From Spironucleus salmonicida (lineage: Eukaryota), in the NCBI RefSeq assembly GCF_000497125.1, contig NC_090598.1, positions 1,674,001 through 1,738,000 on the forward strand: DNA of 64,000 nucleotides, read 5' to 3'. Shown piece after piece: positions 1 through 64,000 of this stretch. Position numbers and translations under genes: made by a program. The notes below the pieces were generated by a model. That model made no database searches. It was not told where the DNA came from and worked only from the letters and a program-made list of their open reading frames with translations. The stretch's first letter is position 1. The number at the start of each line of letters is the position of its first letter.

Positions 1-880
1 GATTTTAAATTCATTTTAAAAGTATATAATTAATATACATAGTAAAGCTATATAATATTAGTATTAGTAGTTTCAATTTCGAAGTTTCACTTTCTATGAA
101 TTTCTAGACTAAATCCAGAGTAAATATATTGTTTTATTTATAATTAGGATTAACATTTTTAAGCATCTAATATTTGTTTTAATGGTTTCGTACTATGAAT
201 AAATTTGTATTAATATACATAATTAAAATTTACTATATAATATCTTTATAATTTACGCTGCATAATACTTCTAGATCTTATAAAACTTCTAGGAGTGGAA
301 TACGGAATAGTAGCTCTATTAATAAACAAGCATAAATTCATAACTTTGTTAATGATAAAATTCAATTAAATTTAAGTGAAATAAATTTCTAGTGGATTAT
401 ATTACATTAGGCTTATAATTAAAAGTTATATTTAACGACATAATTATGTAATAGTTACTACCTATAAATCCAAAGAAAACACATACTCATTACTTATTAT
501 AGCATATTTTCATAAAAATAATTGCTTAAATCTAATAATATTATATAATACGTGTAGTTTCATAAATAATATGCCAAGCAATATATAAATATAATTTTAT
601 AACTATATTTAGTCTTATTAACTTATTAGTTGCTTTATATAATCATAATTTTATATGATTCAGAAATATTTTTATTGTTTATAATAAATTATGTAAAGTA
701 TAAACAATGGTGATTCTGTTTATTATTTATATAGTGTTCTACTATTTTATTTAAATTTATGTACTAAACTTAAAAATAAATTACATCTGATGAGAATGAA
801 ATCTATATGTTATAAAAATACTATTATTTAAGTATAAATTGTTGTATTTATATGCTTACAAATCTTATATAAAAATTTGA

Positions 881-1678
881 TCACTAAAATTAGTTAAGTT
901 AACGCTCTAAACCATAAACCAAGCAACTATAGCTAAGTAATTTTTTTAAAAAAACTTCTAGATCTATAAGCTCATTATCAGACTGACCCTCAAATTCATT
1001 GACTGGAAGGCAATTATCATATTAAAAAGCACAAGAGATATAATTATCATCAATAAGTATAGTATTTTTAAGATCTCTTCCTAGAACTCTAAGATCTTTA
1101 ATATATGCTCCTTTTAAGTGTGTACATGCGGCTCGAGATAATGCTTATAGCGGTTATTTAATAAATTATTATATATACGTGACTCTATTTCTAACATATT
1201 AATTTTCTCCAGCACTCCAAATTATAATCTCAAAGTATTTATCTAGAAATATAAGAAATTCAGGCAAGAAATTGCGGTACGAAGTATATAATCCATCACT
1301 ATATTAGATATTAATACATGAGGTATTTTAAGGCAAGCTAGTTGAATATAAAATTGTTTTATCTAGATCTAATACAATAGTTGGATGCTTCATTAATTAT
1401 GGCGAAAGTAATGGCGTAATTCTATGGATTTATTTAATTTTAATGAACTTATTCGTAAATAGTGCTCTGTATTTTAAGATTGTTTCTTATTGTTATGATT
1501 TAGTTGGCTTTTAAATCTCTAAATAGCTATATACCATTTTATAATATTTATCCTTATTTTTAATATTCATTATTTATTTAAATCTATCTTATTGAAGTAT
1601 AGTATTTGAATTGTCTGATGGGGATTCATTATCCCTAAATAATATTAGTTCCTTGAACCTTAATTATTTTTTATTCAT
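881..1678 (-). CDS. SCP/FCP1-like (NIF/HAD family) CTD small phosphatase-like protein
   Basis: Code-6 translation read through fully: HPTIVLDLDKTILYS, YRNFLPEFL..YFEIIIWSAG, LSRAACTHLKGAYIKDLRVLGRDLKNTILIDDN. Ends TAG TGA. Confidence 0.9.
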
Positions 1679-1732
1679 TTTATATAAGTATATTAATATA
1701 TATAATTAATAATCTATCTACATTCTAAATCA

Positions 1733-4700
1733 ATGTAGCTTACAGAAATTGCCACAATTCCGCCCGGGGCATAACTATGGTCTCCGTCAGTCATGACAAC
1801 GACTTAAAAATTTTTTATTTATGCATCAACTCATTCAATTTATATTTACTAGAGATCTCCTATTATTATTTTCGTTCGGGCTATTTCTTTGAATAATGCT
1901 ATTATTTGTGCTATGACTGCAAATGAAAAACATATTGTTGCTGCTGGAAATGATAAAAAAGTTTATTTTTATGATATTTAAACTTTTGAACCTATCAGAG
2001 AGGTACTTTTAGCTAGGTCAGATCCTCCAATTTCTATTTAATTCCACCATCATATTTAAGACACTGTATTACTTATTTATTAAGGATATCCATATTCAGG
2101 AATTGATGGGGAAATGAGATCTATTAACGTTGTTTCAGGTCAGTCGATTACTTTAATAAATAATCTTGATAAACCAACATAGATGATTTGTTCACCACAC
2201 AGAGCAGAGGTTTCAATTTCTTTTGAAGATGGATAAATTAAATAGTTTGGTCTTTCAAAGGAGGGGAATATTGTATATGAAAGAGTTTTATTAAAGTCTG
2301 ATTTGTAAATAATTGACTAATAAAAAGTATCACAATCTATAAGTAACGATTAGACTCCATCATCAAAATAAATAATTGATATTGTTAACGATTTTAGAAA
2401 AGCTTTAAGAGAAGAAAATTATATTATAGCATGTACTGGTATATCTTACGACCCAAAAAGTTCTGATTATTTTTTAGCCTGTTGGTCCTTTGGAATACAT
2501 GTTTTATTTAGTTCCTTAACAGGATAAGCATTATAAATGTATTAACCTCAGACTACCGGAATTACTTCAATTAATTATTCATAAACCATATCAGGTAGAT
2601 TTTATACAACAGATGGCACAACAGGTGTTTATAGAGAATGGAATGTTTCATAAAATAGATAAATTAATGAGTATCGAGTTTCAGGAACAATATTATTTAG
2701 GACTCATGTAGGTGGATATTAAAATGCACATGGGTTTTCCGATGCTTTACATTTTGTTGATTAAGAGGGACGAGTAACAGTTATAGAACCTCATAATTAA
2801 AAAATTCTATATGAAACAAAATAGAATCATTCTGAAGCGGTTCTTAGTATAGACATAGATCCACTAGATAGTTAAATATTTTGCACATCTAGTTATGATG
2901 GCACAACTAGATAATGGTCGCTAGAAAATTTTAACTACAAAGGTGATATTGGGCGATAGTAATCTATTGTTTGTACATCAGTTACATATAAAAATTCTTC
3001 GATAACATAAAAAATTGTATAAGATAAGAGAAAATTATTTTAGTTTAGTAAAATGGAATCTGGAATTCAATCAATTTACATAGGAAATGTCATTGTATCG
3101 GCGTACAAAAACGGTTTAATAGTGGCATTTGATAAAATAACAGGACGACCAATTATTAATATATTTACCCCAGATACTCAATACAAATCTACTTTATAAG
3201 ATGGAATTGTTGATTTTATTACAGATTAAGAAGTAAGTTTAGTTTAGTAGAAAAAATTTATTTAATATTTTAAAATAAAATGTATGGCTTATGCAGATAG
3301 TTATTTATATACAGGATGGCGTGATTCATCGATCAGAATTATGAAAATTTAAATATTGGAATCAGATAAGCATGGTATTATTATTACATCAAATTTTGTA
3401 GCATCTATTAGTATAGCAAAATTATTACGGGTAGCTATTGATGCCAATCTATAAATTACTCATCTGCAAGCAGTTGATAATTTATTATATGTTTATACAT
3501 CAAAGTCGATGTTTTTAGTATTTGATATAAGTCAGTTTAAAGATTAATGCTCTAATCTGAAATCTATGAATGATAAAGAGGAAAGCCAGTTAATAAAACA
3601 AACATATGCAACTTTTAGTAAATAAAAATATTTTATAGGAAATATGAGCTCAAAATTTGACGAGGGTCAAATTATTTCACATTCTAAATCTATTTACGAT
3701 GTATCGTTCTCTGATAGGTAATTTAATTAATGTTTAGTGGTAGAACCTTCTAAATTGGAGTTGCAGTTTATGGAAACTTATGACTAATCTAAGCCTGATA
3801 AAATTATTCATTTGGTAGATGATCAAGGTTATTATACAACATTGGTTTAATTAGGTAAGTCTGTATAGGATATTATATTTAAAATTGCCTCTGTCTATTA
3901 AGAAAAGTTAAAATCTTAGTAGTCATAATTTAGATAACAGTTTGGCTTAACTTGTGTTAAAAAAATAAATGATTTAAATGTAGTAATAGGTGGATCAGAT
4001 GGAGTATTGTCTATTATTAATTGGTCTCAAAGGTAGGATTAGAAAATGGTGGCATTTTTAAAGAGTACTAAATCAGATATCACAACGTGCCATGTAACAT
4101 AGAATAATATATTAATAGGATGTTTTGATGGTTCAATAAAAATTATTAATTACCATATGGCAGGAATCGATTCGTAAGTGTATTTAAATACAGTATAAAG
4201 TGTATTATTAGAAAAAAGAGATTACCTATAGTAAGAGTTAATTTCTTGTAAATAATATTTTGGAGATATTTATTAAATTGACAACTTGATAGATATTTTA
4301 CAAAATAAAATGAATATATGTGCTCCTTTTAGTCCATTGTCATCAAAATAGCTTTATTCTAGAGGTAAGCTAGTACTGTTTACACTATTATATTAGTTTT
4401 GTCAACAATGCGGCATTAAACTAGAAGACCATTTGGATATTTTGGCATTAGAAGTTACAGAAATTATTGCCTCGAATACCACAGAAAAGTATTCATTATA
4501 TAATGAATGTCAAAAATTATTGAAAAATAAATACAACATTTATAACTAAGGATAACTTGATTCGTCTTAGCCTATTAAATAACGATTATAGTCTATTTTT
4601 AAATATATTCTTTAATTAAGCTTATCTTTTTAATGTCATACTCTCCTTTCAGATCTTTTTTGGGAATTGGGTTTATATTAAGAATCACTATTAACTGCAT

Positions 4701-6019
4701 AGTTTGTCAACACTGAATATTGGTAGGAAAAAGCTACGAAATTAACAATTTAGAGAATGTCATCAACTTATCAACACTAAATGAATCCAATTGGAGATAG
4801 ATATTAATTTTAGGCTTAGATCTCAGCGTCATTTTTTAAGCAACTAAAAGCTATTAAAGAAGCCCAGGAAAGTTGTTCCTTAGAATAAGTTAACAACATT
4901 ATAAACTCTTTTTTGAAAACAGGGCGTTTTGGTTCGGCAAAAATATTGCTAAGTACAATTATATTTTTATCAGATATTGAAAGATTATATTTATCTTAAA
5001 TAATATCATTTGCTATTGTTAATTACTTTTGCTCTCTTTCTTCACCTATTTTTGGTATTTATGAGCTTATATAAGAAAAAATGTATAAATAAGCGATTTA
5101 AACTTTAATATTATCAGGAGAATATCAATTATTTTTATTTATTGCTCCATTTTTACGTCTAATTGATGAATTTAATCCTCTAGTTTAAACTGTATTAGTA
5201 GATTAATTAATAAAATTTACAGATTTTAACCTAATTAATATTCCATAAAATGCTAATTAAGTAGATAGGTAGTTTATTTGTTAAGACATAAATTTAAATG
5301 AAATTATGAATTATTTCACTCTTAGTTTTGATTTGATGTAAGCGTAAAACGGATTTGTTGCGCTTTAGTAGTAAACATTAGAACTATAAAATATAATAGA
5401 TATTTCTCACTATATAAGATATTCAATATGCTTGGAGTTATTAAATAAGGATATTCCTAATTTATAGGAAAATATTACTTTAGAGGAAATTGTCTTATCT
5501 CCAGAATTGAAGGAAAAACTAATTAAAAGATTCAATTAACGTCAAGATTTACCTTTTTGTAAGTAAACTTTTAAGCTTATTAATACTATACTATTGAAAT
5601 TTGAAATTACTAGTGATAATGCAATGAAATCATGTTTATAGTTATAATGGATTTGCAAACATTTAAGTCTCCTAAATAATAGAGAAATAGCAGTGACAAA
5701 ATCACCAGCATTTGCAAAGTATTTGATAATTGGCGCACTTTGTTCACTAAAAATAGGTCAATTTAAGTCATTTAGAAGTATGGTAGCAAGTGCAAATCGC
5801 GCAATTAAAAAACTTAACTTATAAAATGAAAGTATTTTAGATATTATAAATCAAGATCTCTCTAAATTTTATGACGATATGATAGCAAAATTAGATGATT
5901 CTACCATTTAAATTATTTTTAATGGTAGAAGTATATTTGAGAATGCAGAGAAACCATGCTACAGCTTATTTTGTCCTATGGACAGAGGCATGAATTGGAG
6001 CATTGGGATATTTAACTGA
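1733..6019 (+). CDS. WDR17: WD40-repeat protein, WDR17-like (~1428 aa)
   Basis: N-terminus IPPGAQLWSPSVMTTTQKFFIYASTHSIYIY and NHSEAVLSIDIDPLDSQIFCTSSYDGTTRQW resemble WDR17 motifs. ATG and TGA are in the same frame. Confidence 0.75.
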
Positions 6020-6069
6020 CGGTTTATTTATATTATATTCAATATTCAATATTTATTGTCCGCTTAAAA

Positions 6070-8298
6070 ATGAATCTTATTCCTCTAAATTCTGTAAAAT
6101 TAACTCAATAGACTTAATCATTTTAATATTTCAATAATATAATAAAAATAAGTACAAATGTAAGCACATAATTACAATCTGCATTTGAGCTGGATTAAAA
6201 TCGTAATAAATTTAATCTAGTTAAAAAGTTTCCAAATCAATTAGTTCACTAACTATATATTTATTTGGATAGTTTTTCCAGAACATAAATTGAAAGTATG
6301 CTCGAGACGTAATTTTAATTATTTACTAGCTAGTAAATGACTTATCTTAATTCGTAACCTAATGATTCTCAATTAATTTTAGTTTGTGACGTAATTATTG
6401 GTTAAATTCTTACAGTACCATAGAAATAATCACTACCGCCCCCATTAGGTTTTGATTCTTATGCAGTTGTGCCGTCTTAATTTTTCATCGAAACAAGCTC
6501 CCAGTTAGATAACATTTAATATATAATTTTTAACCCATCACGTATAGTTCCTACATATTTTCTTATTACTTAGAAGATTTAAAAGCACTTAAATTAAATT
6601 AAATTTTGTGAAATTTGCTAACATGTTTTTACTAAAAAAATTTAATTCGAATCTTACTTTAATTCAAACAAGCTAATTAGCACTCCACCTTTGCAACCAA
6701 ATTTCGCCTCTATATATTGTTAAAATGATAATATTAAATTGTGCACTTTTTGTGATCAAAATTTACATTAGACACCTGCTCTTTAGCTACATAAACGATA
6801 ACATATAAACGATTAAAATAAATTTGAGGACTGCGAAATTCATAAATCCTAATTATTATATTATTGCTAAAGTAAAAATACTTGGCACTGTCATGAATGT
6901 TTACTATCTATCAATTTATAATAATAAAATTATTTAAATGCATAAGATATGATCTCTGAAATGAGTTAATTCAACGCTATGCTTAATGTTTCACAATATG
7001 TTGAAAAAATGAGAAACTTAATTCTCCAAATAAAAAAGTGTGTTTAAAAATCTGAAGAGAGTTTAATATCTGATTTTAAGAAAAACTTAACACAAGTGTA
7101 AAAAATTGGCCAATTTTAAATCTAACTTATCTTAGGTTAAATCTTAGGAATTTAATAATTAGATTCAATCAACCAAAAATTTTTAAAAGTTGAATAAAAT
7201 ACTGAGTTTACCAGTAATTTACAATTAGAGGTATTTTTGTAGTAAAAACAATACTATCAAAATAATTAGCTTATTTTTGATAACTTGGATTAATTTGGAT
7301 ATGAATTTGAATCAGAAATTTTAGAAAAATTATCAGAAAATTTATAAAATATATAGTAAATTAGTAATGACAAAAGTAAAGAAATGAATAATATTGTTGA
7401 TAATATTGTAAAATATAGATTATATGGAATTTAAGGAATATCTCCATATTAAAAATGGGAGATATATAATTCAAATGATGAAAATACTTCATAAACAGAT
7501 ATTTTTGAAAATATTTATTAAACAACATAATTATTCAACAAAAGTAGTGTGTAAGTGGTTATTACTGATAGAACAGTAGATTCCCAAAAGATGGATTATA
7601 ATACTACGTAAATGACTGTTTCTAAACTAAGCAGTACATAATAATCATATAGTAAAATACTTTTTGAAAAATCAAGTGCTGAATCGTATTTAAACTCTGT
7701 ATTTGATGATAATAAATAACCACAAATAAAACAATAGAATTAACCTAAATTATCAAGCTTTATATAAGATTAACCTTTAAAAATTTAGATTGATTTAACT
7801 ATTCCCTAGTAATCAACTGTTGATGAATAATATATTTTGGTTAATAAATTGTATAAAATTGATGATAAAAACTTATTACTTCCATTTACTCCATTTGAAT
7901 AATATTATAATGACTCTATTAGATAAGTATATTATATTACTTGCCATTATGCTAAATTAGCATTTGGCTGGAATAAATTACGATTAGTATAACCTATCAT
8001 TAATTAAATAAATGTTACTTATATATTTTCTTAAGGAAACTAGAATAAAGGCGTACTCTTTATTAAGAGTCAAAATAGTGTTTTCGTCATTTCTTCATTT
8101 AAAGGAGGTAATGATTTTATAATTGATATAACTAGAAATCAAGTAACTCTTAATATAAATGTATAGTGTTTGTAAGATTCTCTATAAATTAATAAAGGAA
8201 TATAAGTAGAAGTATTGTTGAATGAAAGATAAATTATTTATGGAAGTATTATTGAATAAATCGTTTCAATTGATTGGTTTGATATGTTGATTGAGTGA
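6070..8298 (+). CDS. B-box zinc finger protein with N-terminal PARP/ART-like segment and coiled coil
   Basis: CEICQH...ASIYCQNDNIKLCTFCDQNLH...HKR, plus a second box DCEIH..YYC..HCHEC. Upstream segment LVCDVIIG..PPLGFDSY..QYIIFNPSRIVPTY. Ends GAG TGA. Confidence 0.8.
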
Positions 8299-8375
8299 AA
8301 TATTTTATTAGATTTATTATTTCTATTTTCATTTATTGATTATTATTAATATATTTAATAAAATCAGACTTTATA

Positions 8376-11300
8376 ATGCAAAATTCTAAAAATGTACATC
8401 AAGATTAGTTAGTGTTAATAAACGATTTAGCAGCTATAAGTTTTTAGTAAAATCTAGTTATCAAATAAATGCGATAAGAAAAATAGTTACTGAAGGAGGA
8501 TTTTTACAATAAACTTAATACATATAGAAATTCTGTTGAAAAAAAGATCATCAATATGTAAAAAGCGTATGCATCATCTTTGCTGAATGTTATACGTAAT
8601 AGAGAATTACTTAATCAAAAATGTGACATTAAAAACCCAATTCCCGAAGAGTAGCATAATCTAGAAATTTTATCATATAAGACCAAACTAGAGTAAGAAT
8701 TAAGAGGTAATATAGAGAAAACATAACTTGTTATAATGAATATTACATCAGAAAGAGATTAGTTGAAAAATAAAATTGAGGTTCTCGAATTGTAAAATAA
8801 AGCATTAATATTATAACTAGAGAAAAACAACACTAATAAAGCAGGATCAGTTTAATAAATTTAAGAACATGATAGTTCAGAGAACTTTGAATTATCTTAT
8901 TAAGTTTCAACAGGAATGAATACAAATTTAGTCCCAGACTAGGTATTACAATAAAATTAGACGAAAGATATAGTACTTAATTTACCAGGAGAATCAGATA
9001 AATCAATATCTACTAGTGTAATACCATGGCTTATTGCATCAGAAACAACAAATAGAATTCTAAGCGATAGACATCAAAAACTTTTAGAACATATATAAAC
9101 AAAAGAGAACTAACTTACCAAACTTATGTCTACAGTCACAAAATAGTCATATTAAGTCATTAAATATTAAAATATGGCGTAAGTAGCTAATCAAGAGTAG
9201 TAACTCATTGAGATTTAAATTTCACACTTATAGTAAAATGAAAAAGTATTGGAAAAGAAAAATTAAAAATTAATTTAAAAAAAAGACGAATAAATAAAAG
9301 AAATAAGTCTATAAATTGATAATTATAAACTCTTAAATATAAGATAATCAAAATAATTAGAGATATATGAGGAATAAATTAAGTCATCAAAAAACACATT
9401 TTTCGAAGAATTTTAATTACTTGAACGAATGGAAGAAAATTAAAAAATAGGATATTTATAGAATTAAGTTATTTATCTTAGTAATTTTGAAAAAATATAT
9501 GCCAAAACACTTAGTGATTTGACGAAAAGAAATAAATCTCTATAATAATCTAATGAGGAGTTGAGAATGTATAATATTTAGTTTAATGCTAAATTATATG
9601 AAGTATAATAAAGTGCTGAAGAAAAAGTTACTACTTAGTTTAAGTAACTGTTGGATAGTTATGAACAGTAATAGTCTTCATATCATACAGAAATATCTGA
9701 CCTCAAATTTAATTTAGATTCAAAATGCCATGAAATATAGTTAATTCTTTAGATAGAATCAAAGCTTAAGGCATAAATAGAAACATTGAAGTAATAGAAT
9801 GATTATCTTTTTGAAAGCTCTCTGTAGTAATAAACTTAAATAGTTAATTTGTTTGCATAGTATAAGATATTAAAAAGATAATTTGTTACGTGCATAAATG
9901 ATAAGCAAAATATTAAAGAATAGGCTAACAATTCAATAGATATTATTAATAGTTAGAAAGATCAATTTATAACCATGTAAATCGATAATGAAATTTTAGT
10001 CAATGCTTTAAAAACTTCAATTTAAACAATATATTAAAAACTTTATTCTAAAAAATGTGACGATTATTTATAAGAAATAATACTTAAAGCAAACCAAGTA
10101 TAAACAAATGAAAGTCTAGAACAAATTTAATTATAAGTATCATATGAAATTGATAAAGCATTACCCAATTTATACTAATTAAAAGTTCTAAAATAAGATA
10201 ATTAGCTAACTCTTTTGGAAAAATAAGTTCTAGATCAAAATAGTCTAGATCATCAAGAGAGATTTAAATGCGACTTTTCATAGACTACTTAAGTAAGTAT
10301 TGCGTTTGAATAATAATCTGAACTTAAGAATCAATAATAAAAAATTATAACCAAAACAGTTGATTTTGGATAAAAAGTAGAGTTTCATACAGATTAAATT
10401 TTTTTATTATAAGAAGCATATCGAGAGATAGCATCTTTGAAACAATAATTAACTGATTATAATAGCTAAATGAAGCGATTTGGACACATTAAATAAAAAA
10501 TTTTTGAAGAATGTTATTATGAAGACATAGAAATGGTTAGATAAAACGAACATAATATGCTTATGACTAATGAAGATATTTTAATGCAGCAATATAGATA
10601 CAAAAATTTATATGATGAGTGGAGTATTCATAAATGTCCAACATTTTTAGATTTTAAGCCTTAAGTGGATTAGTTATTACACTAGTTGAAGGAGGTTAAA
10701 GATTAAGTTATCTTTTAATTAGATTCAACTATATAAATACGAGATTCTTAGATAACTACCCTTAATATAGATATTTAATTTCTAAATGATAAATATTCAC
10801 GGTTAAAAGATTACTTGCTAATTAGCAAATATGATATGTAAGATTCTATTTAATCTTTTACATAGATTTTAGATAATTTGAAATAAAAATCTTTATCCAT
10901 CATATAGTTAGGTTAAAAATTAAATACTTTATAACAAATAGTTTAGTTTTTAGTTTAGGAAAATTCAGCTAGGAAGTCATAAGTATATTTATAGTAATAT
11001 GTTTAAACTGATTTAGTTATACAAAAAGACAGCACTAAAAGAAATAAACATACAGAGTTATTATATTATTAATAACGTTAGAAGGATCAAATAGATTCTT
11101 AAACTTACCCTGATACTGCAAATAATATATCAAATATTGATCACTTCATACCAAGTTAAACAAACAGTAAAACTGATATAAGAGAAGAACATAATATTAC
11201 AAACAGTATAGTATAATTAGACGCCTAATTTAAAATAGATTAGTAAGATTATGAAAGTTTAATACTAGTTGAGTAATTAGCACATGATTCTGATAACAAT

Positions 11301-12890
11301 ACAACACACAGAATTATTTCATCCATGGAATTTTAATAAAAATAATTAAACAATACATCAATTAGTTCTATTGATTAATTTATATTAGACTAATCTTCAT
11401 TTAATAATAAAGATGGTACTTCTAACTAAGATTTCTAAAGCTATGTAAATTTCAATGATATAGAATAGTTATTACTATCGTAATAAGAAAATCACAATGC
11501 ATTAATAACGGAACTAGCATTAATTAGTAAAAATTAATCAGATATGTAAGTAGATAAGGTATAATTAGAAAGATAACTTTAGAATAAAACAATGATAATA
11601 TAAACACTTAGAGAAGAGATTACTAAGAATAAAGAGGAATTTCGTTATAAATTTGTGCATAGACCTTCTAAAGAAGAGGATATAGCATAAATAAAATATT
11701 TGTCAAAGTAATTAGATAGTTATAAGTCCTGGTATTAAGTAGTTTCTTAGGAAAATACTAAGCTCATAAAATAAATTGATATTTCTGAAAAGTAGATTAA
11801 TACATTTTTTGGAACTATGTATAAAACTTCTAACTAAGGATAGTTAGATCATTAAAACGATATATCAAAAGAAAAATTAATAGAATAACGAAAACATTCA
11901 GACTCAAAGATTAATAAATTATTTATATAGGAAGACTTCTAGGGTGGACTATAGAATATGTCTCTAGCTAAATTTGAAGATAATGACGCTGTCTAATAAA
12001 AAATAAAAAAATCGTAATTTTTAATTTCTACAACGTAGTCAAGAAAATAATTACAGTATTAACGTGTTGATTATGATTAATAAATATTGGTACCAAAAAG
12101 TAAATATAAATATAATTAAAATAATAATACATCGTAAAGAAGTATTAGTATAAATTCATAAAGATAATAAATATAATTAAATAAGCACTCTCAATTCAAT
12201 GAAAACATTGAAAAATAAAGATTAAAATAGTTAGAATAAATATTAGAACCTTAATAAAATTAATAAAATTTGTAGTAAAGTAACGTTTCAGTAGTGAAAA
12301 TGAAAAGAATTAATGAATTGTAAACTTAAAATGAATAATTAAAGTGTGTATAGAATGTTGCATAATAATTTTCTAGTTAAAATCTGTTTAATATTAAGTA
12401 TTCAAACTAAGATTAATAAGTAAGTAAAAATAAATAAAAAATAAACACCACATCGCCAATATTTTCAAATAAATCGGAACCAATAGATGTTATGGACATA
12501 GGACCCTCGTAAAAACCAGGTTCCAACAAAAATATTTTATATAAGCCAATAAGTATTTGGAATAAGATAAATAAATAGCCAAATCATACAAAGAACTTTA
12601 ATTAAAATGTTTATTATAAAGAAAATTTATCCACATAGAATTTATCAAATTTGCTTAAGTATGCTGTAGATAATATGGGGTAGTTTGAGAAAGAGGATAC
12701 ATCGGTTCCAAATTTAACAAAAGCTTAAACAAAAACGGTTTATACTGATGATGATCAAAACGATATAAATTAACAAGTAATTGATGAAAAAGTAGCGTGG
12801 GTGAAAGGTGGTTATTAGTATAAATCTGAACATTAAAACACTAGATTTAAAAACTTACGTTATTAAAAATAATTACCAGGGACTTAGTGA
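8376..12890 (+). CDS. Large coiled-coil protein, FAM184-like motif (~1504 aa)
   Basis: Q/E/K-rich long frame containing FVHRPSKEEDIAQIKYL, similar to the FAM184 C-terminal motif. Ends TAG TGA. Confidence 0.6.
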
Positions 12891-12937
12891 TATTATATAT
12901 TTGATTAGTATTAAACTTTTTCCTCTTTCCATTTCTA

Positions 12938-14284
12938 ATGGATAATTTAGAAGATAAATTTATACAATAAAAGAATTTTAGGCACTAACAACTAATAAAT
13001 TAAAATGAATAACTACACAGTAATGAAACACATGAATAAATAAGTCACAGACCAATTACATATTATACGCTTTTAGATGCATTTGGAACTGCTTGTCTCA
13101 ATGTTAATAAATTTCCTTCAAAAGAAACAGCCGAAAAATTAAAATAAGTAATTAATTCAATATCTAAAAATATAGAATAAATACCTGAAAAGGAACTATC
13201 GAAAGATTTACTATTAAAAGTTGAAAAATCAATTGACATGATTGTTCAAGGTGCTGATCCTGAAGGACCCTTATAGTTTTTTGTTAAAATGGTAGATGAA
13301 AAAAATAGAGGTTTAGTTCTGATCGCAATAAAGTAAGCACTAAAAGGGTCATCGAAATAGTTGGAATTTATTTAATAATAGCTATCTTCTGATATATCAT
13401 ACAAAAAAACAGCAGAAATTACTGATGATATTATTAAAATTATAACAAAAATGAAATTTCATGTTCATCCAGGTATCTTTGAGGTTTTTTCTTAAGTTAA
13501 GGTAAAAAATTTAAAAAATTTAATTCCATCATCAAAACATTCTTTCAAACAAACTCGTGAGAAGTTGTCTAAAAAAATGAAGAAGATAAAAGAAAATTTA
13601 ACAGATTTAGAGGCACATCTAGTTGTTTATAATTAAGAATCCAGAGAGAATGAAACTGATGCATATTAGAAGTGTTTTTGTAACTCAATATTAGAATTGT
13701 GTCTTACAGTTTTAAAAAATAAGCACTCAAATCTATTATTACCATCTCTTAAGATTTTATAATTATATAAACCAGTATTAGCTAATATTCTAATATAAGA
13801 TTTGGCTAATTTGCTGAAGAACTATATTAGAAATTATATATAGTCATTTGATTAAAATTGTCTTGAAATGATTGTAAAGTTAACAGATTTAACGGAGGTT
13901 TAAATTTTTGATGTACGTGCAAGACCAGTATTTTCTTTACGAAGAGATATTGAAGCTTTAAAAACTGATACAAATGGAGTTAGTTTGGGAGCAGTAGATG
14001 AATTTTACTTTAGGGCATGCGAATTTGTTTGTACAACGGAAGGCATAGAAAATAGAATTTGTTTAGTATTTATGTGTTTGAATATTTTTAAAATTAATAC
14101 AGACGATAGAGCTAAATTAATGAAGAAAATATTAGAAAAATAAGAAGAGAATGAAATTTCTTTTGCAAGATTTTGTAAGGAGCTTATTTCAAATATCCCT
14201 GGATTTCGTATATTAGACGAATGGGTTAAAAATTAATACATTAAATTGAATATAAATTAGGATTTTGAAAGCGTTTTTGATTGA
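12938..14284 (+). CDS. NOC3: Nucleolar complex protein NOC3-like
   Basis: KMKFHVHPGIFEVF...LSKKMKKIKENL...QKCFCNSILELCLTVLKNKHSNLLLPSLKIL parallels the NOC3 central region. Confidence 0.6.
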
Positions 14285-14359
14285 AAATTTTAAATATTAT
14301 ATCAATATCAACAAAGTATTTATTATTTATATTTATTGTTTAATTAAAACTAAATTAAA

Positions 14360-15094
14360 ATGAATTTGATACCTGTTATTTGGTTTAACGGATAGTTATT
14401 AGAATAAAACAGCAAACTTAGATTAAAATAATTTAGTATAGCAAATATTACAGTTATATTTCATAGTAACAATCTTTTGATAATACCGGATATCAATTTG
14501 CTAACATTTTCAACAGATTTTTCATTTAATAGTAGTATCCACGATAATATAATTTCTATACGTATATTCTTAGCCTTAATTGGTAAATATGACCTTAATT
14601 ATGATAATAAAAATTTATTATAATTTATTGTTTACACAAACGAAATTTCACCTTTTTATTCTATTTAAGACGAAATAAATATTACACTTATCCAAAAATT
14701 GTCACCTAGGTCGATCTATTAAAATAGTATTATAATTGGATAGATTATTCCATTAACAGTGTCATTGTAAGACTCGTAAAATAACCCAATTACACATATA
14801 TGCAATTAAGTTCAGTATTCTTCAATAAATGATATTATCTCGATCATGGGATATTATTTTGATAAAGAAGTATTTAAGTGTGTAATTTTTATTAAAATAG
14901 ATAACGATCACTAGAATACTTGTGTTACATTAATTCCTCAGATATAATAACATGAATTAAATTAAATAACTTTTTATTTAATAGAAAGTTCAATTTATAT
15001 TATTTGGGTCAATGCCATAGTATTTATTTGTCTCTTAATAGGCTCTTTGACTCTAATTTTTCTTTAAATTAGATATTACACAAAATAATAGTGA
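14360..15094 (+). CDS. Hypothetical protein with C-terminal transmembrane helix
   Basis: Open frame in code 6 with hydrophobic IYIIWVNAIVFICLLIGSLTLIFL near the end. Ends TAA TAG TGA. Confidence 0.65.
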
Positions 15095-15131
15095 GTATAT
15101 ATTATTATATAAAATATTTCTTTTCATTTAA

Positions 15132-15476
15132 ATGAGTTAATTATTAGATAGCTTAAAATAGCTTACATTGGATATCGATTAAATCTAGAACGAAACACAT
15201 CCTGAATATAAATTATTATTATCAACATTAGAAGCAACTAAATCACGTTTATTAGCAATGGCATAACTTCAATATAACTCGGATATTCATTTTTCTGAGC
15301 AGACTAAAAAAGTATCTAGGAAAACATTTGATAATGATTATAAACTAGGTATCTCAGATGCTTATAATTCAGTTTAATAAGAAATTTAGAAGAGAAAAAC
15401 AGATTTAATTGGAATTTTAAGCAAACTTAATGCATCAGAATAACTTGAATAGCTTGAAAATATAAAAATTGAGTGA
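15132..15476 (+). CDS. Small Sds3/BRMS1-like coiled-coil protein (114 aa)
   Basis: LKQLTLDIDQIQNETHPEYKLLLSTLE..KSRLLAMA contains the HPEY hallmark of Sds3-like domains. Ends GAG TGA. Confidence 0.6.
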
Positions 15477-15489
15477 AATTAAATTTAAA

Positions 15490-17370
15490 TCAAAATGCTT
15501 CTAGCATATCTAAAAGTTCTGCTGCATCTTCTCTTATTTATTCGTCTGAATCAGCTATTTAGATCTTAAACATTTCATTTAATAAGTTTTTCATTTAATC
15601 TGAAAGAGTCATTTCATTATCAACAATAAATTCATATATTTTTCTGATATTTTTACATATCTCTTAGCGGACATAAATAGATGTATCAGAACAAAAAGTA
15701 ATTAACTAAGCTGCCACATCGCTAAGTTTTTCAACAGATTCTGATCTAATAAAAGCTTTTAAAAGCTACACTAAACATCCGCAGCATGAAATTCTATTTT
15801 AAAAACTAGAAGTATTTGATTTGCTCATTGTAAATAGTTACCCAATAAGACTTGAATTTACATATTTTACTCCTTTCATAACACCAGCTTCTGCTATCAT
15901 ATCAATTGCATATTGGCGAACTTCAAAAGCTTCATCAGTTAAATAACTGATCAATTCTTCAATAATATCTTCACATTTTCCATCTTTTTTAATAATTCCA
16001 GTTTCTACTCTTAGTATAGCACATCTAACGCGCCATTTTGGATCTTTCTGAGATGCTAATGTTTTTAATTGTTTGAGAGAGAAATCTGGAAGGAAATTAT
16101 AAAGATCTAACAAGTCATCAATAGCTTATGCACGAACTTCTTAATCTTTATCAATACATAATTTTGAAGCAATATCTTCCAGTGCTAGTTTTAATTAATC
16201 TTTAATTTCTTAAGGTAAAATCTTATTAATAATCATTTATTTTGCAATTTTAGATAAAGATTTACTTAATGAAAGCTTTACTTTTACTGTTTCTGTATCC
16301 ACTGCTCTAGATACTAAAGCTGGAGCAAAAATATTAATCGTTGTGTTACCATCTAAATATTAAAGTACCTAATCCGCATTAGCCAGTGAAACCAAGCGAA
16401 TATCTTATTCACAGTCTTCAGTTAATAACCTAAACATAACTGCACAGTCTTAAACATCTAGTTTTTTGTGAATTTATTCAAAAAACATTGGCATAAGTAT
16501 AGCAGTTCTATATCTAATTCTCCAATATCTATCGGAAGAACCACGAGAAATAGCTTTTATCAATTAGGGTAATATTTCTTTGACTTCTCTAAATTCTCTA
16601 GCCTACTAATCTTGTATTGTTTCTTTAATCATAACAATTAGTTTTAAAATTAATAAACCATTATCAACATTTTATGCTCGTACAGGATCAGCTAAATCCT
16701 ATGCTAATCTATCAAAGCATGCAAAAATATAAGTAGGTGAATGAACAAATTTATCGCACAAACCTGCAATTAGTATTTAGTTAACAAGAGATGATACAGA
16801 TACCGCACATTATTACCTAACTAAAGCATCCTAATCTTATACTAAAGAACCAAATACTTAGCCAAGTGTTTATTTCAATGATAACTTATCTTATTCTTAT
16901 AGGTCAATTGTATTGTACAACAATGGAATTAATTAAGCCGCTAGATATCTTTGCATTGTTGAAATAGACTAAGAAAGCGTAAATACAAATTAGCACAGTG
17001 GTTGAAGCGAGTCTTTATAATATGTTAATACTTTTTTAAATGAATAACATAATGCCGTATTTACATGATGCGATGAAGATTACGATAGACCATCGACTGC
17101 CGCTAAAAAGGCTATAACACCTTCCTAAGTAGGTTTCTAAGTATTAGTAACTTTTAGTAAATCACCAACTCTACATGAAAGTGCTACTAAAACTTCCTCT
17201 GGCTGATTAGTATAATATGTGTTAAGAGTTTTCAGTAACTCAAGAGATTTTTCTGGTCCAGCAGCTAATGCAACAATTACTATATTTTGACATGCCTACA
17301 CTTTTATATCATGTTCGAAACAATATAAAACATCTTATTAGAACGTAAAAATTGGATCTATTTAGGTCAT
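15490..17370 (-). CDS. PPP2R1: Protein phosphatase 2A scaffold (A/PR65) subunit, HEAT repeats
   Basis: MTQIDPIFTF...IVIVALAAGPEKS...PEEVLVALSCRVGDL, plus HEAT motifs DPKWRVR and YLTDEAFEVR. 626 aa. Confidence 0.88.
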
Positions 17371-17482
17371 TTGTGGAGTGTATATAGTACTTAGATAATA
17401 ATATATAATATTAGTAAAATAATTTAATATTAAAAAACTATAATTAAACTGTTATATTAAATAATCTATAGCATTTATAGAA

Positions 17483-18388
17483 ATGTCATTCTTCCATCGT
17501 TAGAATGTTACTAAGTACACCAAATCGATCTCATTATATCCTACAATGTCAGTATTAGGGTTTTAATAATACTACCCTTTGTAATATCAGATAATTCATT
17601 AATCGTGTATTAATGGGTTTTCTAATATTAATGATATCACGTTAAGATTGTAACTATAATCTATATTTGAAATATTTATTATTTAAATTTAGCTTTACTA
17701 GGTATCTATTTCTTAAATTTTATAGAAATAAGTTATTGAAGTGCTAGAAATAATCTTTACTTGTTTTCTTGAATAATAATTTTAATTTATTATTTAAGAT
17801 CTTCATTTTAATATTATATATAATGATTTTGTATTGATTGAATAACAATTTAGCTCAATTTTAACTATTAACTAGTCAGTTTTAATAAAATTAGGTTTAT
17901 TTTTTGTTTAAAAATTTAATGATTAAAAGGTACATTTCATCAAATATTTCTCTCATTTTAGTAGTTAAAAACAATTCAACAATATTGAATTTTAAAGGTA
18001 AATTTAATCATAAAGATATATATTAGAAGTAATGCTACAGTTTTTATTTAACGACTTATTTATTTATATCTTTTTAGAGTTACATATATAATAATATGCA
18101 TTTATTTTGGTAGAGCTGATAACAGTGTTTTTATAACCTTTTAGTCTCAGATTTAAGAGTTCGATATCAAAAATATGTACTTCATGTATTTAATAAAGTT
18201 AAGAACCTAAAGATATATCTTACATAATTAATATTATAAAATAATCGTAAAAATAATATATTTATAGGTTTATATCGTTTAATTTAGATTAGTTAAATAT
18301 AAAATCTTCTAAAACCTTAATATTTTCTTTAACAGGAGCGATTTCCTCATTATATTCTTGCCTTTTAATAAAATAATGTAGATAATGA
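17483..18388 (+). CDS. Hypothetical protein
   Basis: ATG after an AT-rich spacer. Same-frame TAA TGA at 18383-18388. No motif recognised. Confidence 0.55.
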
Positions 18389-18424
18389 TTATTATATGTA
18401 TTATTGTGTATATTATTTTTTGAA

Positions 18425-19297
18425 ATGTTCCGCAGATTTATTCTTATACTGGATTGTTCATGTTCAACTACATAACAGTAAGTTAAAGACTTAATTCCAT
18501 TAGTAGAATAAATTTTTAATTAGGTTATTTCTACTTCTCCTCTTTCATAATGTGCAATGGTAATAGTATCGGATTAAAGGGCATATTTCGAAATTGATTT
18601 TACACAATAGTTATCAGAATTATTATCACCATTATAGTAAGATAAAATAACACCAAATGGTGCGTTTTCTATCGCAAATGCTCTCTAACTGTTAAATGCT
18701 ATTAATACCAAACCATACTAAACTAAAGAAGCCCTTTTAATATCATTTTCAGCAATATCTTATGATTCATAGAATGTATTTGTTATTTCTAATGAATTGA
18801 AAAGTTAAAAAGTCAAATTTTCTGCTTTATCAATTAATTCTACAATGCAAGTTTTACAAACGTTATCAACAGATCTTAGCGGTACATATGAGATATTCCC
18901 AACAATATAATTGGCTATAGTTAACTTCAGATTATTTTAATCAGTAACAAGATCCGATATATAAACAAATAATGCGACATTATTTAATTTAGCTGATATA
19001 TCTCAGGATTCTATATGTGGTTGTTGCGGACATTTTAATGAGTTTACTTTTACATGTTAGAATTGTTCTGCTAGTAGCTGTAAGCCGGGACCCTGCTATT
19101 GCTGTGGAGTATGGTTAGGAGAAGTATTGAGTTTAATTAGGGTTAAAAAGTAAGAATACTAATTAGCTTTATCAAATAATGGTAATTGCATATGCGGAGA
19201 TCCTGGAGAAGTGCAATGTTAGAGTTGTAATGTATATTATTGTGTTAAATGTTGTTAAATAGTTTAATAAGTTGGTATTTGTTGTTGTAGTGAGTGA
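18425..19297 (+). CDS. GTF2H2: TFIIH p44 / Ssl1 subunit (vWA + Cys-rich zinc fingers)
   Basis: MFRRFILILDCS, SPLSQCAMV, GAFSIANAL, TKEALLISFSAISYD, followed by C-terminal CxxC clusters. Ends GAG TGA. Confidence 0.75.
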
Positions 19298-19313
19298 GAA
19301 AAGCAAAGTACCA

Positions 19314-22300
19314 TCACTTACCAACAGCTCCCAAAAATTATTTTAACGCCGTCATTGAACCACCAATTGTGACAATACATGCATCGGGTAGAATTTCTAA
19401 CATACTTTCAATTATAGTACTAAGAACCAGGCGCATATTTGACATTGAGTTTACAAAGTCATACGCCATTAGGTCACACTAAATAACGTCTACATAACAT
19501 TTTAGTATTTTTGAAAATTTCAAATATTTTTCACCATTTTATAATGCAGCATGTCTAAGCAGTATACGGATTATTTATTTAGAAACGGTTTAAAGTTGTT
19601 AAAATACAAAAACTGAATTTTTAATTAATTTTTTCAACTCAGTTGATACAGTTTTATCTAAGATATCGCTAGAAACTTGAGAAAATCTCCCCAATTAGAG
19701 AGAAATAAACATTTCTTGTAAGTTTTATATACTCATTCTTCTTATAGATAAGTCAGTAGATACATCATACTCTAACCCTGCAGAAAAAGCAAAGAACATT
19801 TCCGAAATTGTTTTCGCAGACCATTAAGGAATAAGGATTTGACAATACTATCTAAAGCCTCCTTCCCCTATTAAATTACCTGTTTTTTATTCTTTTGCTA
19901 GGTAGTTAAAAACTAAACCTGCTTGTTAAAATGCTGTTCTTCTAAATCCACCATAAGCAAATAGAATTAATTATATAAATTATTGTAGAGATATTTAAGT
20001 TGGGACAACAAACTCATCATTTTATTATTTTGAATATAAAATAGAGAAAACATTTTAAACAAATGCATACTATCTTTTTGGCTCCCAATTTTATAATATT
20101 GTTGCCGTCACTGATGGTATTGCCTAAGTAGCCAAAAATTCAGAATTTGCATCTGTTTTTCCTTAGAATCCTAAGATTCGCCTGATTTCAAGATATAACA
20201 AATAATAGTCATTTTCTAAATCTTCGAAAAACATTCTTGTATACAGATATATTTCTTCATTTTCGTATTAATAATACGCTAGATTTACGATGAAGTTAAA
20301 AGCAAGATTAGATACGATTGCTTTAACACCATATTTCTATTATGCCCAAAACATGAAAAATGCAGCAGGAGATTCAGCTTCTCTTCTCAATAATTAACCA
20401 GGGATTATCTGAAACTAAACTTTTCTAGCATCATCAGAAGATGTTACAAAAGTAGATGGCATATCCTACATTGATACTGTGAAAATTTAACTTGAATATG
20501 ATAAACGCTCAACTATAAGAGTTCTTACTAATTTTAATGTCCAATGCAATGATTTGATAGTAACGTTTTGCACAGGAAGTTTTATATAATCATATACTCC
20601 CAATTATACAAATGATATTTTAGTCAATGTAAGATCTTCTAACAGCTTAAATATTAGCGGTACATACCCCTTAGTATTGCATGTAATAGAGGATAATTTT
20701 ATATATTTAATTGTATTATTAACTTATGGCAATAGTGTAACTAGCTTCCTTATCTCTGGTGATGGGTTGTATGACTATTTAAAAGTAGCAACATCAATAT
20801 TATATTTAAAGAGTTTAAAAGTATTTTTTTAAAGTTATATCATATTCAAAAATTAATTTTTCCCAACATCTTTAGTATCAGATTTATCAAATGTAGTGTA
20901 GAATTTTTCTAAATCTTAATAATCTTAAAACAAAACTGGGTAGAATAAAGTAAACTCTGATACATCTCCATCTGCTGGACAATATTTAAGATATACTTTA
21001 TCCACTGGATGTTAAATAACGAAATTGTCATTTAATGGTGGAGATATAATCGATTTTTGAGAATATCTAATGTATTCACCATAACGTGGATGAATTTATA
21101 TAACCGAATGCAATACTTACGTTGCAGTTTCAGAATCATCTTTATTTTGTTATACCTTGACAAGTTATAAAAAATCTTAATATGAAGGTACTGATTTATC
21201 AATAGCTTCCAATCTTTTCATAGCCTCATTTTAATCTAAAATTAGTTTATTTTAATTAATTTAATACTTTGAATTTATTGATGTTTAATCTAATTTATGA
21301 GTTGCAAATTATCCTTGACGTAAAAGAACATGCTTGTTTCTCTATTATGCTGATGGAATCATTTTAGATGAGCCTAGTGTTTAAGGTTATTTCACATCAT
21401 CTAAACCTTTTTAAAAATGAGACTCATGCTATTGGATCAGTGATATTGTTTTCTAATTCTGAGACTATAATTATGATTCTTTTTTAAGCTAACTCAATTT
21501 GGATGTTTATTGCTCTATTTACTTTACTTTGTCGCGAATTCCATCTTCAATAGTAGTATTTTCTACATACTTAGGTTAAACTACTTATAAGCTTTAAATT
21601 TAAGGATTTAAAACTGGACCTTTATTATTATTAAAATTAATTTTCATTGCTAAAAGATCAGAGTTAATTCCAGATTCCTAAATAATTTGATGTGCTCCTA
21701 ATTATGTAATAGCTTATTCCTCGTCATCCATGCCTACTAAACCTGTAACTTTGAATGAATTAACATCCCCTGCGAACATTTCTTTAATATCTTTTGCGAT
21801 AGCAGTATCATTAATAAAATCTTCAAGTGCTATATCTGTTTGCATACAATAATCTATTCCAATTGCTGATTCTATTGTCTAAATTTCTTATGTTTATTTT
21901 GGCGGCACAAAGTTCTTTACTTTGTCTCCTAACAATTATTCTTCATTCATATAGTTATCTAAATCATTTATTTAATTTTTTAATATGATAGCTTCAGACT
22001 GCAAAGGGAATAATTCATCATCTAATGCATTTTAGTTAATTGCAATATCATTAATATTTTACTATTTTTTTTGGCGCTATTCAATTGCCTAAATATTTGG
22101 TTTAAACAAAGTTTCCTATTTTGTTGCTTTTAATTTTTTAACTAAAGCTTATGTATGTTTGATAAATTGATCATTGCTAAGCTTAGTTAGTTTAACAAAA
22201 TCTACTCCAAAAGCTTACAAAATTTCATTTGCTCTAATTATAAAAATATTTTATTATTAAATTTATAGCGACGTGACTTCTTCCAATGGGTTCAGTAGGT

Positions 22301-25085
22301 TTAACTCTGTGTTGCCTGACAATGACACATTTTCAGGAATTTCAAATTAAATTTTTTCTAATTATAATTCTTTCTTTTCTTCTTAGGGATTTTTATTAAC
22401 AGTCTTTACTGTATCTGCTTATGTTAAGAAGTCTAATAGAATCTATAAAAGCTCTTTCGGTGCTTTTAACTTCTAATTTCCCTAGTCTATTTGTTAAATT
22501 TGATTCCATTCCTTAATATAATCTTAATAAAATATGTTAAAATTTCTTTTATTAATAGTATTATCAATATGTTTGAATAAGACATTGTTAAGTTAAGTCT
22601 TGTATTAGGATCTTACATCTGCTGGTAATGTTTTAACTATGTTATTAATTTATTATAAGATATTTGACTATTAAACTGATAACATTTAAATAGTGTCTTT
22701 TTACTACTATTCATTTCTATTAGTAATCAGTGAATCAACATTAGATGGTTTTGGCAATACAAGTGAAGGTTTATCTGTATTCTACTAGGTATCTTGTATT
22801 TGACTAATAATATTTCTACTAGAGATATGAGATTAAGTATAGGTGGAGTCCTTATTACTAGATTATATGCTTTCATCATCTTAGGAATGTATATTAATTT
22901 TGTTTGACTAACTAACTATTTTTAATTTTCCAATTAAACTTTATGCTTTTGAGAGATTATCAGATTATTTACCAAGATTTGCTAAATCATCTTTTTAATA
23001 ATCTACTACACTATCTAAAGTTTCTTTAGTTTTCATTTCCAGGTTTGTAACATATACCTATCCATATTTTAACCCTGACAATTTTTCAGCGGATAATAGC
23101 TTTTTGTAACCTAGCAATTAAGTTTTATTCGGTAAAGCTTCAGTTGAACTCTTATGTTTTTTATTATTGTTATACGTTTCTTCCGATGTAGATTCTCCAT
23201 AGACAATAGAAGAATTATTAGTAGATTATTTTTTATAGACAGAGCCCTATCTCTCCTTTAATAATGATTTTCTCGTATTTTTATTAGTGTAATCTCTTTA
23301 ACTAAGTTACTTTTTCGGTTTATCTTTTATATCTTTGGAAATAAATGTACTCTTATCGGCATCTATTAATGCATTCCCTTCACTAAGCCCTTATGAAAAT
23401 TCATTAATTTCTCTAACATCGCTTTCTGTAACTTATGAGTTCTCATTGTTCGCATTATCACTATTTTTGTTACTGTTTTCAACAAAGCTAGCCTAAGATC
23501 GGTTTAAGTATTCCATATTTGCTACCATTTATTTTTATTGTAGATTCATATTGTCACGTTTTAGTTTTTCAATTTACGATAAAAGAAATTATGTCTAGTC
23601 TTATTATTTGGCAAGAATTTCTTCTTGAAGAATATTAACATTTAGTGTAGCTTATTAATTTATAATGGACTTTTACTCAATTGGTATTAACTATTTTCTT
23701 TTTCCACCGTTAGCTTTTTTAATTACAGTAATATTTTCTGCCATTGTTCCATCAATCTAAACAGCAACTGTTCTGTATTATGTAACATTTTCAAAAGTAG
23801 GAGAAAAATGTTCTAAAACTTATTCACAAAAATCGGAATTCTGAAGAGAAGCTACAACATTATATGCACAATGCAAACTAGTTCTATCAATTCCTAATTC
23901 CTTTACTAATAAATCTTGTGATGATAATTACGATATTTCAATAAGTACTTATAAAGCTTATTTAATAGTATCGCTAGCCGTTTCTGGAACATCTACTAAT
24001 TTGAACTTATTACAGCCATTGTTAATCTCCTCTTATAAACGTTAAATATGTTCATTCTAGGTATTTATCAATGCTTATTATATAGAGTACTAATCGAATA
24101 ATTTCTTATATGATAACTAGTGTTCTTCGATGACATTTTCTAAATCTATAACTTTACGCTCAGCTCGTTAAATTTTATCATGGCTTTACTCTGCAATACT
24201 TCTAAATTTTGTGACTGACACTTATAATCGTCTAGTTCTATTATTAAGATCATTTTTTTCTTATTATTAATGACTAATTTCTGCAATAAGTTAAATATTT
24301 TATTTTTACACAGCTTCATTACTATTTGCTAGGTTTTCTTTTTCAAACATTAGTTTAAAATTAAGTTGTTTTAATTTTTCTGAAAAAATAATTTATTTTT
24401 CTAATTTCGAATTATATTCATTGAGATCTTTATTAAGCCTACAAATTTCTATTGTTAAATTATCAGAATCAAGCTGAAGTTAAAAGCATCTTGCATCTAA
24501 GTTTTTGGTAGCGTATTCTAAACTTTATTGCTTTTTTGATTTCTCTTTAATTTTATAAATAAAAAAATTCCTAATCTATTTCAAGGTATCTGATAGCTTT
24601 GGTGTATCTTTACGTAAAACATTAATAATATCATTAAATCCCATAACATACATTTCTACCTCGTCGATATTTTCTTTATTCTCAAATATAGCATTCATTT
24701 TTATTGGAGTAATTTCATTAATTTTTTCATTACTATCTAATACGCCGTCTTTACCAAAAACAAAATCATCTTCATCTTTCATTAATACTTTCAAATGTTC
24801 CATTCTTTCAATTTCCTCAGTTTCTATAAAAAAATCTTGGTTTTCTTTTTATTCCTTAATCTATGATTATTATATATCTTTAATAATACATTACGCTCCG
24901 TCACTCCATCCTTTTATCTATGTTCTTTTTGCGAACTCGTTCGTATTGGCGAAGTCTTAAGATTTTATGTTTGTTTAAAAATCTAGAGGATCAAGTTTAT
25001 GTGGAATATCAATAGGTCTTGAAAAATCTGCTAAAGACGACTTAGCATTAAATCTAAGTAGTGGAGAAAGTGATCTAGGTGGCAT
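19314..25085 (-). CDS. Very large coiled-coil protein (~1923 aa), C-terminal region weakly TSNAXIP1-like
   Basis: ATG at 25085 and TGA at 19314 are in frame with track ORF 24576-24803. Contains FFMFWAQQKYGVKAIV and ENEEIYLYTRMF. Confidence 0.55.
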
Positions 25086-25136
25086 TTATATTTGAATAAT
25101 ACAAATATTATTATATTATATAACAACTTATTAGTC

Positions 25137-25970
25137 TCACTAAGTAAAAATGATGAAATAAGCCGTCAGAAATAATGTAAGTACAATAATCCAGTAATCT
25201 GCTGAACCTATATGATTAATTAGGCAGTGAAAACCATATGCAGAATTTCTAATTCCTTCAGTTTCCTAAATAGTTTACTCAAATCCTTGATCTCTCATAT
25301 TATTTAAAACTATATGATCGTTAATGAGGGTTTTTTCTAAAGCCTTTAATGTTATTTATAATGTACGTATTTGTTCATGACAATTTAATTAAGCATTGGG
25401 CTATTAAAATTATAGACTATCTGTGGAACAGTCTAAATCACTAAAACTTTACTAGTCTAGTTCAGATAATATTTTATTTAGTTAAAATGCAGACATAACT
25501 TAAGTCTCTTATATTTAAAGCTATATTTAACGTTATTGATGTTTTATAAACTTATTTATATCAACTTAAGTATTATATGTCTATATTATTTAAGGATTAA
25601 TCTTGTTAACATCTTATAAATTATTTATTTTTTATTTTAGTCTACTTATTTCATTTACTAATTCATCATTTATCTTAATAAGATATTAAGTATCTTTCAA
25701 TATTTATATGGTATCCGATTCTATTTTTACAAGATTTGGTAATGATTATTGTAAAGTATTAGTTAATTTTGATTAATATAACGGAGAGTTCAGAATAATT
25801 TCAGTATATGCCGTTTTTAGCTCTAAAACAGTTATTAAATCTATATCAAACTTTTATTCAAGTTAGTGCGAAATATTTTAATTAAAACTAGATAGAATGC
25901 ATGATTTCTCGATAACTTGATCATTTTTGTCGTATTTATTATCCTATAGAAATGTATCAAGATAATTCAT
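25137..25970 (-). CDS. Tail-anchored SNARE, Use1-like
   Basis: C-terminal heptads IRTLQNNIKALEKTLINDHIVL followed by TM YWIIVLTLFLTAYFIIF and stop. Confidence 0.55.
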
Positions 25971-25999
25971 TTACAAATTTTATAATACCTTATATATAA

Positions 26000-27094
26000 T
26001 CACTATTATAATTCCGATAAAAGTAAATCAATCTCTTCAATTACAGTTTTACTTTAGATTATAACACTGCTGCTCTCTATACTCTAGATGCTTTAAAGTA
26101 GTTTCTTATCTATACTTGATAAATTTATGTTTTACTACTTCAAGCAGGCAATTTCTGCATAAATATTATCATCCCCTTCAAAATCATATTTAGTAATCTT
26201 TGAAATTTCAAGTTTTTATCTATGCAGTACCTTTAATGCAATCATCTATAGTTCTAAATTACCAGAAAATTCTGCTTGAACTCCTATATTTTTTCCAACA
26301 TACTAAGATTACGTTTACTTCTCTGAATCTCCAGTAAATCTATTGTCGAATAATCCAAGACCATCAAAATAAGATTCAGATGCAATATATTCATAATTAA
26401 TAGTTTGCTATTCTTTATCTACTTTACTCACCTGAAAATCAGTGAATGAATCGAGTAAGATATTAGAGTTAATAACTTCTGGTGTATGGATGTGTTAGCT
26501 TTGAAATTAGTGTCGTTGCTTTTTGATTTAACTAATTTCTTATTAGTTTGTTTTAATTTAAAATTACAGAGCTTTGTATAACTTTTTTATTAATTTGATA
26601 TAATCTGGCTAAAATGGAGATTTTATTTTAGTACCATTATATTAAGTTATGTATGGAAAATATTTAAGTATTTATGTAATTTATATGTTCTAATTTAGTA
26701 TATTAATACTCTGAATAGCATACATGTTAAATTATCTCAAAATTAGAATTAAAAGCTCATAAGAACAATCAATATCTAACGTAATATGACTGATTTAGTT
26801 TTTCAACGTGCTAGATGGTGCTACTTCTAACTATTTAAATGAAATATTACTAATTTCTAATCTTTCTAAATATTTAAAATATTTAAATGACGATATAAAA
26901 TCAAAAAACTATAACTTTGATAACAAAATGTTACAATTCGTAATATTTAAATGTTCAATATATGAAAATTATAGAATGGTATTTTCATCAATGATAAAAT
27001 TATTAAGTTTAACAAATTTAAGTTACGAAGGTTTTAATATATGATCTTTTAGTACAAGATGCTTAATAATATCATAATTTTTTATTTCCTTCAT
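26000..27094 (-). CDS. Hypothetical protein, possible ADA3/Ngg1-like C-terminal motif
   Basis: AEFSGNLELQMIALKVL...EGDDNIYAEIACLKQQ. Ends TAA TAG TGA. Confidence 0.55.
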
Positions 27095-27201
27095 TTTATT
27101 AATATGGGAAATCTATATATAAAATAATATATTGAAAAGTATATAGTATAAAATTTAATATAGATAATTTGAAACAATTATATCACAAATTAATCAGTAA
27201 C

Positions 27202-28326
27202 TCAAATCAAAGATTAAAGCTCAGCTGGAAGGAGTTCAATAGTGGTCTAGTAAGTGTCTTGGATGATTTATAAGTTAGCAGTGTCTTATTCGGATACTAA
27301 ATTAATTGCAACTCCTTTACGACCAAAACGACCAGAACGGCCAATTCTATGAAGATATTACTCAGGTCTTTTAGGTATATCATAGTTAATAACAAGAGAA
27401 ACATTTTAAACGTCAATACCACGAGCTATAACATTAGTGGCAATCAGGACACGTTATGTACCAAGACGGAAAGATTTCATCACAGCATTACGTTCAGCCT
27501 AATCCATTTTACCATGAATCATGTCGCATGCAAAATTTTCATGTTTAAGAGCCTCGTACACTTCAACAACAACCGACTAGTTATTAGAAAATATTATACA
27601 TTATTAAACAGTCATGACTTTGAAAATATCGAAGAGAGTAGATGTTTTCCAGCTATTATCAAGAGCAACTTAATATTGCCTTATACCATCTAAAGTAAGT
27701 TCGTCTTCTTTAACTAAAATTTAAATTGCATCTGGCATGAATGAACTAGTAAGGTCTAAAATCTATTGTGGCATAGTTGCGGAAACCATTACTAGTTGCG
27801 TGCCTTATGAAACTGCTTTGAAAACACTTATAATTTGGTCTTAAAAATCAGTTTTTAACATTTCATCAGCTTCATCGACAATAACCATTTTCACATTTTC
27901 GCAATGCAAATTACCTTAGGTAATAAGTTAATTAAGTCTACCTGGAGTACCAACAACCACATGAGGTACATTACGGTTTAGAGACTCTATATCTTGCTAA
28001 ACGGTGGAACCGCCAATAATGCATTAAACTACTATGTTCATCTTAGAGCCAATAGAGGTTAAAACATCAGCAGACTATTGAGCTAATTCACGTGTTGGGG
28101 CAAGAATTATTGCCTATGTTTTTTTAAGATTTTCATCAATACGTTAAAGACAAGCGATAGAGAAAGTGGCAGTTTTTCCAGTCCCAGATTATGCCTAACA
28201 AATAACATCCTTCCCTGTAGTGATTGGTACTATAGCTTAATCCTAGATAGCAGAAGGTTTTTCAAAGCCATGACCAAATATACCATCAAGTAATTTCGGT
28301 TTTAAATTCATCGCATCAAAGGACAT
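27202..28326 (-). CDS. eIF4A: DEAD-box RNA helicase eIF4A
   Basis: GFEKPSAIQ, AQSGTGKT, PTRELAQQ, DEAD, SAT and HRIGRSGRFGRKG motifs. Conserved Gln positions are encoded by TAA/TAG. Confidence 0.97.
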
Positions 28327-28398
28327 TTCAGATGGAATGGAAACTATAAATTAAATTAAATAATATAATATACTTATAAATATTATTATGGACATTAT

Positions 28399-29472
28399 TC
28401 ATTTCTTTAAGTTAGGTTTGAATGAGCAATCTATCAATAATTACTAACTTTTTTCTAGTTATGACTTTTTAAATAAAGCTTATCTTTTTTCAATCTACAA
28501 TCTATGATACTCAGTAACATTCTTCAAATTTAACTTACCTTATACGTTATGATGCTTTTGTTATTTATCTTTAATATACTAAATTTAGTTTCGTTTTTCC
28601 TAGTCTAGCTGGTCTATCTCCATCTGATATTATTTTTTTAACTACTGTTAAGATAATTTTTTTTCTTTTACTTAGATATCGTAATCATAATATTTAGATA
28701 TTCTTTTACTAATGAATCTAGATGACTCATTTATTTTTGGTTAAAAATTGAAATCTTCATATTATTTTATCTATTTTTTTTAATAATTATATATTGGTTA
28801 TCTACTTATCGACTTAGATAGGAGCAATGAAACTTGATTTATCTTTGGATTAAATGTTTCTTATTCTTTTACTTATTCCGTAATTTATTATAGTCTTTAC
28901 AGTCTTCTTTCTTTAGCCGCTTTTTAGCGATCAAGAAATTAGTTTAAATCAATTTATTTCGATTATTATTACTATTCAATTGGGTATTTTCTCTTATTAT
29001 AAGATTTAGGTTACCAGAGAGCCTTAGATTATGATCTTTCTAATTATTTTGATACTTTTAATATTTTAGGGGAAAATGAATACTAAATATCTGTTTCTTA
29101 AGGAATCTCTTTAGTTTTATATAATTTTTTGTTAAAATCTGGTGTAAAAATTATAATTTTTTCTGATTTATTATTGGGAGCTAACAGATCTTCTTATTTT
29201 ATTGATTTAGAAAGTAGTAGTTATTTTCCTTAATTATACAATTGATTAAATATATTATCCCCTCTATTTATTGATGATTTATTAATTTTAGGCGTAAAAG
29301 AGTAAATTGTCTCTTTAGGCTTTAAATGGCTGTTCTCCTTCTTATATGGAGATGATAAACGATTATACTTAAAATTAGATATATTTTACTATGTAGTTTA
29401 AGTCTTAAGAGGTATATTATTAGCTTTACAACTATCTAATAATTATTATAAGCAAAAATCCAAGGACTTCAT
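28399..29472 (-). CDS. Coiled-coil protein with repeated FxP motifs
   Basis: Repeated YSFTPKIN, IFTPDFN, YSFSPKI, FNFQPKIN and CSFKPNL motifs. Confidence 0.7.
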
Positions 29473-29523
29473 AATTTTTGAATAATATTATAATCATATA
29501 TTATATAATAATTTAATAATGAA

Positions 29524-30126
29524 TCATTTTATATTTATTTTATCTGTTTGAAAATGTTCAATTTATTTTTAATAAGAATCATATTATTATGCGCCTAAAG
29601 CTCTTGATATTTGTTCGCCTATGAGCTTTTCAATATCCTCCTCTTGTGGATCTTCAGTTATATCATTCAGTACATCATCTTAAACATCTGCATAAACACT
29701 TAATTTATCAGAATTTTTAATAAGACCTATAACAGCATTTTTCATCTCCTACGTAGAATTTTCAGCTAAAAACTAGTCTATGACATTACCTGTATTAGTA
29801 AGAATATTTCCAACATTTGCATTTACACACATTGAGCGTACTTAACTTTCAAATTAACTTAACGAGGCTATATTTTCTAATATCTTACCTTTTTATTTTT
29901 ATGCAGCTATTACGTTCTTAGCATAAATTTCCATAACCTTTTTACTATTGTTCTTTGCTGCTTATTTCATTGTCATCTCAATCATAGAAATTTCTGAATC
30001 AATTTACATTACCAATTTACTCAATACTTTATTTTACAATTATACATCTTACTTTATTTATACCATAAACTAATCGGGAGTCAGTTTAGGAGGTTCTTAT
30101 GTTTTTTTCTAAAAAAATTTGCTCAT
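29524..30126 (-). CDS. VPS24: ESCRT-III subunit, VPS24/CHMP3-like (Snf7 family)
   Basis: MKQAAKNNSKKVMEIYAKNVIAAQKQKGKILENIASL with an acidic C-terminal half. 200 aa, read fully. Confidence 0.75.
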
Positions 30127-30233
30127 TTCTAACGCTAAAGAGACTTTAGTATAATATATCTATAATTATGAATAAGTAAATTTTATTTAATAGTTTTAAT
30201 ATATTTCTAAAAATCAACATTCTAAAAAATTAA

Positions 30234-32642
30234 ATGTATTAACGATCTAAGTCTGCCAGAGTCCTATCACATTTTGCAAAAATAATTCCAAAGACAAAGA
30301 TATATTAAGAATATAACTCAGCCACATAATTATTAACTTAAATTGTTAAATAAACTCCATAATTATCACTTCCATATAGGCCACTGAAATAAGTTGAAAT
30401 ATAACAAATTTCATATGAATAACATTAATAAAACTAAAAATATATATCATAGAATAATATGAGATGTGCTTCTGCCAGAGTTTATAAAAAATTTCCGCCA
30501 AGAACGTAGAAAACGCCAACTTTGTAATAATTTTAAAGGCCTATAAGAAGAATTAGCGCTGATAATAATAACTAAGGTAATTAAACTGAATTTGAGCCAT
30601 AAATTATGGTTAAAAAAATATAAGGAATCTAAGTAGAGAATCACTCAATATCAAAGATCATTATATAAAGATCTAAGAGTTAAATTCCAAGATAAATTAC
30701 ACAAAAATTTTCAGGTAAGTTGATTTAAGGAATTTGGTGTGTAAATAGTTGCTTAAATACGTAAAAATAGTAACAATTACTAGAATAGGATCTTAATATT
30801 TCAGTTGTTAAGTAGTCTACGTTTACTCCTGTAAATTTATACAATATATAAAATTATGTAGATTTTGCATCTTAGATTGTTTAATCTGCTGGAGTTACTA
30901 TTCTTAATGAGAGTTAGCCAGATATTAAGCGATTTCGAACAGGGAGATTTAAGAATATTTAAATTAGTAATAATTTAATTGAAAGCGAGAATGTGTAAAA
31001 ATGTAATTGTAAAGACACAACCAGTGGGAAAGAAAACAATATAAAAGATATCATTTCCTCAGATTTTATAATTTAACAAAAACTTATACATTCAACTGCA
31101 AATTAAGCATCATCTCTTATACTTTTTAAGTATATATCTACTAATAATCAATCACTGAAAGAAGGTACACTATAGATTTCTTAACTTTATTATTAGTGGC
31201 TGGATATTGTTTATTATAAAGACTTTGGTCTCATCAAATTTTCCCCCTTACATAATAAATTGTTATCAACTAATGACCATCTTAATGCAATTGTTGAAAT
31301 ATTTGAGTGCTTAGATTAAAAAATGCTTCTAGGATGTATCTAAAAAAAGCTTATCTACATAAACAACCTTAAATTTGACATATTTGAATATGCATTTTAG
31401 ATCCCAGTTTAGTAATTATATACCAGACTTTAGTTTAGCGACTTGATTATCAGTAGCTTTTCAGATTTTTCATTTCAGAAAATTTTTCAGCTTCTCTACT
31501 TAATATCTATTTAAAAATCATTTTTTCCAATTCAAGAATTATAACACAGAAGTTATCTATTCTTTACAGTTGCAGTTTAAACTTCAATTAGTTTTGAAAC
31601 ATTTAGTCAAGCGGAGCATTTTTCAACTTAATTTTTTTAATTTAGCAAGTAACTGCTTAATTTTTCCATCTCTTATACAAGTAATGTACTAGCATTAATT
31701 TATTAAAACTATAACTTAAAAAATAAAGATAAACTTAGTGTATAAGGATTTAAAATCTTTGACGAAAGTATTTAAGGATTAATTTAAAATGAGTAAGATA
31801 AATAGATATAGTCATCATTTTACGATATAATATTTGAAAATTTGTATGGTTACAATTTTAAAAAAACATATTATGTGAAAGCAAATGAATTTTTAACATA
31901 TTCAACTATTATTATGGATGAATACATTTTTGAAGGAGTGTATATATATTACTTTAACCATTTTGATAAATTTTTTAAACCAGAATTGGCAGAAATATCA
32001 AAGTTTACAGCTTATTAAATTATACCAAAAGTTTAAATTTTATTATTTTTATCCGTTTAATATATTAAGTCATTGTGCTTATCTTAATCAACTTGTAATG
32101 TTGTTGCCTCTGCATTTTAAGGAGTTATTCCATGTAATATTAAGTTATTTATCTATTGCTACCAAACTATTACATATCTATTTAAAATGATAATTGATGA
32201 TAAATATATACAACTTTTATTATAAAGTACAAAATCTGCCTAGTAATAATTTGTTCTTGCTAAACATTCATAATTTTGCAATTAGATTTTAAGTGAAATA
32301 TTAATGATAAATTATATGATTGTAGGAAATGATTTAAATATTGAATTATTATATAAGGGAGATGTTTCAAAGATGATATTTAGTGCTACGAACAGTTATG
32401 ATAGAAATACTTATATTGAAGATACCTTGCTATTTAAAATATCGAAAAACTTCATATATCAGGAAATTGAACGATTATATATTGCTTGTAATGATTGTGA
32501 ATTGCTACATTAAAAACTATTAAGCATATTGATAGAATCTGATGTTGTGTCAGAAAAATTATTCGATATAAGTAAAAATGTAAAATTTTTAGAAATTATA
32601 TAAAACTGCTAAAAATTAAACTAAAGTGAATTATTAAAGTGA
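30234..32642 (+). CDS. Hypothetical protein (~802 aa)
   Basis: The frame includes track ORF 32304-32513 and ends AAG TGA. An alternative in-frame ATG at 30168 lies in the AT-rich spacer. Confidence 0.6.
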
Positions 32643-32643
32643 A

Positions 32644-33114
32644 TCACTCCTTTTTCTTAATTTCTTCAACAATATCAGAATCCTTATTTTCTTCTTTTTT
32701 GATATCGTCAGATTGCTCTTTATTAGATTATTTTACATTTTTATCACTATTCTTTTCCTATTCCCCAACCAATTTTATAAATTTTTTGGCTAAGTCTTCT
32801 TCCTTAAACCTAAAAGCAAATACAGTTGGAACAGCTTTGTCACCAGACTCAGAATAATCCATACATGCAATCGTTACAGCTTTAGCACTAGTACCCATTT
32901 ATTCTACCTTAAGTTCATAAATTGGGAAATTACAGGCAAGTTTACCAGTACCTTCCCTATGGAGAAGTACACGAGTAAACTTATCTGATTTGGCAATAAC
33001 AAGCTCACCATCACCTCTTTCTTTCCATTCAGGAGCAGCAAATCTGTAAACCTTAGCAAACTCACGGAAAAGCTCGATTTCATCAGAATCTATTTTGGTT
33101 TTCAGTGATGACAT
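32644..33114 (-). CDS. RanBP1: Ran-binding protein 1 (RanBD1 domain)
   Basis: AKVYRF..EWKERGDGEL..TRVLLHREGTGKLACNF..AFRFK. Extends past the track ORF through TAA=Gln. Confidence 0.9.
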
Positions 33115-33179
33115 TAAAATAAAGTGGAAGGTAAAATGTATATATTATAGTAATATATATATTATTAAATTTATTCATT

Positions 33180-35066
33180 TCAGCAACATGATTTTTTTAT
33201 TAGACTATTTTAAATATTAATATTGGTAGGTATTATAACTTCTTCAAACTCTATAAATTCATAGATTTAATTAATATTCTCTCCATTTTTTGCAGAAACA
33301 AATAGAACCTTCTAAATATGATTATCATTTGCGAATGTTCTTATTTAATTCTCAATTTTTGGACTTTTACAATCGCATTTCAGACCAACCAAGATTATTT
33401 CTTTATTGAAAATAACTATTTAATTATACCAATATTAAAGATCAAGAAGACTAAATTCACCTTCGATCGAGCTAATACATAGTAAAATGATGTTAGATTT
33501 CTTAAATGCGCTATTACAAATAGATAAATACTATTCTTGACCTGCAGTATCATAAAAAACTAATTGGTAATTTTTTTTATCAGACAAAAACTTGAGTGTA
33601 ACAATATCCAAACCAACTGTTGCAGCAGACTATACAAAAATATTATTCTAGAGTTTGCCGAGATAAGAAGATTTTCCAGAAGACATAGGACCACATATTG
33701 CAAGTGAGAGTTTAAAATCTGATGTCGAGTAAATTTAATCTGAAATCTATGTTCTATCTAATTATAATTTTCTAATGTTGTTTTCTGGATATATTTATGA
33801 GCCAAATTTTAAAGTCAATTTACTTTGTAGTATTTATTATAAATTTGAATTATCTTAGTCTACAATATATTATTTTTACTAAATCATGGTAGAATTTATA
33901 TTAAATATTGATAAAGCTTATCTTGCTTCCTCGACTACTCTTGCTTCCTCGACTACTCTTGCTTCCTCGATTAATCTTGCTTCCTCGACTACTCTTGCTT
34001 CCTCGATTAATCTTGCTTCCTCGACTACTCTTGCTTCCTCGATTAATCTTGCTTCCTCGACTACTCTTGCTTCCTCGACTACTCTTGCTTCCTCGACTAC
34101 TCTTGCTTCCTCGACTACTCTTGCTTCCTCGACTACTCTTGCTTCCTCGATTAATCTTGCTTCCTCGACTACTCTTGCTTCCTCGATTAATCTTGCTTCC
34201 TCGACTACTCTTGCTTCCTCGACTACTCTTGCTTCCTCGACTACTCTTGCTTCCTCGACTACTCTTGCTTCCTCGACTACTCTTGCTTCCTCGACTACTC
34301 TTGCTTCCTCGACTACTCTTGCTTCCTCGACTACTCTTGCTTCCTCGACTACTCTTGCTTCCTCGACTACTCTTGCTTCCTCGATTAATCTTGCTTCCTC
34401 GATTAATCTTGCTTCCTCGACTACTCTTGCTTCCTCGACTACTCTTGCTTCCTTAAATAACTAATCTTATTCATCTAAACTAATATTATCATATTTATCT
34501 GTAGATACTTGTGTTTAAATAGTAGTACTCTGATCATTAGTACTAGAGTCATTAGATATATTTTCTAATTTAGATTCTACTAACTAACTCCATTCATTAG
34601 TACTTATAGCATAAGAAAATAAACCATTTTTATTCTAAATTTCTTTTATCTTTTAGCTCAATTCATTTTACACTTAATCAAATATGGGATACATATTGAT
34701 TTTAACCAATGATATTATACTTTATGCCACATATTCAACTGTTTTTAAATAAGGCGGTTCCTTAAATAAATCCGATGCATCATAAGCCACTTTAGCTGAT
34801 TGACAAAAATTTTTATGATTTTATAAATAATAGAATAATTATTCTTTCATGTTTATATTAATGTTTTATTTCAATATTTCGTTGGATAAATTACAAAGCT
34901 CTTATCCAGTTTTAATTGAATCAATAAATGACGTATATTACTTTTACGTAATATAATTGATAAGCTCTAGTGCTATTTATTAAGCGTCTAAAATATCCTC
35001 TAAATAAGCTTTGACTCTTTTTAATGTTGTACTAGATAAAGGACTTAAACAGTTTGGAAATTGCAT
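33180..35066 (-). CDS. Large Rab GTPase fusion: N-terminal CH domain + (EEARVV/EEARLI)n rod + C-terminal Rab domain ending CC (628 aa)
   Basis: One continuous code-6 frame. Rab motifs GPMSSGKS, ATVG, DTAGQE, GLKCD, FVSAK and C-terminal KKSCC. CH-like segment ALELINYIT..FIDSIKTGQELCNLSN..FYYLQNHKNF. Confidence 0.8.
33922..34453. repeat. 18-bp coding tandem repeat, 29 full units plus a partial unit, two variants
   Basis: CTTGCTTCCTCGACTACT x22 and CTTGCTTCCTCGATTAAT x7. On the minus strand these encode RVVEEA and RLIEEA. Confidence 0.97.
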
Positions 35067-35174
35067 GATTTTAATTTAGTAAAATGATAATAAATATATC
35101 AAAATATAATATATCAAAAAATTATAACTCATAATTAAATAGTAAAGTATATTTTTAGAAATAATATAATTAAA

Positions 35175-36074
35175 TCAGTCTGATTCACTATCGTCTGAAG
35201 ATGAGTCATCCATGCAAAAACCACCGACCATTTCCTCTTCCTCTGTTTTTTCTTTTTCATTGGATTATACAGCATTAGTAACAGGAGAACTGACAGATGA
35301 TGATCCGGAACCTATCTAACTAAACATTTTATCACAAGAAGTAGTTTTCATAAAAGAAACAAATAAATCTACCCACATTTCAAATCCTGTAATTCCAGTA
35401 GCAATCATTATTTTATTAATATTTTCAGAATTAATATCCTTACCTGCTGCCTCTAATGCTATACAAGCATATGCAATAGCAGTTCCAGAATTTTCTGATT
35501 GAGCTGGAGGACCATAATTAATTTTTCTAGGTTCAGCTGGTGTAGTAGTGCTCTCAATTCTTTTCTTAACTGGTCCTGGAATCTCCATTACCGAGTTATC
35601 ATCTTCTAAAATTTAAGAAAGTAATATGTTGTTTTCTTCATGTCTTTAAGTAAGTTTGTCTATATTCGCAGATCTAACCATATTTTCAAGTTCCTTAGCT
35701 TCCATAACCATATCAATAATTCCATGATCTACTTCATGAACATGAGCAACTACACCTCTAGCTAACTCACTAACTTCACTTTAAGAACCATTAATGAAGT
35801 CACCTCCACTATAGAAGCAATTAATAGCTTTTGAGAAAAGAGAGTGATTTTCAATATGAATGAATAAATTATCTTTAGAGTTAATTTTCATGTGCATATT
35901 ATTTAATTTATTGAAAAATTCTAAAAATACAGTGCCTGTCTTCATATCTTCAACAAAATCTTTATAACTGCTATCTAAAACATGGTTAATCACCCTTAAG
36001 GCTAGATCAGAATCCATTTTCAGTTATTCTAATTTCCACATTCTTCTTCTCATGGTTGGTGAAGTAACTGACAT
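35175..36074 (-). CDS. CH domain fused to a 60S acidic ribosomal stalk protein P1-like domain (299 aa)
   Basis: Track ORFs 35781-36017 and 35316-35588 join through TAA=Gln with no TGA between them. CH: ALRVINHVL..DFVEDMKTGTVFLEFFN..FIHIENHSLF. P1: AIAYACIAL..INSENINKIMIATG..WVDLF..IGSG..EEEEMVGGF. Confidence 0.8.
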
Positions 36075-36977
36075 TCGTAAGAAATAGGAATGGTTAATTG
36101 TTTAATGTGATTAACCTAATTGTATATAATAATTATAATTATATTTATTTTTATTATTTAAATTTTACTTATTATTTAAATTATTTAATCAATTGAATTA
36201 TTTTAACTAATAATATATTCTCAACAATTAGGAGTAATTCAATGTTAGAACAAATTAATCAATATTAATACTTATGTAATATAAGAATATAAAATATTAA
36301 TTAAATATACTCATACGCACTATAATTAAATATTATAAAATTGATAATACTAACTTTTTAAATAATTATTGTACTACTAAGATATTTTGTTTATACTTTT
36401 ACATTTTATAAATTTAAACTATAGCATAACAAATTTAACTGTAAATATCTGGTGTTATTGATGATTACATATAGATCTAACTAACAAAATTTTAAATAAT
36501 GAAGATCCAACCTAATTTAAGTTATTTTATACAGTTAAATTTATGTTTTATAGCGTATATTCCTTATTAGTTAAAAAGAATTATCATGACTTAAAAAGAG
36601 TATTAATTAATCGGATTTTATTATTGATAAGTAATACAACAAGTATTTAATATATATTTAATAGTTTTCCCAAACCAATAAATAGGTAATTTTGATAATA
36701 TGAGTCGCAGTGTGTTAATATTTATCATTAATTGTTGTATATGATAACGATAAAAATTAAACTTAGGTTTCAATAAAATAATTTTCTAATTTATCTCATT
36801 ACAATTTCACAAATTAGCAAAAAAGATGGATTGGAATATAATTAAAAAATAAGCTATATAATTTTCCAATGAGTCCAAATACTTACTTAAAAATTATGTT
36901 ATATGAATATGTATTAAATCTTGATAGATTTAACTTTTAAAAATAATCTGAAAATTAAATCTAAGCAAAAGATTAAA

Positions 36978-38606
36978 TCAGTCAATTTTGATGTATTAAC
37001 TATATTATTGAATATCACACTATGTATCTGATTATTTTATTTCAATATCCAACTAAATTTTTCCCAGTTGTATACTTTATATTTATATTTCATAAATTAA
37101 AATTAAATGCTAAATATCGAAATACCGTAATGGTACTTTTTATAATGAACTACTCTGAAGATTTTAAACTATACGTAATATTCTTTGTTAAGATTTATAA
37201 TATTAATTGCTATTTTAATGCGGTGATCCAGGAAATATTCCCGAAAATAAATTTTATGCTACGGCCATAATATCATTATTACAATAACAAAAATATTATA
37301 AAATATGGTCAACTTCTAAAAAATGATCAAATTTAATATTCTAAACGCTTTTTGTATTTTGATCGAACATATAATTAATATTTTTAGATGGAATACCTAG
37401 AATCTACACTAACTCTATGAATAACGGTTATGTATATATGTTTTTTTATTAACCAATCAATGTTATGTTATTCATTTATTCAAATTTTAATAAACTAAAA
37501 CTTAAAAACTATTCATCTTATATTAGTTTCCGTATAAAATACAAAATTTAGTAGTAAATCTTTGGCATATTAAACGTGTCAAGTTTATCTAAATTAAGTA
37601 AATTTGGTAACAATTATATAAACAATTAAAAATGTAAATCGTCAAGATTAATATTAAACTAATCTAAACTAAATGCTTACTTTATTTATAGGCCAGACTC
37701 CAGCATCAACACAATTAAAAATTAATCTTTAAATTATACTTATTAAACATCAATTTACTTTATTTATGTTTGTATAACTAATAAATTTAGATTTTTTATT
37801 TATAGTATATAATTTTCAAAATTGAACTATTATTATTTATCTAAATCATTGTAATACTTTTATAGTTATGTAAGATCTTGGTAGCATAAAAAATCATAGA
37901 TTTAACTAGTAATAAAATTGTATTATTACTAGTGTTTTAATAACACTTGGTGATAATCGATGTTGTAATAACAATTAGATATTATAGCCGAAAAGAGAAT
38001 AAAATCATGTTTAGAAATATTAAAAAGGAACTTTTCGTTTTCTGCATGAATATGACAAATATCCGAATTAAAAAATATGTTTTCTAGTATGGTAAGGTAG
38101 GGAAATAAAAGGTATTTAACTTCATTTTCATCATATATGAAAGCACCAGTATTCTCAATTGTAATAGTGTATTACTTATTTTACAATAATATATTAAAAT
38201 GATTATCTACCTATAGCTGTTATACACAAATCAGCTCAGGCTCCTACAAATTTATTTGTAGAAAATCATACTAAATAAATTTATCTGTTTATATATTTTG
38301 TTTAACACTTTAAGTTGCTATATTATCTGATTAATATTCATTTTAATCATAACATGCACTATTTTGTTTATCAAATTCTTCTATTAATTTATTTTACTAT
38401 ACCACATCTTTAAAATGTAAAAAATCATTTTTATCTTCAAAACTAATAGGTTACTCATAATCTAAAGCTCCAACCCAACATTACTAAAGTTTTGGGTTTA
38501 AATACAGCTAGTTGTTTATTTCAGATATAAGTTTTGTTTCATTATTAAAATAGTAGCATGAATCTAACTAGATACTAGAGAATAATAAATTATCATAATT
38601 TTCCAT
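36978..38606 (-). CDS. Hypothetical protein (542 aa)
   Basis: Frame read through without TGA from ATG 38606 to stop 36978. No motif recognised. Confidence 0.6.
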
Positions 38607-38664
38607 TATAATTGATATTATCGATATATTATATAAATATTGAAATAGTTTCAAATTTTAAATA

Positions 38665-39186
38665 ATGTCTAATGAGCCTTCAATTTCAAAGCGTTTGAAA
38701 ACAATGTCTAATAATTACGAAGAGCTGAAAAATTTGAACAGATCTCATAAAATGGAGGTAGCTAATTTCTAATTAGAATGCTAACAAATGCGCAATTAAC
38801 TCCTCAAATTAAAGAAAGAATCTGACTTCACTTATAACTTAATTTAAACTGCCTCATCAAGAAAAAATTCTATGTAATAAAATTTTAGTAATTTACAGCA
38901 CTCAGTTTAATCAGAAATTTAAATTATTATGGGTCTTGATTAATAATTTATTGAATAAAAAAAATAAACAGCTTATATTAACTAATAGATTGCTGAGTGT
39001 AAAAATTATGTTTAATAGCTATGTGATGAACGTGAAAATTTAAATTCTGAGAATAAGTAATTAATAGAAGAGAAGCAACTTTTTTAAGATCAAAAGAAGG
39101 AGCTTTTTGAACATAGAACCAGGCTAGTTGCTTAATTATAAAAACAAGAAGGCCATCTTTCTGCAGTTAGAGCTAAGATGTAATGA
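38665..39186 (+). CDS. Small coiled-coil protein
   Basis: Heptad-rich E/Q/K frame. Ends TAA TGA. Confidence 0.7.
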
Positions 39187-39240
39187 TGATTTGTTATTTT
39201 ATATTATAAAATATATAATCAATAAATAATTTAATTATAA

Positions 39241-40584
39241 ATGGATCTCTTAGTACATTAAGGAAAATAAGAATATATCATAAATATTAACCAAAATTCT
39301 CCAAAAAATAATGTTTTAATTATTCCATCTAGATTTATAGCTCGAAAAATAAGTATTTTTTGTGCAGATATTATTTTAGGATTTTTATGTATCATTTAAA
39401 ACTACATTGTGTTATTGTCATAGCATGATAAAGATATAATTTTTATTATATACATTATTTGTTTAGATTTTATTATATAACCTTTTTAGTTATCAGCTAC
39501 AAGGCTAACTTTATAGTTTGCTACAAGAGATAATAACAATTAAATTTAAACGTTATTATGTACAGTTTTTCTACTATAATTAATCATATCAGTAGTTATA
39601 TGTAGTATTTTATTACTTGTGCTGTATTTAATCTACCCTTTATCGATATAATATTATTATTTGGTTTATTTTTCTTCTTTAACTTATGGATTTATAAATC
39701 CAATTATTTATTTTACTTAGTATTATGAATATAGTTATAAAGCATCATTATATGAAGCAATCTAATTTTTTTATACAATTTCTTTTTCCTTGTATTATAA
39801 CGTTAATAATTATACATACTTTATCTCATAGTCAATGTTAAGATTACTAATAGGATTTATTATGATATTTAATAGCTATTTTGAAAATGATTCTAAATTC
39901 TAAATTAATTATACCAATATATTTCTACGATACAAGGCTTCATTTTTATATCTTTCCATTAAAAGTAGCATTATTAATGGAACTATATAGAATTTAAGAT
40001 AAATTACATATACTTCTTTTGTCTTCTATTAGTTATATATATCAAATGAATAGAATAATTACTATTTGTTTCTAAAATTGTTTCATCTTTCATACTTTAT
40101 TCATATTAATGAATAATTAATGTATGAAATTAGCTTCTCATTAAGTAAATTTAAAAGTTAGCTTAAAGTAAAATATTATCTATTTTTAGCGTTATTTTGC
40201 AACTACTTATCATTAGCTTTAATATTATGTCCGTTATCACTTTTACATATAGAAAATTTAAATAATTTAAAATATAAGAATATTATTATTTACGAATGCT
40301 ATATTCTATTGCCATCCAGTTTTAGTAGAGTATTCTAAGTTATATGTTAGAATAAAATGTTATTGTTAATTTAATTTATTTAAGGATTTTCAGTTATATT
40401 AATTGGTATAATTTAACATATGCTTACAGATTTTGCTACAAAAGATGATAGTTTTAGTTTTTTATGGTTATACTATTGCTCTTTTACAGATAGTGTCATA
40501 GGATTTTTTGGTTTCATCGTTATTCTTATTCGAATAATGAAAAGAGACAAAGAGTATATCAAAATGTAAAATGTATTAAATTGA
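39241..40584 (+). CDS. Multi-pass membrane protein (possibly a divergent transporter)
   Basis: 447-aa frame with many hydrophobic segments. Family not established. Confidence 0.6.
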
Positions 40585-40595
40585 ATTTATCAAAA

Positions 40596-42689
40596 TCACT
40601 AAAAGTATTTTTCATATTCTGAAACATATTCTTCAAGGTTGATAAGGTCTTTATTGCCTAATTTCCATAGTTATCTATTACCCCATCTATTCATTGGAGC
40701 ATCATATGGTTTTAGGCCAGTACCATTACTGTATGATCTTTAACTTTCTACATCTTTAACAAGCTCAATATTAATATGTTATTCTGATGGATCATGATTT
40801 TTAAACTTTCTAAAACTTTTTTTCATATTCTTTAATTTTGGTTAATTATCAATTCCAGTATTTAACTAAAGTGAGTTATTTAATTTTGTGTTTTCTTATT
40901 CTAGTTTATCTAGAGTATCAAATAAAATAGTCTTCTCTAAGACTTAAGGAACTTTTTACATTTAAATTTTCTTTTTCTCACCTTAAGTTAAAAATACAAC
41001 AGATTAATTAACTTGTTTCCCACCAAATGCTAACATATTCATTACCGGTTCTGTTTTCAGAAATTCAATATCATTTTTTACATCCTTGGATTTTATATTG
41101 AAAACACCTAAATTATCTTAAACCATATCTTTATTCCGAGTTCTAAGATTCAACCCTTCACTTCCCAATCTATACTTTTACATAGCATCAGTATCTACAA
41201 ACTCATTATGATCATACTACTCTTATGGGCAATAAACAGTAAATGCAATATCACAAGTTGCCTTATCTAGTTTTTCATTAATTTTATGTTTAAATTCGTT
41301 AGCATCTATAAGATTTGGCATATTTATTAGTTAATCAATTAATTTTGATGATAGTAATAAACCCAATGCATTTATTTATTCAGATCTAACAGTAACAGTA
41401 TCCACTGCCTTTGAATGAAGTCGTCTAAGCAACATATCTGTTATATCAATTACTTGTTTTTATTTCTATCTTCTTGTAGATTATTCTTCAACCCATGATG
41501 TCGTCATCTAAGTAATCTCCTTTAAAAAGTGCTCTGAATGTTATAGACAATTTGCAGCATCTTCTGTCAATTTGATCTCAAAAATGTCTACCATTTTGTG
41601 TTTCATAGATTAAAGTACTCCATCTACATAAATAAGTTTAAAATTTGTGATATCATTTTACCAAGATTTTTATACATCTGAAACTTGATTTCCTAATTAT
41701 ATTAGGTATGAATCATCAGTAAAATACTTCGCTAACTAACTTTCCACGTAAGTAATTGTATCTTATATTGCTGCTAGTCTATTAGTCAAATATTATTACA
41801 TATCTATCTTAAAATTTGATATACGTTTATCAATTTCACTTTAGTAATATAAGATACTGTTTTTCAGCCATAATTATAATTCTCTTTGATCATCTACCAA
41901 ATTATTACTTATATCTAAAAACTGATCTACTTATTTTTTATCTAAAAACTCATCTTCTTTCTCATCGGAATATGAATTTAGAAGTTAACTGCAAACATTC
42001 ATAGTTTAATCAACAATGGACTGCTATATATAACCTTCCTGGTATCTTTTAAGATCCATATTTTAAATAGTTTATTGAAAATTTTAATGTTCAATTTAAA
42101 TTCTCTATTACATTTTTTGTTCGTATTCATCTGTTAACTATAACACATTAAATGTGGCCAATGATACTCTCTCTTAAATATCTTGATACATCTATGTTTA
42201 TTTGGTAACTGTTTATTTAAATGTTTTGATCATTTTTTAAACATCTATTGAAATAGCTTTAGCTTAATCTTGGTATTATTGCAGCTTTCTGCTAAATGTA
42301 GCAGCATAACTCATACCTGGATAGAGTAGTTCTTTTTTAGTATCTATTAATTTTCCATTGACATCTTCTAAGCATTCAACCAATACTGTTTATGCTGAAA
42401 TTCCATCTTTTAATTATGTAAACTAAAGTTATGACGCTAACGAAAACTCATCTATATCAATACTTAATGCAATATTAAATTTTTAAATAATAGACTTCAT
42501 ATTTATTTCAAAAGCTAGATCTGCTTTATCCTAAGTTATTTCATATAACTATTAAGTATTTTATAATCTATTTTTCTAATGTAGATGTTTTAATTTTTAC
42601 TAATATCTATTTAAAATATGGCAGTCTTATTATATTTAATTTATTTTCGCAATTAGCGAAGGTGGAAAATCAAGAGTATAATCTGTCAT
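40596..42689 (-). CDS. Hypothetical helical protein (~697 aa)
   Basis: ATG at 42689 (MTDYTLDFPPS) is in frame with TAG TGA at 40596. Confidence 0.6.
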
Positions 42690-42787
42690 TTTTGGAAATT
42701 ATCTATATACAATATAATATTATGATAAAAGCAGGCTATATATTATTTAATTATATAATATAGTAATATTTATATTTAAATTAAAAA

Positions 42788-43306
42788 ATGTAATTAACTT
42801 AATCTTAAAGATCAATACTATATTTATCTGGATTTTAAAATGAATAACTCTTAAATAAAGAGATAATACACTTAAAAAATCACTCACAATAAAGTTTTAA
42901 TAGATTGCATAATTAATCCATAGGACGTATAAATGGTGCATTTTAAACATAATCATCTAGATAGATATTTACTAGAACGCATAACCCATCACCAACTAGA
43001 TACTAATCAGATTAGTCATTACCTATGGATACAAAACATTATTTTAAACGAGGTTAATCATTTTAGGCCCAAGATGGGTCGAATGTTTCTATTATGGCAA
43101 TTGCAGAGAAAAAAATTAAAGATAGATTTGAGTTAAGTAAAGAAATAATGTACAGAGCAAATAACTCAATTGGATTATCACCTTTTATTACTAAATAGGT
43201 GAAATAAAAATTAATCTAGTAACACTAAATAAATTTAACGTAGCCATAAGCCTTAAATTTAGCTTAAATAATAGGGATTCCGCGTCGTATACATAAATAA
43301 TAATGA
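42788..43306 (+). CDS. Hypothetical basic protein
   Basis: 172-aa frame read fully, containing AFQTQSSR..PSPTRY. Ends TAA TAA TGA. Confidence 0.6.
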
Positions 43307-43315
43307 ATTTTATTA

Positions 43316-46270
43316 TCACTCCAGGTCTTTATCTGAATTTAATATATCAAACCAATATGATCTATTAATGTGTAGTTGCTATTTAATTCTCTGATAAAAA
43401 TCAACATATTCTAATCTTATTTTTATTTCAGTTAGTTTTTACCATTCTTTTAGTTTATCTTTAAGAAATTTTAGACCTTTTTCTTATATATTATCAATAA
43501 TATAAAGTTAGTATAATGGAAGTATAATATCTTAGCACACATCTTCTTGATGTGGTAAATACGATTTTGGCAATGCAAATGTTTCAATTTGCTATTATTT
43601 CTTTAATTACTATTGTAGATTACTACCTAATAATTCTAATGTTTCTCTCTTTCTATAATTATCACTAAAAATTGATAGATATAATACTACATTTAAAAGT
43701 ATTTCTGAATAATTACTCTGTTTAGACGCCTCATCAGTCAATTTTTTCCTTGCACTATCAATTAATTTTTGATCCTCATCATTTTTTAATACTACTACTA
43801 AGTCTAATTCCAATTGATCCATAATTAACTTGTTATTAAATTTCTAGTTATTCATTTTAGCGATTAATCTGTCAAAATTTTTACCATCAAATGAAATTAA
43901 TTAATCTATAAATTTTTTTCGAATTTATTTAATAGTATCATTTGGAATACTACCTAGTAAGGAACTTTTAAGAATAATATTCCAACCATTTGTTGAGGCA
44001 CATCGTTGATTTGGATTTCTATCATTATATATTATTGAAAGTGCGTGTTAAACTGAAATTATAGAGTGATCATCAAGACCAGAATGTGCAATGCTACTAC
44101 ATGATGCAGCTAAAATAACTGCTAATACTAACTCTTTTGAAAATATCTTTTTACAGTCGGCTTCAAACGATCCCTATAGTGAATAAATGAAAGCAGTTAG
44201 TGTTTATATACTTAACATAGATCTCATAACATTATAGTATGGTTATTTAGAAGAGTCTTAAGAGACAATTTTCGAAAATAATTGAATAGATTTTATAGGT
44301 AAATCAAATATAATTAGTAACCCTAAAGTATTTAATGATGTTAAAAGGACTATTTCCAATGGATAATCTATTGAATTATCTTTTTGTAGAATATAAGGAT
44401 CATAATCTTCGATACTTAAGAAGTCATCAAGTTTAATAAGTTATTTAATTATTTATTACTATTCATGTGCAGATAATTGGGAAAATTTTTATTATTATTT
44501 TTTAGAATGTACTTTTGGTATATCAATTAAGAATTATCTATAACTACCATCTTGAGCCTAATAACCCTTTAATAAAGTAATTGAAGTTTCCGTTGGTGTT
44601 TAAGACATGGCTTCAGAAATTGTATCATCAAATTATTATTTGCTATCTTTGGTTATCACTGGCTATTTTATGTTGTAAACTTATTTTTAATCTATCTATA
44701 ACCTTTAAAAAGGTCTATAACCAATTTAGCTTGAAAGAGTTGATGCATATATCCCACAAATGTGTTCCTAATTTCGTACAAAGCCTGATAGCTTCATAAA
44801 ATCAGCGTTTAAAACATTCAGATATTCTTATATCTAATTTTACTAAGTTGGATCAATAAGGTCGATATGATAAATAAGACTTTTAGTTGATTGAATAATT
44901 CTTTCTGATTATGTTTTAAATCTTTCTTTACTAGCATCATGATCATCAAATATGCGTACAAATGCTATTAATGGATTTTCAGATATTTCTCTAAATTAAT
45001 CCATTTCTTTCATTTTAATAATATTAGAATAAATTTCATTAAAAGCATTGTATGCTAATAACTTTGCCCCTAATTTTGATTTATAAAAAGCAGGGATTAT
45101 CATTTATTAAAGAAATTCTATTGATTCCTACTCGGCTTCATTAAATAATATTAAATATTCATCTCTTTTTAATTATGAAAGTTTCATGAACTTATTTCGG
45201 ATAACTAATTGTGTTTATTAAGAAAAATAGCACTACTGATCTAAATTATTAAAATGTTATTAATATATTTATTAGACTAATTGTTTATTAACTAAATAAT
45301 TTTGGGGATTCCGCAATTAAGCAGTGTCGACTAAAAATTAAAATTATGGTTGCCCTTATTATCTTTATTATAAAAATAATTAAAATGCTTTGCGATCTTT
45401 AATATTTAATAAAACCTCCTATAATGTTTCTGGTATTGGTGAATCTCTATCAGACATAAATAAAATAACTAAGGAGATCCACTCTAATGGATAATAAAGA
45501 TGGAAGATTAATCTGGAATATTTAATTTTGATTATCTCAATAAATTAACCAATGATAAGTAAACTCATTGTAAAATATACACGGCGTTTAGATAATGTTG
45601 TTATTACTGAATATGAAGTTGGTGAAATTGAAAGCTAGTTTTCTTTTGACACATTAAATACCTCATCTATAAGATAGGATAATTATTATGGATCTGTTGT
45701 TTGTAATGCATCATTAATTTCTTTTTCTAATGATTTTCCTTAAATATAATTTAAAATTATATTGTATCCAAAAATAACTATTAAAACTACCTATTTTGAC
45801 ATGATTTCATCATCAAGTAATGAATATATAAAAGAAGTTGCCTGATTTCTTTATTCTTCTGTATTCGCCAGTTCAATCATTTCAATAACTATAAATCCTA
45901 GTAAATGTGGTAATTAAGTTAAAGGGGTTTTCATCATAGCCTAAAAAGGAGATTATGAATACCAATTTAGTAATAAACCTCTTAATGGTACTAACATAAT
46001 TATAACCAGCATGTAAAGGAATTTTGAAAGAAATAGGAATGTAAGGAACTATTAAAAATATTCTTAGAATGATAAAGTTAAAATGATACTGTGGGTAATA
46101 TAAGCTATAATAAAAAGACATACACAAACTAAATAGAAGCCTTATGGGTGAATTTTATTAGTACCTTTACTAGGAAATATAAATGCTACTAATAATATAG
46201 ATAGAGACAAATATTAAAGAACTTACCAATAAAGAAGATATGTAAAATCCACTTATTATTAATTAGCCAT
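43316..46270 (-). CDS. Multi-TM + RGS domain + degenerate class I cyclic nucleotide phosphodiesterase domain (~984 aa)
   Basis: N-terminal hydrophobic helices. RGS-like TLQEVLLNIKDRKAFQLFL..FQFLVD..QIYQQHF..LFNEAEQESIEFL..PAFYKS. PDE-like QPYYNVMRS, LAVILAASCSSIAHSG, LSIIYND. Confidence 0.75.
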
Positions 46271-46389
46271 TTAATAAAAATTCGAAAGTATTATTATACT
46301 ATTAAGTTTAATTATAAGTAAATATTTTATTAAATATAATTAAAATCATATGAATACAGTATATTTTTTAATAAATATAATTACTAAAA

Positions 46390-46650
46390 ATGTCAGAAAT
46401 TAATGCGGAAACCATGTCAAAGCTTGCAAGCTCATTTACTAATGATATTGGTTCAATTCACCAAGATGTACTTTCATTATCTAATGATATTAAACTTTTA
46501 GTTTTAAGTTAAGATTAATAACTTAAGTGTATAGAAAATACTTTAAGAAAAATAAACTACAAATAAATTTAAGATCATCTTTTTTATATACTAGGAAGTA
46601 GTATCGTCTTTCTTATTTTATCTGCGTTCACAAGAGTTTTTGAGAAATGA
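46390..46650 (+). CDS. Small tail-anchored coiled-coil protein, SNARE-like (86 aa)
   Basis: Heptads IGSIHQDVLSLSNDIKLLVLSQDQQL followed by TM LFYILGSSIVFLILSAF. Confidence 0.55.
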
Positions 46651-46702
46651 TTATTATTTGGATCATTCTAAGTATAATATTATATTGTAATACCTGACAA
46701 TA

Positions 46703-48106
46703 ATGAACTCATGCCATATGCAGAGAACTGTCTCAACACCATTACTATAATTTATTCCTAATAGACCAATAAATTTTAAGTAGCTAGTACCAAAAGATAT
46801 AAGTAATCTTTGTCAAAAATGCTAAATAAATCTGCAAAAAATATTTTCCGAATATGATCATTTCATTTATATCTTACAGACAAAACATACATAAAATATA
46901 TCCTCGCCGAACTAGTAGTAAATTTACAATAATCAGATGGAAACTCCGGTTAAACGCCCAATTTAGTAAGTATGTTCTAACGCCTCACTTATTTATTAAA
47001 AAATAATTGAAAAATAAAAAATAGAAATTAAAGAATTAAAATCTATGGAATATAAAATGAAATAAGATATTAGATCTAGGTTTAATTAAGAATAAGGATA
47101 CTTAAAGTAATAATTATTAACCAATTTTGAAGCTATTGATAAACTTAATAAAGATATAGAACACTTAGAAAAAGCAGTCACTATATCTAATAATAAAAAT
47201 TAAGTGCTTTTACTTGAGAAATAAGAATTCGTGTAAATTAAGTATAAGTTTGAAATATAAATAGACTAAATGTTTAAACTCTTAGAAGAGAAGACAAAGT
47301 CTAATTAATGTTTTTAGTAAAAAAATATAAAACTTTGTTAAACAAATCAGTTCTTTGATGGATTGTAGTAGAAGTATAGAGAATCAGAGGATTAAATATT
47401 TTAATTAAACTTAGAATTATAAAAATATTAAATTATAAATACTAAACTTACCGATATATAAGAATAACTGAACTCATAATTAGCAAATCAATAATATGAA
47501 ATAGATAAAATTACTGTTAACTTAAAGATCAAATAGTCTCATATAGAAAATTTGGAGGAATAAATAGCTCTTTTATAAATTCGTTAAGACTCGTAAAATT
47601 TGGCTGAATCGTTCAAAAACTCTAACTAATCATTTTCAGAAATACCAGATACAATAACTAACTTTTAAGGATTAATGAATTAAAGTTTTGATTGTTTTGG
47701 AATGAATATTAACGTTGACAATGATGAATCAATGTTTGTGTAATAGTATGGGAATTATTAAAATCTCTAACATAATATAGATATTTATACAAATATTGTA
47801 AAATAATAATTTAAAAAAGAATATTAATAAATTCAATAGTTAGCTTTTTCAGTTTAATATTTATAAGATTTTTCAATTGGTATTCCAATTATAGAAAAAG
47901 CAAGGTAAGGTAATAAAGACTATAAAAAAGCTATTGGAAGCTATCTAATTTTAACTCAAAAAATCAGTTAGATAAAAATATCTAGCTCTGTATTTAATGA
48001 TAATCAATTAAAAGATACATTACTTATGATATACGATGGCTGGGAAGTTGGAGGTATGAGAGGCATAGTTTATCTTAAAAAAGAAGGTGTCTGTAAATAT
48101 GTATGA
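46703..48106 (+). CDS. Hypothetical coiled-coil protein
   Basis: ATG at 46703 is in frame with TGA at 48104. The central part is Q/E/K-rich. Confidence 0.6.
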
Positions 48107-48147
48107 TTTATTATATATTTGATATAAGATATTTTTTATAAAATTTA

Positions 48148-51100
48148 ATGTTAAAGATTTCACCTAAGTCTGTTATAATACAAGAGTCCATTTTTTAATA
48201 AATTTTACTTAAAAACTTTTCTGATGACGGGATATAGATTTAATTACGGATCGAAGCTAGATCTAATGACAATATTTAAAGTCTTGTTTCAAGTCCTGAT
48301 TCATTTTTATTAGATACTTATAGACTAACACTCCACCCTCAAGAAGTGGTACCAATTAAAGTATAGTTTATACCTCTAACTAATGACTAGTTTTAAACCG
48401 CTAGAATAATTTTTACTACTAATGATATGAAATTTTAAGCTCCTATTCTTGGAATTACTGGTATATAAAGTTGTATTTTCTAGTAAAATAAGCTTATAAA
48501 TAATGGCACCTGCGATTTGATTATTAAAGATAAAGAAAATTCAGCCAAAATACTAAAAATATAAGAAATTAGTAAAAGTTCTGAAGATGTACTATTTTGG
48601 CCTGTATATGCTCAAAAAATGTAAATAGAAGGAACTGATGAACACAAAATTGCAGTCTAATTTGGAGATGTATTGGAATTTATGTAGAAATGTATATAAC
48701 GTCCAAAATAAAAAGAAATGGTCGCGAATGCTGTTGGTAGTGAGCTTATGGAAACAATAGAATATAGTGAAGCAGTACTTCCAATTGCTATAATTTTGAA
48801 AGATTAGTAGGATATGCATCTATGTAAAGATCAACCAGTTTAAAATATCTAAGAAGTAACATAACAATAAAATGATACTTTACAAAGGCCAAATGAAACT
48901 ATCCAAATTGTAAATATACCTTAAAGTACTTAAATATAGAACTAAATATCAATTGAATAATAATATAATACGCTGTAAGAAGAAGAGTAACCTGGATAAA
49001 TATTTAACTCAGATGAATCAATTGCTCGAAATAGTGTATTATAATAAGAAAGTTCAAATAATTATAAATCAGAATACTATGATCTAAATAAAAATACTAT
49101 TTAATTTTCAGCAAATGATGACACCTCTTCAATTTTGTCTAAGATACAAAACAAAAATGTTCCAAAATATATATTAGATTAATATTAATAAGAATTATAA
49201 GAACTCAATGCTTTAGAATAGTAACTCAACTCAAGAGGATATTAAGATGAAAGTATATATGATTAATAATACGATTAGAAAAACTATATATACGAAACTG
49301 AAGTTATTCCAGAATTTATGCCAGTTACAGTTTAATTTATAGATGGAGAGTTACATTATACTCCATAGAATTTAATTTTTGTTAATGACGTCCCTATTTA
49401 TCCAATTCTGTATTAAAATACATATTGGAGAACCTTGAACTCATAATTTACTTTATCCACACCTAAGTTTCCCCCATATAATGAAAAAATATCAGAATAA
49501 TCCACTGCACAAATACTTTATTTAACTGGCTAAATACATATATAGAATACATCTCATTAATCTGGATTTCATCAAAAAATATCTAGTATATACCCTGAAT
49601 AATCAGATTAAGTCGCATAGATGGCGTCAAATATGTAATATTTGTATTTTAATATTGATTTTATTACATAGTAATAAGAGTATTCAAATTTCAGAATAAA
49701 TATTAAATCTGATGATTAACTTTCAGGAAGATTGGATCCTAGCGAAACTAGGATTATTAATATTACATTTGCAATAACTATTACAAACGTAGAAAATGAC
49801 GCATTACCAGAGTTGCCACAACTATTCTAAAATATGATTTATAATACTAATTCTTAAAATATGGAATCTATTACCCCACTTTTCATAAGGATAACTGGGT
49901 TTAGATTTGATAGATATTATTCAGATGAAGAGTTTGACTGCCTACCTGCCTTTTATTAGTTATAAAATGATGATGAGATTAGAGAATCTATAGATATTCC
50001 AGTAGTCTTCCCATCGAATTTAATTGCTGATCGTAAAGTTGAAAAAAGTGTTTAATTAAATTAAATAAGATATCCACAAGGAGATTTACGAATAAACCAA
50101 AATATTGGTAAGGTTACATAAGCTTTTAATATGCAGTTCTTTGATTTTCTAAAAACCTTGCCTATAATAGGTTTAAATGACGTCAATAATATAGGATCAT
50201 TAAAACTAAAAAATTAACCATCGGTGCCAAAAGTTGTAAAATAAGCTAACTAGATTAAAAAATTAGACAAATACCTGACAAATAATAAATAAGGCGGAGT
50301 AATGAGTTTTTCGCCAGTTTCCAACAATAAGAAATCTGTAGCTAAAACGCCAAAGCACAACGATATTTTTATTGAAAATACAGAGTAATAGCAGCTCAAT
50401 AAATTTGAATTAGAAAAATCTTATCCGATTATCTTTAAGAAAAAATCCATTGATTTTAAACAGATTTCAGTATAAGAACTTGACATTTTTTGTTACCCAA
50501 CGAATTTGCCTAGGTGCAGCGAGGAATTAGATGATTTCCCAATTCTATCGCATGCATTCACTTGCAATTCGACATCACTAAAAGTCAAAACCTCAACTTT
50601 GTTTCTTTCGAACGACTATACGGCCGGATACATTGACTTTAAGTTCAAATTATCGCAAAAGTCGGTGGATAGCATCATTGAATCGCTTGTACTGTCCTAA
50701 AGAATGCCTATTTTCTTGGAGCAGCAATTTTGCTTAGAAATTAAATCAGACGGCGCGAATTCGGCGCTAGCAAAGTTCCCGATCTTGGTTCGGGCTGAAC
50801 TCGACCTGGACGAATTCCAGTTCAAGTACGCAAATCCGGGCGTTTCGGGCACTAATATGCCCATCAGAAACGCAATTCAGGGTATCAATTTGAGGCAAAT
50901 TAACGGTTTTGTGGAGGAGATTTTTGCGACCACACAGGTAGTTAAGTGCCCTCCTGTGTTCTACATGTCGAAAACCAAGACCTTTTTGGAGTTGTTTAAT
51001 GGCTCCGGGAGGTCGATTGTGGCGTTTACGTAGGGGTCTGCCCCGCCTTTTAAATGCGTTAATACGTTCCAAATTTCTAGCAATTCTTCGTTTAAGCAAG

Positions 51101-51549
51101 AGATTGAATTTGCGCCTAAAAAGCCTGGAAAATATGAATTTGACATGAAAGTTTAGTGGCCTGACAACTCGAAAGTCAAGGAGATATAGTAGGGCGGAAA
51201 AGGTATTTAGAGGTATCACAATTTGAATGTTAAAGTCGTTGCGATTGCAGTAAATGTGCCGCTTTTGTTAAAGCAAAGCAGCGAAGATTTTCCTAAAACC
51301 GTTAAAATAAACAAATATTAGTTTTCCATGCTCTATATACAGAATATAAGTAATTAGAATGCGAAATTTTCATTTGATGTTGAGTCTAATTTACAGGTGA
51401 GCCCATCGGTAGGAGTAGTCGAACCTGGGGCGTCGGCTGTCGTAAGAATATGGTTTGAGGGTGAAAAAAGGCCAAGTAAGATTAAAGTACTTGGCGAATG
51501 CTTCGGCGCAACTGGTATAGTGTTTGATGGAGTAGGAGAACCTGAATGA
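48148..51549 (+). CDS. ASH/PapD-like (ASPM-SPD2-Hydin) domain protein, possibly CEP192/Spd-2-like
   Basis: Ig-like ASH motifs LTLHPQEVVPIKVQFIP, GRLDPSETRIINITF and LYIQN..VSPSVGVVEPGASAVVRIWF. Contains track ORFs 50506-51033 in frame. Confidence 0.6.
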
Positions 51550-51582
51550 GTATTATTATATTTTAAATATACCTTGATTAAA

Positions 51583-51939
51583 ATGAAACCACGATCTAAA
51601 AATATTATACCAGTAACACCTATAAGACCTCTAGTTAGGCCACTAAGTTAATTAAGCGAAGTTGCTATAATATAATAATTAAAGGATGAAGTAGAACTAT
51701 TACAAAAACAGTTGTATCGAGAGAAATGTATAAACTCGTTGCATACTTATTTAAAATAAGCATAGTATACTTCCAGCGACATGGTCGAGTAATTTGAATA
51801 TTCAAAATCACATTAAGATTCATAAGAGGCAAAATTATTAAGGAAAATCACAGAGTAATTTGAAGTTATTATAAATGATACTTCTATTGAGCTAGGATAT
51901 AATGATGAAGTAGTATTTTTCAACGATTTACTATAGTGA
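51583..51939 (+). CDS. Small hypothetical coiled-coil protein
   Basis: 118-aa frame. Ends TAG TGA. Confidence 0.6.
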
Positions 51940-51948
51940 TAACAAAAT

Positions 51949-52266
51949 TCATTACATTTATTTAATCGTTTCATGCAAATGCTTTAATAACTCAATTTCT
52001 GTTTTACCGTCAAATTCTATTAATACTGAAGAAATAATACAAACTTATTTTTGTATAATCTCTGAGAGCCATTTAGATATATTTTTTAACGTGTTAGAAC
52101 TTCCTAATAAATTTATAGGCTCGCAATCATCAATAGGCTGTTGAATCACTATATCAGTTAATTCATTATTGATATTTACTAATGATATGGTGATTGATTT
52201 ATTTAACTGAAAAATATTAACATCACATTGCAAGGTACAACCTTAAAATATATTAGTTTACTTCAT
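51949..52266 (-). CDS. Proteasome assembly chaperone PAC4/PSMG4-like
   Basis: VNIFQLNKSITISL..ELTDIVI..PINLLGSS..NISKWLSEIIQKQVCIISS follows the PAC4 pattern. 105 aa. Confidence 0.5.
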
Positions 52267-52329
52267 TTTTAGTGTATCTATATTTTTATTATATAACTAG
52301 ATATAATATTTTTTGCAATAAATTACCTA

Positions 52330-53049
52330 ATGAAAATATCAGTTCTTGAAGCTACACTAAGAATTCAATCGGTATATAGAAGATAAAATTACAGGAATAT
52401 ATTTATTAGAATAATAAAATTACTATATTAACTTTAATAATGTGATTAAAACTATTTTTTAGCTGCATTAAATTAAAGTTAAATTAAACATGAGCCAGTT
52501 AAAGTTATTTTCAAGCTAAGAGGAGCATAGTTTCCACCAGAAGTAATATATAAATTATAGCTTATAAACTCAATCACCTTAGGTACTTAAAATTTTCAAA
52601 TACCTAAATATATTTAATCATAACCCTAGCCTTTTACTAATAAAAATAAGCATTATATGAGTCTTGTAAAGCCTAGATAATTATCTTCTGTAATTAAACT
52701 TCATGCTATCAAATCATCATATGAAATTTCCCTTCTTTTTGAGATATCATCTAAAAAATTATCTCGTTAAAAACGCGAAACTTTCAGATAACGATAGGCT
52801 CGTAAACTTAAAAAAATGTTTGGCATAGATGAGGAAAAGCCTATTAGAGATTTAGATACTGATTTTTTCGCTGCCAGCCAGGCATCTGATCTTAAAGAAT
52901 TTATTGACATGATTTAACAAAGTGATAAGTCTATTAATGACAAAGATAAAGACAAAATGATAGAAGACTTTTTCTCTACAGAATATGATGGAGAAAAAGT
53001 TGATTTTGATTTAATAATGTAAGATCTTCCTGGCAGTCAATTTGTATGA
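52330..53049 (+). CDS. IQ-motif-containing hypothetical protein
   Basis: N-terminal ATLRIQSVYRRQNYR and an acidic C-terminus. Confidence 0.65.
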
Positions 53050-53102
53050 AAAAGTCTCACTACAATTTATCACCAATGGTAATAATATATACTTATAGTA
53101 TG

Positions 53103-54842
53103 TCAGTCCTTTTTAGATCTGCTAACAAGTGTAAGAAGACAGCACATATAAATGAATAATAATACTCCAAAATTAATACTCTATAACGTATAACCTACTA
53201 AATTATGGTAGTCTTTAATAAAGTATTATGCTAATAATTCTTCAGTCATCTATATAAGAATGATTTTATGATTAAATACCAGTTTAGTAAAAAGTTGGTC
53301 ACTCTAAATTAATAGTGTTTTCCAAACAATTTCCATTCCAAATTTAATAAAAATAGTTGTGCTATTATTTAATAAGTCATATGTTATCTAAAATGTAGCT
53401 ACTAAACAGCTTAACTAAAGACATAAGCCTATACTTTATATTGATATTGTATCAATATAATTTTTTAACCTTAATTTCATCTATTAACAATATTTACCCA
53501 TTTTATTAGAATCTTATTCAAATGTAAGTTCATCATATTACTTATAACTATGCTATACTAAATTATTGAGCTTGTTAAGCTATTACTTATTTACTGCTTA
53601 AACAACCTCGTATTGTTTGCATTATGAATAAATATCGTCAAATTCTGATAAGAATAGTGATGAAGGTGACTTTATGTGATCATTTTCAGTTTTTATACAT
53701 AATTTTTTTCTATTTGAATGTGGTTTGATCTTGATTAAAGGTTTTTTATTTATTTTTATCTACGAATAATTTAATGAAATATTAATCTTTTAATGAAAAT
53801 AAAGAATAACAAAAACATAGAATATTAGTAACAGAATTGACTGATTTGCTTCATAGAATGAGAAATAAAAAGAAAGTAAAGAAATAACAACATAGAATAA
53901 AGGTGTTAATGTTTGTTGTTACTCTTTATTATAAACGTCTTTATTTTTTACTAATATAACCAAAATTGGTATTTAAAATAATATAAATGTAATGCATTAC
54001 CAAAATACAAAATTATAATGATTACTATAATATTATTTAACAACAACTGGAAAAGGTAAATATAAATTTTTATAGCCAAATTTTATAATTTGAATGACTG
54101 ATCTTAGTAAAACATATGTATTCGGCTATAATATACATTACTGCTATTCTGAATCTTATAATAGCAATAAAATATTAGGGTAAATATGTTAAAACATGTT
54201 ACTAAAATCATTTTATTAATAAAAAAGATATTCTATAAAAGATATTGATACGATGGTCATTAAGGTCAAAAATATTCTAGTAAAAACCATCTGTCGTTTT
54301 AATGGATGTTAAAAGACCCACTAATAACAAATTATAGATTATGGGAAAACTAAGGATAAGAATTGTTAATTACTTGTACTAAGTAGAAAGAATAATATAT
54401 TTGATAAGAAAACATTTTAATGAACTAGTGCATCTATATATAGCATAAAATTTAATATCTCAAAATGTGAAATAATATTTGGTACATAATAAATGAATAA
54501 ATTATTACTTGTAGTCATACAAACTACTAATACAGTTAATATCTAAAAAAAATTATATCTATTTGGTGGAATAAATTTAGATAATTTAATCAATTACAAG
54601 TAAAGAGTTAATGAAATTAAACTTTCAAGTAATGAATACCAAAGAAACTATAAAATTTAATGAGAAGCAAAAAATTTTCTATATTAATGTTATATTCCTT
54701 GAATTAACGAGAGATTATTTTACAATAAATACTAAATTGATAAACTATTTTGGTCTTAAAACTACTTATCAGGAAAATTTTATGAACTAAAGCTAAATAA
54801 AAGTCGGCAGCCTATAGAAATAAGTAAAACTCCAACTAACAT
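53103..54842 (-). CDS. Multi-pass membrane protein (579 aa)
   Basis: Starts MLVGVLLISIGCRLLFSFS, has many hydrophobic segments, ends LLFIYMCCLLTLVSRSKKD. Confidence 0.6.
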
Positions 54843-54910
54843 ATTATTAAAAGGAAGTAAATAACATAATTATTATCATATATTATAGTAGAAATTATTT
54901 GAATTCTTTT

Positions 54911-54933
54911 CTATATTCCACTCCATTGCGAAC
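54911..54933 (+). promoter_or_regulatory. C-rich element just upstream of the eL43 start codon (putative core promoter/initiator)
   Basis: CTATATTCCACTCCATTGCG in an otherwise A/T spacer. Similar TTCCA/CTCCA elements occur before NOC3, PP2A-A, eIF4A and RanBP1. Confidence 0.45.
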
Positions 54934-55203
54934 ATGGCAAGACGTACTAAGAAGGTCGGTATCGTTGGTAAATATGGAGTCCGTTATGGTCGTGCTGCTC
55001 GTAAGTAGTTGAAAGTTATTGAAACTGCTCAACGTTAATTATATACCTGCCCATTCTGCGCTAAGGATTAGGTCAAGCGTCAAGCTTGCGGTATCTGGAA
55101 CTGCCGTTCTTGCAACAAAACTATTGCCGGTGGTGCCTATTCATTTACTACTTCTACTGGTGCTGCAGTTCGTGGTGCTATCCGTCGTATCACTAAAGAA
55201 TGA
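54934..55203 (+). CDS. RPL37A: 60S ribosomal protein eL43 (L37a)
   Basis: MARRTKKVGIVGKYGVRYG..YTCPFC..GIWNCRSC..AGGAY, with three internal TAR codons read as Gln. Confidence 0.98.
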
Positions 55204-55381
55204 TTAATTATATTAAGATGTTTATAGATACTAGATTTATCTAAACGTACTTTGAATCGAGTATAGATATTAACGTAAGTGCTCTTTATGTTTATTTCAT
55301 TTTTTATTTCTTACTAATTTTTATTTTTGTAACTTTTATTTATGTTATTATATTCAATTATAGTGCACTTATAATTGAAAT

Positions 55382-55924
55382 ATGAGTTGTGAAGATTTAA
55401 TCTCATCAATAAAAACAGCCATTAATATTACTCTAGATTTCAATCTTTCATCACTCTAAGTAATTTGTCTTGCATGTCATGCATAATATAATAATTAACA
55501 TTTTAGTTCAACTAGGCTAAAGAAATATACTAAGTAACTTTATCACAAAATTACTAAACATTATAGGTAACAATCATTCTAAGAGAGATATCATATAATC
55601 ACCCATAAACCATCAATTTTACTTCGACTAATGGAATTTTATGATCATCCATTATTACTTGAAAACCTAAAATCTTGTGTAAAAATAATTTAATAAAAAA
55701 CAGTTGGAACAGGATAATCTTAAGAATGTCCCAAATGTGTAATTCTTGCAGCTTTAATATGCCTTTAAGGCGAAGAAGCTGAGGTTATAGCAGGTAGGAA
55801 TTGGAGAGTTTTAGTTGAATTAGGAATTGACAAGTAGGGTAAAATTTCTGAAAATAGCTTTATTAATGATAATGTAACTAGCGAAGGGAGTAATTATTCA
55901 GACCTAAGAAATTTTATTGTGTGA
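55382..55924 (+). CDS. Hypothetical protein (180 aa)
   Basis: Frame read fully from ATG 55382 to GTG TGA. Confidence 0.6.
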
Positions 55925-55928
55925 ATAT

Positions 55929-57029
55929 TCAGTCACTTAACTCACTTATATCAGAATCTGTCATTTAATATATGAAATTATTGTTATCTGCGTATGTATT
56001 TTCTGCATAATTGATTAGTTATAAATAACTAACACTATCATTTTTTCCAATAGACTCAATATTAAGAACATGATTATTTTAATTAATCATGCCAGATCCA
56101 GTTCTAGTGATTTTGTTGTTTTTAAGTCCATTGAAACTTTAAACTCTAAAGACCTCTTCTCTTCTCATATTCAAAATAGAATTAATTTTGACTAGACTTC
56201 CTATTTTCTTGTTGTTATCAATAAACTTTGCTATACAAAACTTAGGCTGTGGTAGAGGGCCACCCATCCATGTAGGAATTGGTAGTAACCGCTCTCCTAA
56301 CTTATATCCTAATATAAGTTAACCACAAGTATCTCTATTCTCTAGAGAAGTTAGTGCTGTAGTAGGAAAAGTTTTTAAACAATCGACATCTTGGTGGCAA
56401 TTAAAATTTCTAACGTGCTTTGTTGTAAATTTATTAAAAAGCACAGAATTTGTCATTCTCATTATCATATCAATAAAGAGCATTGACCCTAAATTTTTTG
56501 CAAAAATTAAGTGGTCAAGCCTAAAATAACTAAAAACATATTTTATAAAAAGATCTTTGTGCTGTTAGACGCAACTTAACATTTCCTTCTATCCATTTAG
56601 AGCCAACAGCGAAATTAAATCATATGGCGGAGGATATTTTAAAATTTCATATCTTCTTGCACTTTCTAAATAATATGGCAATGCATAACTAACAATTTTA
56701 TGTGAGTCTGATAAAATAGCCAACTATAAAGGAGATACATTAGCTGGAACAGGAAAATGTGGAATAATACCATTAACAGTCATAACTGGTATTTTATGTG
56801 GCTTCAATGTTAATATATCTAATTCTTAAGAAAATAAGGCTTTAAACGCAGCGTAATGACCAAAATATGCAGTATAGTGTAGAGCAGTAAATCCTTCAAT
56901 ATTTCCCTTGCATATATCTGATCTAGTATCTTTTTATTTAGAAAACTATCCTACTAATGTAAGCAATTCCTTATCAAGGCCCAGCTATGCTGCATTAAAC
57001 CACTGTGTCGTATCTAAACATGAACCCAT
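55929..57029 (-). CDS. Ankyrin-repeat protein with N-terminal MGSC acylation motif
   Basis: MGSCLDTTQWFNAAQLG...EGFTALHYTAYFGH...VSPLQLAI. Confidence 0.8.
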
Positions 57030-57189
57030 TATTGCTAATAATAAACTTATATCCTGGTTTAATAATATAATATTATTATTAATAACTAAATTGCTAAATA
57101 CATTAAGTAAAATAATAATAGTATATTTATGATTTGTTATAATTCTTTTTAGTTACAAAAATTTAATAAGATACGTATATAAATAATAG

Positions 57190-58899
57190 TCATATCAACC
57201 CTTCTAATTCCTTTATTAATTCATCTAATTCTATTTCAAATCCTGATAACTTTTACTCTTTGTCCAATAATACTCTTTCAAATTTTTCAGTTTCTTCTCT
57301 TAATCTTCTTTCTGCTATAACTGCTCGTTCTACCATTTAATTAGAATATGCTAATGGCTTGTCTGCTGCCTCCAATCTTCGTTATATTTCGTTTAGCTTG
57401 CTATCAGTATTGTTCTCCTTTAATATTTATAATTCTTATTTAAGCTCCTAATTATTGCATCTTTCATTAGCAATTTAACTCTCTGTGTTTCTTATTTAAA
57501 TTTTTAATTCAGAATTAGCTTTATCATAATCGAATCTAATTTATCTTATTCTTTGTTCGTTAAACTCATCCTCTCGCAATTTTTATTCAAAGTGCTCTTT
57601 TTCTAGTGACTTAATGCGAGACTTATCTAATTCTCTCATTTATTCAAGTTGTTGTATTTGTTATTTTAACATGTCTGTATCTTCTTATTTTTAAGGCGAT
57701 AACTAAATAAGTTTAACTTATAAACTTGAAATCTCTGTTAACTATTTGCTTATTTATTAATCTCTCTTTTCGATTTCTTTCATAATATTAGTATTACTCC
57801 CAGTAACTTATGGTTTTAAAGTTTCCTTTGCATTTTACACTATCTTATTCTTTAAATATAAAAGTTCCTTGTCTTTTTCTTATAATAAAATTTACAAAGC
57901 TTGAAGATCAGTAACAGCCTCATTTATTTTATTTTTATATATTTCTTCATTATTGGATTTATTATTTTTTATTATATTAATAACATCAAATAACATTTTA
58001 TTTGCATCAACTTCTGCGTCAACATCATATAATTCACTTATAATATCTGCAAACATTTTCTTCATTTTTTAGTTTTCATTCATGGTTTATTAAAATTCAT
58101 CTTTTAACCTATTCACCAATAATTTAGTATTATTATGATCATAAACTTCGGAATTAAGTTTATGTCTAAGATTAGTAAGAATTTAATCTGATTGAGTTTA
58201 CTATTAATTTTATTTTGGCTACTGCAGCCTGTCACATTCTTTTTACAAATTCGTAATTAATTTTTCTTATTAATCAAATGAATGATCCGAGTGAGTTTTT
58301 GGTGGTAAATTTTAATAGATTTTATTGTTCTTTTTGTGTGTTTAGTCTATATTTTGATACATCTAAACAATAGGTTGATTTATCTATTTTGCTATAGATT
58401 AAGATTTTTCTGCCAGGATAGATGGTTCATTTGCTGTAAAATATTCATATTGCAAATTTTTAGATAGCTAGAGACTATCTACTAATTAATGGCTGTTAAT
58501 TCGTGGTGTAATTTGATTATAAACATGTTCCAAATCTGAAAGTTATTACTCTAAATTTGATGAGTTTGATTTGTTATTATATTTTTAATTAATTGATGGA
58601 TAATTTGAATCATATTTATTCTCTAAAGATATAGAATCAGTAAATGATTACATATCTAAATTAGAATGCTTTGACTCAGAACCTTATTTCATGGTACTCA
58701 TTGGAGGTGACTTAAGATAAGAATCATTAAATGATTACTAATAATTATTCTATTCAATTTCTTCCTCCTCACTATCCAACTAACTGATGATTTTCTATAA
58801 ATCTGTTTCTGGCCCAGTATTTGACTATTCTCCACTTTCTCCCTCTAATCTTTTTCTCAGCCTATTTTGAACTGCTTACTATAATTTTGTGCGTTCCAT
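57190..58899 (-). CDS. Coiled-coil protein (569 aa)
   Basis: Low-complexity N-terminus and long E/Q/K/R heptads. ATG and TGA are in frame. Confidence 0.65.
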
Positions 58900-58958
58900 T
58901 ATAAAAGCAAAATTTATAAATATTAAATCTTATTATATATTCGATAAAAACAGAATAA

Positions 58959-59903
58959 ATGCCTGATAATTAACCAGCTTTATTGGATACTATAACACTA
59001 CACAATACATTAGAATAAATGTAAAACCTTAAATCTGGGTCTATTTCAGATAAAAAATTTATCGAGATAATCAAAAAACTTACTGAGGATTAATTTAATC
59101 AAATTAATCGAGAATTCTATTTACAAAATAAAACCTCAATATCATAATTTATCATAGATATTATCAAAGATCAGGCAACTGAAGATCTTTGTCTAGCTGT
59201 ACTTGCTCCAAAATACTATATTTGGTCAAAGTCTATACATATATCATTTCTAGATCTTTTGAATAATTCAGATTTACTTATTACCGCGATTTTATCATTA
59301 GATATTATAGACCTCTTTAAAGTAAAGTAATAATATAAATTATAATTCAAAACTGACCTTGTTGAAGATTTTAATTCATTTATTTAAGGTCATTCTTTTT
59401 GGCAATAATTATTAAGACAATGGATTACACGTGATACCCCTGGCGTAGTATCTTCACGGTTTAGTGTTGAAAAGGATGCAAAGGCGTTAGATTTAGCAAC
59501 GAAAGGCTCAGGAACTGATATTGAAATATATGTAAATATTTTTACGACATCAACAACTACAGAATTCAAGGATATTATCTTAAACTATGAAAATTTAGTC
59601 GGTGTGACATTTAAAAAATCATTAGAAGATGAATTTCTAACCGATTCACTAGATTATTATGCTGCAATGCTTGTTACAGAAAGATTGCGATCTCCTGAAG
59701 CGTTAACAGAATTTATATTTTCATACTGTTTTACAGAAAAAAATGGTGACAAGCCTATGCTTAACTTTCTAATTAGTATGTTTAAAGATAAAGTAGATTT
59801 ATCAAAAATTAAGGGTGCTTAATCTAAGATTAAATAACAAATCAACCCAATTTAAGCAGGAAATTACTAAAATGCTGTTTTAAGTTTTTTTGGATTTAAA
59901 TGA
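58959..59903 (+). CDS. Annexin (alpha-giardin-like)
   Basis: EKDAKALDLATKGSGTDIEIYVNIF and KVKQQYKLQFKTDLVEDF. 314 aa, consistent with four annexin repeats. Confidence 0.88.
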
Positions 59904-59937
59904 TAATATCATATTTTATTTATTTTCACTTCTTTTA

Positions 59938-60663
59938 ATGACTACTTTCTAAAAAAACTAGTTAGTCTCGGATAAGAAGATAATGCATTAAGAAATTAAT
60001 TATTTTAATAAATTTACTCATAATATTAGGCCTTTTAAAATTTAACCTACCAAGGAAGTAATATAATTAAGTGATAAATAATACGAATTTTATAAAAGAC
60101 CGTTAGATGAAAAATTACCTGTTATCGTTATTTTTTATGAAGCTGTAGTTAATACCAAAGTTGAATTAGTCAAAGTAGAAATTTATGATTCAAAAACATG
60201 TAACCTAATTAATATGATAAATATTATTGTTTAAGGCTAGTTTAGCATTATAGATAATAGCTTCACATGGAATTAAAAGCAATATGACGATGATAATTAA
60301 AAAATTGATAGAAAATAGGCTTTTTCTATAATAAAATAAATATGCAGCAGAAAATAAATCTATACATTCAGTTTAAGTAAAACAACAAACAAATTACTAA
60401 AAAATTGTGCATGTTTTAATAAATTTCAAAATATCTAAGAAGTGTATTAAAATGCAAGCTTAGTAGAGATTGCTAGAAAATTAAATAATATAGAGAAAGA
60501 CTAAATGGTAACAGAAGAATTAAAAATTTAAACCATTAAAATCTTAATCCATCTTTATGGCGAGGAACACTAATGGTATTTATTTTAACTTTTTGAAGAC
60601 GATAAGCATGCTCGAAATTATGCTAAATTATAAGAAAAATAAATAGACTTTTATGAATTTTGA
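59938..60663 (+). CDS. Hypothetical protein
   Basis: 241-aa frame from ATG 59938 to TGA 60661. Confidence 0.6.
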
Positions 60664-60699
60664 TTATTATATATTATTTTATATTTATATTCTTTTAAA

Positions 60700-61734
60700 A
60701 TGTCGAAGCCAATTGTTGCTGACTTAGGATCTCATACAATAAAAGTTATCAACAATCGGAATTTAAGCGTAATCAACTCATAATATCCATAAGGAAAACC
60801 AAATATTTCACTTTCTCAGTTACCACTAATAACTCGTTGTTCTCTCTAAACACCATTTTCAAGAGGTTGTATTATAGCATTTGATGCATTACCAAATGAA
60901 TTTACAGAAATATTAGATAATAGGTCTCTAGTTATGTCAACACCTCCCCTTTTACCATAATCATTAGCTTCAAAACTAGATGAATATCTTTTTGAATCTT
61001 GTAATGTTGCTTCACTTTATAGAATTTCAGCTCCAGCTGCAGCAATTAAGGCGCCTGAACTAAACTCACGAGATTTTCCAGCTCATATTGTATTAGATTT
61101 AGGATTTTAGCATTGTACTTGCTCTGCATTAATATTTGGCTAACTAGTTCAACATTCTGTAAGGAGAAATGATGCAGGTGGCTTATTATTAGACAACTCT
61201 TTTGGTATAGATCCGAATAAGAAAAATATTTTTTCCGCTCTACCTGATCATTAAATTTTAAGATAATAATTAAGGTAGCTACTACTTTGTGGTATTCCAG
61301 AAGGTGTCATATCACTTACTGAAAATAATAAATTGGAACCTGTTAAAATCGAAAATAGGCCTTATTACGAAGTTAGAGGTCATGAATAATTTGGTTTAAT
61401 AAGTGCTATTATTGATCCAATTTAACTAAATTTAGCACAAAAAGGTGCTGTGGAGTTGGTAAAAGAATGTATTTGTAGTCTACCTTATAGTGTTAGCGTG
61501 GTTGCTGCTGAAAATTTAATACTTATAGGAGGATTAAGCAAAAGCTTTAGATTATAAAGTATTTTAGAAGAGAAATTAGTAAAAACTGGAATAATTGGTA
61601 AAATTATTGTTACAAAAGAACCAGAATTAACAACTATTAAGGGACTTGAAGTAATAGCAAAAGAATATAAAACTGTAAATAAAGATCTATATTTTGAATA
61701 TGGCAAGGATATATTTTGTAAAAGATTCTTGTGA
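60700..61734 (+). CDS. ARP6: Actin-related protein, ARP6-like
   Basis: IVADLGSHTIK, PFSRG, DEYLFE, IVLDLGF, VRRNDAGGLLL, NLILIGGLS, and C-terminal VNKDLYFEYGKDIFCKRF. Confidence 0.75.
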
Positions 61735-61745
61735 GCACTAAAATT

Positions 61746-62612
61746 TCACTATTACGAACTAAATGAAGTATCTAGATTATTATTACTAAATGGATAATTT
61801 TTATGAAATTCATAACTTTAATTAAACTTAAGGTCTCTACATTATTACTCCTTCTTAATTATAATATTTGTTTAAACTATCATAATAATCTAATCTAATA
61901 TATTCTTCACTTTAAATTATTATGGAAAATGGTCATGATAATCCATAGTTATTACATCATCTACTTCAATTAGCTAATTCACAACTACATATGATTTATC
62001 AATTAATGGTAGCTTCGTACATCTTTATTACAATTATATATCATATTTTTTACAAAATATTCCATAATACTTCCAGCAAGAAATAATTAGAGAGTTTTTT
62101 GATCCATCTTTAGTTTATGGTTTGATTCTTTTATAAAACTGAACGAGTAAAAGTAAAAACTAAAACATTTATTAATGAAAATATTAAGATGGAAATAAAC
62201 TATAATAAAATGTCAATCAATATTGTTCTGGATTTTTCAAAAACTTAAGTTTTTAAACATCCCCTCTCTCACTTTCTTATTTGTCATTAACGTTTCTATG
62301 ATTTTCATTACTCTAATCTCGCCGTTTTTATTTTCTTTCCCAATATTCTTAAACCTTAACTTTATCTAACTCTTATTACTCCGGTGACTTCTCTAATTTA
62401 ATTCTTTCGCGTCTTTTAATTTCTTTTGTAATAGGTTGTCCAAACTTTTATAACTCATTATTTTAAACCCTCTTAATAGACCCTTTAAGCTAATTAATAA
62501 GTGAATGATCTTGTTATAAATTTGCATCTTCTAGTTATTTCTCATACTTCTAAACTTCATTCGCAAAAAACTAACGCCACTCATCATCTGTCCAATTCTT
62601 TCTTTTGCCCAT
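61746..62612 (-). CDS. Hypothetical basic protein
   Basis: Starts MGKRKNWTDDEWRQFF. Ends TAA TAG TGA. Confidence 0.65.
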
Positions 62613-62668
62613 AAGTAAAGTGAAAAGAAGTGGCAATATATTAATATATATTATTTTAAAATAATAAA

Positions 62669-63544
62669 ATGAAAGGCATGACTAAAAATTAGTTATAAAG
62701 ATTAAAAAAAGATATTGAAAATGTTAACATTGTAATTATTCACCCACATTAAGAAATTAATAATAATATTGACTAGCAGAGACGTAGGAGGAAGAAGAAA
62801 TAGCAGATACAATAAAGTGATACGTCTTAAGTTAGATTTAAAAATTATTGCTTTGATGCCACCAGATAAGGAGCTATCTAGAATTAAAATGCAAGATTAG
62901 ATCAGTATATTGATATTCAGGCCAATTTGATTAAGTAGAATTTTTAATCTGAAACTTAATAAAATTAAATACTGGAAAAAATTAAAAATATTACAGTCTC
63001 ATCTCCACGTAGGTCTAATAAATTAAATTCGTTGGCCAAAGTAGTACTTTGTTAATAGAAAAAAGAATATTTTGTTAGAAATTATTAACTGGTAATGGTC
63101 AATCGTAAAGATGATTAAAGTATCAAAGTATTAGAGCCATCTTTTTATATTGCAGCCTCGAGTTAACTAAGGACCATTGGATTTTAGGAGTTTATGTTAT
63201 AATTTTGTTTAATGTTTCCAGAAGCTAAGAAAGGCACTGGAACATTAATAAAAGAAGAGCAGTTGGAAAAAATTTAGTTTAGTGGATTTTAAAAATTAGA
63301 TTCTTTAGATACTTAAGTTTTTACTTAAAAAGGCAAATAACTAGTCCTAGAGAATATAAATATTCTAATCATAATTTTCGGAAATGCAGATGGTACCAGT
63401 TTATAACGTTATATAAATTTAATGAAATGGTAAAATTCATCTTAGACAGCTGTTCTTATTTATCTTTAAGAAGAACTTATATCTTAGGAAATTCTTCATA
63501 TTATTAACTAGGGTTTGACTAGGATGAAAATAAAACAATAGTGA
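62669..63544 (+). CDS. Hypothetical protein with basic NLS-like stretch
   Basis: 291-aa frame read fully, containing RRRRKKK. Ends TAG TGA. Confidence 0.65.
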
Positions 63545-63557
63545 GAATACATATAAT

Positions 63558-64000
63558 TCATTTTTTAACCCAAAACCATTTTCTTTCTCTATCTATTTTA
63601 GTTTTAATTGGGTCAAACAGTTTCGAAATAACTTATGATCTTTTATAGGCATTTCGTTTACCTTACAGTGGTTATTTAATTAAGACCGCCAACTCTTCTA
63701 ACGATTTTGTCTATTGATTTTAACCATATGTATATGTTTATTCAATATCTAAAATCTATTTGACAGGTAAAGATATGGTAAGCTTTTAAAGTTGTTTTTT
63801 AGCTTAGAAACCTACTACAAGACGTTATCCTATTAAATCGTAGAGTTTTTATCGATAATCATTTATAGGGTACTTACATTATTTAACAGAACTGATATCA
63901 ATTTCCTACTTATTTACATAATAATCACGTATATTTGAACCAACTTGAAAATACTACTCAAATTCTACGATTTATGTAACTGAATTGGTAAGTAGTAAAT
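63558..64000 (-). CDS. 3' part of a hypothetical protein running off the window
   Basis: Ends DRERKWFWVKK TGA, convergent with the previous gene. Confidence 0.5.

Follow-up and report, generated by a model that had tools for sequence, protein, structure and literature searches.

A predicted single-chain protein joining a calponin-type CH domain to a Rab-like GTPase through a tandem-repeat spacer

In the 64,000-nt stretch of DNA analysed in the current study (the window), we detected a minus-strand gene, running from 35066 to 33180, in which a CH head, a tandem repeat and a Rab follow one another in one open frame, and this observation is confirmed as real. Nearly all Rabs consist of the bare switch, about 200 residues long, and work through separate effectors; the few known exceptions, Rab44/45/46, carry EF-hands. 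If true, the covalent joining of a Rab to a calponin-type CH domain would represent a second, independent large-Rab class. We tentatively read the predicted 628-aa product, P0003, as that of a transcribed, intron-free gene of an AT-rich eukaryote, a CH-spacer-Rab-CC chain that would tether a membrane to a filament, and we grant this whole reading somewhat less than even chances.

The gene is visible when TAA and TAG are translated as Gln (NCBI table 6, ciliate-type), and under the standard code there is no long minus-strand frame at 33180-35066. With table 6, the open frame from 35132 to 33180 encodes 650 amino acids, or 628 from ATG 35066, and 37 in-frame TAA/TAG codons are read as Q. The window, with a GC content of about 25% against 33.3% listed for Hexamita inflata and 33.5% for Spironucleus salmonicida (PMC11787283), has a TGA rate of 0.0173 per trinucleotide, so that about 11 TGA would be expected by chance in 628 codons; the frame of P0003 contains none, and the two remaining minus-strand frames contain 6 and 18. 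The single frame that the sequence-only reading had drawn from ATG 35066 through the CH-like domain, the repeat and the Rab to the terminal CC thus holds over its full length (Table 1). A tRNA scan gave none. None of six ATG-to-stop forms of the gene (0/6), nor the form with an extra 22-residue start, was present in the public protein collection. Both neighbouring genes correspond to exact public proteins on one contig of 1,815,816 nt; the CH-Rab gene is apparently missing from the public protein set while its neighbours are present, which points to an annotation gap.

Table 1. Features of the P0003 gene and its upstream neighbour (positions in the window).
Feature	Position	Strand	Basis
Whole CDS, 628 codons and TGA stop (33180-33182)	33180..35066	-	open frame, table 6
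Predicted calponin-type CH domain with short N-terminal extension, aa ~10-125	34692..35039	-	family profile, Pfam sub-threshold
Motif LSSTTLKR in CH head	35016-35039	-	sequence
Linker 1, S/T/N/Q/E-rich, aa 126-204	34455..34691	-	sequence
30 tandem 18-nt units, aa 205-384	33915..34454	-	TRF and unit count
Linker 2, containing internal in-frame ATG 33887, aa 385-450	33717..33914	-	sequence
Predicted divergent Rab-like GTPase, aa 451-610	33237..33716	-	Pfam Ras, PDB matches
G1 GPMSSGKS	33669-33692	-	sequence
Switch-I Thr (T of AATVGLD)	within 33606-33626	-	sequence
G3 DTAGQE	33534-33551	-	sequence
G4 LKCD, aa 562-565	33372-33383	-	sequence
G5 SAK	33288-33296	-	sequence
C-terminal tail ending IKKSCC (CC at 33183-33188)	33183..33236	-	Rab-type double-Cys prenylation motif
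Upstream tandem gene P0002, 299 aa, predicted CH head and ribosomal P1-like C-terminal domain	35175..36074	-	Pfam, homology

Contigs from four public runs of one study were taken as cDNA, since loose ends in poly-T, some of them carrying adaptor, occur at 35162/35170, that is, 5-13 nt beyond the stop of the upstream gene. The head was covered by contigs in the four runs (34424-35072, 34424-35066, 34424-35051 and 34424-34781) with zero joints; 35073-35161 was without contig cover, and the contig layout took in the part beside the repeat on the head side. Contigs of two of the four runs reach 35066 or 35072, which supports ATG 35066 as the best start, rather than ATG 33887. A loose-end contig led from the Rab-side flank into the repeat in all four runs, and both flanks enter the repeat in 4/4 runs. 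The concern of a misassembly across the repeat is eased by the entry of both flanks and by the cover of the head up to the ATG, and it persists in so far as the 540-nt repeat is spanned by none of the reads or contigs. Repeat words reached contig depths of 750-4250 against 2.5-21.6 in the flanks, above a rough 30-copy estimate, and from this excess the EEARVV/EEARLI repeat may also sit at other loci.

Among single CH domains of the calponin type, actin binding is not universal: those of Vav and PIX serve other contacts. Several of the calponin and IQGAP/Rng2 CH domains bind actin. The P0003 head alone scores below the cut-off of the Pfam CH family (PF00307; 19.7 bits against 26, E 0.001), while that of its homologue P0005, an unnamed protein of 385 amino acids present in UniParc only, passes it with 36.2 bits. 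A profile built from five heads gave calponin-1 (3.1e-11), calponin alpha (2.7e-10) and calponin-2 (1.4e-9) in the PDB, and 7/7 matches at E<=1e-3 were CH domains of calponin, IQGAP/Rng2, transgelin-2 or Vav-3, the last at 2.4e-4. The CH core K/D-G-x-x-L-C-x-L-x-N is retained as KTGQELCNLSN, and the heads of P0003 and P0002 are without a 7-residue CH loop segment found in P0005 and the Hexamita relatives. The AF2 prediction of the P0003 head from its single sequence was unusable (pLDDT 43.4). The model of the P0005 head reached a pLDDT of 82.6, and with Foldseek its best match was the calponin-2 CH domain (E 1.7e-3, TM 0.61), with the EHBP1 CH domain (6zsh) at rank 5 and none at E<=1e-3. Judged from the profile and fold matches, the head of P0003 is a calponin/IQGAP-like CH domain. 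The earlier proposal of a multidomain, or large, Rab with a CH head is thus borne out by the family profile and by the CH-Rab homologues; its analogy with Hook is not, as the head is calponin/IQGAP-like and the 19 PDB structures matched by its family profile at E<=1 include no Hook protein.

The GTPase of P0003 matched Pfam Ras with 74.4 bits (E 9.8e-21), and the 60 best PDB matches listed were all of the Rab/Ypt/Sec4 type (60/60), the best being Rab3D at 1.1e-13. By these matches, the domain is nearest to Rabs, and not to Ras, Rho, Ran or Arf. The recognisable G1-G5 motifs reported by the sequence-only reading were found again for G1, the switch-I Thr, G3 and G5, and the terminal CC likewise (...IKKSCC). 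On the other hand, G4 is LKCD and does not fit [NT]KxD: K and D are conserved, but L stands where NKxD has N. In P0005 the motif reads NKCD. Read by eye from Rab3 alignments with the RabF1-F5 motif definitions, the stretches VGLDI, QLVFY, QYLSIC, AFKKS and LLCISS hold one to two identical residues each. In the GTPase tree, P0003 sits on an extremely long branch of 3.95, where the median is 0.19, so that the switch may be impaired. A scan of JGI metagenomes with aa 385-628 yielded 10 loci with ordinary distant Rabs (27-32% identity) and no close relative.

The spacer between both domains is dominated by the tandem array, which TRF placed at 33921-34453 with a period of 18, 29.6 copies, 95% matches and a score of 968. 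The hexapeptide units read EEARVV (21), EEARLI (7), KEARVV (1) and EEARQA (1), and at the DNA level there are 21 identical units GAGGAAGCAAGAGTAGTC, seven identical units ending in TTAATC and two edge variants. Searched with up to two mismatches (<=2), the 18-nt unit has 29 sites, all in 33933-34454, and 0 in 100 shuffles. The array is a very young minisatellite, and because it consists of 30 x 18 nt, any copy number keeps the frame. Its 180 residues are E 59, V 44, A 31, R 30, L 7, I 7, K 1 and Q 1, with only half charged and 28% beta-branched. By comparison, an ER/K single alpha-helix is stable in isolation and rich in i/i+4 E-R/K pairs. The hydrophobic moment (0.006 at 102.9 degrees, 0.007 at 100 degrees) shows neither heptad periodicity nor an amphipathic face, and if the repeat is drawn as a helix, V, L and I form three stripes 120 degrees apart. 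As heptad periodicity is lacking, a canonical dimeric coiled coil is not indicated. The length of the helical rod described previously, about 175 residues, is upheld at 180 residues; its helicity is not confirmed, as modelling yielded no confident fold, and a coiled-coil rod finds no support in periodicity or amphipathic face. A Pfam LED_rpt match on the repeat (35.9 bits, cut-off 59) was taken as a low-complexity match. Linker 1 had no family match, with just a chance-level Pfam match of 13 bits.

A search of 1.84 billion proteins with the head profile retrieved 12 at E<=1e-3 (P0002, P0005 and ten others), and 10/10 of the matches scanned pass Pfam CH. P0005 also carries a Ras domain (94 bits) and is collinear with P0003, with 27% identity in the head (E 1e-8) and 30% in the GTPase (E 4e-9). 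Three proteins of Hexamita inflata named 'Rab11' (P0015-P0017, 480-552 aa) contain both PF00307 and PF00071 (3/3). P0005 and P0015-P0017 share with P0003 the CH domain, a low-complexity spacer, a Rab-like GTPase and a KK-x-CC(K) end, and the heads of these relatives share its N-terminal extension. Their identity to P0003 is just 24-30%, and their spacers are Q/E-rich, of about 70-235 residues, unlike in sequence and without the EEARVV array. Besides, the Hexamita proteins have NKSE and SAV where P0003 has LKCD and SAK, and DTAGQE of P0003 is DTAGME in P0005, P0018, P0019 and the Hexamita proteins. In a CH tree with a comparison set of 21 calponin-like CH domains, all retrieved by our own head-profile search, the heads of P0003, P0002, P0005 and P0015-P0017 fell on one side of a branch with support of 100/99. 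In the GTPase tree, constraining P0003 with P0005 and the Hexamita proteins gave a lnL 5.65 above the free search (+5.65; p-AU 0.67) with a very long branch, and its membership of their clade was neither rejected nor demonstrated. Based on the domain layout and the head, P0003 appears to belong, as a divergent member, to a small family of CH-Rabs whose spacers vary freely in length. Word-based homologue searches with the head and the GTPase of P0003 among proteins of 345-1099 aa gave no scoring match, and these blanks mean little because P0005, at 385 aa, was missed by both.

The CH head also occurs next to the CH-Rab gene. The head of P0002, the upstream tandem gene whose exact protein is present in public collections, is paralogous to that of P0003 (E 1e-12), and its fusion to a ribosomal P1-like domain shows that the CH head is a shuffled module. 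The eIF4A-like neighbour matched human eIF4A-I with 406.8 bits (E 7.3e-121), which does not discriminate between lineages.

Several other explanations have to be weighed against a tether. A technical origin, by which a misassembly joined two loci across a shared repeat or a conventional-size Rab is made from ATG 33887, would fit the unspanned repeat, the far greater depth of its words than of the flanks and the absence of all six ATG-to-stop forms from the public collection, but we consider it very unlikely: the flanks enter the repeat in every run, the head is covered to the ATG, the array keeps the frame, and both neighbours are exact public proteins on one contig. Moreover, the nearest identified kin of the head and of the GTPase are proteins that hold both domains in the same order, and a mis-join by chance would not reproduce CH-then-Rab. 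The head-rod-Rab order, which resembles that of the dynein adaptors Rab45 and CRACR2A, suggested a convergent activating adaptor of dynein or kinesin, in which the CH domain would play the part of Hook and the repeat would form a dimeric coiled coil. Known activating adaptors, though, need a canonical dimeric coiled coil. The head of P0003 is calponin-type, the repeat is without heptad signal or amphipathic face, no Hook, EF-hand or known light-intermediate-chain-binding family was found by Pfam at E<=1, and the rod is not conserved, given the length range and unlike sequence of the homologue spacers. The motor-adaptor proposal is therefore not supported, and we consider it very improbable.

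Two further alternatives accept the chain and differ in what its ends do. The Rab-like domain might be switch-dead, serving as a constitutive prenylated membrane anchor or as a pseudo-GTPase scaffold for the CH domain. This agrees with the long branch (3.95), the weak RabF motifs as read by eye, the lack of a close relative among the 10 JGI loci (27-32% identity) and the G4 LKCD, which has lost the Asn that is also changed in the dominant mutant Ypt1 N121I (PMC2120555). However, conservation of the P-loop, the switch-I Thr, the catalytic Gln of DTAGQE, both K and D in G4, and SAK would not be expected of a domain freed from nucleotide-binding constraint, and the frame is intact across 628 codons; we regard a dead switch as unlikely. 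The CH head, in turn, might be an intramolecular regulator on its own GTPase or spacer, or a protein docking site, rather than a filament binder. CH autoinhibition, by docking on the Rab-binding domain, is documented for EHBP1 (PMC7442826) and MICAL-L1 (PMC3172267), the head is also fused to the ribosomal P1-like domain in P0002, suggesting a general-purpose interaction module, and Vav-3 (2.4e-4) is among its nearest sequence relatives. Set against this, the strongest profile and fold matches are the CH domains of calponin, IQGAP/Rng2 and EHBP1, several of which bind actin, and the length of the spacer, about 325 residues, speaks for reach over a closed conformation. This regulatory role seems to us quite improbable.

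The membrane-to-cytoskeleton tether is thus kept as the most plausible reading of P0003, with CH head, Rab and CC in one chain. A doubly geranylgeranylated C terminus would put the Rab domain into the membrane of an organelle or vesicle, and the spacer of about 325 residues, of which 180 are repeat, could hold the CH head up to tens of nanometres away. The head would then bind the cytoskeleton, most likely F-actin, as the CH domains of IQGAP and EHBP1 do. A prenylated Rab with its own CH domain on a long spacer would therefore link membrane and cytoskeleton. The prenylation, the membrane insertion and the CH binding partner of P0003 are all putative, and the partner is a guess because single calponin-type CH domains are not uniformly actin-binding.

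The literature searched, which did not extend to subscription journals or supplementary files, gave no description of a CH-Rab fusion, nor of P0005 or the Hexamita proteins, and an earlier description is possible. The layout is shared by a few protists of distant lineages. The minisatellite, with 30 units inside a coding sequence, is a natural experiment on how the length of a spacer affects a tether. More speculatively, and in our judgement improbable as a whole, CH-Rabs could be an old, overlooked class of 'self-effector' Rabs of distant phagotrophic protists, in which the GTP switch, the anchoring lipid and a CH domain that binds filaments would be united in one chain. Their spacer would evolve freely; in P0003, where it is a young coding minisatellite, its copy number would set the distance from membrane to filament, and the array, as a helix with three symmetric Val stripes, could also bundle or cross-link sideways into a coat.

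Among known systems, the single (type 3) CH domains of calponin, transgelin and IQGAP/Rng2 are the best profile and fold matches of the head, from which it differs by its N-terminal extension, its loop deletion and its sub-threshold Pfam score. The context differs as well, being a Rab in place of calponin repeats or a GAP-related domain. With the animal large Rabs P0003 has in common a long N-terminal extension ahead of a C-terminal Rab. Rab44, Rab45/RASEF and Rab46/CRACR2A combine EF-hands with a coiled coil (PMC12522834), while Pfam at E<=1 revealed no EF-hand or Hook family in P0003. Its GTPase matched RASEF at 6e-11, below Rab3, Rab1 and Rab12 (PDB), and the EF-hand Rab P0028 scored 39.7 bits at a low rank. 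The link to the animal proteins drawn by the sequence-only reading is thus not upheld, as there is neither an EF-hand nor a special affinity of the GTPase for Rab44/45/46, and the domain comparison indicates that the CH-Rab is a fusion independent of the animal large Rabs. Entamoeba histolytica RabD2 is another protist Rab that is extended at its N terminus by a charged stretch of low complexity; this extension, of 69 extra residues with an EK-rich motif, self-associates (PMC12522834), and RabD2 is without the CH domain that P0003 has. A functional parallel may be Rab8 with EHBP1, MICAL or MICAL-L1, where a membrane Rab is likewise coupled to a CH domain in contact with actin. For EHBP1, actin is bound by the CH domain, which Rab8 releases from autoinhibition (PMC7442826). 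There, two proteins meet via bMERB and Rab binding frees the CH domain, whereas in P0003 both lie in one chain, in which Pfam found no bMERB, C2, LIM or monooxygenase domain. P0003 would accordingly resemble a one-chain version of a Rab8-family GTPase and its CH-bearing effector (EHBP1, MICAL or MICAL-L), and the CH-Rab, if true, would be a naturally occurring one-chain counterpart of the way Rab8-EHBP1/MICAL connects membranes to actin.

P0003, the product of the gene under study, carries a calponin homology (CH) head and a Rab-like GTPase in one reading frame, and it has relatives that carry both domains. Under the standard code there is no long open frame on the minus strand around 33180-35066, while NCBI table 6 (TAA/TAG = Gln) gives a single frame of 650 aa (35132 to 33180), which yields 628 residues with 37 in-frame TAA/TAG when started at ATG 35066. 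Table 6 is the correct code for the window, since the two flanking genes so translated, P0002 upstream and P0077 downstream, match public proteins letter for letter, both on one contig of 1,815,816 nt. The P0003 frame has no TGA in its 628 codons against a chance expectation of about 11 (window TGA rate 0.0173), the other two frames hold 6 and 18, and glutamine is written 37 times as TAA/TAG and 7 times as CAA/CAG. The window is AT-rich (GC per 2 kb of 0.198-0.346, mostly about 0.25) and uses this code with long uninterrupted frames, i.e., a 1466-aa WD40 protein, a 1182-aa CFAP65/Cep192-like protein, a 1009-aa phosphodiesterase and a 1940-aa product without assignment. Intergenic gaps are very short: 108 nt separate the upstream stop from ATG 35066, and 65 nt the P0003 stop from the next ATG. 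The GC content is lower than the values tabulated in PMC11787283 for Hexamita inflata (33.3%) and Spironucleus salmonicida (33.5%).

Features of the P0003 gene and its neighbours (all on the minus strand of the window)
Feature	Residues of P0003	Window	Remarks
CH head	~10-125	34692-35039	calponin-type
Linker 1	126-204	34455-34691	S/T/N/Q/E-rich
Repeat	205-384	33915-34454	30 hexapeptide units
Linker 2	385-450	33717-33914	contains ATG 33887
GTPase	451-610	33237-33716	divergent Rab-like
Tail	611-628	33183-33236	18 residues, KKSCC at end
P0002 gene		35175-36074	299 aa, upstream tandem gene
RanBP1-domain protein (P0077)		32647-33114	156 aa; starts 65 nt past the P0003 gene's stop
eIF4A-like DEAD-box helicase		27205-28320	406.8 bits, E 7.3e-121 vs human eIF4A-I
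Uninterrupted frame		19317-25136	1940 residues; no Pfam match

Neither any of the six ATG-to-stop forms of P0003 nor the 650-aa form occurs in a collection of 15 billion proteins, and a head-profile search of 1.84 billion representatives returned no protein matching the P0003 head, though it returned P0002 at 4e-70. Because the neighbours are present exactly while its own forms and head are absent, the gene (33180-35132) seems to be missing from public annotation or modelled otherwise, perhaps on account of the repeat.

The GTPase domain scores 74.4 bits with Pfam Ras (E 9.8e-21), and phmmer against the PDB gave 665 sequences at E<=0.01, the best 60 of which are all Rab/Ypt/Sec4-type (Rab3D at 1.1e-13, followed by Rab3A/C/B, Rab12, Rab1, RASEF and Rab11). 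Judged by this sequence kinship and the lipidation motif, the domain is a Rab, albeit an aberrant one of no recognisable subfamily. Its branch is by far the longest in a 47-row tree (3.95 vs a median of 0.19). One rival reading is a switch-dead GTPase that serves as an anchor only. Of the sequence motifs, the P-loop GPMSSGKS, DTAGQE and SAK are kept, as are the Thr of switch I and the terminal CC; G4 deviates (LKCD). Changes of the G4 Asn weaken nucleotide binding. The Asn missing from P0003 is the residue altered in the dominant Ypt1 N121I allele (PMC2120555).

The relatives support the joining of both domains. P0005, a 385-aa protein found by the head profile and listed in UniParc only, has a CH domain (36.2 bits) ahead of a Ras domain (94.1 bits), and its last residues are GCC; it is collinear with P0003 in both the head (27% identity, E 1e-8) and the GTPase (30%, E 4e-9). 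With P0005 as the query, 63 of 5660 candidate proteins reached E<=1e-3, including three labelled 'Rab11' from Hexamita inflata (480, 547 and 552 aa) with PF00307 and PF00071. In a carefully built tree with 27 CH domains, whose comparison set was solely what the same head profile had retrieved, the six heads of P0003, P0002, P0005 and the three Hexamita proteins split from 21 calponin-like ones with support 100/99, and these six have an N-terminal extension in common, L-S/K-x-x-T-[LI]-x-R. A GTPase tree holding P0003 with P0005, the further relatives P0018 and P0019, and Hexamita gained 5.65 in lnL over the free quick search (p-AU 0.67); the grouping is not rejected and, given the very long P0003 branch, stays a candidate. 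Comparative evidence of this kind is also the best argument against a misassembled locus, because head and GTPase each have kin in proteins carrying both domains. In switch II, P0003 has DTAGQE whereas P0005, P0018, P0019 and Hexamita have DTAGME. Met replaces the catalytic Gln in all of P0005 and P0015-P0019, the Hexamita members (P0015-P0017) also having NKSE for NKxD and SAV for SAK; the sequences point to a putative GTPase-impaired subfamily for P0005 and Hexamita.

Four public sequencing runs of one study (X1-X4), whose RNA type is a guess only, contain the locus, and contigs were assembled over the head side (34400-36200). Poly-T loose ends lie at 35162 and 35170, two with adaptor letters ahead, 5-13 nt beyond the upstream gene's TGA and on the side where a minus-strand transcript would have its poly(A) tail; from these ends, their position and their side, we infer cDNA as the source of the runs. 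Polyadenylation of the upstream gene thus takes place only 5-13 nt after its TGA (35162-35177), with extremely short untranslated regions and intergenic gaps. That TGA is in frame with P0003, 36 codons ahead of ATG 35066 with no stop between (35067-35177); with poly(A) ends at 35162 and 35170, the shared frame is probably a coincidence (1 in 3). All four runs have contigs over the head (X1 34424-35072, X2 34424-35066, X3 34424-35051, X4 34424-34781), which in two runs extend to the start codon (35064-35066), and no joints indicating introns were reported across the 34400-36200 contigs. An in-frame ATG at 35132 would add 22 hydrophobic residues; it is reached by no contig, and missing cover counts as no evidence. 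In every run a contig with at least 255 letters of Rab-side flank (33891-33920 and beyond) enters the repeat. None of the contigs spans the array; a continuous mRNA presumably runs through it, and the matching X4 depths (21.4 on the Rab side, 21.6 on the head) weakly hint at one transcript.

The array consists of an 18-nt unit in 29.6 copies (TRF, 95% matches, score 968). In DNA sequence, 21 units are one and the same EEARVV version, 7 are an EEARLI version, likewise uniform and two bases away from it, and two are edge variants. Within the window, the 29 occurrences of the unit at <=2 mismatches are confined to the array, against none in 100 shuffles. Units so nearly identical indicate a very recent expansion, a coding minisatellite, and head and Rab stay in frame at any copy number since 18 is divisible by 3. 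Repeat-only contig pieces (34400-34453) reach depths of 750-4250 vs 2.5-21.6 for unique head contigs (34461-35070), by rough estimate several-fold above what ~15-30 copies per transcript would give, and the same unit may lie at other, better-covered loci. If helical, the array would be 27 nm long, with E-R pairs at i+3 and i+4 in each hexad, yet beta-branched residues make up 28%. Treated as an alpha-helix it has no amphipathic face and shows no sign of a coiled coil: at 100 and 102.9 degrees the hydrophobic moment amounts to 0.007 and 0.006, and V/L/I form three stripes 120 degrees apart because five turns are exactly 18 residues. The spacers of homologues differ in sequence and length (about 70-235 residues). 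The element these proteins have in common is a spacer; the rod of the sequence-only reading is not conserved.

The P0003 head alone falls under the Pfam CH cut-off (19.7 vs 26 bits). Its closest relative is the head of the adjoining P0002 (BLASTP E 1e-12, 27% over 91 residues), the match extending over aa 10-132 by tblastn with no third copy in the window. A profile of these two sequences found 12 proteins at E<=1e-3 among 1.84 billion representatives, P0002 itself and 11 others; all ten that were scanned pass Pfam CH (P0014 was left out). Against the PDB, a five-sequence profile retrieved CH structures of calponin-1 (3.1e-11), calponin alpha (2.7e-10) and calponin-2 (1.4e-9), then IQGAP/Rng2, transgelin-2 and Vav-3, with CH domains in 7 of 7 matches at E<=1e-3. 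The P0005 head, modelled with AF2 from an 11-row alignment without P0003, has a pLDDT of 82.6; its best Foldseek match in the PDB is the calponin-2 CH domain (E 1.7e-3, TM 0.61), with nothing at E<=1e-3. By title, the listed rows are CH entries (calponins, ARHGEF6/7, EHBP1 at rank 5, IQGAP1, parvins, utrophin, EB1), except 8iah chains and 1vka, whose titles are uninformative. P0002, covered by contigs in all four runs, combines its paralogous head with a domain that resembles P1 of the ribosomal stalk and has an acidic tail (Pfam Ribosomal_60s 28.2 bits, cut-off 28.1; PDB 60S P1 2.7e-4), an odd place for a cytoskeleton-type head.

The proposed large Rab with a CH head is borne out by the single table-6 frame, the Pfam Ras score and the calponin-type head profile. 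The likeness to Hook and dynein adaptors proved wrong, as no Hook protein is among the 19 PDB matches of the head profile at E<=1 and the spacer lacks the pattern of a coiled coil; a motor adaptor has no specific support. The head might instead be a regulatory or protein-docking module. The reading of P0003 as a tether is rated right, as the most likely mode of action: a geranylgeranylated CC end would place the Rab domain on a membrane, and the CH head, distant on its spacer, would contact filaments. Among working systems, this comes closest to the pairing of Rab8 with its effectors EHBP1 or the MICAL family, in which Rab binding frees the CH domain, which then binds actin (PMC7442826); P0003 unites both partners in one chain.
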